Positions 1-64,000 of a DNA stretch of 64,000 bases are shown one piece after another. The stretch lies in contig NC_086108.1 of the NCBI RefSeq assembly GCF_963921235.1, forward strand, positions 13,082,001-13,146,000, in the 5' to 3' direction. The stretch's first letter is position 1. The number at the start of each line of letters is the position of its first letter. The notes under the pieces are model-generated. The model was not told the origin of the DNA, made no database searches, and worked only from the letters and a program-made list of their open reading frames with translations. The translations under genes were made by a program, and so were the position numbers. The stretch comes from Mobula hypostoma (taxonomy: Eukaryota).

Positions 1-90
1 AAGGTTAAAACCAAGAGCAGAGGTGAGGGAATTATCAGTCATCCAAGGACAGTGATCGCCTAACACTCCATGGATTCTGCTTTCTTTCAG

Positions 91-210
91 ATATTGATGA
101 GTGCTTGGACGAGCTCACTTGTCCAAACTCTGAGTGTGTGAATTCCATTGGATCTTTCCACTGCCTCCCCTGCCCCACAGGATACCAGATCCGGGATCGA
201 AAGTGTACAG
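91..210 (+). CDS. LTBP4: LTBP4-like exon, cbEGF domain (D)IDECLDELTCPNSECVNSIGSFHCLPCPTGYQIRDRKCT
   Basis: tttctttcag acceptor, G|gtaaaa donor, 120 nt, phase 1-1. Has the cbEGF consensus DIDEC...CVNSxGSF-C with a C-x-x-C spacing like the corresponding LTBP repeat. Confidence 0.9.
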
Positions 211-2340
211 GTAAAACAGTTAGCGCCTCTAACCTGTAGAACTTTGAGCCTTGTGCACGTGGGAGTCATCAAATAGAACGAAAAGCTTCCTCTAACTGTC
301 AATATTTGAATTTAATATCATAGAATGTATACGACCTGAAATTCTTACTCTTTGCAGACATCCACAAAAGAGAAAACTCCCCAAAGAATGAATGACAGAG
401 AACATCAGAACCCCAAACCACCCCCCATTCCTCCTCACACACAGAAGTAGCAGTAGTGGCGTCAACTCTTCCCCTCCCCTGCTTGCTCCAGCAAAAGCAT
501 CGACCCACCCTCCCTGCACCATGCAAGGAATAGCAATGTCCCTAAAGGGATCTTGGTCAAGAGTCCATCTAAAACTTCGGTCTGTCCCAACGCTTCAGTA
601 TCTCAGACAGACCAGACAGACTCCCTCTCTCTTTCTAGCAAGTGGGAGAGAAATCACTTAAAAACATTACTAATTCGATTAAACCATTACTGCTAACACT
701 TCTTTGAAATAAATTCTGGTAAAATATCACTGCAAGCAGTGAAGAAGCAATTAAAGGTGGTGGATTCGAGAAATGGGCCTTGCTGGTATGCTGCAAAATC
801 GATGCAGCGGAGCTGGAGCCATGCCGGTTGGAGTGAACAATTCGGAGAGGAGAAGTCGAGGTTGTGGAGTTCCGATGCCCTTCCAACTAACTTGGGTGCA
901 AGGGTGGCTTGCTGTAGACACCAAGCTGATTTGGAGAGGTTGAGAATGGATTTTTCGGCAGTGTCATCTGGGCACAAAGCAAATTGCTGGGCGGCATGTG
1001 CTAGGCCTGGAGCAATTTGCGCAGCGAAGCCTGGGTCCTAATACAATCTGCCTTTGGATGATTTAAATGCCTGCCACATAGACTGGAAAGGCAGATAGTC
1101 AAGAGGTGGGTGAGGATGGATCACTTTAAGTGCCGAGCAGAGTTGGAGAGGTTAAGAACAGCTTCTTTAGCAGTGAAATCTTGGCCTGAAGTGAATGAGC
1201 TGGGTGGTATTTTCTAGGCCCGAAGTGATTTGTCACAGTAGAACCCAAGTGCTAATGTGAGGTGCGATCCACTGTGGAAAGACTGGGTGCCGAGTGTCTG
1301 GAAAGGTTGGATTGCTCTGGGCATTGAGCTGATTTGGGGAGGTCAAGAACGGCTTCTTCAGCAGTGAGTTCCAGGCCTGGAGCAGTTCGATGCAGCAGAG
1401 CCTGGGTCCTAATGTGAGGTGCGATCCGCTCTTTAGACAATGTAAACACCAGCCTGGATAGACTGGGCATCCCTTTCTTCATGACACTAAGACTCTGAGA
1501 CTGGCCCCAACTGCTGTGCTTTGTGCCTGCAAACTTTCCCGCTAATATGATGAACTGAATAACTGAATACCAAGGCTTTGGACCTACTCTAGGCTGTTCC
1601 GGGGATTTGGATCATTTTGGTTCAGAATGCTCTTGTTGGTGCTCCCTTCTATCATTTACATGATTTTTTTCTCTCTCTTTCTCTGAGGGGGTTGGTCTTT
1701 TTTTAATAGCCTTCTTTCAGGTTCCTTGCTTTGCGACTGCCTGTAAGCAAACAAATCCCAAGGTTGTATCATTTATACATTCTTTGATAATAAATGTACT
1801 TTGAATCTTTGAATCTTCTGCATCAAATGAGAATGGGTGACCAGCAGCTCACTGCTTTGATGTCTCATCAAAAACTTCCAACACAGACAATGCAGATTCG
1901 ATATAGAGTGAATCTCCTTCTACACTATCCCATTAGACATTTGCTTGGCAGGGACAACACAGACTTGCTCTAAAATAAACCTCCTCTGTGCTGACCCATC
2001 AAACACTCCCATGACAGGGATAGCACAGAGCAGACAGAGAGGAAATCTCCCTCTACACTCTCCCATCACGAGGAACAAAATGAGTCAGGGATTAAATATT
2101 TTTCTTCACAATCCCTTCAAGTGGTTCAGAAGCTGGATTAATGATGGAGTAAATCTCCCTTTGTCACATACTGTCACAAGAGGGACAACATGAGTTAGAT
2201 ATACAGCATATACTAATATCTCATTGAACTTCACATAGCAGGAACAGTATAAATTAACTGCAGGGTAAATCTCCATCTAACCATGTTGCCACACCCTTTA
2301 TGGTAGTGATAGTGTAGAGTAGATAAGAGTAAATCTATAC

Positions 2341-2406
2341 CAGGGGCTCCCAACCTTTTTTATGCCATGGACCAAAGTATTCATGGACGCCAGTTGGGAA
2401 CCTCTG
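2341..2406. mobile_element. Short hAT-like MITE (related copies at about 8735-9050 and 45735-45797)
   Basis: Imperfect TIRs caggggctcccaac ... gttgggaacctctg; the same core recurs elsewhere in the window. Confidence 0.55.
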
Positions 2407-3021
2407 CTCTGAACTCTTTCATTGTAGAATTCCATTGCAAGTAAGTCCAAGAACAATCCACATTGAGAGAAAAAATGGATTTTATTTGCTTTCCGTACAT
2501 AAAGGAAGTATATAAATTCTGTGCTAATATAGGTATGGTTAATTTGGAATCCGCTAACTATCCATTCGTCTGCGCCAGTGGTGTTGTGGTATCTGCCCCC
2601 GGACTTCTGACAAGAGGTCCCGGGTTCAAATGTGGCTGGCTCCAACACATTTTTCATCCGTGCTGGGTTGAGCACCGAGCTTGCAACTTGGCCTCGTTAA
2701 AACAAACAAACGCTAAAGAAACAGCAAGGTTGCCGCCCGACACGCCAAACAAGGCGTGTGGAGGAAATCTTTTTTTAACTATCCATCGCATGGTAAGCAA
2801 TGTCAATAAGTTCAAAATAAGAATCTCATTAAAGAGATCATCTACGGGAGAAATACTGGCGTCTTCCCCCTTCCTTCCTAGTTCTCATGAAGGGTCTCCT
2901 CCCAAAACATCGACTAATTATTCTTTTCCATAGATGCTGCCTGACCTGCTGGGTTCCTCCAGCGTTTTGAGTGTGTTACTCTGTGCTGTTCATTTATTAC
3001 TTCAGCAATACTTGAGTAATC

Positions 3022-3022
<1 letters not shown>

Positions 3023-3069
<47 letters not shown>
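3023..3069. repeat. (TG)n microsatellite
   Basis: Directly visible, about 23 units. Confidence 0.98.
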
Positions 3070-3072
<3 letters not shown>

Positions 3073-3078
<6 letters not shown>

Positions 3079-3536
3079 GCCTAAAGTAGAAGGAGATGAT
3101 ATATACAGCTCTCTTTACATGCACATGCAGTTCAACTCTTTGAGTGATTATGCAGAAAGTTTTGAAGTTAATAACTCATCAGTTAATAACGCATCAGGGG
3201 TGATTGATAAGTTTGTGGCCTAAGATAGAAGAGTCCATTTTAGAAAACCTAGCACATTTATTTTTAAACATTGTCCCCTCCTACATGTACACACTTAGTC
3301 CAGCAGTCGTGGAGCATACGGATCCCTTCTTTGTAGAAGTCGGCGTCTTGGACCTCCAGAAAATGGTCCACAGCAGGGGTGATTGATAAGTTCGTGGCCT
3401 AAGGTAGAAGAAGATGAGTTATACAGCTCTCGTTACATGCACGTGCAGTTCAACTCTTTGAGTGATTATGCAGAAATTTTAAAGTTAATAACTCATCTCC
3501 TTCTACCCTAGCTACAAACATATCAATCAGCCCTCG
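3073..3536. mobile_element. Mariner-derived non-autonomous element (partial composite)
   Basis: Repeated ggggtgattgataagttcgtggcctaag TIR modules, ending ccctcg-TA. The reverse strand reads like a mariner transposase C-terminus (...DADFYKEGIRMLHDCWTKCV...). Confidence 0.75.
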
Positions 3537-4055
3537 TATATATATTTTGATTAAGCATTCTTGTTTGTTTTAATAATTCATTGCGGGTTACATGTAAAAA
3601 TGTGTGAATCATCATCATGTCACCACATGATACATGTGCGCCTCACTAAAAGTAAAACTCAAAGTTAGATCCGCATTTTGGATTCCCGTGTCACCCTTTG
3701 AATTAGTTCAATGTTTTGAAGTTACAAAACTTAATGGTCTGGATTTCCAGCATCTGCAGAATCTCCTAAGTTTATAATCTGTTTAAAGACACATTTTTAA
3801 TGTGGTAGCTGAAGAATGTTCAGAGGATTTAGATGAGAAGAAATCTCTCACTCAGTAGGTGGTGAATCTTTGGAATTCTCTACCCAAGAGGTTCAATGTA
3901 TATTCAATAAAGAGGTAGATAATTTTTTGAATATTAAGAGAGTGGATAGATAGTGCAGATATCAAGCTGAGTTGCGGGATTTGGAGCACTGGATAATGGG
4001 CTATGTTGTAGTGGTTTTGCTGTACTGGGTGACATATTTCCCCTTGTTTTTCCAG

Positions 4056-4181
4056 ACATTGATGAGTGTGCAAGAGGTGCAGCCTGTGGAGAGGCTGGAA
4101 TGTGCATCAACACTGAAGGCTCCTATCGGTGCAGATGTAACCCTGGATACCGGCTCCGTGCTGATGGCAACCAGTGTGCAG
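4056..4181 (+). CDS. LTBP4: LTBP4-like exon, cbEGF (D)IDECARGAACGEAGMCINTEGSYRCRCNPGYRLRADGNQCA
   Basis: ttttccag acceptor, G|gtctga donor, 126 nt, six Cys, calcium-binding consensus. Confidence 0.92.
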
Positions 4182-4532
4182 GTCTGACCATCGGCTCTAC
4201 CCACAGTGCAACAGGCTCACCCACTGGTTCTCATAGTTCACTTGTATACAAATCAGTCTTTTCCAGAGTGCTGAAAAGTTTGGCCTTTCCTGGCTGGAAC
4301 ACACAACTCTGGGAATGTTGTCCTGTGTTTGTGCCATGCATTTGTATCCAGTTATTATGTCCAGCGCTAGTGTCCTGCATTTGTGCCCCAGTGCTCGACC
4401 CAGAACTATCAGTCTGGACCATTTCCTGTTTCTGCAGCAATGTCTTCCTTTTTGGCTAAACTTGGAAATTGGCCTTGGGCATGGGGAGAAGATTTTCAAA
4501 TGCTCATGTGACATTTATTCTTGTCTTTTCAG

Positions 4533-4658
4533 ATATCAATGAATGTTTTGAAGGAGATTATTGCGCCCCATATGGAGAGTGTCTGAACAGTGCAGGATCC
4601 TACACCTGTCTCTGTGCTGAGGGATTCACCACCTCTCCTGACCTCTCCACTTGCTTAG
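4533..4658 (+). CDS. LTBP4: LTBP4-like exon, cbEGF (D)INECFEGDYCAPYGECLNSAGSYTCLCAEGFTTSPDLSTCL
   Basis: cttttcag acceptor, G|gtgagg donor, 126 nt. Resembles recalled human LTBP4 DVNECLEGDFCFPHGECLN. Confidence 0.93.
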
Positions 4659-4804
4659 GTGAGGTTTCCTCGATTACACATCAGTGATACGTCAATGTGA
4701 TTTGAATTTCCCTCTTCCTTTCTCACTTCCAGTTCTCTCTTCCTTCTGAAAACTCCACCATATCCCTTCCCATCTCTCCTTCCTCCCTGTGCCTCTCTCC
4801 AAGC

Positions 4805-5380
4805 AAAGTTTAAGGTAAATGTTATTATCAAAGTGCATATATGTCTCCATATACAACCCTGAGATTCATTTTCTTGTGGGCATACTCAGCAAATCTATCG
4901 AATAGTAACCATAACAGGATCAATGAAAGATCAACCAGAGTGCAGAAGACAGCAAACTGTGCAAATGCAAATATAAATAAATAGTAATAAATAATGAGAA
5001 CATGAGATAATGAGATAAAGAGTCCTTAAAGTGAGATCATTGGTTGTGGGAATATCTCAGTGGGTGAGCAAGTGAGTGTAGTTATCCCCCTCTATTCAAG
5101 AGCCTGATGGCTGAGGCGTAGTAAATGTACCTGAGCCTGGTCGTGTGAGTCCTGAGGTTGTTGAACCTTCTATCTGATGACAGCAGTGAGAAAAGAGCAC
5201 GTCCTGGGTGGTGGGGATCTTTGACAATGGATGTTGCTTTCCTACAACAGTGTTTCATGTAGACGTGCTCGATGGTTGAGAGGGCTTTACTCATGATGTG
5301 CTGGGCTGAATTCATGACCTTTTGAAGGATTTTCCATTCAAAGGCATTGGTGTTTCAGGCAGACCGTGATCACACTGCTG
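4805..5380 (-). mobile_element. Rex1/Babar-like LINE 3' fragment
   Basis: Reads ...RKATSIVKDPHHPGRALFSLLSS.RR..LRTHTTRLR..., a C-terminal motif typical of this clade. Confidence 0.7.
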
Positions 5381-6819
5381 AATACCTCTTCCCCAGCCCC
5401 AGCAACCTGCATTAGATTTCCAGCTTTGCTCTGCATTTCCTCAGCTGTCCAATCTTTACCTGCAATTTTATCTGAAGCTTACCAATTATTTCCCACTTCA
5501 AAGAAAGGGAAGAGAGAGAGACTACGTCTGTATAATATGTTTTATTGTAAATGAGATCCTAAGACCATAAGAGATAGGAGCAGAATTAGGCCATTTGGCC
5601 CATCAAATCTGCTCCACCATTTCATCACGGCTGATCCATTTTCCTCTCAGCCCCAATCTCCTGCACCTTCTTCCTGTATCCCTTCATGCCCCGACCAATC
5701 AGGAATTTATCAACCTCTGCCTTAAATGTACTCAGTGACTTGGCTTGCACAGCTACCTATGGCAACAAATTCCACACAACTCTGGCTAAAGAAATTCCTC
5801 CTCATCTCCATTGTAAAAGAACGTCCCTCTATTCTGACATTGTGTCCTCTGGTCTTAGTCTCTCCCACCATAGGAAACATCCTCTCCACATCCACTCTAT
5901 CAAGGCCTTTCACCATTCAATAGATTTCAATGAGGTCATCCCTCATTCTCCTGAATTCCAGTGAGTAGAGGCCCGAAGCCATCAAACACTCTTCATATTA
6001 CATGTCTGAGTGTAAGTATTCATGATAAAGCGAATTTAGCAGACACATTGTCTCTCTCTCTTTTCCTCAATGTTAATTTCTTCCAGTCTCCCTTTCTCTT
6101 CGTCACACACTCCCACATTCTGACATTTTTCTTTTATGCATCTTGCTCTTCAGCATTCAATCATTTTGACATCTGAATTAATACCCTTTTGTCTCTCTGC
6201 ACTCGTTCACTACCTCGACCTACCTTCCATTTCCCCATTCATTCTCTACTCTCTGTGTTCCCCTCTATCTCCCTGTCACTTTCTGCATCTCTTATTCCTG
6301 CTTCTCCTTATTCCCCACGGGTGGAGATACGTCTCCTAAGGTGCTCTTTCCCTCCGCTACCCTGCAGGTCACCCTTGGGCAAGGTGTCACACCTGCTTAG
6401 CAACACCCCCCCCACCCAATCAGGGTCACGTGAAGCCATGGGAGCAGGTGTGGATGGTCGTATGAGCCCCTGGTGCACATCACAAGTCCTGGTTATGTGA
6501 CCACTGACGTCAGGCAGACAATCTCTGAAGAGTATTGATACTGACTGGGATCACCTTTCTTGTGAAGGCACTGCCCAGATGAAGGCAGAGACAAATGGCT
6601 TTGGTAGAAAAATTTATCAAGAACAATCACGGTCACCATGATGGCCCACATCATACAACACGACACATAATGAACGAGAGACGAGCACGTGTATCATCTG
6701 GACCTAAGAGGCCAAGTGCTGTTGGGTGGAATTAATAGGGACGTGTGCCCACTGGTCAATGTCGATGTAGTGGCTCCATGCTGACTTTAAATTCTGTCTG
6801 TCACTCCCATCTTTCCCAG

Positions 6820-6942
6820 ATGTTGACGAGTGTAGTACCGCTGGCCGCTGTGGCAAAGGACACTGCACCAACACTGTCGGCTCATTTGAGTGCTCATGTG
6901 AACCTGGATTCCGAGTCGATGCGGATCGATCTCAGTGTCTAG
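6820..6942 (+). CDS. LTBP4: LTBP4-like exon, cbEGF (D)VDECSTAGRCGKGHCTNTVGSFECSCEPGFRVDADRSQCL
   Basis: ctttcccag acceptor, G|gtagga donor, 123 nt, six Cys. Confidence 0.92.
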   Translation: MLTSVVPLAAVAKDTAPTLSAHLSAHVNLDSESMRIDLSV

Positions 6943-7919
6943 GTAGGATGTTGGACATCTTCTCCGCTGTCACTGGTTTCTGTCTTGGAACTGATCATAG
7001 CTCCAGTGACTTAGTTCGATGCTGTTCCCCACCACCCACCCCCTGCCCACCCCCTGTGCTGTGAATGGAGTTTGTAAGTTTTTGCAGTTCTCTTACCTGT
7101 GATCCAGCTTCATAAAGACATGCTCATTAGTTGTTTAACTGGCTGTTGCAAATTGTCCCAAGCGGGTAACCCTAAACCCTGGGATGGAGCATTGATGGAT
7201 GGATCCCAATAAGATCCCCATCCCCCACCCCTACTTCTATTCCTAACTCTTCCCTCCACATCCCCAGAAACTTTGGCCGACATCCCACAAATCATAGCGC
7301 CCATTCCCTACAATAAGACACCTTGCAGCTCCAAGCATAAGTAATAACCCCACCCACCTTGGCTCATTTATAATTCTAAACTTTAAAGTGGGTGTAAGGA
7401 GGAGGAAGATCCCAATAAAGGCACTTGGATCCCAACCCTAACCCTAGGTTGGAGCATTTTAGATACAAGGACAGATCAGGCTCGCTTCCCCTGGAGCAGA
7501 GGACGAAAAGTCATCATTGAGGTTAACAGAACGCAGTGAGGTTTCGAAACAGTGGGCAGCAGGAAACCTCTGTCCATGTCAGAAGTAGGTATAACTGGAT
7601 ACCTGCTTCTGGGTGGGGGGCGCGGGGAATTGATGGGACAGTGATCAGAAGGTGCACTGTACTGCCACCGCAAGACAGCAGATTTCACGACATATGCCAG
7701 TGATATTAAACCCGATTCTGATCAAGTGGGTCTCCTGTAGCGGGCGCATAATTTAGTGGGCCAAAGTGTCTGTTAACGTGCTGTAGGGCCATAACCCTAT
7801 GACACGCTGTCCAGATCCACTCAGAGTCTTACAGCATGGAAATGGCTCGTCAGACCAACAGCTTCATAGCAACCGAGATTCCCACTTCAGCTAGTCCCAT
7901 CTGCCAGTGTGTGGCTCAT

Positions 7920-8720
7920 ATCAGAATCAGGTTTAATGTGTCGTGAAATTTGTTCACTTTGTGGCAGCAGCACAATGTAATACATGTAAAAAGAAAAGCT
8001 GAATTATAGTAAGTATATATATGTATATTAAATAGTTAAATACGTAATGCAAAAATAGAAATAAAAACAAGTAGTGAGGTAGTGTTCATGCATTCAATGT
8101 CCATTTAGGAATCAGAGGGGAAAAAGCCGTTCCTGAATCACTGAGTGTGTGCCTTCGGGCGTCTATACCTCCTTCTTGACATTAATGATAGTAAGAAGGC
8201 ATGTCCTGGGTGGTGGGGGTCCTTAATGATGGAAGCTGCTTTTCTGAGGCATCGTTCCTTGAAGATGTCCTGGATGCTGCGGAGGCCAGTGCCCATGATG
8301 GAGCTGGCAAATTTTACAACTCTCTGGAGTAGCACCCACCACCATACCAGCCGGTGATACAGCCAGTCAGAATGCTCTCCATGGTGCATTATAGAGGTAT
8401 TGAGTGCTTTTGGTGACAAACCAAATCTCCTCAAACTCCTAATGAAATATAGACATTATCTTGCTTTCTTTATAGCTGCATCAATATGATGGGACCAGGT
8501 TAGATCCGCAGAGATATTGACACCCAGGACCTTGAAACCGTTCACTCTCTCCACTTCTGATCCCTCTATGAGGATTGATTCATGTTCCCTCGCCTTATCC
8601 TTTCTGAAGTCCACAATCAGCTCTTTGGCCTTACTGCCATTCAGTTCAAGCCTGTTACTGTGACACCACTCAATTAGCTGGTATATCTCTCCTCTATACA
8701 CCCTGTAGTCACCATATAAA
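7920..8720 (-). mobile_element. Rex1/Babar-like LINE 3' fragment
   Basis: ORFs 8456-8701 and 8138-8434 (LELN.SKAKELIVDFRK, FK.LGVNIS.DLTWS.H, KDPHHPGH). Has a (tcagaa)n-type tail. Confidence 0.8.
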
Positions 8721-8809
8721 TCATCTCTATAAATCAGGGGTTCCCAACCTGGAGTCCATGAACCTCTTGCTTAATGGTATTGGTCCATGGCATAAAAAAG
8801 GTTGGGAAC

Positions 8810-9043
8810 ACATGCACCATCACTTAACTCCAAAAGACTGGAAGCAGGGTAAATACTGAAAGGCTTTTATTCGCAGTAAAATGTGACCTCCATGCTGAGC
8901 GTCTGCCCCTGGACTGAGGAGGAGGAGGAGCACTGGCGAAATGTCCTCTATTCAGGGGTCTGTGGGAGGAGCCACAGGGGCAGTCAGCAGAGGGGCGTGT
9001 CCAGACAGGTAACCCAGTTACAACATATATATGGTTTACCACA
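8810..9043 (-). mobile_element. Short solo LTR inserted into the end of a hAT-like MITE
   Basis: 5-bp direct repeat GGAAC at 8805-8809 and 9044-9048. The minus strand begins TGTGGT and contains AATAAA. The other terminus is not a clean CA. Confidence 0.55.
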
Positions 9044-9246
9044 GGAACCCCAGCTCTCAGCCCTCCCCCTCCATGGACCTATTCAAGTAGTTCAGATCAG
9101 ATTCAGATTTGGATTTATTTACCATGTGTACAATGAAACATACCGTGTGATGTATCATTTGCGTTAACAAGCAATGAACCTAGGGGATGTGCTGGGGGAA
9201 GTTCGCAGGTTTTCCATACATTACAGCACCAACATAGTACACCCAC

Positions 9247-9915
9247 AGTGCTATGTCTGGCGTCCAGCTTCCAGTGCTCCCACTGCGCCCTCTTCTACGT
9301 TGGTGAGACTTGTCATAAGTTGGGGGACTACTTCGTCGAGCTCCTCTGTCCATCCGTCACAAGCAGAGCTTGCAGGTGGCCAAGACTTTTAATTCCCATT
9401 CCCTCTCCGATGTGTCAGTCTATGGCCTCCTCTTGAGCCACGATGAGGCCACCCTCAGGGTGGAGGAGCAATACCTTTAAATTTCACCTGAGTAGCCTCC
9501 AACCTGATGGCATGAATAACAATTTCTCCTTCCGGTAAAAAAAATGTTTTCTGTTCCCCCCTTTCCCCACTCTGGCCTCTTACCTCTACCTATCAGTTCC
9601 CCCAGGTCCCCTTCTCCTTCCCTTTTTCCTATTGTCCACTCTCCTGTCCTATCAGATCCCTTCTTCTCCAGTTCTTTACCTTTCCTACCCTCCTGGCTTC
9701 ACCTATCACATTCTAGCTTTCCTCTTTCCCCTCCCCCCCCCCACCTTCTTATTCTGGAGTCTTCCCCTTCCTTCTCAGTCCTGAAGAATCGTCTTGGTTT
9801 GAAACTTTGACTGTTTATTTATCTCCATTGATGCTGACTGACCTGCTGAGTTCCCCCAGCATTTTTTGTGCATTATTCTGGATTTCCAGTTTCTGCAGAT
9901 TTTCTCATGTTTATG
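9247..9915 (+). mobile_element. Degenerate Penelope-like element fragment
   Basis: GIY-YIG-like remnant (CS.C.LFYVGET...LGDYF.E), a pyrimidine-rich tract, and a decayed hammerhead motif near 9776-9815. Confidence 0.7.
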
Positions 9916-10668
9916 TTTCTTAAATGACGCCATTTCACTTGCCTGAACCACTCCATTTGGCAGCTCGTGTCCTAGACTCGCCACACTCGGGGTGGAAAAA
10001 TTGCCCCACGGGACCCTTTTAAATCTTTCCCATCTCTGAACCTATGCCCTGTAGCTTTGATTGTCCCTACCCTGGGGAAAAGACTGTCTCCATTCACCTT
10101 ATATGTGCCTCTCATAATTTTAAATGTTTCTATAAAGTTGCCCCTGATTCTTCAATATTTCAAGCAGTAAAGGCCAATCTCTCCCTATAACTGTCTCAAG
10201 TCTGTGCAAAACCCTCGTAAATCTTTTGTGCACTTTATACCATAAGACACAGGAGCAGAATTAGTGCATGAAACCCATTACATCTGCTCCACCATTCCAA
10301 TATGGCTGATTTATTATTCCTCTCAACCCTGCCTTCTTCCCATAAGCATTGATGCTCTTACTAATCAAGAACTTATCAACCTCCACTTTAAATATACCCA
10401 ATGATTTGGCCTCCACAGCTGCCTGTGGCAACAAATTCCACAGATTCACCACTCTCATCTCTGTTCTAAAGGAGCATCCATCTATTCTGAGGCTGTGCCC
10501 TGTCAGTTCTCGGTAATTTTCGATCCCTGGATTCTTTTAGGAGTTGAGGAATGAGTGACAGACTTTGATTCATTGATTCTTCATGATCATTTATCTTAAA
10601 GTTTAAAAAAAGGTATAGACAAAGACAAGTGAGATTTCAGATATTAAAGATATTTGATATAAAAAGAT

Positions 10669-10885
10669 AAACGCAAACAACAGGAATTCTGCAGATGCTG
10701 GAAATTCAAGCAACATACATCAAAGTTGCTGGTGAACGCAGCAGGCCAAGCAGCATCTATAGGAAGAGGCGCAGTCGACGTTTCAGGCCGAGACCCTTCG
10801 TCAGGAAGTCAGAAATGTCGACTGCGCCTCTTCCTATAGATGCTGCTTGGCCTGCTGCGTTCACCAGCAACTTTGATGTATGTTG
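10669..10885. mobile_element. Fold-back Penelope pLTR-derived element with 15-bp TSD
   Basis: Inverted arms at 10711-10784 and 10812-10885. TSD ttgatataaaaagat at 10654-10668 and 10883-10897. Confidence 0.85.
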
Positions 10886-11817
10886 ATATAAAAAGATGGC
10901 GCTTTTGAAAAAAAATCTATCACCTTTATACTCAAGATGACAGAAATTCCTTACATAGAGATAAACCAATTAAGAGTGTACACAATTAAAACACGTGAAT
11001 GAAGATATATGTAACTGCTATACCACCTTCTGCCAGTAAGTGGAGACAAATCACCACATCAGAATCAGGTTTATTATCACCAGCATGTGTTGTGAAATTT
11101 GTTAACTTAACAGCAGCAGTAAAATGCAATACATGATCACGTAGAAAGGAAAAAATAAATAAACCAATCAATAACAGCAAGTATATGCATGTAACCCTTA
11201 CCAGGTACTTCATCAGGGATTGCTGCTTTGCAAGGGTTCACCCTCTTTAAAGACAGCCTGACATCGGCCTTCGAGACAGAGATCACAGGGTCATCAGGTG
11301 CAGCAGGGATCTTCACAGATTTAGTTATGTTCTCCCTTTCAAAGCGGATGTAGAAGGCATTGAGTTCATCTGGTAGTGAAGCATCGCTGCTATTCATGCG
11401 ATTGGATTTTGCTTTGTAGGAAGTAATGTCTTGCAAACCCTCCCAGAATTGTCATGCATTCAATGTCACCTCCAATCATAAAACATAGGAGCAGAAGTGG
11501 GCCATTCAGCCCGAGTCTGCTCCACCATTCCATCATGGCTGATCCTGGATCCCAGTCAACCCCATACACCTGCTTTCTCACCATATCCTTTGATGCCCTG
11601 ACCGATCAGGAAACGATCAACTTTCACTTTAAATATACCCATGGACTTGGCCTCCACTGCAGTCTGTGGCAGAGCATTCCACAGATTTACTACTCTCTGG
11701 CTAGATAAATTCTTCCTTACCTCTGTTCTCAAGGGTCGTTCCTCAATATTGAGGCCGTGCCCTCTAGGTCTGGATACCCCCACCATTTAAAACATCCTCT
11801 CCATACCCACCCTACCC

Positions 11818-12653
11818 CGTGACAGGAATAAAGAACCAGCAGAGATGGAAAACACTTTGGAGTCCAGTATTGTTATTAACTAATAATATTTATTAGTAAC
11901 TACACAATATGGTAATATAAATGTAGATAAATCAAACAGGTTAGCAATGATTATATATATAAGTAAGTATATCAGTAAGTGTGGAAATATATGTATGAAA
12001 AACCAAGCTTCTTTAAGTCTAGGGGTAAAAAGATACAGTCTTACGATGATGAGTAAAGTTCAGTTCAGTTCAGTACAGTTCGTGGTATTGAGTTGAGTAG
12101 TGATGGAGAGAGAGAGAGAAAGAGAGAAAGATTTGAGTCTTCAAGTGAGCTGACGCCATCGATTTCTCGTTGTCCTTCGAAATCCTTTTAAAGTCACCGA
12201 CTGTGACCACAACAAAGGGGACCAGTTTTCTGTGGTGGAGCTATCACCCAGGCGAGGGTAGACACATGGACAACTCCCCACCGGTCAACCCCTTTCCTTT
12301 TCACTGTAAGAGCGACCGATCCTCCAAAAACCCACTTTTTCTGCGGGCACAACAAAGCTCATTCAGTGTCCAAAACATGTGTCTAGTGTCTATATCATCT
12401 GACCTCCTATTTATCTCACCGTACTGAATACCAGCTGTCATTCAAATAACTCCTCCTTCCTCTCTCTGTGTAAGAAATGCCAGCAGGAAGTATCCTTGAG
12501 GAAAGTATAAACAACCTGTGAGCAGTCTTCGTCTCTCTCTCTCTTTTAAAAACAAGCTATTGGTGTTAAAGAACTCTCTCTCTCTCTTTTCAAAAGCACA
12601 GTTAACAGGGGTAAACGAGCACAGTTCATGGGGTAATTCAGGATCCCATCACA
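11818..12653 (-). mobile_element. Solo LTR related to the LTRs at 34608 and 41117
   Basis: Termini (c)gtgaca ... atcaca. Shares blocks (ccagcaga.atgga...ttggagtc, gtctaggggtaaa, cagttcagttca, gtcaccgactgtgacc) with the Gypsy LTRs. It interrupts a CR1. No clear TSD. Confidence 0.75.
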
Positions 12654-12669
12654 AGTCCTTTGAACATTT

Positions 12670-13540
12670 AAGCAACACACTTCAAAGTTGCTGGTGAACG
12701 CAGCAGGCCAGGCAGCATCTCTAGGAAGAGGTACAGTCGACGTTTCAGGCCGAGACCCTTCGTCAGGACTAACTGAAGGAAATTAGTAAGAGATTTGAAA
12801 GTGGGAGGGGGAGGGGGATATCCAAAATGATAGGAGAAGACAGGAGGGGGAGGGATGGAGCCAAGAGCTGGACAGGTGATTGGCAAAGGGGATATGAGAG
12901 GATCATGGGACAGGAGGCCCGGGTAGAAAGACCGGGGGGGGGGAGCCCAGAGGATGGGCAGGGGGTATAGTCAGAGGGACAGAGGGAGAAAAAGGAGAGT
13001 GAGAGAAAGAATGTGTGTATAAAAATAAATAACAGATGGGGTACGAGGGGGAGGTGGGGCACTAGTGGAAGTTAGAGAAGTCGATGTTCATGCATCAGGT
13101 TGGAGGCTACCCAGATGGAATATAAGGTGTTGTTCCTCCAACCTGAGTGTGGCTTCATCTTTACAGTAGAGGAGGCCGTGGATAGACATGTCAGAATGGG
13201 AATGGGATGTGGAATTAAAATGTGTGGCCACTGGGAGATCCTGCTTTCTCTGGCAGACAGAGCGTAGATGTTCAGCAAAGCGGTCTCCCAGTCTGCGTCG
13301 GGTCTCACCAATATATAGGCCACATCAGGAGCACCGGACGCAGTATATCACCTCAGTCGACTCACAGGTGAAGTGTCGCCTCACCTGGAAGGACTGTCTG
13401 GGGCCCTGAATGGTGGTAAGGGAGGAAGTGTAAGGGCATGTGTAGCACTTGTTCCACTTACAAGGATAAGTGCCAGGAGGGAAATCAGTAGGGAGGGATG
13501 GGGGGGGGGGACGAATGGACAAGGGAGTCGCATAGGGAGC
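12670..13540 (-). mobile_element. Penelope-like element 3' fragment with GIY-YIG endonuclease and hammerhead-containing pLTR
   Basis: Minus strand reads PGTYPCK..KCYTCPY...FTCESTEVIYCVRCS..LYIGETRRRLGDRFAEHLRSV...PVATHFNS. The CR1 resumes at about 13541. Confidence 0.88.
12735..12770 (-). ncRNA. Minimal type-I hammerhead ribozyme motif
   Basis: AGUC-CUGACGA-AGG(gucucgg)CCU-GAAAC-GUC-GACU: intact core, stem I AGUC/GACU, palindromic ACGU stem III. Confidence 0.8.
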
Positions 13541-16500
13541 GGTTTCAATGAGATCCCCATGCATTCTTCTAAATTCCAGTGAGTACAAGCCCAAAGCTGC
13601 CAAATGCTCTTCATATGTTAACCCCTTCATTCCCGGAATCATCTTCGTGAAACTCCTCTGGACTCTCTCCAATGACAACACATCCTTTCTGAGATACAGG
13701 GCCCAAATCTGTTGACAATACTCCAAATGCGGCCTGACTAGTGTCTTATAAAAGATTACATTCCCCTTGAAATAAATGCCAACATTGCATTTGCCTTCTT
13801 TACCACAGACTCAATCTATAAATTAACCTTCTGGGAGTCTTGCACAAGGACTCCTAAGTCCCTCTGCACCTCTGATGTTTGAACCTTCTCCCCATTTGGA
13901 AATGGTCTGCACTATTGTTCCTATTACCAAAAATGCATTATCATACATTTCCCAACATTGTATTCCATCTGCCATATTTTTGCCCATTCTTCCAATTTGT
14001 CTAAGTCCTGCTGTAATCACATTGCTTCCTCAGCACTATCTACCGCTCCACCTATCTTCATATCATCCACAAACTTTGCCACAACGCCATCAATTCCATT
14101 ATCTAAATCACTGACAAACAATTTGAAAATCAGTGATCCCAATACCGACCCCTGAGGAACACCACTAGTTACCGGCAGCCAACCAAGAAAAGGCCCCTTT
14201 TATTCCCACTTGCTGTCTCTTGCCTGTCAGCCATTCTGCTATCCATGCCAGTATCTTTCCTGTCATGCCATAAGATTATATCTTGTTAAACAGCATCATG
14301 AGGCACCTAATCAAATGCCTTCTGAAAATTCAAGTAAATGACATCTCCTTAATCCTCCCTACTTGTTATTTCCTCAAAGAACTCTTAACAGATTTGTCAG
14401 GCAAGATTTCCCTTTACAGACACCATGCTGACTTTGACTTATGTTATCATTAGTCTACAAGTACCTCAAAACCTCATCCTTAATAATAGACCCCAAAACT
14501 TTCCCAACCACTCAGGTTAGACTAACTGGACTATAACTTCCTTTCTTTTGCCTTCCTCCCTTTTTAAAGAGTGGAGTGACATTTACAATCTCCCAGTCCT
14601 CTGGGACCATGCCAGAATCAAGTGACTCTTGAAAGATCATGACCAATGCATCCGTTATCTCTTCAGCAACCTCTCTCAGGACTCTGGGATGTAGTCCATC
14701 TGGCCCAGGTGACTTATTCATTTTAAGACTTTTAAGTTTGCCTAGCACTTTTTCTTTTGTAATAACAATGGCACTCGCTGCTGCTCCCTGATACTCATGG
14801 ACCTCTGGCACACTGCTAGTGTCTTCCACAGTGAAGACAGATGCAAAGTACTCATTAAGTTCATCTGCCATTTGTTTGTTCTCCCGTTACTACCTCACCA
14901 GCATCATTTTCCAGTGGTTCAATATCAACTCTCACCTCCCTTTTACTCTTTATATAACTGAAAAAACTTTTGGTATCCTGCTTTATATTATTGGCTAGGC
15001 TGCCTATGTATTTTGTCTCTTCCCTAGCTTTTTTTAGTTACCTTTTGTTGGATTTTAAAAGCTTCCCAATCATCCAACTTTCTACTCACTTTTGCTATCT
15101 TACATGCCCTTTCCTTGGCTTTTATGCAGTCCTTAACTTTCTTTGTCAGCCATAGTTGCCTAGCCCTGCCATTTGAGGACTTCTTCTGTGGGACATAGCT
15201 GTCCTGTGCTTTATGAACTACTTCCAGAAACTTCAGCCATCTCTGCTCTGCTCTGCTGTCATCCCCACCAGTATCCTCCTCCAATCCACCTGGGTAAGCT
15301 CCTCTCTCATACCTCTGTAATCCACTTTATTCCATTGTGATACTGATACATTTGACTTGTGCTTTTCCTTCTCAAATTGCAGTATGAAGTCAATTATATC
15401 AAGATCACTGTCTCCTAATGGTTCCTTTACATTAAGCTCCTGATAAGATCTGGGTTATTACACAACACCTAATCTAAGATGGCCTTTCCCTGAGTAGGCT
15501 CAAGCACAAGCTGCTCTAAAAAGCCATCTGTAAGCATTCAATAAATGCTTTCTCGTGCAATCCGACACCAACCTGATTTTCCCAATTCCCTTGCACATTG
15601 AAGTCCCCCATTATAATTGTGTCATTACCCTTATTACTTGCCTTTTCAGTGTCCCTTTGCAATCTCAACCCCACATCTTGACTACTATTTGGGGGCCTAT
15701 ATATATGATTCCCACAATGGTTTTTTACCCTTGCAATTTCTTAACTCCACCCACAAAGATTGAACATTCTCTGATGCTATGTCGCCTCTTTCTAAGGATA
15801 TAATTCCAACTCTTACCAACAGAGCCTCACCACCGCCTATGCCTTCCTTCCTGTCCTTTCAATACACAGTATATCCTTTGATGTTAAGCTCCCTACGGCC
15901 TTCTTTTAGCCACAACTCAGTGATGCCCCACAACGTCATACCGACCACTCTCTAATTGTGCCATGAGTTTGTCCACCTTATTCTGAATCCTATGTGTAGT
16001 TAAATACAGCACTTTCAGTCCTGCATTCTTCGCCCTTTTGAATTTTGCTTCTCTGGTACAACTTAACTCTTTGCTCTGCCTGCATTCGAATCCAATCATT
16101 GGCTTGTCCTTCGTTACATTCATGTTACACCCATCATCTACTGGTAAACTTGCTGGCTCATCCGCAGCTCTATCATACGGGTTCCCATTCCCCTGCCATA
16201 TTAGTTTAAACCACTCCCAACAGCTCTAGCAAACCTGCCCGCAAGAATATTGGTCCCCCTTGAATTCAAGTGCAACCTGTACCTTTTGTACAGGTTCCAC
16301 CTGCCCCAGAAGAGGTCCCAATTATCCAGAAATTGGAATCTCTACCCCTCTCCAATTCATCAGCCACGCATTTATCTGCCACCTCATTCTATCCCTGTCC
16401 TCACCGTCACATGGCACAGACAGCAATCCCGAGATTACTACCATTTGAGGTCCTGTTTCTCAGCTCCTTCCTAACTCCTGATATTGTTTTTTCAGGACCT

Positions 16501-17339
16501 CCTCCCTTTTTCTTTCAATGTCATTGGTACCAATATATATCACTACTTCTGGCTGCTCACCCTCCCTTTTCAGGTTATTGTGGACATGTCCAGAAGCATC
16601 TCGGACCTTGACACCTGGGAGGCAAACTACCATCCATGTTTCCTTTTCATGTTCACAGAACCGCCTACCTGTCCCCCTGATTATAGAGTCCCCTATTACT
16701 GCTGCCATCCTCTTCAGTTTCCTACCCTTCTGAGCCCCAGGAACAGATTCAGTGCCAGAGGTATGGCCACTGTTGCTTCCCCCAGGTAGGTCCCACCCCT
16801 CCAATAGTACTCAAAATGGAGTACTTATTGTTGAGGAGGATGGCCACGGGGTGCTTGCCACTATCTGACATTCTCCCTTCCCTCTCCTGACAGTCACCCA
16901 TTTATCTGTCTCCTGTAGCCTTGGGGTGACTTCCTCCCTGTAGCTCCTGATTATCATTGCTTCTCTTTCCCTAACAAGCCAAACGTCATCGAGCTGCAGC
17001 TCCAGTTCCTTAACACGGTCTCTAAGGAGCTGCATCTCAGTGCATTGGGACAGATATGGCCATCGTGGAGGCTGGGAGTCTCCTGGAAATCCCACATCTG
17101 ACACCCGGAACAGAATACTGGCTCTGTAGAGAGACACCGGCCCCCCCTCCCCCCATTCTCTCAAGATTTCAAGATTTAAATAAGAAATAAGGACCGAGCT
17201 TACCTACTTGCCTTGCCTCTGCCTGTTCTCACCGAAGCTCTGTTGAGCCAAAGCCTTACTACTCCGACTCTAGACTACTCCAATGATTGCTCCACTAGGC
17301 GGTACCTCTGTTTTATAGAGATTGGGTTTTCCATTGAAG

Positions 17340-19020
17340 ATCTTTGTCAGACTTGCTCAGGAATGCTCCTGTTGCGACTACACAGTACTCCAATCAACGA
17401 CTGCCATCGAAAATCTTGCTGCCTTTATTTGGCTTGGTGTTGTTTTTTTTGCTCTTGAAATAGCCCTCTGCAAGTCATTTCTGGCTTTCCTGTACAAACC
17501 TGGGTCTCCAGACTTAAATGCCACAGACTTAGACCTCAGCAGACAACGAACCTCCTGGTTCATCCATGGCTTTTGGTTTGGGAAGGCACAGCAAGTTTTC
17601 ATAGGTGATCAGACTTTCTGAAATGTGGCTGTGGAACAGCACAGTAAGCACTCTTGATGGTGGTCTAGTGGGTTGTTTCCGCTGCTACTGCAAGTGATTT
17701 GCTGATGATAATTAATAGGTGACTTTTTCAATCTGGCCTGATTAAAATCCACCAAAATGATGGTGATGCTGTCAGGGTGTGCTGTTTCATGCATGTGGTG
17801 CAGATCACCGAGAGCTTGTTTGACATTGGCCTGAAGTGGAATGTACACTGCTACCAAAATGATCATTGAAATCTCCCTCAGCAGGCACAATGGACAGCAC
17901 TTTATTTCAAGATATTCCAGGTCTGGTGAACAGATTTGAGACATCACTGACACATTTGTGCACCAAGAGGAGTTGATCATGAGGCATAGGCCTCCGCCTC
18001 TGCTTTTGAAAGATTTGACAGTTCTATCCTGACGGTGTATAGTGAACCTGACTAAGTACCAGGTCCTCCTGTTCCACTGCAATCCCCAATTCCTTCTTAT
18101 TCTTGATATAAGTCCTACAATGGTTTGTCTTTCCAAAATGTGTTACTTCATATTTATCTGTATTGATTTCCATTTGCCACTCCTCAGCTCACTTTCTGAA
18201 CTGGTCAAACATTGTACAATAACCTTCTTCATTTTCAACATCTCCTAATTTTGTGTCATCCACAAGTTTACTAATCAAGCCTTATGCAATTGCATCCTTT
18301 TCAATCATTTATGTAACTATCCAACATCGGCCCTGTGGCAACACCACCAGTCACTGGTCTCCATTCTGAGGAACATACTTCGATCACCACCCTCTGCTTC
18401 CAGTGAACCTCCCTCTAGCTTCCTCCTCCTGAAGTCAATAATCAGTTCCTTGGTCTCGCTGGCATTGAGAAGGAAGTTGTTGTTGTAGCAGCCCTCAGCC
18501 AGATTTTGAATCTCTGTCCTATCAGCTGATTCATCACCATCTGATTTGGCCAACGACAGTGGTGTCAAAGAACATAAATATGGCATTTACACCGCACGCT
18601 GTCGGAGCAGTGCCGCCAGGATAATCAAGGACATGACCCACCCAGCCAACACACTTTTCGTCCCTCTTCCCTCCGGGAGAAGGCTCAGGAGCTTGAAGAC
18701 TCATACGGCCAGATTTGGGAACAGCTTCTTTCCAACTGTGATAAGACTGCTGAACGGATCCTGACCCGGATCTGGGCCGGACCTTCCAGATATCCGGACC
18801 TGCATCTCGGTTGTTTTGTACCTCACTTTCCATTTTTCTATTTTCTATTTATGATTTACAATTTAAATTTTTAATATTTACTAATGTTTACTATTTTAAT
18901 ATTTTTAATATTTACTATCGATTTGTAATCCAGGGAGCAAGAAGCGCAGAATCAAATATCGCTGTGATGATTGTACGTTCTAGTACCAATTGTTTGGTGA
19001 CAATAAAGTATAAAGTATAA
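17340..19020. mobile_element. Cluster of Rex1/Babar-like LINE fragments in both orientations
   Basis: Endonuclease motifs DRT...KSRGGGLC and CSPDLEYL (minus, 17609-18136). A young + strand 3' end RIIKD.THPA..LF.PLPSGRRLRS with a (taaagta)n tail ends near 19020. Confidence 0.75.
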
Positions 19021-19417
19021 AGCTGTGCGTAGCCTCACAGACACAAGTGTAAAGTGAGTAGAGTAGGGGGCTAAGCACACAGACTTGTGGTGCCCCTGTG
19101 CTGAGGGAGATTGTGGAGGGGATGTTGTTGCCTACCTGAAATTGAGGAACCCATTGCACAAGGAGGTATTGAAGTTTACTGATTAGTTTTGAGGGGATGA
19201 TTGTATTGATTGAATGCTAAGTTGGAGTCGACAAAGAGCATCCTGAAGTTGAACGTGAGAATCAGAATCACTTATTGCCAGTATGTGAAACATACTCCAT
19301 AGATCGAAGTACTGAGTACAGGAGAGAGGATGTTATGTTGAAGTTCTTTAAGACGTGGAGAGGCCTAATTTGGAATATTGTGAGCAATTTTGGTCACCTA
19401 CCTACAGGGAAGATGTG

Positions 19418-19895
19418 CGAGGGCTGATTGATAAGTTCGTGGCCTGGTAGAAGGAGTCAATTTTAGAAAACCTAGCACATTTATTTTTCAACATAGTCCC
19501 CTCCTACATGTACACACTTAGTCCAGCGGTCGTGGAGCACACGGATCCCTTCTTTGTAGAAGTGGTCCACAGCAGGGGTGTTTGATAAGTTCGTGGCCTA
19601 AAGTGATGAGTTTTACAGCTCTTGTTACATGCACTTGCAGTTCAACTCTTTAAGTGAAAATGCAGAAAGTTTGAAGTTAATAACTCATGTCCTTCTACCT
19701 TAGGCCGCAAACTTATCAATCACTCCTGCTGTGGACCACTTCCTGGAGGTCCAAGACGCTGACTTCTACAAAGAAGGGATCCGTATGCTCCATGATCACT
19801 GGACTAAGTGTGTAAATGTAGGAAAAATAAATGTGCTAGGTTTTCTAAAATTGACTTCTTGAACTTTAGGCCATGAACTTATCAATCACCCCTCA
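19418..19895. mobile_element. Palindromic mariner-derived MITE inserted in a CR1 fragment
   Basis: TIRs cgagggctgattgataagttc / gaacttatcaatcacccctca. Both arms carry the transposase C-terminus. The host CR1 sequence gatgta|aataagg implies a TA target. Confidence 0.85.
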
Positions 19896-20555
19896 TAAAT
19901 AAGGTTGAGAGAGTACAGAGAAAATTTACAAAGATGTTGCCAGAACTGAGTTGTATGGTAAGATTGAATAAGTTAGGACTTTATTCATTGCTACGTAGAC
20001 GATTGAGAAGAGATTTGATAGAGGTATACAAAATTATGAGGTTTATAGATATGGTTAATGCAAGCAGGCTTTTTCCACTGAGTGGGATGACAACCAGAGT
20101 TCATGGGTTAAGGATGAAAGGTGAAGAATTTAAGGGGAACATGAAGGAAAACTTTTTCACTCAGAAGGTGATGAGAGTGTGGAATGAGCTGCCAGCACAT
20201 GGTGCATGCGAGCTCAATTTCAATGTTTAAGAGAAATTTGGATTGGGATATGGACTGTAGGGGTATGGAGGGCTATGGTCCCGGTGCAGGTTGATGGGAG
20301 TCGGCAGTTTAAATGGTTCGCCATGGACTAGATGGGCTGAAGGGCCTGTTTCTGTACTGTAATTTTCTATGACTCCATGACCTATCAGAGGTCATTTGGG
20401 TGAAGGAAAAGGAGCGAAGAGCAAGTGGGAAGCTTTTGAGAGTGTCAGGACCATTCTGGAGCCTGTACAGGATGAAAAACAGTACTGGTATTTGTGAAAA
20501 CTGTGGTAGGTTCCAGCTAGACTGATTCTCATGGGTTCCCTGTTCTGATAAACAG

Positions 20556-20684
20556 ATCTTGACGAGTGTGTGGAATACCCGATGATCTGTGGCTCCAACC
20601 GTTGTAAGAACAGCCCCGGCTCCTTCCAGTGCATCACCGAGTGTGGAGTGGGATTCCAGCTGAGCCCTGCCCAGGAGTGTGTCG
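20556..20684 (+). CDS. LTBP4: LTBP4-like exon A, cbEGF (D)LDECVEYPMICGSNRCKNSPGSFQCITECGVGFQLSPAQECV
   Basis: aaacag acceptor, G|gtgagt donor, 129 nt. The C-x3-C spacing and CGSxRCxNSPGS motif match the corresponding LTBP4/LTBP2 repeat. Confidence 0.9.
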
Positions 20685-21614
20685 GTGAGTCGCTCCTCAT
20701 CTCTCTGAACCTGGTCACAGAGCTCTGCCTGATGATCAGTTCCCAACCTTCAGTGCTGGGGATTAAGGAATGGGGTTGCTGAGTCTGTGGATGCAGACGG
20801 ATCGTTGACATGCTGGGTTGTTATCCTTTATTGTGACCCTGTCCTAATGTCCCTCGCTGGTTTGTGGATCTTCAACAATCATGTAAGTAAGACCATAAGA
20901 TATAGGAGCAGAATTGGGTTATTTGTCCCATCGAGTCTGCTCCACTATTTCATCATGACTGATCCATTTTCCTCTCAGCCCCAGTCTCCTGCCTTCTCCC
21001 CATATCCCTTCATGAACCTACCTGGGGCTAGGTTATTGTGGATAGAGTCAAACCTAATGAGGAAAGGTCTTGTTTTCAAACATCTTTTCAGGGTAGTAAC
21101 CACAATATAATAGAATTCTTGATGCAGTTGGAGAGTAAACACCATAAGATCTAAACTACTGTCTTCAACTTAAATAGGGGCAATGATAATGTGTTGAAGA
21201 TGTCTAAGGTGGACTGGGAAATATTCCAAAAGCAGATACCGAGAAAGGGATTCTATGAGAAAGGGGCACGATCTGTGGATAACAAAGAAGATGAAGAATT
21301 CAATTCAATTCAAGTTTAATTGTCATTCAACCATACATGAATACCCATGATTACTGACAAATGAACCCGCATTCTTCCAGGGCCAAGGTACAAAACACAA
21401 TACCAACAGTCACACACAGCACAAAGCACACATATCACATACAAGATACCAAGATAACAAGCACATTACGATATCAGTAGGATACTGCCAGGCAAAAGAA
21501 ATCGTTTCGACCCTGAGACAATGAACGCCACAGAAATCTGCAGTCAACCAAAATACAGCTTGTCTTCTGCCAAACTTATGCTGGTAGTTGGGGGGGAGGG
21601 CACAGTAACAAGTA

Positions 21615-22360
21615 AGAAAAGTGGTGACAGATGGAATGCAGTGCTGGGAAATGTATGGTCATGCACTTTGGTAGAAGAAATAAAAGGGTAGTCTATTTTG
21701 TAAATGGAGAGAAAATTCAAAAATCAGATGTGCAAAGGGAATTGGGAATCCTAGTGCAGGATTCCCTAAAGGTTAATTTGCAAGATAAGTCAATGATGAG
21801 AAAGGCAAATGTGATGTTAGCATTCATTTCTAGAGGACTAGAATATATGAGCAAGGATGTAATGTTAAGGCACTGGTGGGACCTCGCTTGGAGTACTGAG
21901 AACAGTTTTGGGCCCCTTATCTTAGAAAGGATGTACTGACGCCAGAGAGGGTTCAAAGGAGGGTCACAAAATTGATTCCAGGATTAAACGGCTTGTCATA
22001 TGAAGAGCATGTTTTGGCTTTGGGCCTGTATTCACTAGAATTCAGAAGAATGAGAGGCGACTTAATTGAAGCAAATCAAGTGGTGAAAGGTCTTGGTAGA
22101 GTGGGTGTGGAAAAAATATTTCCTATGGTGGGGGAGTCTAGGATCAGAGGACACAGCCTCAGAATAGAAGGGTATCTTTTTAGATCAGAGATGAGGAGAA
22201 ATTTCTTTATCCAGAGAGTGGTGAATCTGTGGAATTGGTTGCCACATGTGACTGTGGAGGTCACGTCCAGAGGGTATATTTAAGGCAGAGGTTGATTAGT
22301 CAGGGCATGAAGGGCTGAAAGGGAAATGGATCAGCCATGATGTAATGGTGGAGCAGACTC
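21615..22360 (+). mobile_element. CR1 3' fragment
   Basis: ORFs 21631-21939 and 21972-22283 with CR1 ORF2 C-terminal motifs. Confidence 0.85.
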
Positions 22361-22894
22361 GTAGAAGAAACATAGAAAACCTACAGCACGTACAGGCCCT
22401 TCGACCCACAATGCTGTGCTGACATGTACTTACTTTAGAAATTACCTGGGCTTACCCATAGCTCTCTATATGTCTAAGCTCCATGTACCTATCCGGGAAT
22501 CTCTTAAGAGACACTATCGTATCCACCTCCACCGCCACCGCCGGCAGCCCGTTCCAGGCACTCACCACTCTGCGTAAAAAAACCTTACCCTTGACATCTC
22601 CTCTGCACCTACTTCCAAGCACCTTAAAACTGTGCCCTCTCGTGCTAACCATAAACAATGGGCCAAATGGCCTACTATGTCTTATGATCTTGTGATCAAT
22701 TTGAAAATAGGGAGTGAATATATAAAACGGAAGAAAACAATTAAGGTAAGTATGGAGCCTCTAGTGAATAAAGCTGGTGGATAATGAGAAATACAAAAAT
22801 GACATTTTTTTCAGTGTTTGCATTAGGCTTCACCATGGAGCACACCTTAGATATCCATATCAGTTGGGCTAATTTCAAACAGCCAGGAAGGGCA

Positions 22895-23045
22895 GCCTGC
22901 TAGCGTGGTGGTTAGCACAACACTTTACAGTACAGGTGATCCAGGTTCAATTCCCATGAATTGTACGTTCCCATGGGAGTTTCCTCTGCGTGCTCTGGTT
23001 TCCTCCCACACGCCAAAGACGTACCGGTTGGTAAGCTGATTGGTC
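22895..23045 (+). mobile_element. tRNA-derived V-SINE-like element (similar copy at about 62786-62918)
   Basis: A/B-box-like head tagcgtggtggttagc...ggttcaattcc and V-domain-like gtttcctc.g.gtgctctggtttcctcccaca. Confidence 0.6.
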
Positions 23046-23345
23046 TCAGCCATGTTCAGGCTCTACTGAAGTAGCATAAAGAAATGGGCAAGGTTGAGGA
23101 CCAGGAATGCAGTGGTCAGCTATGGAAACTGAGTGCAGCAGACAAGAGACACATCAAACTGATGTCCCCTCTAGATTGGAAGAAGTCCGCTCTGAACTCC
23201 CAGAGACCACTGGAACCCAAGTACCCTCCTCTACAGTCCAGAGAAGCCTTGTCAGACGTGGTCTAAATGGAAGAGTCAATGCCAAAAAGATATTCCTCCA
23301 AAGTGAGAACAAAGCCAAGTGAACAATAGTGAATGTGCACACGAG
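23046..23345 (+). mobile_element. Tc1 transposase N-terminal fragment
   Basis: KLSAADKRHIK...TGTQVPSSTVQRSLVRRGLNGRV.AKK matches the Tc1 HTH region; frameshifted. Confidence 0.75.
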
Positions 23346-24624
23346 TTGTGAATACTATCAACCACATCCATCTGACAGGACCACAGACATCCCTCCCTAA
23401 GCCTCCCACCTCCTGAACTTGGCCTGAAGTTTAACACTTACTGATGGAACAACTGTCGAGCATCTGTCAGCACTGAGCATCCCCTGCACCTTACTGTGAC
23501 TTAAGACACAGCGGATTCTCCAACCACACATCTCCCGTTCACTGCAGGACATCTAAAAGTGTGGGTGGAGTAGAGGCTCCTATCTATGTTGGAATTATTC
23601 CCAATGTTCCCAGGAACATATGAGAGTCTGGGATATCAATCAACAGACCAAACCTGAGGAGACTGAAGTGAGAAATCCCAGCTGGGAGGGATGAGTGTGG
23701 GGAACTCACAGCCTCACCAAGAAGAGCTCCAGTAAAAGGCTGCGGACATCCACGTGGGAATCACTGGAGGACAGATGTGACGGTGAGAATGCAATTTCTG
23801 CATGTGGGAGCCAAAATGTGTCAGTGTCCATTTGAAAAGAGAAGCATTAAGGATCTGAGGCTCTTCATGACACGGACAGTGTGGTAGGGAGCGTGATTCT
23901 CTCATGGTAAGCGAAGGGCTGGTTTGCACCTGAACTGGAGGGGGACTAATATCCTAGTGGGAAGATTTGCTAGTGTTACACGGGGGCAGGGGGATGTTTA
24001 ACCTAGCGTTGCAGGTGGACGGCAACCAGAGTGTCACAACAGATAGTGGTGTGCTTATGGCGAAAATGTTGTTAAACCCACATGCAAGGTCAGGAATCAA
24101 AAGGTTGAGCATGTTGGGACGAATGTTCGGAGCTGCATATATCTCAATGCAAGAAGTGTCGGGAAGTGTATGGTCTTGGTAGAAGAAATAAGAGCATAGT
24201 TCATTTTCTAAATGGAGAGAGAATTCAAAAATCTGAGGTGAAAAAAGGACTTGGGAGTCCTTGTGTAGGAGTCCCTAAAGGTTAATTTCAAAGGTTTCAA
24301 AGGTACATTTAATGTCAGAATGTACACAATATACATCCTGAAATGCTTTTTCTTCACAACCATCCACAAAAACAGAGGAGTGCCCCAAAGAATGAACGAC
24401 CGTTAAATGTTAGAACTCCAAAGTCCTCCCCCAGCTCCCCCCTCCCAAGCGTGAGCGGTAGCAAGCAACAATCCCTCCTCCCCCACCAGTAAAAAAAAAA
24501 TCAACACCCGCCACTGAGCACCCAAGTGTGAGCAAAGCAACAACAAAGACACAGACTTGCAGATACCCCAAAGACTTCATGTTTCACCTGGTATTCGAAG
24601 TACCACAGGCCCTCTCTCTCTCCA

Positions 24625-25541
24625 CTAAACTGAGTGGAAAAGCAAATTGTACAGAGGATGTGGAGAGTCTGCAGAGGGATATAGATAGGTTAAGTGAATG
24701 GGCCAAGGTCTGGAAGATGGAATACAACGTTGGTAAATGTGAGATTATTCACGTTGGAAGGAATAATAGAAGAGCAGATTATTATTTAAATGGTGAAAGA
24801 TTGCAGCATGCTGTTGTGCAGAGGGACTTGGGAGTGCTTGTGCATGAATCGCAGAAAGTTGGCTTGCAGGTACAACAGGTTATTAAGAAGGCAAATGTAA
24901 TGTTGGCCTTCATTACTAGCGGGATTGAATTCAAGAGCAGGGAGGTCATGCTGCAACTATACAGTGTACTGGTGAGGCCGCACCTGGAGTACTGTATGCA
25001 GTTCCGGTCTCCATACTTGAGGAAGGATACTATACTGGCTTTGGAGGCAGTGCAGAAGAGGTTCACCAGGTTGATTCCAGAAATAAAGGGGTTAACCTAT
25101 GAGGAGAGATTGAGTCACCTGGGACTATACTCTCTGGAATTCAGAAGAATGAGATGGGATCTTACAGAAACATACAAAATTTTAAAAGGGATAGATAAGA
25201 TAGAAGTAGGAAAGTTGTTTCCATTGGTAGATGAGACTAGAACTCGGGGACATTGCCTCAAGATTCAGGGGAGAAGATTTAGAATGGAGATGAGGAGAAA
25301 CTGTTTTTCCCAGAGAGTGGTGAATCTGTGGAATTCTCCGCCCAGGAAAGCAGTTGATACTTCTTCACTAAATATATTTAAGATACAGTTAGATAGATTT
25401 TTACATACTAGGGGTTATGGGGAAAAGGCAGGTAGATAGAGCTGAGTTAATGGACAGAACAGCCATGATCTTATTGAATGGCGGGGCAGGCTCAATAGGC
25501 CGGATGGCCTACTCCTGCTCCTATTTCTTATGTTCTTATGT
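24625..25541 (+). mobile_element. 5'-truncated CR1 with open C-terminal ORF2 and (ttcttatg)n tail, nested in another repeat
   Basis: ORF 24528-25439 from TKLSGKANC onward: LQRDIDRLSEWA, RPHLEYC.QF, LGLYSLEFRR. Confidence 0.9.
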
Positions 25542-25999
25542 CTCCATTTTCACAGCGAGCAGGGAGACGTAACAAAAAACTCGCTGCTTTATGGTGTTAA
25601 AAGTCCATTATGTTGCTTTTTTTCAAGCTCTGTGCCCAAAGATCACGAGTCTCTGGGCACACAGCCGCAGATTGTCCGACTCCCCTGACGACACACGGAT
25701 CTTCTGCCATGACACCGACCATTGATCCTCCCGTCTCCAGAGCCCCGAGATCCTAAGCTACCAAATCTGAGCCAGACTCTTAGGCTGAGCCTTTAGCGTG
25801 CCGAACAACGGTCAGTTATGAAACCCTGAGAGCGGGTCCCATTCCCGCAAAGAACCATAGTCAGCATGTAACTCCAAGTCCGGGTCTTCAAAAGAACCCT
25901 GAAAGGGAAAAATAAAGATATTAGAGATGGAAATAGAGCTGTTTCTGAAGATGCAACAAAGGAGTCGCTGTTTAGCACCATTATCACTCCGCTCCGCCT

Positions 26000-28720
26000 C
26001 AATTTGCAGGTTGAACTGGTGGTGAGGAAGGCAAATGCAATGTTAGCACTCATTTGAAGAGCACTAGAATATAAAAACAAGGATGTAATGTTGAGGTTTT
26101 AAAAAGCACTGGTAATGCTACACTTGGAGTATTATGAGCAGTTTTGGGCCCTTTATCTAAGAAATGATGTGCTGACATGAAAATGATTCCGGGATTGAAA
26201 GGAGCATTTGATGGCTCTGGGCCTGTACTCACTGGAATTCAGAAGAATGAGAGAGGATCTCATTGATACCTAGCAAGCATTAAAAGACCTCTGTAGAGTG
26301 GATGTGGAGAGGATGTTTCCTATGGTGGGGGAGTTTAAGACCAGATGACACAGCCTCACTATAGAGAGGTATTCATTTAGAATGGAGTTGAGAAGGAATT
26401 TCTTTCGCCAAAATGGTGAATCTGTGGAATTCGTTGCCACAGGCGGTTGTGGAGGCCAAGTTATTGGGTATATTTAAGGCTGAGGTTGATAGGTCCTTGA
26501 ATGGTCAGGGTATGAAGGGTTATGGGGAGAAGGCAGAAAATTGGGGCTGAGAGGGAAATGGATCAGCCATTATGTAATGGTGGAGCAGACTCAATGGGCC
26601 AAATGGTCTAACTGTACTCCTGTATCTCATGGCGGAGGAAAGGCAGACGAGCTTAGGGCATGGATCAGCATGTGGAATTACGATATTGTAGCCATTAATG
26701 AGAACTGCTTGCAGGAGGGTCCTGACTGGCAGCTCAGTGTTCCCGGACTCCATTGTTTTAGTTGCGACAGAGTGGGAGGGATTAAGAGAGGATCGATGAC
26801 GTTACTAGTCAGGGAGGTGGCACGGCAGTGGACAGACTGGAGAGCACGTCTAGTGAAGCTTTTTGGGTGGAACTGAGGAATATGACCAGGTTAATGGGAT
26901 TATATTATAGACTACCGAACAGTCTATGGGTTTCGGAGAAGTTTGTAGAGAGATCGCAGACGGTTGCGAGAAACATAAGGTTGTGATAGGTAATTTTAAC
27001 TCGTATGAGGAAATGAGACAGGGCAGGTGACAGGGGTTTGTGAAAGGGACCATAATACCTTTAGTTTCAAAGTAATTATTGGAAAGTATTCTAAATTGGA
27101 GGTCAATTTTGATGGTATCAAGATAGATCTGACAAATGTGGATTAGGATATGTAGGTTTTAGCAAAAGTGTACTTGGTAAATGGGAGGCCTTCAACAATG
27201 AAATTTTGAGAGTACAGAGTATGTTACTGTCAGAATAAAAGGCGAGGATAACAGGTTCAGGGAGCCTTATTTTTCCAAGAGATATTGTGGCCCTGGTTAA
27301 GAAAAAAGGAGGTACATAGCAGGTATAGGCAGGCAGGAACAAATTAGGTACTTGAGTATAAGAAATTCAAGAGAACACTTGAGAAGGGAATCAGGAGGGC
27401 TAAAATAAGGCAAAATGTTTCTCCAGAAGACAAGTTGAAGGAGAATCCTAAGATGCCCTAGCATGGGGCAAAATTGGTTGTCTGGTAATCTACGCGTGGA
27501 GATCAAAGAGATGCGGGAGATCTTAAATGTATTTTTTTTCATCTGCACTTAATGAGGAGAAGAATACAGAGTCTATAGATGTGAAGAAAAGCAGCAGCAG
27601 GTCATAGACCCTATAAGAGATTACAGAGGAGGAGGCATTTGCTGTCTTGAGGCAAATTAGGGTGAATAAATCCCCAGGGCCTGACAAGGTGTTCCCTCAG
27701 ACCCTGTGTGAGGCTAGTGTGGAAATTGCAAGGATAATTAAAACAACCTTAACCACAGGCATGATGCCAGAGAGTTGGAAGATAGCTAACGTTGTTCTGC
27801 TGTTAAGAAAGCTAGGAAGTTATAGGCTGGTGAGCCTGACATCAATAGTGGGAACATTATTGGAAGGGTGTTCTAAGTGACCAGATATATAGGTATTTGG
27901 ATAGAGGGGGACAGATTAGTCATAGTCAATATGGTTTTGTGCGTGGTAAGTCATGTCTAAATAATCTTATAGAGTCTTTCATGTAACTTACCAGGGAAGT
28001 TAATGAAAGCGAGGCAGTGGATGTTATCTACATGGATTTTAGCAAGGTTAACTGGATCAGTAAATTTGCATAAGACACTAAGATTGGTGGTGCAATGGAC
28101 AATGAGGAAGACTATCAGAGCTTGCAACGGGATCTAGACCAGCTGGAAGAATGGGCTGAAAAATGGCAGATGGAATGTAATGAAGACAAGTGCGAAGTTT
28201 TGCCCTTTTTGAGGACCAAGCTGTTGGTGAGGCCTAATTTGGAGTATTGTGTGCAGTTTTGGTCACCTCTCAAATAAGATTGAAAGAGTGCAGAGAAAAT
28301 TTACAAAGATGTTGCTGGGACTTGAGGACCTATTGAACATGTTAGGACATTATTTCCGAGAGTTTAAACATTTGAGGGTAGATTTGATAGAGGTATACAA
28401 AATATGAGGGGTATAGATAGGGCAAATGCAAGCAGGTTTTTTCCATTGCGGTTGGGTGAGGCTAGAGCCAGATGTCCTGGGTTATGGGTGAAAGGTGAAA
28501 AGTTTAAGGGGAACTTGAGGGGAAACTTCTTCACTCAGAGGGTGGCGAGAGTGTGGGACAAGCTGCCAGCAAGTTTGATTTCAATATTTTGGATATGTAC
28601 TTGGTATGAAGAGCTATGATCTGGGTGCGGGACGATGGGAGAAGGCAGTTTAATGGATTGGCTTAGACTAGATGGGTAGAAGCGCCTGTTTCAGTGCTAT
28701 AGTGGTCTATGACTCTGTGA
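26000..28720 (+). mobile_element. Degenerate CR1 fragments (a 3' end followed by an EN-to-RT fragment)
   Basis: Motifs YDIVAI.E..L, KSPGPDKVFP, YQSLQRDLDQLEEWAEKWQM, GNFFTQRV. Confidence 0.8.
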
Positions 28721-28895
28721 GGGATGGTCAAGGGCTGAAAGTGCAATGGAGAGAATGTGTCAGTGTGTGTTACGGTAACTGAAAGTGGTAGAGAAAGTGT
28801 GGTTCTGTGACAAGGAGAGGAGGTCTAACTGTGATGGTGAAATGTCCACTGTGACAAGGAGGATCGGTGCTAATGGTGGATTTCTTGCTCCACAG

Positions 28896-29021
28896 ACGTA
28901 GATGAGTGCAGCAATGCCACCATCTGTGGACCCAACGCCTACTGTCAGAACGTGGCAGCGTCGTTCCGGTGTCACTGTGACCAGGGTTACCAGATGGCAT
29001 CAGATGGCTCACAGTGTGTGG
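28896..29021 (+). CDS. LTBP4: LTBP4-like exon B, cbEGF (D)VDECSNATICGPNAYCQNVAASFRCHCDQGYQMASDGSQCV
   Basis: ttcttgctccacag acceptor, G|gtaaga donor, 126 nt. Has the CDQGY motif of the penultimate cbEGF before TB3. Confidence 0.85.
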
Positions 29022-30964
29022 GTAAGACCCGTGGTGGGAGGGAACTACCATGCTCAAGGTCACTCGAGTGTGGCAGGCGGTGACCACCAGTGAAACACTG
29101 GGTGACACCTATGGTTCTGGTCCTGGTGTCGAAAAATGTTATGAATCTCTGATGCTTCCCACCCCTCTCCATATTTCCCTCCCTCACCATTCTCCCTATA
29201 TCTCAGTCTTCTGCCTGTCACTCACTTCCTACTACCTTTTTCTGTCCTCTCTCTCCCCCTCTATCCCTTCCGTATCTCTCTGTCCCCATCTCTATTGATC
29301 TCTTTCACCCTCCTATTTCTCATACTCTTTCCCCTCTCTCAATCTCCCACCCCTTCCCTTCATCATTCCATGAGATCATAAGACCATTTGGTTCATCCAG
29401 TGTGCTCCACCTTTCCATCATGGCTGATTTATTATTCCTCTCAACCCCATTCTCCTGCCTTTTCCCTGTAACCTTTAATGCCCTTACTAATCAAGAACTT
29501 CTCAACCTCCACTGTGAATTCCATCACCCTTTGGCCAGAGAAATTTCTCCTCAGCTCTGTTCTAAAGGGACATCCCTCTATTCTGAGGCTGTGTCCTCTG
29601 TTTGTAGACTCCCCCAATTTGAGAAACATCCTCTCCACGTCTTCTCTATCTAAGTCCTTCAATATTCCATAGATTTCAATAAGATCCTCATCATTCTTCT
29701 AAACTCCAGCAAGTACAGGCCCAGAGACATCAGATACCCCTCATATGCTCACCATCATCATTATGTGCCATGTCATTTGACGTGGGTGATCTTCCCATTA
29801 CCTAGATTGTTTTTGGCAAGTTTTCCTACAGAAGTAGTTTGTCTTTGCTTTCTTCTGGGCAGTGCTTTTACAAGACGGATGACCTCAGCCATTATCAATG
29901 CTCTTCAGAGATTGTCTGCCAGTGATAATGGTCATACACCCAAGACTTGTGATATGCAAGTCTTCCATCCACGACCATCCACCACCTGCTGCCATGGCTT
30001 CAGGTGACCCCGATCCCAGGGATAAGCAGTGATATGGTGGGCCAAATTCATTACTTTTTGTAGGCTTTTCTGTTCAAAAGCATTGGTATTTCCATACCAG
30101 GCCATGGTGCACTACACATCTATAGAAATGGAATAGTGTATGATTTATGTGAATAGTTGTTTTAGAGTCAGCACATACTGGGTGACTGAAGGGCCTGTTT
30201 CTGTCCTGACCCTCTCTGTCATGCTCTGAGATGGAGTCACTGCCTATTAAGATCCCTGAGCCATTCAGGCCCTACCGTCACTGCAGCCTGCGCTGACGGG
30301 ACCCTGATCTCATTAACATTCTGTACTAACCCCGCACCTCACACTTCCTAGGACACTTCTTTACTCGGACATGGTACTCGGAAGCAGTGGGGTTAGGGGG
30401 TTGTTTTTCTTGTTCCGTTTTGTGCAGTTTGTTTTTTTTACGCATGGGGCGTGGGGTTGATGTGCTTGTGGCTGTTTGCACGCCTTGTTATTTTTCCACA
30501 TGGGGGTGGGGTTAATGTTTTTCTTTGAACTGGTTTCATGGTTTTCTTTGTTTTGTTGCTGTCTGGAGAAGACGAAACTCAGAGTTGTATACCACATAAA
30601 TTGATAATAAGTGTAGCTGAACCTTGCATTCATTAGGACCCTACACTAGTTAAGACTCTGTATTCACTCGGATCCAATGTGCAGAAGAATTGCATGATCA
30701 ATGTTACCTTGGACTTGTTATCACACCTGAATGCTGTTTTCATGAGAGGTCCGATTGTTCACCTGTGGCACAACATGGCCAGGTTCCTTCACCAGGACCC
30801 AATGTAGATGAAGGATTGTTCACCTGTATTGACCTGAAAACTAGCAATTCTGAAAACTGAATTCGAATCAGGTTTATTATCACTGATTTATGTCATGAAA
30901 TTTGTTGTTTTTGCAGCAGCAGTACAGTACAATACATAAAAAAACTATAAATTACAATAAGAAA

Positions 30965-31673
30965 TATATCTGAATTTCAGTTAATTGGGCCATTGGTTCA
31001 GTGGGACAGCCGCGTATTTGAGACAGGCTCTTAAAGAGCAAAAACAAATTGAGAAAGTAGCCGGGATTCCCTGTATTTATTTGGGACATTAATCTGCAGG
31101 AAACAGTTGCTGAACAGTTTCTAACTAGTATGACCGTTAGTCGCTACACCATGCTCAGAGTGAACAGATTTTAAATAGCGTCTGTTGTGTGTGTTTGTGT
31201 TCAAAACATCACTGATAGTTGGTGAGAAATAAGCAGTAAGACAATTCTGAACTGTTTTGCTCACCGCGGTTTCAAGCATTCAGGCCTAGAGATGCCAGAA
31301 ACAACTGAGAGTGAACATGAAACGTTTCGCTACTTCAACAAGTTAGGACAATGAAGAAATTGAAGGTATCAACAATTATCTTGAATGTTCTAATGAAAAT
31401 GAAGATTTGGAAGATACTATCATCTAAAGCATTATATGAAGGCAGTCCATTTTCTGCACTAGGTGTCTGCAGTAGAAACTAATACAAAGCTTCATAGAAT
31501 TAGTAGTGTTCTAATTTGTTCTGTATTTCATTTAAATACATAATTCATCACAGTTAAATGGTAGTTTAACTTTATAATACCTTCTTAACTATTTGCATGA
31601 AACTTCAGCTAACTGGGGACGACACTTAGCTGGGCCAAAATGGATGTGTGTCCCAATTAACCAGAATGCACTG
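30965..31673. mobile_element. Possible pogo/Tigger-like non-autonomous DNA transposon
   Basis: Imperfect TIRs ...cagttaattggg / cccaattaaccagaatgcactg with internal gggaca/tgtccc subterminal motifs. Confidence 0.45.
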
Positions 31674-32429
31674 GTGGAAGAGAAAGGAAAGAAAACAGTA
31701 AGGATGCTTACATGTCCATTTAGAAATCCGATGGCCAAGGGGTAGAAACTGCCCAGTGTGGGTCTTCAGGCTCCTATACCTTCCCCTTTGATGGTAACAA
31801 TGAGAAGAGGGCATGTCCTGGGCAATGGGGGTCCTTAATGATGGATGTGACCTTCCTGAGGCATCACCTTTTGAAGATGCTGGGGAGGCTAGTGCCCATG
31901 ACGGAGCTGGCTGTATTTGCAACTTTCTGCAGCTTTTTCCCGAACCTGTGCAGAGGAGTTTCCATACCGGACACCAATGCTACCAGTCAGGATGCTCTCC
32001 ATGGTGCATCTGTAGAAATTTGCGAGAGTTTAGTGACGTACCAAATCACCTCAAACTCCAGATGAAATATAGCCACTGATGTGCCTTCTTTGTAACTGTA
32101 TCAATATGTTGAGACCAGGATAGATCCTCAGAGAAGCTGACACCCAGGAACTTGAAATAGCCCACTCTTAAGAAAACTAAAAGAGTAGAGCAAAAAGGGA
32201 ACAAGAAGATAGTGAGGGGGTGGTTCATTGTCACTCCAGAAACATGTAGACATCTGTGGCAGATTCAAGCCAGACTAGGTCGTCATGTATGGGTCCGTCC
32301 CCCCACCCCACCCCCCACCCTTCCCGAAACAGTGACATAAACCTTTGTGCCTCTGTAAACACAGCTGAGTTCTTTCAACATTCCATTGCTTGACCAAATC
32401 TCGGTGGCTGACCTGTTTCTATGAAACAG

Positions 32430-32558
32430 ATTTTGACGAGTGTGTGGAATACCCGACGATCTGTGGCTCCAACTGTTGTAAGAACAGCCCCAGCTCCTTC
32501 CAGCGCATCACCGAGTGTGGAGTGGGATTCCAGCTGAGCCCTGCCCAGGGGTGCGTCG
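32430..32558 (+). pseudogene. LTBP4: Duplicated exon A' (D)FDECVEYPTICGSNCCKNSPSSFQRITECGVGFQLSPAQGCV; possible pseudo-exon or variant exon
   Basis: Copy of 20556-20684 with 7 substitutions, 6 of them nonsynonymous, including loss of EGF Cys4 and gain of a Cys next to Cys3. Splice dinucleotides and reading frame are intact. Confidence 0.7.
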
Positions 32559-33099
32559 GTGAGTCGCTCCTCATCTCTCTGAACCTGGTCACAGAGCTCT
32601 GCCTGATGATCAGTTCCCAGCCCTCAGCTCCATCTGTGTCCTTACCCAGTTTGTTAAACCAAGAGCACTTTTACAGAGCGAAAAGGGCACAACGTTGGAA
32701 CACAAGGACGTTAACAAGGAGACTATGTCTTCATTTCGCTGGAACATCTTCTCCTGCTTTATGGACTCTCAATGCAGCGTAATTCAAGACTTTGAGAATC
32801 ACCTTCAACCTCTGGCTGAAGCTGAAGGAACTCATTGCAATCATTTGTCACTGGTTGGTGAACTGGCCAAGGAAAGAATCAACCCATCGCAGGGAGTCTG
32901 TCTGAGAGTGTGATGGGGCATCTGAGTTTGCCATTGCTAGGTGTGTGAGATAGCCGTGGTGAAGGTGTGATGGAGTGACAGCGACAACCTGACAGCGTGA
33001 TAGAAGAAGTGTGATAAGGAGAGGAGGTTTAACTGTGATGGTGAAATGTCCACTGTGACAAGGAGGATCGGTGCTAACGGTGGATTTCTTGCTCCACAG

Positions 33100-33225
33100 A
33101 TGTAGATGAGTGCAGCAATGCCACCATCTGTGGACCCAACGCCTACTGTCAGAACGTGGCAGCGTCGTTCCGGTGTCACTGTGACCAGGGTTACCAGATG
33201 GCATCAGATGGCTCACAGTGTGTGG
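33100..33225 (+). CDS. LTBP4: Duplicated exon B', same peptide as 28896-29021
   Basis: One synonymous difference (GAC/GAT) from exon B. Acceptor and gtaaga donor are intact. Confidence 0.85.
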
Positions 33226-34607
33226 GTAAGACCCGCGGTGGGAGGGACTGAGAGTATCTATCAAGGATCGACCACGTTGGTTGAGATCACTCAGTGCCAG
33301 GTGGTGACCACCGGTGAAACACTGGGTGACTCCTGTGGTCCTGGTCCTGGTGTCGTAATGCAATGGGAATCTCAGTAGTAACTGGAACCATTGGCATCAC
33401 ACATTGAATTATAGAATCAGACAGCCGTCGATGAGGCTGTTCAGCTGTCCTTGTCTATGGTAGCACTCAGTAACCCTCTAAGTAGTCTTGCCATTGCATT
33501 TTTTTCCCACAGCCCGCAAATCTTTGTCCTTTGAATATTTTTCCAATTTTTTTCAATATTTTTCAACCTGATTTCTTTCATGCATCATGGAACAAGACAT
33601 GCTTCTATCTCCCTTTGCTTCAAAGTTCAAAGTACATTTATTACCAAAGTATGTATGTATTAGATTTGTCGCCTTACAGGCAGCCACAAAACAAAGAAAC
33701 CAAAAAGAACCCATATAAAAAAAGACCGTTGAACACCCAATGAGCAGAGAGAGAAAAACAAATTGTGCCAACAATAAAAGTAAACAAACAGCATTCAGAA
33801 CAAAAGTGAGTCCTCAGACACAAAGCCCAGAGCAGCCAGAACCGGCCCACAGCCTCAGCCCAGAACATGGTGGAGTCAATGTCGCAGAGCCCCGAGCAGC
33901 CGAGCAGGCTGACAGCTTCATGCTCAGTGCAGTGGAGAGCCAAGTGAAGGTCACAGGGCACTGAGCGGAACCAGCCCCACTCTTGCTTCTGGTCCCGACA
34001 CCCTTCCTTTTCAATCCATCTGCCTCTGCACTTAACTCATCCTCGCTGTAAGGCCTGGGCTCTGACTCATTGATACACTCTGATCCTGGACCCCGCAGCC
34101 ACTTTTCAGCCCGTACCTGACCTTTCCAAGTCGTCTATCCGTTACACGTTTCATGACCTGTAGCATCTCTTGCAAATCACTCTAAGTCCCTGCTTCTTCC
34201 TGCTTGCTCCCTCATAAATCTCCAGACTGCAGTATCTTCCAAATGTCTGGGCTCCAGAGGGTGAAGAGCTTCTTCATCACGAACACGACCCAGTGATTTA
34301 TAAAGATTTCACTTCATTTTCTCGCTTCATTACTCTTTGCCAAAACATCAAAACCCATGATCCTGTCTGCCTTAGTACAGCCAAATTCAGAAGCAGATTT
34401 AATATCACCAACATATGTCATGAAATTTGTTATCTTTTCAGCAGCAGTACAATGCAATACATGATAGTAGAGAGAGAAAAACATGAATTACAGAAGATTA
34501 TATTTATATATAAAATAGTTAAATAGGTAGTACAAAAACAGAAATAAACAAGTAGTGAGGCAGTGTTCATGGGTTCATTGCCCATTCAGAAATCGGATGG
34601 CAGAGGG

Positions 34608-35471
34608 TGTTACGTACCCCGTAACTGGGTTGCCAAACCAGCAGAAATGGATCACTCAGTTGGAGTCTGGATTACTAGAACTAAGAAAATTTTATTAAAG
34701 AAACAAGCAACACAGTAATCGAAAGGATAATACATGCAACAGTTCAGCAATGATAAACACACATGTGCACAGAATTAAGATAACAGCATCAATCAAGCTC
34801 TATCATTGTCTAGGGGTAAATGACCAAATTTCAAAGTGACACAAAAGTTCAATCCAATTCAGTTCAGTTCACAGTAATCGTTGCCATGGCGATGGACAAC
34901 ATGGGGGGAGGGAGAGAGAGAGAACGAGAACGACTGATCATTCAGAACGGCTTCCACTCACAGACCGGCGATATGGCTCACAAGCAGCTTCCGGGCGGGT
35001 CCTTGGTGATGTCACCTGAGGTCACCGACTGTGACCCCTCCTCCAGATGCGGTCGATCCTCTGCAGTGAACCCGGCACCCAAGCGAGGGCGGACACACAC
35101 CGGGTTCCTGCTGATCGTACCATTCCACCCTGTGCGTTTAAGGTCCGGTACTTCCCACCGACTCATGACAGGCGCACCGCTTCCAGGGTCTCGTTACCTC
35201 GGGTGTCGTGTGTGTCCTGCCTTAGCGAACCTGTCCCTTTTTATCCCCCTGCTGGGGTATCGCCTGTCCATCACTTCAAACAGTTCAGGGTTCAAAGGGG
35301 GAGCCGCTCTAGACAGCTCTCTCTCCCGTCCCTTCATTACACATCTCCAGACGCTGCTCCATTGTTCCTTATCTCTCCTTCCCCTGAGGACAGGTGGCAG
35401 ACCACTTGCTGATGCCACTGATGCTAACCCAGGCCAGCAAACATCTTAATTTTATGTGTATTCTCGTCACA
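34608..35471 (-). repeat. 3' LTR (864 bp)
   Basis: Direct repeat of 41117-41979; adjacent to the PPT, read on the minus strand as aaaggggggaag. Confidence 0.95.
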
Positions 35472-37395
35472 CTTCCCCCCTTTAAGGATTTTTACCGGGA
35501 GGTAAAAATTACAAACATGAATACATTATTTGATACACACACAAATATACATCTTTATCTGCTATTTGGCTAATACAGAGAATTTGAAGTTGTCAACACC
35601 TTGACAGACAGTCATCACATTTTCTGTCCCTTTTATATGTGTTATCAATAATCCCTTAGACCAGGCTCCAACTCAGCAAACTTCATAGTGGCCAAAAACA
35701 CTGATGAATTGCGATCAATGTAACCTCTCATTTGGTTTTGTCCCGGACCACAATAACAAGGGTCGTCCCATTCCGACTCAGTTTTCTCTCGCAAGGGCTT
35801 AGTAGGAGGGGGAGGGTTAGTGACCGCAGAGTTATTGCAAAACTTCCTACAGTACCCCACCTTCTCCAAGAGCCTTCTGAGGGCCCTCTTGTCTGTCGGG
35901 GTTGGGAGGTCAGCGATAGCCTGCACTGTAGCTTGCATCGCTGCCAGCTGCCCCTGTGTCACCACAATTCCCAGGTAAGTGACCCTCGTGTGGCCGAATT
36001 CATTTTCTTCAAGGTTCACGATCTAGCTGGCTTCAGACAGCCGTATTAAATTGCCAATACACACCTCTGTGTTCGTCAGCCCTTTAGTCACTGAATTACT
36101 CATTATATATGAATGTTGTTTACTAGGCTAGCCTATTGTAACAGACATCACCCAACGTCCCAGTTTTTTGCATCGCCTTGGGACAATCAAGCACACGGGT
36201 GCGAGTCGTTTAATTACTTCTGCTAAAGATTCGCTTTGTTCGGGGATTAAGGGAGAGACCTTATCAGTAGACCTGGCCAAAACAATAGCCTTCTCCCATC
36301 TGATCGATCCCATACTAATTTTTTCAAAATGTTTTTTTTCTCTTATCAGGGGGCCCCTAGCTTCATTGATTTCCACGCTAACCCCGACTAGGTTTGTTAG
36401 CATATCAAAAGCCGGTGACCGTCTCAGTTCGCGTCGGTCATGATCAATAACATTTTCCCCCCTGGGCAGCCAGTAAATCTCTTTCATGATTCCACCAACT
36501 GTTTCCTCCAGCACCGCAAAATGTCCACCGGGGGGTACCTCGTGGGCCATGTTAAAAACCTCATCCCCATAACTCTTTTGCACCACCCCCCACTCCTCAT
36601 CTGCCAGTACTGTACTTGATTTCCCTTTTTTCCTTAGCACTTCCTCCTCCACACAATAGCCTACTAGTTCCCTTGTTAAAGCTGTGTCAGAGAGAGCTGT
36701 CTCCAGCACAAATATCAACTGCTAATGACAGTTCTGAGGCACAAGAGTTTATGAAATCTGCTTCTAGCTAACAAGTTACCTAAGTGAAAGATTAGTCATT
36801 GGGGGCATTCCAAGCTCAACAACAGCTGTTCCCTTGAATAGAGTCTGGAATCAAGGACCATACTCTCAGAGGGTGATGCAGGTTGAATAGTTTTCCATTA
36901 ATCCTGTAGATTAGCTCAATTCCAATAGAAGCTTGTTAAAGACAAGTTGCAGCAAATCAATGAGAAAGATTGAAATATCTGTTGGAGCAATAATGCAGCT
37001 TTGGCACCAATGTGTATTAAGTTTAGCTCTGTAGAGGGCCCACTACGGTTTGCATGTTATAATGAAATAAACATTAAGTGGTGCAAAATTTCTACAGACA
37101 GCCACTTTTGAGAAGGATAAACTGAATGAAGGATTTAAAAGGGTCAAATGCTTCTCCCTTATTTCATTTTGGGGTTGTTGTGTTATGATATTCCTGTATA
37201 TTCTGCCTCCACTGGAACAAATTAAGTATCTGTCAGAGAAGAACTCTTTGCCAGGCAGTTGAAAAGGACCCTAGTAAGCACTTCCCTGTAACAGCCATCA
37301 GGAGACTCTTCTTCAGTTATCATATTTAGATTTGTATACTTCCTTTAAAATGTCATAATTGTAGTATTTCAAAGGTTCTTTGGAAAATCTCCCCA

Positions 37396-39118
37396 TTCAC
37401 TAAGGAGGACATAAATAATCTTCCAGAAATAGTAAGGGACAGAGGGTCCAATGAGATGGAGGAACTGAGTGAAATACATGTTAGTAGGGATGTGGTGTTA
37501 GGTAAATTGAAGGGATTGAAGGCAGATAAATCCCCAGGGCCAGATGGTCTGCATCCCAGAGTGCTTAAGGAAGTAGCCCAAGAAATAGTGGATGCATTAG
37601 TGATAATTTTTCAAAACTCGTTAGATTCTGGACTAGTTCCTGAGGATTGGAGGGTGGCTAATGTAACCCCACTTTTTAAAAAAGGAGGGAGAGAGAAACC
37701 GGGGAATTATAGACCGGTTAGCCTAACGTCGGTGGTGGGGAAACTGCTGGAGTCAGTTATCAAGGATGTGATAACAGCACATTTGGAAAGCGGTGAAATG
37801 ATCGGACAAAGTCAGCATGGATTTGTGAAAGGAAAATCATGTCTGACGAATCTCATAGAATTTTTTGAGGATGTAACTAGTAGAGTGGATAGGGGAGAAC
37901 CAGTGGATGTGGTATATTTGGATTTTCAAAAGGCTTTTGACAAGGTCCCACACAGGAGATTAGTATGCAAACTTAAAGCACATGGTATTGGGGGTAAGGT
38001 ATTGGTGTGGGTGGAGAATTGGTTAGCAGACAGGAAGCAAAGAGTGGGAATAAACGGGACCTTTTCAGAATGGCAGGCGGTGACTAGTGGGGTACCGCAA
38101 GGCTCAGTGCTGGGACCCCAGTTGTTTACAATATATATTAATGACTTGGATGAGGGAATTAAATGCAGCATCTCCAAGTTTGCGGATGACACGAAGCCGG
38201 GTGGCAGTGTTAGCAGTGAGGAGGATGCTAAGAGGATGCAGGGTGACTTGGATAGGTTGGGTGAGTGGGCAAACTCATGGCAGATGCAATTTAATGTGGA
38301 TAAATGTGAAGTTATCCACTTTGGTGGCAAAAATAGGAAAACAGATTATTATCTGAATGGTGGCCGATTAGGAAAAGGGGAGGTGCAACGAGACCTGGGT
38401 GTCATTATACACCAGTCATTGAAAGTGGGCATGCAGGTACAGCAGGCGGTGAAAAAGGCGAATGGTATGCTGGCATTTATAGCGAGAGGATTCGAGTACA
38501 GGAGCAGGGAGGTACTACTGCAGTTGTACAAGGCCTTGGTGAGACCACACCTGGAGTATTGTGTGCAGTTTTGGTCCCCTAATCTGAGGAAAGACATCTT
38601 TGCCATAGAGGGAGTACAAAGAAGGTTCACCAGATTGATTCCTGGGATGGCAGGACTTTCATATGAAGAAAGACTGGATGAACTGGGCTTGTACTCGTTG
38701 GAATTTAGAAGATTGAGGGGGGATCTGATTGAAACGTATAAGATCCTAAAGGGATTGGACAGGCTAGATGCAGGAAGATTGTTCCCGATGTTGGGGAAGT
38801 CCAGAACGAGGGGTCACAGTTTGAGGATAGAAGGGAAGCCTTTTAGGACAGAGATTAGGAAAAACTTCTTCACACAGAGAGTGGTGAATCTGTGGAATTC
38901 TCTGCCACAGCAAACTGTTGAGGCCAGTTCATTGGCTATGTTTAAGAGGGAGTTAGATATGGCCCTTGTGGCTACAGGGGTCAGGGGGTATGGAGAGAAG
39001 GCTGGGGCGGGGTTCTGAGTTGGATGATCAGCCATGATCATAATAAATGGCGGTGCAGGCTCGAAGGGCCGAATGGCCTACTCCTGCACCTATTTTCTAT
39101 GTTTCTATGTTTCTATGT
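37396..39118 (+). mobile_element. Young 5'-truncated CR1 LINE with uninterrupted RT ORF (37456-39018, 520 aa)
   Basis: Motifs KSPGPDGLHP, NYRPVSLTS, YLDFQKAFDKV, GVPQGSVLGP, FADDTK. Has a 3' UTR and (ttctatgt)n tail. Confidence 0.96.
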
Positions 39119-39121
39119 CTC

Positions 39122-41017
39122 TGCCAAAACCATCAGCCCCTCGTCTCACTCCTGCGTCTGCACAAATTCTTTCCTGGCTACTGCTACGTCTGTCCCAGCT
39201 CCCTCACTACCTCTTGTCTCACTACACTCCTTCTTTTCACTTTCTACCCCCTTCTCGTACAAGGCTGGCAGAAACGTTTCAGCTAAATTCACTACCGCGG
39301 TCCCGTGATGAACCTGTGAGTCCATGGGCGGGGCCTCAATGCTGGCAGGCTGACCTGTCAATCTCACGACTGGGAACACGATTCCCCTGGCGATGTCATT
39401 ACCGAGCAAGACTTCCACGCCTTTCATCGGTAATTCGGACCTCACCCCAATCGTGACTAGTTCAGAGACCAGGTTGCTTTGTAAGTGTATCTGGCGCAAA
39501 GGGACTGACTCTGTCCCTTCCCCAACACCTTTGACCTCTACCTCCCCAGTCTGGGTCTCTGAGCTAAACTCTAATACACTCTTCAGTATTAGTGACTGAC
39601 ACGCTCCCATGTCTCTCCAGATCCGCACTGGAACTGGTTTTAACCCTTCCTTCACTGACACCAATCCGGCCGAGATAAACCTCTCGCACCCTTCCTGAAC
39701 CTTGGCAGACCTGCCCTTCCCTAGCGGTTCGCTTAACAGCTCGATACAGCCATTCAAAATCGCTGTTTTTCCTTTTCCCGTCTCCTTCTTTGGACGCAAA
39801 GTGTCCGGCTTTCCCACAATTATAACAGACGACCCCAGGAGACTTCCTGCCAGACTGCTCCCGGTCTACCTTATCCTTTTCACTAGTCCCTGGCTTACTT
39901 TCTGACTTTTCCGGCGGACTCTCCCCGCCGTCCTGACTACCCTTCTGGTAGCCTTTACTCGAGGCAACCTTCATTTTATGCGTCAACACATACTCATCCG
40001 CTAACTTAGCAGTTGCGGCTAACGTGGCTGCCTCTTTCTCATCGAGGTAGGGTCTCATACCCTCAGGGACACACCTTTAAACTGCTCAATCAGGATCAGC
40101 TGTAGCAGTCTGTCATAATCCCCCTCTACCCCCTTTGAGGCGCACCAACAATCACAATATGTCTGCATCTCACGAGCAGACTCCAAATACGTGCGGTCCC
40201 ACTGCTTCCTCGCATTCCGGAACCTCTGCCGGTATGCCTCCGGGACCAACTCATAAATCCTGAGGATGGCCTCTTTTACCACCTCATACCTCTGGGCATC
40301 TTCTGCGGACAAAGCGGAGTAAGCTTCTTGGGCTTTCCCTTTCAGCACACTCTGAAGTAACACAGCCCACTTATCCCTCGGCCATTCCTGACTTTAGCCA
40401 CTTTTTCGAAATGGAGAAGGTACCAATCCACGTCGGTATCGTCAAATGGGGGAACCAGCCTAACCTCCTGGGTCGCCCGGAACCCTCCACCTTGGTTCGG
40501 CACGAGCCCCTGCTCGGCCCTTATCTTTAACTTCTCCAGCTCAAATTCCCTTTCCCTCTGTTTACCTCTCTCTTCTCACTCCCATTGCCTCTCTTTCTCC
40601 TCTCTCTCCAACCGTCTCTCTCTCTCTTTCTCTTCTCTCTCCAACTGTCTCTCTCTCTCGCCTTTCTACCTCTTTCTCTTTCTCCCGCCTTTCTAACTCT
40701 CTCTCCTGCCTTTCTAACTGCTTCTCTTCGTGTTCTAACTGCCGTACCCAGAACTCGTGCTCGAGTCTCAGTTTTTCAAGCTGTACCTGTACCGCGTCTC
40801 CAGCAGGTTTTTCAATAGACACCACCCCCAGCTCGCCTTGGGGAAACACACCCTTAGATACATAGTGCTCTATGATAGCTCTGTGTATCTCCTCTCTCCT
40901 CATTGTCGACTTCCCCTTAACAAGATTCAACCGTTTGGCCACAGCTACCAATTCCGACTTCCTGGCATCCTCTAATGCCTCCAAGGTCGGCGCCTTTATA
41001 AATTCCTCAGCCTCCAT
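39122..41017 (-). pseudogene. Frameshifted Gypsy gag-protease (SCAN-like capsid, CCH zinc-knuckle start, degenerate DTGA protease)
   Basis: Motifs LVPEAYRQRFR...LLQLILIEQF, CYNCGKAGHFA, RIWRDMGACQSLIL, VEVLLGNDIA. Confidence 0.88.
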
Positions 41018-41116
41018 TTCTGCTGTTTGTCTTTTCTTTCTTTCGGGAATTTTAACCCAATCAATTTACTCCGTCCCAAATTTAGTGTTCAAAATCGCAG
41101 ACGAGAACCCCACTTA

Positions 41117-41979
41117 TGTTATGTACCCCGTAACTGGGTTGCCAAACCAGCAGAAATGGATCACTCAGTTGGAGTCTGGATTACTAGAACTAAGAAAGTT
41201 TTATTAAAGAAACAAGCAACACAGTAATCGAAAGGATAATAAATGCAACAGTTCAGCAATGATAAACATACATGTGCACAGAATTAAGATAACAGCATCA
41301 ATCAAGCTCTATCGTTGTCTAGGGGTAAATGACCAAATTTCAAAGTGACACAAAAGTTCAGTCCAATTTAGTTCAGTTCACAGTAATCGTTGCCATGGCG
41401 ATGGACAATGTGGGGGGAAGGAGAGAGAGAACGAGAACGACTGATCATTCAGACACGGCTTCCACTCACAGACCGGCGATATTGCTCACAAGCAGCTTTC
41501 GGGCAGGTCCTTTGTGATGTCACCTGATGTCACCGACTGTGACCCCTCCTCCAGATGCGGTCGATCCTCTGCAGTGAACCCGGCACCCAAGCGAGGGCGG
41601 ACACACACCGGGTTCCCGCTGATCGTACCTTTCCACCCTGTGCGTTTAAGGTCCAGTACTTCACACCGACTCGTGACAGGCGCACCGCTTCCAGGGTCTC
41701 GTTACCTCGGGTGTCGGGTGTGTTCTGCCTTAGCGAACCTGTCCCTTTTTATCCCCCTGCTGGGGTATCGCCTGTCCATCACTTCAAACAGTTCAGGGTT
41801 CAAAGGGGGAGCCGCTCCAGACAGCTCTCTCTCCCGTCCCTTCATTACACATCTCCAGGCGCTGCTCCATTGTTCCTTATCTCTCCTTCCCCTGAGGAAA
41901 GGTGGCAGACCACTTGCTGATGCCACTGATGCTAACCCAGGCCAGCAAACATCTTAATTTTATGTGTATTCTCGTCACA
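41117..41979 (-). repeat. 5' LTR (863 bp)
   Basis: Direct repeat of 34608-35471; followed on the minus strand by PBS-like tggggttctcgtctgcgat and then gag. Confidence 0.95.
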
Positions 41980-44543
41980 GAGGGGAAGAAGCTGTTCCTG
42001 AATCATTGGGTGTGTGCCTTCAGGCTTCTGTATCTCTTTTTTGATGGTAGCAATGAGACGAGGATATGTCCTGGGTGATGGGGGTCCTTAATAATGGATG
42101 CCTCCTTTTTGAGGCGGAGGCTAGTGCCCACAATGGAGCTGACTAAGTTCACAACTCTCTGCAGCTTATTTCAATCCTGTGGAGTAGCCACCCTCCCCCC
42201 ATACCAGACGGTGATGCAGCCAGTTAGAATGCTCTCCAGGGTACATCTGTAGAAATTTGTTTTGTCTTTGGTGACATACCAAATCTTCTCAAACTCCAAA
42301 TGAAATATAGCCACTGCAATACCTTCTTTGTAGCTGCATCAATATGTTGTGTCTCAGAGATCCTCAAAGGTTTAAATTTCCTTCCTTCCATGTCTCTCTG
42401 TTCCTTTACCTTACAAAATTGTATTAGTTGTTTCAGATCCCAGCATCTGCAGTCTCTTCTATGTCCTGTATCGTCTGGTTAATGTACAGCAGTTTTAACT
42501 TAACCTCCCACAAAATGTATCAGCAGTGGATCACTGTTAAATTCCATCCTCACACACCCACCTTCCCTCCTCTGCCCCCCTGAAGTCTCTCACTGCCGTC
42601 CTCCTTCTTTCACACTCTAGATCTCCAGGAAATGACGCTTCCACTCAAGTCCCCACTATTAGTGTGTATCGAAAGGAGCAGAGATCCCAATCCCCAACTC
42701 CAGGGGCTCCTGCCTGGCAACCATTGCTCACTTCTCTGCTTCCATTCCCAGACAACCTCTGAATCACTCAGGCTTCAGCTTTGCGAAGACACCGATCTCC
42801 TGTATGGTTTCCCTCTAACAAACCTGCGCTAATTGTCAGTTATGATGATGAAGGAACCAAGTGCCACTAACTGTTGTCTCTTGCTGATAGTATACATACT
42901 GTTCGATCTTTGTTTGTTTTCCAATCCTTGGGGTTCTCAGAGAGTCAGGAATGACAAGCAGTCTTAATTCTTACAATTATTTATTTTAAACTAAAAAAAC
43001 AAACATACAAATACTAAGCAAACTCAATAAAGAGCTGAGAAACAGTGGTAAGAAGTAAATGAACGGCAATGAATGCAAAGACAAAAAAGAATAAGGAATA
43101 AAAGATGAAGCCTCTAGAAAGTCCATCACCTTTTATAATCCAGATAACTGGAATTCCTTAGATAAGAATAAACTGATTTTTATAACAGAAGGAAAACTTT
43201 GTGACTTTTGTAATCAATTCTCATTGTGATGAACCATAACGTTCTGTTAGTTTTCTGAATTATGCGTTGTACATGCCCATTAACTTTTAGTGAATCATGT
43301 ACGAAGATCTCCAGTTCTCTCTGTGTCTCTCACTTATCCAGTAAGTTTCGGGCCAGGACTGTATTTCTAATCATCTTATTGATTTCACAAGTCGTCTCTC
43401 GCCCTCCTTTACTCTGAAGAGAAAAGCCCTAACTCGTTCAACCGATCCTCATCATGCACGCTCACTAATCCAGGCAGCATCCTGGTACATCTCCTCTGCA
43501 GCCTCTCTAAAGCTTCAGTATCCTTCCTATAATGAGGTGACCAGAACTGAACACAATACTCCAAGCGTGGTCGAACCAGAGTCTTATAGAGCTACAACAT
43601 TACCTCAGAGCTCCTGAATTCAAACCCCTGACTAATGAAGGATAACACACCGAATGCCTCTTAACCTCCCTATCAATTTGTGTGGCAACTTTGAGGGAAT
43701 CAGTGGACTTGGACACCAAGTTCCCCCTTTTCCCCCACACTGCTAAGAATCGTGCCGTGAACCTTGTTCTCTGCCTTCAAGTTTGAACTCGCACAAAGTT
43801 TATCACTGCCTAACTTTCCAGATTGAATTCTGTCTGCCACTTCTCTTTACAGCTCTGCATTTCATCAATGTCCCATTGTTACCCATGGCAACCTTCTACA
43901 CTATCTACAGTACCACCAACCTTCATGTCATCTGCTGATCTTTGGCCATTTGGTTAACTTTTCTACGTCTTTTTGACACTTCATATATCCTCTCTGCAAT
44001 GTACTCTCCTTGGTTGTGTATTTGGGAAATTAGCAACACAGCTTTGGTGTCTTCCTCCAAGTCACTTAATTGTAAAGAGTTGAGGCCCATGGCATACCAC
44101 TCACTGCTTCTTCCCAACCAAAAATTGCCCATTTATGTCTGTTTCTTGTGAGCCAGCCAGGCAACACCACCTCCCACTCGGTGCTTCTATTTCCCACAAT
44201 AATCATTCACGTACCCTGAGGATTGTTGATTACCTGGACTCTTCTGCTTTTGTGTTTTATGTTCTTTTTTCCACTTTTTTTTGTTGTTTGTGAGATCTGA
44301 TTTATTTTGTGCATGGAGGTGGTTCATGTTTTTTTTTGAACGGTTCCATGGTTATTTCATGGCTGCCTTTGGGGAAGACAAATCTCAGGGTTGCATACCG
44401 CATACATACTTCGATAATGAGTATACTTTGAATCTGGAGTTGAGTTGGAGGCAGTTCTTCATGAAACAATCATGGCAGTGGGCTCATTGTGGCAGCCACG
44501 TTTACTGCTCTGACTTCAATTAACACATTTTCTCTCTTTGCAG

Positions 44544-44687
44544 ATGTGAACGAGTGTCAGATCATGCAAGGTGTTTGTGGTGCAGCATCTTGCGAAAATG
44601 TCCCTGGTTCATTCTTGTGCATCTGCCTGGATGAGAAGGAAGAGTTTGACCCCATAACAGGACGATGCAATCGTCGAGCTGCGCACG
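44544..44687 (+). CDS. LTBP4: LTBP4-like exon, last cbEGF before TB3, (D)[47 protein letters not shown]
   Basis: ctctttgcag acceptor, G|gtacat donor, 144 nt. Close to recalled LTBP4 QGVCGAALCENVEGSFLCVC...EEFDPMTGRC. Confidence 0.92.
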
Positions 44688-45014
44688 GTACATTCCACTC
44701 TCTACCTGCTAAAGGCCTGGACAGTATTAAGCCCCTGCAAGGCTCTTCACAGCCACACTTTCACACTTTGGTGATAGGTGCTGTCAGATTTATTCAATGA
44801 CAAAGAGCATTGTTACAGTAAAGCGGCCATTAGTTTGTGGATTTCAGGCAGCATTCTGTGCACAGAGGCATTTCCCGATGATATAATTGATTCACATTAT
44901 TCCGGGATCGAAAGGCTTATCATATGAGCAGCGTTTGATGGCTCTGGGCCTGTACTCACTGGAATTCAGAAGAATGAGGGGGGACCTCATTAAAACCTGT
45001 TGAATGTTGAAAGG

Positions 45015-45285
45015 AACAAACAACAGGAATTCTGCAGATGCTGGAAATTCAAGCAACACACATAAAAGTTGCTGGTGAACGCAGCAGGCCAGGCAGCATC
45101 TCTAGGAAGAGGTGCAGTCGACGTTTCAGGCCGAGACCCTTCGTCAGGACTGACTGAAGGAAGAGTGAGTAAGGGATCCCTTCAGTTAGTCCTGACGAAG
45201 GGTCTCGGCCTGAAACGTCGACTGCACCTCTTCCTAGAGATGCTGCCTGGCCTGCTGCGTTCACCAGCAACTTTGATGTGTGTTG
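45015..45285. mobile_element. Fold-back Penelope pLTR-derived element with two hammerheads and 17-bp TSD, inserted in a CR1 fragment
   Basis: Inverted arms at 45054-45160 and 45179-45285. TSD tgttgaatgttgaaagg at 44998-45014 and 45281-45297. Confidence 0.9.
45188..45223 (+). ncRNA. Minimal hammerhead ribozyme motif, sense to the host pre-mRNA (mirror copy at 45116-45151 on the minus strand)
   Basis: agtc ctgacga agggtctcggcct gaaac gtc gact: intact catalytic core and stems. Confidence 0.8.
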
Positions 45286-47220
45286 AATGTTGAAAGGCCT
45301 TGATAGAGTGCATGTGGAGGGGATGTTTTCTCTGGTGGAGGAGTCTAAGAGAGCTTCAGAATAGAGGGGCGTCCTTTAGAACAGTGAGGAGGAAGTTGTA
45401 GTGAATCTGTGGAACTCATTGGTACAGGTGGCTGTGGAGGCCAAGTTATTGGATACATTTAAGGCAGGGATTGATAGAATCTTAGTTAGTCAGGGCATGA
45501 AAGGATATGGAGAGAAGGCAGGAGACTGGGTCCGAGAGAGAAATAGATAAGCCACTGAAATGGTGGAGCAGACTCGATGGGTCAAGTGGCCTAATTCTGC
45601 TCCTATATCGTATGGGCTTCTAACAGAGCACTGGGAAAATTAGAAAGTTCTGCTGTAGTATCAAAGCACTGAACAAATGCAGGAAATATCAGAGAGATTA
45701 TGGAAAGATTAAAAAAACTAGGTTGTTGTAGTGCAGGGCTTTCCAAACCCTTACTTAAAAGTGTTGGTCCACGGCATAAAAAAGGATGGAACCCCTGTTG
45801 TATTACATAACTTCAACTTCCCCTGTGCAGATGGGGACCTCCCTAGGTTTAGATGGGACAGAATTTTGTCAGGTGTGTTTCTTAAATAAGAAAAATCAGA
45901 ATGTAGATAGTCTCATGAGAGGAGAGGCCATGCTGGATCTGATTGCTGGGAAATGTCAAATCAAATCAAATTTAATTACTATTCAGCCATACATGGATGC
46001 AGCTGAGCGAAACAGCGTTCCTCAAGATGCAAAATATACACTGCAGATTCAAAAAGCAAGCAAAAAAGACCTATTCATACAAATATATATATAGTCGAAG
46101 ACATAGAACAAAATATCCCAGAAATTGATAGTACAGTTTCCAGCAAATGTGCCTGTCATAGAACACCCGAAGACAGCACCAATGGGAGAGGCCAGCCCCC
46201 AACCAAGCACGGACGCCACGCTACACCGCCTCAGGCATCTCCTCACCTGGACTGCAGCAGCAGGCAAGCCCATGGCTTGAGGCCTAGTCCTCGCTACAGC
46301 TGAGGTTATGCAGCTCCCACTCTGTCTGCCTTGTCACTTGCTTCCCTTGTTGGTGCCTGGACAGGTGACCTAACTGTCAGTAGAAAAGCAGTTAGCGAAC
46401 AGTGAATAGGCAACATTATTGCAACTTTATAGAACATTGGTTTGGCCACATCTGGAATATTGCATATAGTTCTGGTACAGGAGGGATGTTAAGGCATGCA
46501 GAAGAGGTGTGCAGATGTTGCCAGGTTGAGAAGCATGTGCTATCATGAGAAGCTAGACAACCTTGGGTTGCTTTCTTTGGAACAGCAGAGGCTGAGAAGA
46601 GATCTGATTGAGGTTTACAAGATTATGAGAGGCATAGGTAGAGAAGATGGGGAGTATTTTTCCCCTTTGAAGATGAGGGGGGTGGGTTCAAAGGGGATGC
46701 GAGAGTAAGTGTTTTACTCAGAGAGTGGTGGATGCCTGGAATGTGCTGCCTGGTAAGGTGGTAGAGGCAAATACGTTAGAGGCTTTTAAGAGATGTTTAG
46801 ATAGGCACATGAATATGAGGAAGATGCAGGGATATGGACATTGTGTAGGTATGAGGGATTAGTTGTTGGGTGTTTTTAACTTACTTTTTAGCTGATTCAG
46901 CACAATATTGTGGGCCGAAGGGCTTGTTCCTGTTCTATGTTCTAGTGGCCTCAACTCCTTAAATGTTAAGAGAACTCCAGATAAGGATCTTGGACTAATT
47001 GGAGCATGCAAATTCCAAAATATTAGGCAGAAACTAGGGGAGGGTTGACCAGGACAGCTGTTTTTAGTCAAATCCACAAGCAGAGGGTGTTCGTAAACCA
47101 GCTGCACAGAGTACAGGTGGCGGAAGGAAGGACAAGGTCAGGTAAACTTGGATGTTGAGAAATCTGATGAATTTTGCCAAGAAGTAAAAGGAAACATACA
47201 AGACCCTAAGACTATAAGAT

Positions 47221-49547
47221 TAATTAATTAATTAATTAATAGCTCCGTCAGTCTAAGTAGACAATGGGTGCGCCCGGTTTAGGACTCAATTGGGTGTGGA
47301 ACAGCGTTGGCTGTGGCTGAATAAGCCGATCCTTGCGCGGCAGTCCTTGGCACGGTTGCTGCACACGAAGGCTGATGGCTGATGGCTGCGGCTGGGTAGT
47401 CACTGCCACAGCTTCCCTTCTCTCTCTTCTGTCCGACCACAGTCGAGTTCGTTTTTCCTCTGCATCGGTAATGCCTGTACGTACAGCCTGTCGCCGGGTG
47501 TGGCGATTTGCAGCCGTCTCTTCCCAAGTGTCCACCCTGATATCAGCAGACTGCAGGTCACGTTTACAAACGTCCCTGTAACGCAGCAGTGGGCGCCCTG
47601 TGGGCTGGGATCCTGCAGCGAATTCTCCGTATAGGATGTCCTTGGGGATGCGGCCATCCTGCATGTAGCGGACATGGCCAAGCCAGCGCAGTCGTCACTG
47701 TGTGAGAAGGACATACATGCTTGGCATGCTGGCCTGGTCCAGGACGTCCGTATTTGACATGCGGTCTTTCCAGGAAATACCCATGATCCGACACAAGCAC
47801 CGTAGGTGGAAGCTGTTCAGGTGGTGCTCTTGGCGTGTGTAGGTTGTCCAACTCTCGCTGCCATAGAGAAGGGTACTCAGTACGCAGGCTCTGTACACTG
47901 CAATCCTGATGGCTGTGGTGAGCTTGTTGTTTTTCCACACTCTCTTTGACAGCTTGGCCATAGCAGCGGCGGCTTCCCCTATTCGCCTGTTGAGCTCTGG
48001 GTCGAGGGACAGGTTGCTGGAGACTGTCGATCCTAGGGAGGTGAATTCATCTACCGCTTGCAGGGTGCAGTCACCGATGCTGATGCTGGGGGCTTCGCTG
48101 ACGCCCTGGCCCATGATCTCTGTCTTCTTCAGACTGATGGTGAGGCCAAACTCTTGGCAAGCATGTGCCAGGGAACTGACTAGCCTCTGGAGACCAGACT
48201 GTGTGTGTGATGTCAGGGCAGCATCATCAGCGAAGAGTATCTCCCGCAACAGGTCAAATACAGCCACAACCATGGAGGAGAGGTGGCAATTCATTCGTGA
48301 TACCATCTACAACACCGCCATGTCATCCCTCGGAAGAAGGAGAGGAAAAACCAAGACTGGTTTGAACCTCACCTGCCTGAGATGGAACCTGTCATTGATG
48401 CCAAGAGAGAAGCTCTGATCCACTACAAAAGAGACTCATCAGAAAAGAATCTCACTGCACTGAGAATAGCAAGAAACAACGCTCAAAGGACAACTAGACG
48501 CTGCGCAATTGACTACTGGCAGAACCTGTGCCAGAACATCCAGACCTGTGCCAACAGTGCCAACGTGCAAGGCATGTATGAGGGGGTGAAGAAAGCCTTC
48601 GGGCCCACCGCTAGCAAGGTCGCTCCGTTGAAGTCCAAGGATGGTGAAGTCATCAAAGACTGTGCCAAGCAGATGGAGAGGTGGGCCAGGCACTACCAGG
48701 ACCTGTACTCCACTGAGAACATGGTCACTGAGTCAGCCCTTGCCAGTATCCCTGCCCTACCTGTCATGAAAGAGCTGGACCTACCCCAAAAAGAGGAAGA
48801 ACTCAGCAAGGCCATCGACTCGCATGCTCACAGCAGGGCACCAGGCAAAGATGGCATCCCTGCAGAAGTGATCCAGTGCGGGAAACCAGTGCTCCTAAGC
48901 CATCTTCACGAGCTGCTCTGCCAGTGCTGGCAGGAGGAATCAGTTCCCCAAGACATGCGAGACGCAAACATCATCAGATTGTTGAAGAATAAGGGAGACA
49001 GCAACGACTGTAACAATTACAGAGGCATATTCCGGCTCAACACCATCGGCAGGACATTTTCCTGAGTGATTCTGAAGCAACTGCAGACACTGGCAGAACG
49101 CATCTACCCTGAGTCCCAGTGTGGCTTCAGAGCAGAGAGGTTCACCATCGACATGACCTTCTCACTCAGACAGCTACAGGAGAAGAGCCGGGAACAGAGA
49201 CAGCCTTTGTATATTGCCTTCATCGATCTGACCAAGGCTTTCGACCTGGTTAGCAGAAAAGGCCACTTCGCACTCCTGAAGAAGATCAGATGCCCTTCAA
49301 AGCTGCTGAATCTCATCGCCTCTTTCTACGACGGCATGCAGGGGACAGTACAATTCGTTAGATCATCCTCAGAGCCCTTCCCCATCCAAAGCAGAGTGAA
49401 GCAGGATTACGTCCTGCCCCAATGCTCTTCGGGATCTTCTTCTCCCTCGTACTGTTGTACGCTTTCAGGACATCTGATGACGGAGTGTACCTACACACTA
49501 GGTCCGACGGCAAGCTCTTCAACCTTGCACACCTCAGAGCAAAGACT
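47221..49547. mobile_element. RTE-clade LINE with inverted 5' segment
   Basis: The 3' part is on the minus strand at 47221-48252 (LFADDAAL, LSTLLYGSESWT, DGRIPKDILYGE, (TTAA)n tail). The upstream RT part is on the plus strand at 48253-49547 (APGKDGIPAE, ESQCGFR, FIDLTKAFD). 13-bp TSD aagactataagat. Confidence 0.92.
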
Positions 49548-49844
49548 ATAAGATATAGGAGCAGAATTAGTTTAGAGAGCACAGTTTTAAGGTGCTTGGA
49601 AGTAGGTAAAGAGGAGATGTCAGGGATATTTTTTTTAACACAGAGTGTGGTGAGTGTGTGGGATGGGCTGCTGGCGTCAGTGGTGGAGGTGGATACAATA
49701 GGGTCTTTTAAGAGACTCCTGGATAGGTACATGGAGCGTAGAAAAATAGAGGGCTATGAGTAACCTAGGTAATTTCGAAAGTAAGTACATGTTCAGTACA
49801 GCATCGTGAGCCTGAATTGTGCTGTAGGTTTTCTATGTTTCTAA

Positions 49845-51760
49845 TTAGGCCATTTTGTCCATCGTGTCTGCTATGCCAGTTCATCATGGCTAATCGAATT
49901 TTCCTCTCAGCCCCACTCTCCTGCCTTCTCCACTTCCCTTCATGCCCTGACCAATCAAGAATCTATCAACTTCTGCCTTAAATATACATAAAGAGTTGGC
50001 CTCCATAGCTGCCTATGACAAAGAGTTTTACAGATTGATCATTCTCTAGCTGAAGAAATTCCTCCACATCTCCATTCTAAAAGGACGACCCTCTATTCTG
50101 AGACTGTATCCTCAATTCTTAGACTCTCCCACCATAGGAACATCCCCTCCACATCCACTCTATCAAGGCCTTTCACCATTCGATGGGTTTCAATGAGGTC
50201 ACCTATCATTCTTCTGAATTCAAGTGAATACAGGCCCAGAGCCATTCAATCCTGGAGACATCTTCGTGAACCACCTTTGAACTCTCTCCTGTTTCAGCAC
50301 ATCCTTTCTAAGATAAGATGCCCCAATCTGCCACAATACTCCAAGTGAGGCCTCACTAGTGCTTTATAAAGTCTCAACATTACATCTTTGCTTTTATGTT
50401 CTAGTCCTCTTGAAAGGATTGCTGACAGTGCATTTGCCGCCTTCACCACAGACTCAATATGTATATTAGGGAACTCTGCACAGGAACTCACTCCCAAGTC
50501 CCTTTGCACCTCAGTTTTTGTATTTTCTCTCCATTTAGAAAATAGTTTCATTTCTTCTACCAAAGTACATAACCATACACTTCCTGACACTGTATTCCAT
50601 CTGCCACTTCTTTGCCTATTCTCCTAATCTGTCTAAGTCCTTCTGTAACCTCTCTACTTCCTCAAAACTTGCTGCTCCTTCACCTGTCTCTATATCATCT
50701 ACAAACTTTGCAACAAAAATATCAATACCATCATCCAAATCATTGACATGTAATGTAAAAAGAATTGGTCCCTGTGATCCCTGTGGAACACCATTAGTTA
50801 CTGGCAGCCAACCAGAAAAGGCTCCCTTTATTCCCACTCTTTACTCCTGCCAGTCAGCCACTGCTTTATCCATCCTGCAATACCATGGGCTCGTAGCTTG
50901 CTAAGCAGCCTCACGTGTGTCACCTCGTCAAAGGCCTTCTGAAAATCCAAGCACACAACATAACCTATTCTTCTGTGCTATCCTGCTTGTTATTTTTACA
51001 AAGAATTCCAACAGATTTGTCAGACAAGATTTTCCTGTGAGGAAGCCATGCTGACTATGGCCTATTTTATCATGTGCCTCCAAGTACCCTGAGAACTCAT
51101 CCTTAATAATCAACTCCAGCATCTTTCCAATCACTGAGGTCAGACTAACTGCCTACAGTTTCCTTTCTTCTGTCTCTCTCCCTTCTTGAAGAGTGGAGTG
51201 CGTTTGCAATTTTCCGGTCTTCTGGAACCATTCTAGTGATTCTTGAAAGTTCATTACTAATGACACCATAATCTCTTCAGCCACCTCTTTTAGAACCCTG
51301 GGATGTACACCATCTTGTTCAGGTGACTTATCTACTTTCAGACCTTTCAGTTTCCCAAGAACCTTCTCTCTAGTAATGGTAACTTGACACACTTGGTGAC
51401 CCCTGACACTTGGAACTTCCACCATACTGCTTGTGTCTTCCACAGTGAAGACTGACTCAAAATACTTACTTGTTTTGTCCGCCATTACTACCTCTCCACT
51501 GTCATTTTCCAGTGCTCCAATATCCTCTTTAATGTTATTGGCTAACTTACTTTCGTATTCCATCTTTACCTTCTTAAAGGCTTTTTAGTTACCTTCTGTT
51601 GGTTTTTAAAAGCTTCCCAATACCCTAACTTCCCACTAATCTTTGCTGTATTATATGCCCTCCCTTTGGCTTTTATGTTGGCTTTGACTTCTCTGTTAGC
51701 CATGGTTGTGTCATCTTGACTTTAGAATACTTCTTCCTCTTCAGGATGTATATATCCACT
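49845..51760 (-). mobile_element. Degenerate CR1 ORF2 fragment
   Basis: ORFs 50294-51563 with CR1 RT motifs. Confidence 0.85.
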
Positions 51761-53449
51761 GTCTTTTTATTTGCTTGCCTTCTCTGAGCGAAACCTCTCT
51801 TCTCTGAAGCCTTGAAGAGTTAAAGCCTCAAGATTACCACTTTGACTCTGTCCACTATGGCCAATGGGCTTGCCCCCGCCTTCCTTTCATTTGCTCTTGG
51901 TAATCACTTGCAAAGCCAATTAGCTGGTGGTCAAAGCTCTTACTCACTGTACAGACCCACTGTTGCCTTTTGTACTCAGACAGTGGACCTGATTGAAGTC
52001 CCTTCCTCTCAAAACTTCCAGTGTCCGGATTGGCCACCGGTCAAAGCTCTCACTCGCTGTACCGGCCTGCTGTTGCCTTTTGTACTCGGTAAAGTTTAGG
52101 AAGCTAAAGTCAAACATTGAGGATTATAAATAAACTAGAAAAATACTCAAGCATGTATTAAAAAGAGTAAGGAAGGGCCCTGAAAATTAATTGAACAGTA
52201 GAAGTAAATAGAATCCCAAAGCATTCTATACAACAAGAGTAAGAAGATAACTAGGGAGAGAGTAGAATCACTTGGGGTGTTGAAGGCTGAGGATCACAAA
52301 TGAGTACTTTACATTAGTATTTACAAAGGAAAAGGATGTGGGAGATTTGAAGGTCAGTATAGAAAGTGCTAATTTGTGAGGATATTTTGGGATAAAGAAG
52401 GAGGTAGTGTTGCCTCTCTTAAAGATCATTAAGATGGATAAGTCCTCAGACCCCGATGGGATATATCCCAGAATTCTGAAAAAGGCAGATGATGTAATTG
52501 CTATGGCCTTGACAATATATTTGTGTCATCTCTAGCCACTGGAGAGGTCTGGGTAATGGCTAATGTTGTTCTATTGTCTTACCAAAGTGAGTTTTTTAAG
52601 GAGACGACAAAAGTAATTGATAGAGCTATGAATGTTGCTACATGGATTTTAGACCATAAAATAGAAACAAAATTAGGCCATTAGGCTAATCAAATCTGCT
52701 CTGCCATTTCATGATGGGTGATTTATAAGAGCAACACATACAGAATGCTGGGGAATTCACAAAAATGATTCCAGAACTGAATGGTTTATCATATGAAAAG
52801 CACTTGATGGCTCTGGGTCTGTATTCACCAGAATTCAGAATAATGAGGGGTGACCTCTTTGAAACCTATTGAATGGTGAAAAGCCTCAAATGAGTGGATG
52901 TGGAGAGGATGTTTCCTATGATGGGAGAGTCTAAGACCAGAAGACACAGCTTCAGAATAGAGGGACGTCCTTCTAGAACGGAGATGTGGAGGAATTTCTT
53001 TAGCCAGAGGGTGGTGAATCTGTGGAATTCTTTGCTACAGGCAGCTGTGGAGGCCAAGTCTTTATGTATATTTAAGGCAGAGGTTGATAGGTTCTTGACT
53101 GGTTGAGGCATGAAGGGCAGGAAAGTGGAGCTGAGAGGAAAATTGGATCAGCCATGATGAAATGGTGGAGCAGACTCAATGGGATAAATAGTCTAATTTG
53201 GCTCCTATATCTTATGGCCTTACAGAATTCAGCGAGTCAGACCAAAGGAGGGGAATGAACAGTCAATGATTCAGTCCGACACCCTTCATCAGTACTGGAA
53301 AGGAAGGGGGAAGAAACCAGAATAGGAAGGTGGGAGAGGGGGTTGTGGGTTGTGTGGAAGCCAAACAAGCTGGCAGGTGATAGGTGAAACCAGGTGAGGA
53401 GGACATCTCAGGTGCTCTGGAATGGAAATCCTCATCCCGAGAATAGATG

Positions 53450-54045
53450 TGAACTGAGGCCCGAGTAGAAAAGCAGCAGTAAGTCGCGGCGGTAAAAAAT
53501 TTGCTTTGACTAGCAACCAATCGCCATTTGGGATTGATTAGCAAGAGCAAATTAAAGGAAGGCAGGGTCAAGTGCAGTGGCCATAGTCTGAGTAAACAGA
53601 GTCAGTGTGGTGATCTTGAGGATTCAACAAAGGGAGGCTTCAGTCAGAGAAAGCAGGAAAAAAAATCGAAAAGCACTGGGTTAAGTTTTTTTCTTCCTTC
53701 CCTTCTTTGTATCTGCTAAGTTAGGACAGTAGAGATGCCAGCAGGGTATTGCAATCTCCTCTTGCGGGATGTGGGAAGCCAGGGACACCTCCAGTTTCTC
53801 GGACGACTACAGCTGTGAGAAGTGCATCCAACTGCAGCTTCTAACAATCCACATTAAGGAGCTGGAGCTGGAAATGAACGAACTCCAGATCATTCAGGAG
53901 GCTGAGGGGGTGATAGACAGGACGTGCAGAGAGGTAGTTACACCCAAGGCGCAGGACACATGAGACTGGTTGAGTGTCAGAAAGGGAAAGGGGTTAAGGA
54001 GCCAGTGCAGAGGATCTCTGTGGCCATCCCCCTCAAAAACAGGTG
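53450..54045 (+). mobile_element. CR1 5' fragment (ORF1 zinc finger and leucine zipper)
   Basis: CGMWE...DDYSCEKCIQLQLL..HIKELELE. Confidence 0.7.
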
Positions 54046-54099
54046 TGTAAAGTTCAAAGTAAAATTTAGTATCAGAGTACATACATGTCACCACATACT

Positions 54100-55960
54100 A
54101 TCACAGAAACATAGAAAAATCTACAGCACAATACAGGCCCTTCAGCCCACAAAGCTGTGCTGAACATGTCCTTACCTTAGAATGACCTAGGCTTACCCAT
54201 AGCGCTCTATCTTTCTAAGCTCCATGTATCTATCCAGGAGTCTCTTAAAAGACCCTATTGTTTCTGCCTCCACCACCGCCGCCAGCAGCCCACTCCACAC
54301 ACTCACCACTCTCTGCATAAAAAACTTACCCCTGACATCTCCTCTGTACCTACTTCCAAGCACCTTAAAACTATGCCTTCCTGGGAAAAAGCCTCTGACT
54401 ATCCACACGATCAATGCCTCTCATCATCTTATACACCTCTATCAGATCACCTCTCATCCTCCATCACTCCAAGGGAAAAAAGCCGAGTTCATTCAACCTA
54501 TTCTCATAAGGCATGCTCCCCAATCCAGGCAACATCCTTGTAAATTCCCTCTGCACCCTTTCTATAGTTTTCACGTCTTTCCTGTAATGAGGCAACCAGA
54601 ATTGAGCACAGTACACCAAGTGAGGTCTGACCAGGGTCCTATATAGCTGCAACATTACCTCTCAGCTCTTAAACTCAATCCCACAATTGATGAAGGCCAA
54701 TGCACCATATGTCTTCTTAATCACAGAGTCAACCTGCGTACAGCTTTGAGTGTCCTATGGACTCTGACCCCAAGATCCCTCTGATCCTCTGCACTGCCAA
54801 GAGTCTTACCATTAATACTATATTCTGCCATCATATCTGACCTACCAAAATGAACCACCTCACACTTATCAGGGTTGAACTCCATCTGCCACTTCTCAGC
54901 TCGGTTTTGCATCCTATGAATGTCCCGCTGTAACCTCTGACAGCCCTCCACACTATCCACAACACCCCCAACCTTTGTGACATCAGCAAACCTACTAACC
55001 CATCCCTCCACTTCCTCATCCAGGCCACTTATGAAAATCATGAACAGTAGAGGTCCCAGAACAGATCACTGAGGCTCACCACTGGTCACCGACCTCCATG
55101 CAGAATATGACCCATCTACAACCACACTTTGCCTTCTGTTTGCAAGCCAGTTCAGGATCAACAAAGAAATGTCCCCTTGGATCCCATGCCTCCTAACTTT
55201 CTCAATAAGCCTTGCATGGGGTACCTTATCAAATGCCTTGCTGAAATCCATATACACTACATCTATGGCTCTACCTTCATCAATGTGTTTAGTCACATCC
55301 TCAAAAAATTCAATCAGGCTCATAAGGCACGACCTGCCTTTGACAAAGCCATGCTGACTATTCCTAATCATATTTTGCCTCTCCAAATGCTCATAATTCC
55401 TGCCTCTCAGGATCTTCTCCATCAACTTACCAATCACTGAAGTAAGACTCACTGGCCTATAATTTCCTGAGCTATCTCTACTCCCTTTCTTGAATAAGGG
55501 AACAACATCCACAACCCTCCAATCCTCCGGAACCTCTCCCATCCTCATTGATGATGCAAAGATCATCGCCAGAGGCTCAGCAATCTCTTCCCTCACTTCC
55601 CACAGTAGCCTGGGGTACATCCTGTCCAGTCAAGAGGATATCCTCTTCCTTAATATCTAAATGCTCAAGCTTTTCAGTCTGCTGCAAGTCATCCCTACAA
55701 TCACCAAGATCCTTTTCCATAGTGAATACTGCAGCAAAGTATTCGTTAAGTACCTCTGCTATCTCCTCCAGTTCCATACACACTTTTCCACTATCACACT
55801 TGATTGGTCCTATTCTCTTGTATCTTATCCTCTTGCTCTTCACATACTTGTAGAATGCCTTGGGGTTTTCCTTAATCCTGTCCGCCAAGGCCTTTTTATG
55901 GCCCCTTTTGGCTTTCCTAATTTCATTCTTAAACTCCTTCCTGCTCCCCTTATAATTTTG
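54100..55960 (-). mobile_element. CR1 ORF2/3' fragment
   Basis: ORFs 54193-55888 with RT motifs NYRPVSLTS, YMDFSKAFDKV, RFAD.TK. Confidence 0.9.
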
Positions 55961-56199
55961 AGATTCTTTTTTCTGTAGGCATACTTTGCAAATCTCTAGA
56001 ACAATAACTGTAAACTATAAACATCAGGAACTGTAAGCTGTAAACAAACTGAAAATGCAGATATAAATAAATAGCAATAAATAACAAGCATGAAATAATA
56101 AGATAAAAGAGTCCTTAAATGAGTGAAGTTATCCCCTTTTGTTCAAGAGCCTGATGGTTGAGGGGTAGTAACTGTTCCTGAACCTGGTGGTGTGAGTCC

Positions 56200-57890
56200 T
56201 GAGAGAGAAGGTTCTTGTGAAACTGAAAGGTGTGATGGTAGATAAATCACCTGAATCAGGTGGTGTGAAACCCCAGGGTTCTGAAAGAGGTGGCTGATGA
56301 AATTGAGGAGACGTTAAAATATGATCCTTTAAGAATCATTAGATTCTGTAATGGTTCCTGAAGACTGGAAAATTGCAAATGTCACTCAACTCTTCAAGAA
56401 GGAAGAGAAGCAGAAGAAAGGAAACTATAGGCCAGATATTCTGACCTCAGTGGTTAGGAAGATGTTGGAATCGATTGTTAAGGAGGAGGTCTTAGAGTAC
56501 ATGATAAAATAGGCCATAGTCAGCATGGTTTCCTCAAGGGAAAATCTGCCTGACATACCTATTGGAAATCTGAAGAAATAACAAGCAGGATAGACAAAAG
56601 AGAATTGGTTGATGTTGTGTACTTGGATTTTCAGAAGGCCTTTGATAAGATATCACACGAGGCTGCTTAACAAGCTATGAGCCAATGGAATTATATGCAA
56701 GATTCTAGCATGGATAAAGCAATGGCTGATTGGCAGGAGGCAAAGAGTGGGAAAAAAGGGAGCCTTTTCTGGTTGGTTGCTGGTGACTAGTGGTGTTCCA
56801 CAGGGGTCTGTGTTGTGACAGATTCTTTTTACATTATATTGCAATGATTTGGATGATGGAATTGTTACGTGAAGATATGTATGCGGGGCAGGTAGTTTTG
56901 AGGAAGCAGAGATGCTACAAAAGGACTAAGACAGATCAGGAGAATGGGCAAGATCATGGCAGATCTTGTTCATCTTTCTATCTATGCATAAACTGAAGAA
57001 AAAAACTAAGTTTTAGGCCATAAAATATAGGAGCAGAATTAGGCCATTTGGCCCATCGACTGCTCCGCCATTTCATCATGGCTGATCCAATTTTCCCTCT
57101 CAGCCCCAATCTCCTGCCTTCTCCCCGTATCCCTTCCTGTGCCGACCAATCAAGAATCTATCAATCTTTGCCTTAAATCTACATAATGACTTGGCCTCCA
57201 CGGCTGCCTGTGGCAAAGAATTCCACAGATTCTCCACCCTCTGGCTAAAGAAATTCCTCCTCAACTCAGTTCTAAAGGATGCCCCTCTGGTCTGAGACTC
57301 TCCCACCACAAGAATCGTCCTCTCCACATCCACTCTCCCAGGACCTTTCACCATATAATAGGTTTCAATGAGGTCACCGTTCATTCTTCTGAATTCTAGT
57401 GAATACAGGCCCAGAGCCATCAAATGCTCTTCATGTGACAAGCCATCCAATTGTGGAATCATTTTCATGAACCTCATTTGAAGCTTCTCTGGTTTAAGCA
57501 CATTCTTTCTAAGATAGGGGGCCCAAAACTGTTCACACTACTCGCCAGTACTTTATAATGTCTCAACTTTACATCCTTGCTTTTATATTCTAGTCCTCTT
57601 GAAATGAATGCTAACATCACAATTGCCTTCCTCACCACAGACTCTACCTGCAAATTAACCTTTAAGGAATCTTGCACAAGGACTCCCAAGTCCCTTTGCA
57701 CCTCAGTTTTTAAAATTTTTTTCTCCATTTAGAAAACAGTCTACACTTTTATTTCTGCTACCAAAGTGCTTGACCATACTCTTCCCAAAACTGTATTGCA
57801 TTCCCCCAATCTGCCCAAGTCCTTCTGTGGCCTCTCTGCTTCCTGAAAACTACTTGCTCTCCACTTATGTTCAAAACTTCTGCAAACTTG
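56200..57890. mobile_element. Two convergent CR1 fragments (plus 56200-56950, minus 57010-57890)
   Basis: CR1 RT and C-terminal motifs on opposite strands. Confidence 0.8.
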
Positions 57891-58093
57891 GCCACCCCCT
57901 CTAAAATGTAAGATGGTTAATGGGACAAGTTAATGCAATTGATTGTATGGAGAGTGCAGGGTAACCTATACTGGTCACGGCTGACAAATCTGTTTCTGTC
58001 TTGTGATTTCTGTCAATAAGCAGATGTCCAGTGTCTGTGATCCATGAAGATGATGGCTGAGCCACCATTGCTTACCAATCTTCTTTCTTCCAG

Positions 58094-58258
58094 CGACGCC
58101 TGCAAGGGAGGAGAATGAATGCTACTACAACCTGAATGATGTGCAGCTGTGCCAGAATATCCTGGCAAGCAATGTTTCACGGCAAGAGTGCTGCTGTACT
58201 GTCGGAGAGGGATGGGGCAAAGACTGCAGAATCTACCAGTGTCCTGTGTACGACTCCG
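58094..58258 (+). CDS. LTBP4: LTBP4-like exon, first part of TB3 (8-Cys) domain, (A)TPAREENECYYNLNDVQLCQNILASNVSRQECCCTVGEGWGKDCRIYQCPVYDS
   Basis: ttctttcttccag acceptor, G|gtaaga donor, 165 nt. Has a CCC triplet, the N-x-S sequon, and the CCCTVGEGWG...CRIxQCP motif typical of LTBP4. Confidence 0.93.
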
Positions 58259-59497
58259 GTAAGAGCCCGTTACACTCAGTACAGGTCTCCAGCATAAACC
58301 GGTTTATGGAGTTGGACATGGCCGCCTCTTGTCCCAAGATGAAGCCACCCTCAGCGTGGAGGAGCAACACCTTGTATTCTGTCTGTGTAGCCTCCAACCT
58401 GATGGACGAACATTGATTTCTCCTCCTGGAAGACAAATTTTCCCACCTCATTCTGACATTTTACCTCTTCTCACCTGTCTATCATCTTCCCCTGGGTGTC
58501 CTCCTCTTTGCTTTCCTCCTATTGTCCAGTTTCCTATCATATTCTCCTTCTCCAGCTCTTGACTGTTCCCACCCACCAGGCTTCATCAATCACCTTCTTG
58601 CTTGCCTCCTTCTCCTCCCCCCACCTTTTTATTCTGGCATCTCCACACCAACCCCCCCCCCCGCCCCCGCAGTCCCAGAGAAGGGCCTCGGCCCAGAGCG
58701 TTTTGACTGTCTGTTCATATCCTTAGGTACAGCCTGACCTGCTGAGCTTGTGTGCGTTGTCCTGCATTTGGAGTTGTGAGGAGAGGGGATGGAGGAAGGG
58801 TGGAGGAAGTGAGATGCAGTAAGTTGTATGGGAAGGGGTTTGACAATCTGTCCATCACCCGGTCTGGGGAAGGTTGTTCTTCACTAATATAAGTGTCACA
58901 AAGTCAGAAATGACCACAGCTCCCTTGGCTATTTTATTAGGAAGAGGAAGAAGAGATTCTCAGGAAGGAAAATGGATCATTAAAACAATTTGTTTAGTAG
59001 CAGTGCCTGGTTATAATAAAGAGACTTGCAGAAAGAAGTCAGTGCATTTGGGACGTAACAAAATGCTCCAGACAGTTATCAGCAGTGCATACACAGGTGT
59101 GTTTGCAAATAGTAAACAACACACACACGAAATGCTGGAGGAACTCAGCAGGCCAGGCAGCATCTGTGGAAAAGAGTAAACAGTCAACATTTCAGGCCGA
59201 GACATTTCTAACATCCGCAGATTTTCTCATGTTTTAGCAAATGGTAAATAGTTTTCAAGCACAAACACCCATAGCGACAGGAGAAATTCAAGGTAATATT
59301 AAATCAAAGGAAGAGTTTTAGAAATGGCAGAAGGCGTTGACTGAAGATCATTTTAGAAATCAGGAGTGGAACATGAAATTGATATGATAGAACTGAATCA
59401 GGATCTGAATCAGGTTTAATATCACCGGCATATGTTGTGAAATTTGTAGCTGTACAATGTAATACATAATAATAGAGAAAAAAACTGAATTGCAGCA

Positions 59498-60740
59498 AGA
59501 GACATAATCTGATTAGGGATAGTCAACATGGTTTTGTCAAGGGCAGGTTGTGCCTTATGAGCCAGATTGAATTCTTTGAGGATGTAACAAAACATATTGA
59601 TGAAGGTTGAGCAGTGGACGTAGTGTATATGGATTTCAGTAAGGCATTTGATAAGGTTCCCCATACAAGGCTCCTTCAAAAAGTAAGGAGGCATGGGATC
59701 CAAGGAGACTTTGCTTTGTGGATCCAGAATTGGCTTGCAAAGGGTAGTTGTAGATGGTTCATATTCTGCATGGAAGGCGGTGACCCAGTGGTGTTCCACA
59801 GGAATCTGTTCTAGGACCCCTCCTCTTTGTGATTTTTATAAGTGACCTGGGTGAAGAAGTAGAAGGGTGGGTGAGTAGGTTTGGTGATGACACAAAGGTT
59901 GGGGGTGTTGTGGATAGTCTGGAGGGTTGTCAGAGGTTACAGTGGGACCTCGAGAGAATGCAGAACTGGGCTGAGAAGTGGCAGATGGACTTCAACCCAG
60001 ACGAGTGTGAAGTGATTCAATTTGGTAGGTCAAATGCAGTGTGGAGGATCTAAGAGATCTTGGGGTTCGTGTCCGTAGGACACTCAAAGCTGCTGCGCAG
60101 GTTGACAGTGTTGGTAAGAAGGCATATGGTGTGTTGGCGTACATCAACCATGGGATTGAGTTCAAGAGCCATGACGTAATCTTACAGCTATACAAGATCT
60201 TGGTCAGTCCCCACTTGGAGTACTGTGTTCCATTCTGGTCACCTCACTACAGGAAGGATGTGGATATTATAGAGAGAGTGCAGAGGAGATTTACAAGGAT
60301 GTTGCCTGGATTGGACGGTGTACCTTATGAGAACAGGTCGAGTGAAATTGGCCTTTTCTCCTTGGAGCAATGGAGGATGAGAGGTGACCTGATAGAGGGG
60401 CATTGATCATGTGGATAGCCAGAGGCTTTTTCCCAGGGCTGAAATGGCTGACACGAGGGGGCATAGTTTTAAGGTGCTTGGAAAGAGGTACTGAGGGGAT
60501 GTCAGTGGTAGGTTTTTCACACAGAGGGTGGTGGGTGCGTGGAATGCAGTGCCGGCAGCGGTGGTGGAAGCGGATACAATAGGGTCTTTTAAGATCCTCT
60601 TAGATAGGTACATGGAGCTTAGAAAAATAGAGGGCTATGCGCTAGGGAAATTCTATGCAGTTTCTAGAGTAGTTTGCATGGTCGGTACAACATTGTGTGC
60701 CGCAGGGCCTGTAATGTGTTGTAGATTTCTATGTTCTATA
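59498..60740 (+). mobile_element. CR1 ORF2/3' fragment, same subfamily as 54100-55960 but opposite orientation
   Basis: Shared peptide IFISxLxEEVEGWVSRFxDxTKVGGVVDSxEGCQRLQ and shared 3' end. Confidence 0.9.
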
Positions 60741-62162
60741 TAAGTATATGTATATTAAATAGTTCAATTAAATAAGTAGGACAATTTTTTAAAGTAGTGA
60801 GGTAGTGTTCATGGGTTCAATATCCATTCAGAAATCTGATGGCAGAGGGGAAAAAGCTGCTTCTGAATCATAGATTGTATGTCTTCAGGCTTCTGTACCT
60901 CCTTCCTGATGGCAACAATGAGAAGAGGACATGTCCTGGATGATTGGTGGTCCTTAATGATGGACACTGCCTTTTTTAAGGCATTGCTCATTGAAGATGC
61001 CCTGGATACCTGGCGGCTAGTGCCCATGTTGGAGCTGATTAAATTTACAACTCTCTGCAGCTTATTTTGATCCTGAGCCATGCGCCCCCCCCCCCACGTA
61101 CCAATCAGTGATGCAGCCAGTTAGAATATTCTCCTCCTGTAGAAATTTGCAAGTACACAGCTACATTGAGTTCCAGCAGGTACAAATGAAGGGAAAAACT
61201 AGAAAGGGCAAACAACAGAAGTTACAATGAAGATTAAACTGAAATCCTGCATACTGAATAGAGATGTTTTCCAAAACCACCGGACCATCTATGTTTAACT
61301 TCTCCAGTGTAGAGGATATGACAATGCACTAATTTGGAAGATATCTAAAGGAAATGACAACTCACTTGGTAGGACTGTTTGAGTCCCTGAATAGTGTGAA
61401 CAGTTGAGGTAGAAGAGTGGTGTTACATCTCTGCAATCACGTAGGAAAACACCATGAGAAAGAATGTGGGCCATGGAAATGGAAAAGGTGCTTGGAGATT
61501 TGAAGACCGTGGAAAAGGGGGGAAGGGGAAGATAGTCTGGTGGCAAACGTGGCCATTGTATATGGGTGCTGACAGGCTGGAGTGTGAGCACCAGAGATTA
61601 TCCTTGTTTTGTCTGAGAGAAGAAGGAAGAAGAGGAGATATTTGAAAGTCAGAGCAGGGTAAAGATTGGCAGCAATATGTGTGAAATTTGTGATTTCCAT
61701 ACAAGTTCACAAAGCAGCCCCAGTCTAGTTGTCGGAGTATTCAATAATGATTTGAGGGAAGAAGTCCAAGTGTAATGAAGCAAAAACCTTACAGCCTTAA
61801 GTCATAGACTAATACAGCTCGGAAAAAGGCCATTTGGCCTATCTAGTCTATGCTAACCAAGCTTGTCCCAATCCGCCAATGTTTGGCCCATAACCTTCGA
61901 AGCCTTTACCATCCATGTACCCGTTCAGCTGTCCTTTAAAAGTGTATTTTGTATCTTCCTCAAAACACTTGCTCGGTCGGCTCATTCTACACGTTATACC
62001 TCCCTTTGTATAAACAAAGTTGCTCCTCAGGTCCATCTTGAGGTAGCTAGCATAGTTAGCACAAGGCTTTACAGTGCCGGCAGGGTCCACTTGAACTTGT
62101 TATGTGGCCATACCATCTCAGCTTCCTCTTCTTTACTGTGGACAGTAGATCTTTGTAGTGTC

Positions 62163-62640
62163 TCATGTGCTGGGTGATGGTCCTTCATGCTTTGTCGTTT
62201 GAGACATGGTCTGTATAGGAGATGCCAAGGAGCCTCTGTAGCATCTCATTTCTACTGCCTGGATCTTCTTTTGCAGTTCTGTTGTCAAAGTCCATGATTC
62301 ACATGCATACAAGAAGACAGAGAGCACAAGTGCATATAGGAGTTTCAGCTTGGATCTGAGAGCGATGTTATTGCCTCTCCAGTTTGGTTTTAGTTTAGCC
62401 AGCGTTGCTGTTTCTCGAGCTGGCCTTGCAAAGACTTTAGGTTTTGATCCTTCCTGGTTGATGATGGCACCAAGATACTTGAACCATTTGACAGTCTCTA
62501 GTCCTTGTCCACTGACAGTGATTTTTGTCATCATTGGCTGTTCACTGTTGCTCAAAGGCTTGGTTTTCTCTGTGCTGATCTCTGTGCCATACCTGGTAGA
62601 TGTATTGTCCAGAGCAACAGAGATCCTCAGCAATAAACAG
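62163..62640 (-). mobile_element. RTE-like LINE fragment (second family)
   Basis: LETVKWFKYLGAII...SVFLYACESWTL...IQAVEMRCYR. Confidence 0.75.
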
Positions 62641-63821
62641 GGAACTATTTACTAAAGGCCCACACTCAATGATTACGGAACAGCTTTTTCCTCACCCATC
62701 CACTATCAGATTTCTGAATGGGCATCGAACCCATGAACACTACATCACTACTTCTTTTGCACTACTTATTCAGTTTAATATATGTGGCATGGTAGTGTAA
62801 TAGTTAGCACAATACTTTACAGTATCAGCGAGCCAGGTTCTCTTCCCATCACTGCCTGTAAGGAGTCTGTACGTTCTCTCCATGACCGTGTGGGTTTCCT
62901 CCGGGTGCTCCAGTTTCAAAGATCTAAGTACATACACTCACCCTAATTCACAGTTTTTCTCTATTATTATGTATTGCATTGTTCTGCTGCCACATAACAA
63001 CAAATTTCATGTCAAATGCTGGTGATATTAAACCTGATTTTGATCTCATTTGCAGACTTACACACCACACCTTGCACATTCTTATCCAAATCATTGACAT
63101 AGATTGCAAACAAGAGGACCTAATACCAGCCCTGAGGCACACGACTCGTTATGGGCCTTCAGCCCAGGAAACTACTCTCTCCGAATCAGAGTCAGCTTTA
63201 TTATCATAGACATATGTCAGGAAAGTTGTTATTTTATTACCGCGGAATAGTGCAAGACTTAAAAAATACTATAAGCTGCAAGGATAAATAAATAAATCGT
63301 CATCATCATCATAGTGTGCCATGTCGTAGGACGTAGGCAATCATAGTCTTTCCATGAATATGATTGTTCTTGGCAAATTCTTCTACAGAACCGGTTTGCC
63401 ATTACCTTCTCCTGGGCAGTGTCTTTACAAGACTGGTGACCCAATCTCTTCCGAGATTGTCTGCCTGGTGTCAGTGTTCGCATAACCAGGACTTGAGATA
63501 CGTACCAGCTGCTCATACGACCGTCCGCCACCTGCTCCAGTGGCTCCACGTGACCCTGATCGGGGAGGGGGGGCTTAGCGGAGGGAAGGAGTGCCTTATA
63601 GCTCCTTTGGTAGAGACACATCCCCACCCCGCCACCCAAAATTAATAAATAAATAGTACTAAGGAGGAATAGTGAGGTAGTGTTCATGGGTTCATGGTCC
63701 ATTCAGAAATTGGACGATGGAGAGGAAGGAGCTGTACCTCCTCGTTGAATGTATTATTGAGAAGTCATGTTCCAGATGGTGAAGGTCCCTAATGATGGAG
63801 GCCACTTCCTTGAGGCACCAA

Positions 63822-64000
63822 GTCTGCTGCTGTAGCCCATCCACTTCGGAGTTTGACATGTTGTGCTTTCAGAGATGCCCTTCCGCACACCACTGTTGTA
63901 ACGCGTGGTTATTTTAGTTACTTTCAGCTTCCTCTCAGCTTGAACCAGTGTGGCCACTCTGACCTCTCTCATGAACCAGGGGTTTTTTACCCACAGAACT
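63822..64000 (-). mobile_element. Tc1-like transposase fragment (runs off the window edge)
   Basis: LVQAERK..VTKITTRYNSG..K.ISEST...T.KWMGYSSR. Confidence 0.7.

Follow-up and report, generated by a model that had tools for sequence, protein, structure and literature searches.

An A-B exon pair is duplicated in a ray LTBP4-like gene

LTBP4 is an elastic-fibre and TGF-beta-anchoring protein. Given that two cbEGF exons, A and B, recur as the near-identical copies A' and B' in an LTBP4-like gene of Mobula hypostoma, we questioned whether this duplication is genuine, how old it is and which copies reach the protein. The window analysed is the whole 64,000-nt stretch of contig NC_086108.1 (positions 13,082,001 to 13,146,000, forward strand), and exons of the LTBP4-like gene were the only gene features recognised in it. 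The features needed here are listed by window position.

6820..6942, + strand: e4, single-copy upstream cbEGF exon (exon/protein comparison)
20556..20684, 129 nt, + strand: exon A, intact A-type cbEGF with three residues between Cys4 and Cys5 (Pfam EGF_CA 35.5 bits)
20685..20753, + strand: downstream flank of A, common to A', putative conversion tract (67/69 identical to 32559-32627, then 25%)
20754..28805, no strand: A-B intron interior, repeat-rich, without homology to the A'-B' interior (45% self-repeat cover)
28806..28895, + strand: upstream flank of B, common to B', putative conversion tract (87/90 identical to 33010-33099)
28896..29021, 126 nt, + strand: exon B, intact cbEGF with an N-glycosylation sequon (EGF_CA 39.1 bits)
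29022..29134, + strand: downstream flank of B, apparently an older tract (95% over the first 22 nt, beyond that more divergent from the B' flank and with gaps)
32430..32558, 129 nt, + strand: exon A', degenerate copy of A with intact splice sites (EGF_CA 18.4 bits)
32628..33009, no strand: middle of the A'-B' intron, 382 nt, unique (matches nothing else in the window)
33100..33225, 126 nt, + strand: exon B', peptide identical to B (EGF_CA 39.1 bits)
33226..33358, + strand: downstream flank of B', homologous to 29022-29134
44544..44687, + strand: exon C, single-copy downstream cbEGF (exon/protein comparison)
58094..58258, + strand: first exon of the TB domain (Pfam TB 44.9 bits)

An earlier note, made from the sequence, had called the gene LTBP4 and placed all four exons as above; rod order and the RefSeq LTBP4-like model agree with an LTBP4-like gene, and we confirmed the coordinates, the AG/GT flanks, the lengths in multiples of three, the 1-1 phase and, from the coordinates, intron lengths of 8,211 nt (A-B) and 541 nt (A'-B'). 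The two-exon LTBP4 duplication in this ray genome is real. A cbEGF rod followed by a TB (8-Cys) domain, the family trait of LTBPs, was found with both EGF_CA and TB above the Pfam cut-offs, and A, B and B' combine six cysteines in EGF spacing with the calcium-binding consensus at 35.5, 39.1 and 39.1 bits (EGF_CA cut-off 27 bits). The rod order matches that of bony-vertebrate LTBP4, and in an unrooted tree without LTBP1 or LTBP3 the ray gene falls outside the LTBP2 clade, which includes the shark's own LTBP2. RefSeq names for the gene vary between LTBP4-like and LTBP1-like. The TB domain aligned gap-free to the LTBP1 TB of PDB 1KSQ (E 1.6e-21), versus a 2-residue gap against fibrillin TB. LAP-type TB domains have a longer Cys6-Cys7 spacing, and by this spacing rule, applied to the predicted protein, the domain is LAP-type. 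The duplication lies upstream of it, as had been claimed, but not "just upstream", since exon C (44544-44687) sits between B' and TB.

Similarity between the copies falls in steps

BLASTN aligned 20550-20753 with 32424-32627 at 95.6% identity over 204 nt (E 9e-90) and 28806-29134 with 33010-33358 at 86.9% over 352 columns (E 2e-124). Identity stepped down from 94.6-99.2% in the exons to approximately 97% in 69-90 nt of flank, was weaker farther out and disappeared in the intron interior. The downstream flank of B scored 115 against 18.8 ± 3.6 for shuffled sequence, with 0/200 shuffles as high, versus an intron-interior score of 32 against 34.2 ± 3.8, which 148 of 200 shuffles reached. The outer flanks of the two A-B blocks are unrelated, and Tandem Repeats Finder made no call at the duplication.

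This restriction of homology to exons and short flanks, with the intron interior excluded, was absent from the earlier note, which had described the A-B intron as full of transposons. What stood of that description is repeat richness, with 45% of 20754-28805 matching elsewhere in the window compared to 0% of 32628-33009. Thousands of multi-copy contigs map onto the A-B intron, and four ORF remnants within it, which we take to resemble CR1-type LINE fragments, returned no relevant Pfam match. We also considered whether the A'-B' intron is the A-B intron minus its transposons, a deletion product, and rejected this because its 382-nt middle is unrelated to the A-B intron.

Exon A' is damaged and B' is identical to B at the peptide level

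Between A and A' there are 7 base differences, of which 6 are nonsynonymous. Changes private to A' are L>F, R>C, G>S and Cys4>R; A' thereby lacks EGF Cys4 and the turn Gly, both invariant columns in 48/48 homologous A-type units, and its two other private residues are carried by none of the 48. With Cys4 replaced by Arg, the cbEGF cysteine pairing (1-3, 2-4, 5-6) would be broken, the total of six being kept by one cysteine gained adjoining Cys3, and the EGF_CA score drops below the cut-off (18.4 versus 35.5 bits for A). The frame remains open, the splice sites are preserved and so is a branch-point-like motif. Exon A likewise carries two changes, at variable columns. The earlier note had treated all four exons alike as spliceable and did not hold this damage; its A-B-A'-B' rod with two good EGFs added is not supported, given the lost Cys4 and turn Gly and a second A unit in 0/15 myliobatiform gene models. 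As read from its sequence, A' is likely a decaying pseudo-exon.

B' differs from B by a single base, the C/T difference at 28897/33101 that had been reported; it is real and silent. Of the proposal that A-B or A-B' gives the ancestral protein with identical peptides, the identity held, B and B' encoding the same peptide. The N-glycosylation sequon is present in 49/49 B-type units. Read from the window, the 394-aa chain S-e2-e3-e4-A-B-B'-C-TB occurs unchanged within XP_062919690.1, the RefSeq M. hypostoma model (394/394 residues; exon A 100%), so that the A-B-B' form among those proposed earlier is the annotated one. The extra B is thus already annotated here and in myliobatiform orthologues; the model omits A' and is silent on the origin of the repeat, and the degenerate exon and the conversion pattern described below are new here.

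We consider it likely that B' is spliced in after B and that the main product is A-B-B'-C, which exceeds the shark form by one EGF. Co-inclusion of B and B' rests on gene models, since no B-to-B' joint, or any exon-exon joint, was found among the joints listed, in tables crowded by transposon contigs. Such models are described in a preprint as Gnomon predictions from RNA-seq and cross-species protein alignments (bioRxiv 10.64898/2026.10.27.761883), and Gnomon chaining of identical exons could be a source of A-B-B. Low B/B' divergence gave Fisher p = 0.066 against A/A' and Poisson p = 0.079 against the flanks, neither significant alone.

Sequencing-run contigs touch A and B'

Six sequencing runs were guessed to be RNA (shares 0.06-0.16), and contigs of four (X1, X2, X4 and X6) were compared (likeness 88). 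A run X2 contig spans 20554-20683 (exon A), both ends continuing off the local genomic sequence. Contigs of X1 and X4 span 33099-33225 (B') with 0 differences, carry the B'-specific T and leave the local sequence at the exon edges, continuing for 25-29 letters. A run X6 contig, from a related organism, passes through a single B-type exon, flanked by 112 and 109 letters; the X6 depth in the A bin is 112 letters of this contig. Because De Bruijn contigs collapse identical tandem exons, the single B does not discriminate between one and two. Run X2 had a mean depth of 5.09 in the bin with A', which is not attributable to A' since the adjoining bin is a repeat at a depth of about 5,700 and a relative's A can fit A' nearly as well as A; the X2 depth in the B bin is likewise not assignable. 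Cover was none for X1/X4 on A, B and A' and for X6 on B and A', which is not evidence of absence since the filter drops records.

Two B units are shared across stingrays and devil rays

The batoid and shark comparison used protein gene models, with the edges of the conversion tracts coming from the window DNA alone. The 15 myliobatiform models come from four species of stingrays and devil rays, and 14 of them contain two B units; isoform X6 of Hypanus carries a single B. The two B units are not identical to each other in the second Mobula species or in Hypanus. The Pristis (sawfish) model reads A-B-A-B, is labelled LOW QUALITY and has near-identical copies, and its duplication could be false or have arisen separately and recently. 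One A and one B are present in both Narcine models and in 33 of 37 shark models, the other 4 shark models being without one or both and none having two. The gene tree branches in the order Narcine, Pristis, then Hypanus and Mobula. Among the matches listed in protein searches, none was recognisable as LTBP4 of a skate, chimaera, lungfish or placental mammal. The duplication is common to dasyatid stingrays and probably sawfish, and is neither confined to M. hypostoma nor, in all likelihood, recent.

Copies are more alike within than between species, as concerted evolution predicts: B1 and B2 differ at 0-2 residues within each of five species, compared to 4-5 between Pristis and the others, and lineage-specific residues occur in both copies. 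Position 2 of B is Val in both M. hypostoma copies and Ile in all 8 others from two-B batoids, and both Pristis B copies carry three residues absent from every myliobatiform copy. The Mobula-only Asn15 is also present in A', and A' clusters with Mobula A (99/91), not Pristis A2. Grouping of the B copies by position was not rejected in an AU test (p = 0.105 with identical rows left free), and the 13-row subset was without a starred branch.

An old duplication with local gene conversion

The reading we favour, and hold to be probable, is that A' is skipped and decaying, that B' is spliced after B to give A-B-B'-C, and that the duplication is old with its copies kept alike by local gene conversion. 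The A-B block would have been tandemly duplicated in an ancestor of stingrays and devil rays, on the gene models probably before the split from sawfishes and after that from electric rays. The introns would afterwards have diverged past recognition and filled with repeats, a divergence and repeat content that we observed directly. Short, exon-anchored, DNA-templated conversion tracts may then have repeatedly copied one exon onto the other; because the tracts include intron, the template was not spliced cDNA. A' would have been released from selection after the last conversion in the Mobula lineage. A single duplication most simply accounts for the two B units of both dasyatids and both Mobula species, and conversion is then required for the shared Val2 and Asn15.

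The same history might instead yield one B per transcript (A-B-C or A-B'-C), with the second B redundant or mutually exclusive and the A-B-B models being annotation artefacts. The identical B and B' peptides, the single B both in the sole long contig over the region (run X6) and in Hypanus isoform X6, and the non-significant B/B' constraint are consistent with this, but it has to face two B units in 14/15 models from four species, B units that differ in Hypanus and the second Mobula and so are not one exon counted twice, and a B intact in all four species while A' decayed under the same conversion regime; we regard it as rather unlikely. Somewhat less probable still are several independent tandem duplications (in sawfish, in the myliobatiform ancestor and perhaps again in Mobula) with conversion playing a minor part. 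Elsewhere, this position has repeatedly undergone duplication (in tetrapods, in two wrasses and, as an additional B, in Pleurodeles), grouping of copies by species is what recent duplication would also give, and the Pristis model is of low quality; a recent Mobula duplication should, however, show whole-intron homology or a clean deletion junction, whereas 382 unrelated nt lie between 97% flanks, and the two B units of both dasyatids and both Mobula species again point most simply to one event.

A' could also be an altered exon in use, included to some extent so that the rod becomes A-B-A'-B' and contains a non-canonical module; this would agree with its intact splice sites, branch-point-like motif, open frame and even cysteine count, and with the run X2 mean depth of 5.09 at its bin. 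We find this very improbable: 48/48 units have the Cys and Gly that A' has lost, a second A appears in 0/15 myliobatiform models, the X2 depth is not assignable to A', and PMC8446450 describes cysteine loss in LTBP4 domains as changing conformation in human disease. An assembly artefact, a false haplotype duplication, could be suspected from exons 95-99% identical; the intron interiors and outer flanks are unrelated, unlike those of two haplotypes, and two B units also occur in models of three other species, leaving this hardly credible.

The same exon pair is duplicated in other vertebrates

Tetrapod LTBP4 has the same rod exon order as the ray gene and the same A-B pair duplicated, arranged A-B-A-B in amphibians and A-A-B in platypus and ratites. 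Two A-type units at this position in mammals had been stated earlier, and platypus and echidna-cluster models (A-A-B) bear this out for a mammal. The tetrapod and ray copies fall into separate clades: chondrichthyan A units all group together (100/99), as do chondrichthyan B units (100/100), apart from tetrapod copies, in line with the earlier proposal that the ray duplication is independent, and the amphibian copies have diverged strongly. Two A units were retained in amniotes, two B units in myliobatiform rays. The spot is also duplicated in two wrasses, Pleurodeles has an extra B, and the central-rod cbEGF count ranges from 8 to about 20 across vertebrates. Shark A resembles amphibian A2, which could point to one ancient gnathostome duplication; we set this aside given single copies in sharks, Narcine, coelacanth and most ray-finned fish, and given the same residues in the LTBP2 unit. 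Full conversion could hide an ancient gnathostome origin.

A broader reading, which we offer tentatively and consider doubtful, is that the LTBP4 rod behaves as an accordion with two hot spots. The A-B pair ahead of the TGF-beta-binding TB domain would have been duplicated independently in tetrapods, rays and wrasses and resolved oppositely (A-A-B in amniotes, A-B-B in myliobatiform rays), and the rod-start pair would have expanded on separate occasions in rays, coelacanth, sturgeons and teleosts. Conversion anchored on the exons would keep the ray copies, assumed to be over 100 million years old, near-identical although their introns retain no similarity; selection on rod length and glycan number would tune the spacing from matrix anchor to latent TGF-beta, and the 19-unit devil-ray rod, versus 8 in sharks, would reflect elastic-tissue change.

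Duplication plus conversion is an already known kind of mechanism, and no new mechanism or phenotype is shown here. A published protein-repeat study describes, as in the ray, units that resemble each other more within one protein than across species, in families with high repeat gain and loss; it calls the phenomenon rare, and 'LTBP', 'EGF' and 'fibrillin' do not occur in its main text. The ray case differs in that its exons lie 4-12 kb apart with introns that retain no similarity. The LTBP4 forms Delta-E and Delta-2E lack one or two EGF units. They are human splice forms according to PMC9027394. As in the ray, the rod varies there by whole phase-1 EGF exons, but these are skipping variants, unlike the ray duplication. 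A literature search of titles and abstract openings found no paper on the ray LTBP4 A-B duplication, and 'LTBP' has 0 occurrences in the main text of the manta genome preprint.

LTBP4 is a cutis laxa gene. It is also a Duchenne modifier, as stated in PMC9027394. The locus is a compact, datable two-exon duplicate that we take to be caught in mid-resolution, with one copy dying, one kept and conversion masking the true age; tandem exons that are almost identical are thus not necessarily young, nor products of misassembly. On the predicted chain, inclusion of B' would lengthen the rod by one cbEGF and bring in one N-glycan sequon, two domains ahead of the LAP-type TB, and such natural rod-length variants, in which the same pair was duplicated more than once, may serve as a probe for elastic fibre assembly or TGF-beta release.

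Exon layout and gene identity

Exons A, B, A' and B' of the duplicated cbEGF pair lie where the earlier note placed them, with lengths of 129, 126, 129 and 126 nt, AG/GT ends and phase 1-1, among ten exons mapped in the window.

Mapped exons (window coordinates, forward strand)
91-210, exon S, 5' of A
4056-4181, exon e2, 5' of A
4533-4658, exon e3, 5' of A
6820-6942, exon e4, 5' of A
20556-20684, exon A
28896-29021, exon B
32430-32558, exon A'
33100-33225, exon B'
44544-44687, exon C, cbEGF
58094-58258, exon TB, TB domain

Self-BLAST matched 20550-20753 to 32424-32627 at 95.6% identity and 28806-29134 to 33010-33358 at 86.9%. The duplication is real and already annotated in part, with XP_062919690.1 (Mobula hypostoma, LTBP4-like) exactly matching 394 residues of the window exons spliced without A'. 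The TB exon aligned gap-free with the LTBP1 structure 1KSQ, and a tree of 17 C-terminal sequences, built without LTBP1, LTBP3 and Xenopus (dropped for an unmatched anchor pattern), set the chondrichthyan gene apart from an LTBP2 clade that includes the shark's own LTBP2. The putative assignment to LTBP4 rests mainly on exon order.

The A-B intron, previously described as transposon-filled, was indeed repeat-rich (self-repeat cover 45%). Within it, 24462-25439 is stop-free over 325 codons and resembles the terminal part of a LINE-type reverse transcriptase; a Pfam search of this stretch returned no match. The B'-C intron holds an 865-nt direct repeat (34608-35471 and 41117-41979, 96.8% identity), for which either the paired long terminal repeats of a single element or a recent duplication may account.

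Exon S is the final unit of a much larger array reaching upstream of the window. The rod-start cbEGF pair occurs 12-13 times, near-identically, in myliobatiform models, against a single occurrence of each unit in Pristis, Narcine and most sharks. Coelacanth (13 R-type), sturgeons, several teleosts and Scyliorhinus torazame likewise carry extra copies of it. EGF pairs at least 80% identical were found in 18/30 LTBP4 versus 2/6 LTBP2 models under a summed-domain-score ranking that favours long rods, and in only 3/40 of a TB-ranked set.

Contrasting fates of the two copied exons

B' is intact, differing from B by a single silent change and scoring equally in Pfam. Its N-glycosylation sequon is present in 49/49 B-type units (one mislabelled wrasse unit left out) and in no A-type unit. 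Evidence for constraint on B' from the window sequence alone is at most suggestive (p = 0.066, Fisher against A/A'; p = 0.079, Poisson against flanks). N-glycans of LTBP-4 influence some of its interactions (PMC12527114), although that paper does not identify the site in B.

A', by comparison, is damaged. Seven of its 129 bases differ from A, all transitions and six nonsynonymous; two of the six (Thr10 and Gly41) agree with A of a second Mobula and are thus ancestral or shared states, leaving L>F, R>C, G>S and Cys4>R private to A' by comparison with relatives. The Gly and Cys columns hit are invariant in 48/48 A-type units, the Phe and Cys gained at the other two private columns occur in 0/48, and the Pfam EGF_CA score falls from 35.5 bits in A to 18.4 in A' (cut-off 27). 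EGF disulphides join cysteines 1-3, 2-4 and 5-6, and in cutis laxa the loss of a cysteine from an LTBP4 domain changes its conformation (PMC8446450). We infer that A' is skipped in transcripts, but because its splice sites are preserved and R>C keeps the cysteine total at six, it may be spliced in at low level. The paired events, loss of Cys4 and gain of a cysteine beside Cys3 with the count held at six (positions 32474 and 32504 between them), are probably chance, since both are transitions that each remove or create a CpG, although a non-canonical bond would be conceivable.

None of the sequencing runs listed was recorded as RNA; we aligned contigs from four (X1, X2, X4 and X6) of six runs guessed to be RNA to 20400-33600. 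X1 and X4 each gave one contig over 33099-33225 with zero differences, so the B' base is present; both break at the exon edges and continue with 25-29 letters from elsewhere. By depth arithmetic, a 348-nt contig of X6, from a related organism (4 differences), consists of 112 letters from A, a single B-type exon and a further 109 letters from outside the stretch, and the X2 contig over exon A extends past both sides. These data support the view that A and a B'-type exon are spliced, a reach that stops short of the B-B' joint and of A' absence. Because no B-B' joint is among the contig joints listed, the putative co-inclusion of B and B' in one transcript draws on Gnomon gene models, which for both mobulids combined RNA-seq with protein alignments (bioRxiv 10.64898/2026.10.27.761883).

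Distribution and origin of the duplication

Among 15 listed of 16 myliobatiform cluster members (9 Hypanus, 2 Hemitrygon, 1 M. hypostoma, 3 of the second Mobula), 14 models carry two B units and none two A units. One low-quality Pristis model has the order A-B-A-B, its two A units being identical; the two Narcine models read A-B, and 33/37 shark models (one 99-residue fragment excluded) have one A and one B, the other four lacking one or both. A second copy appeared in 0/37 shark and 0/2 Narcine entries, these being protein models that unannotated genomic remnants would escape. In the second Mobula, XP_072130505.1 (P0016) joins the second B straight to the TB exon, skipping C. Given this distribution and the branching order of the gene (Narcine, then Pristis, then Hypanus plus Mobula), the simplest reading would be one duplication later than the electric-ray split; were the Pristis model wrong or separate, the duplication would be at minimum as old as the dasyatid and Mobula ancestor.

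The same pair varies in other vertebrates. Amphibians are mostly A-B-A-B with diverged copies (Pleurodeles X1, A-B-A-B-B), platypus and three ratites are A-A-B, two wrasses have three-exon duplications of their own, and coelacanth, sturgeons and most teleosts have A-B. Since chondrichthyan A units group in one clade and chondrichthyan B units in another, in unit trees of about 42 columns with many open forks, the ray duplication seems to have arisen apart from that of tetrapods, as had been proposed, unless conversion erased an older origin. Literature searched at listing level yielded no published description of this duplication. Cys6-Cys7 spacing links a TB domain to latent TGF-beta binding; in the second TB domain of Xenopus tropicalis LTBP4 (P0127) this gap is 2 residues versus 4 in other LTBP4s checked, and that domain may be unable to bind latent TGF-beta.

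The likeness of the copies within a species could reflect either a young duplication or gene conversion. Within a species the B copies are 0-2 residues apart, and the distance between Pristis and the other species is 4-5 residues; both M. hypostoma B copies carry Val where the 8 remaining copies of two-B batoids carry Ile. The Asn of A' is otherwise confined to Mobula A, with which A' clusters (99/91 in a 49-row tree, 88/88 in a 13-row tree). An AU test did not reject grouping of B copies by position (p = 0.105). The identity profile is stepped: DNA identity is about 97% across 69 nt 3' of A and 90 nt 5' of B, similarity slightly beyond these flanks is weaker but still significant, and the intron interior is at shuffle level. 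A young duplication would not yield such steps, which fit conversion tracts layered over an old duplication. Domain repeats are already known to evolve in concert, which is reported to be rare (PMC5100051). With DNA tracts read from the window and relatives as protein, we infer that the ray duplication had one old origin and that gene conversion between its copies would have laid down the layered tracts.
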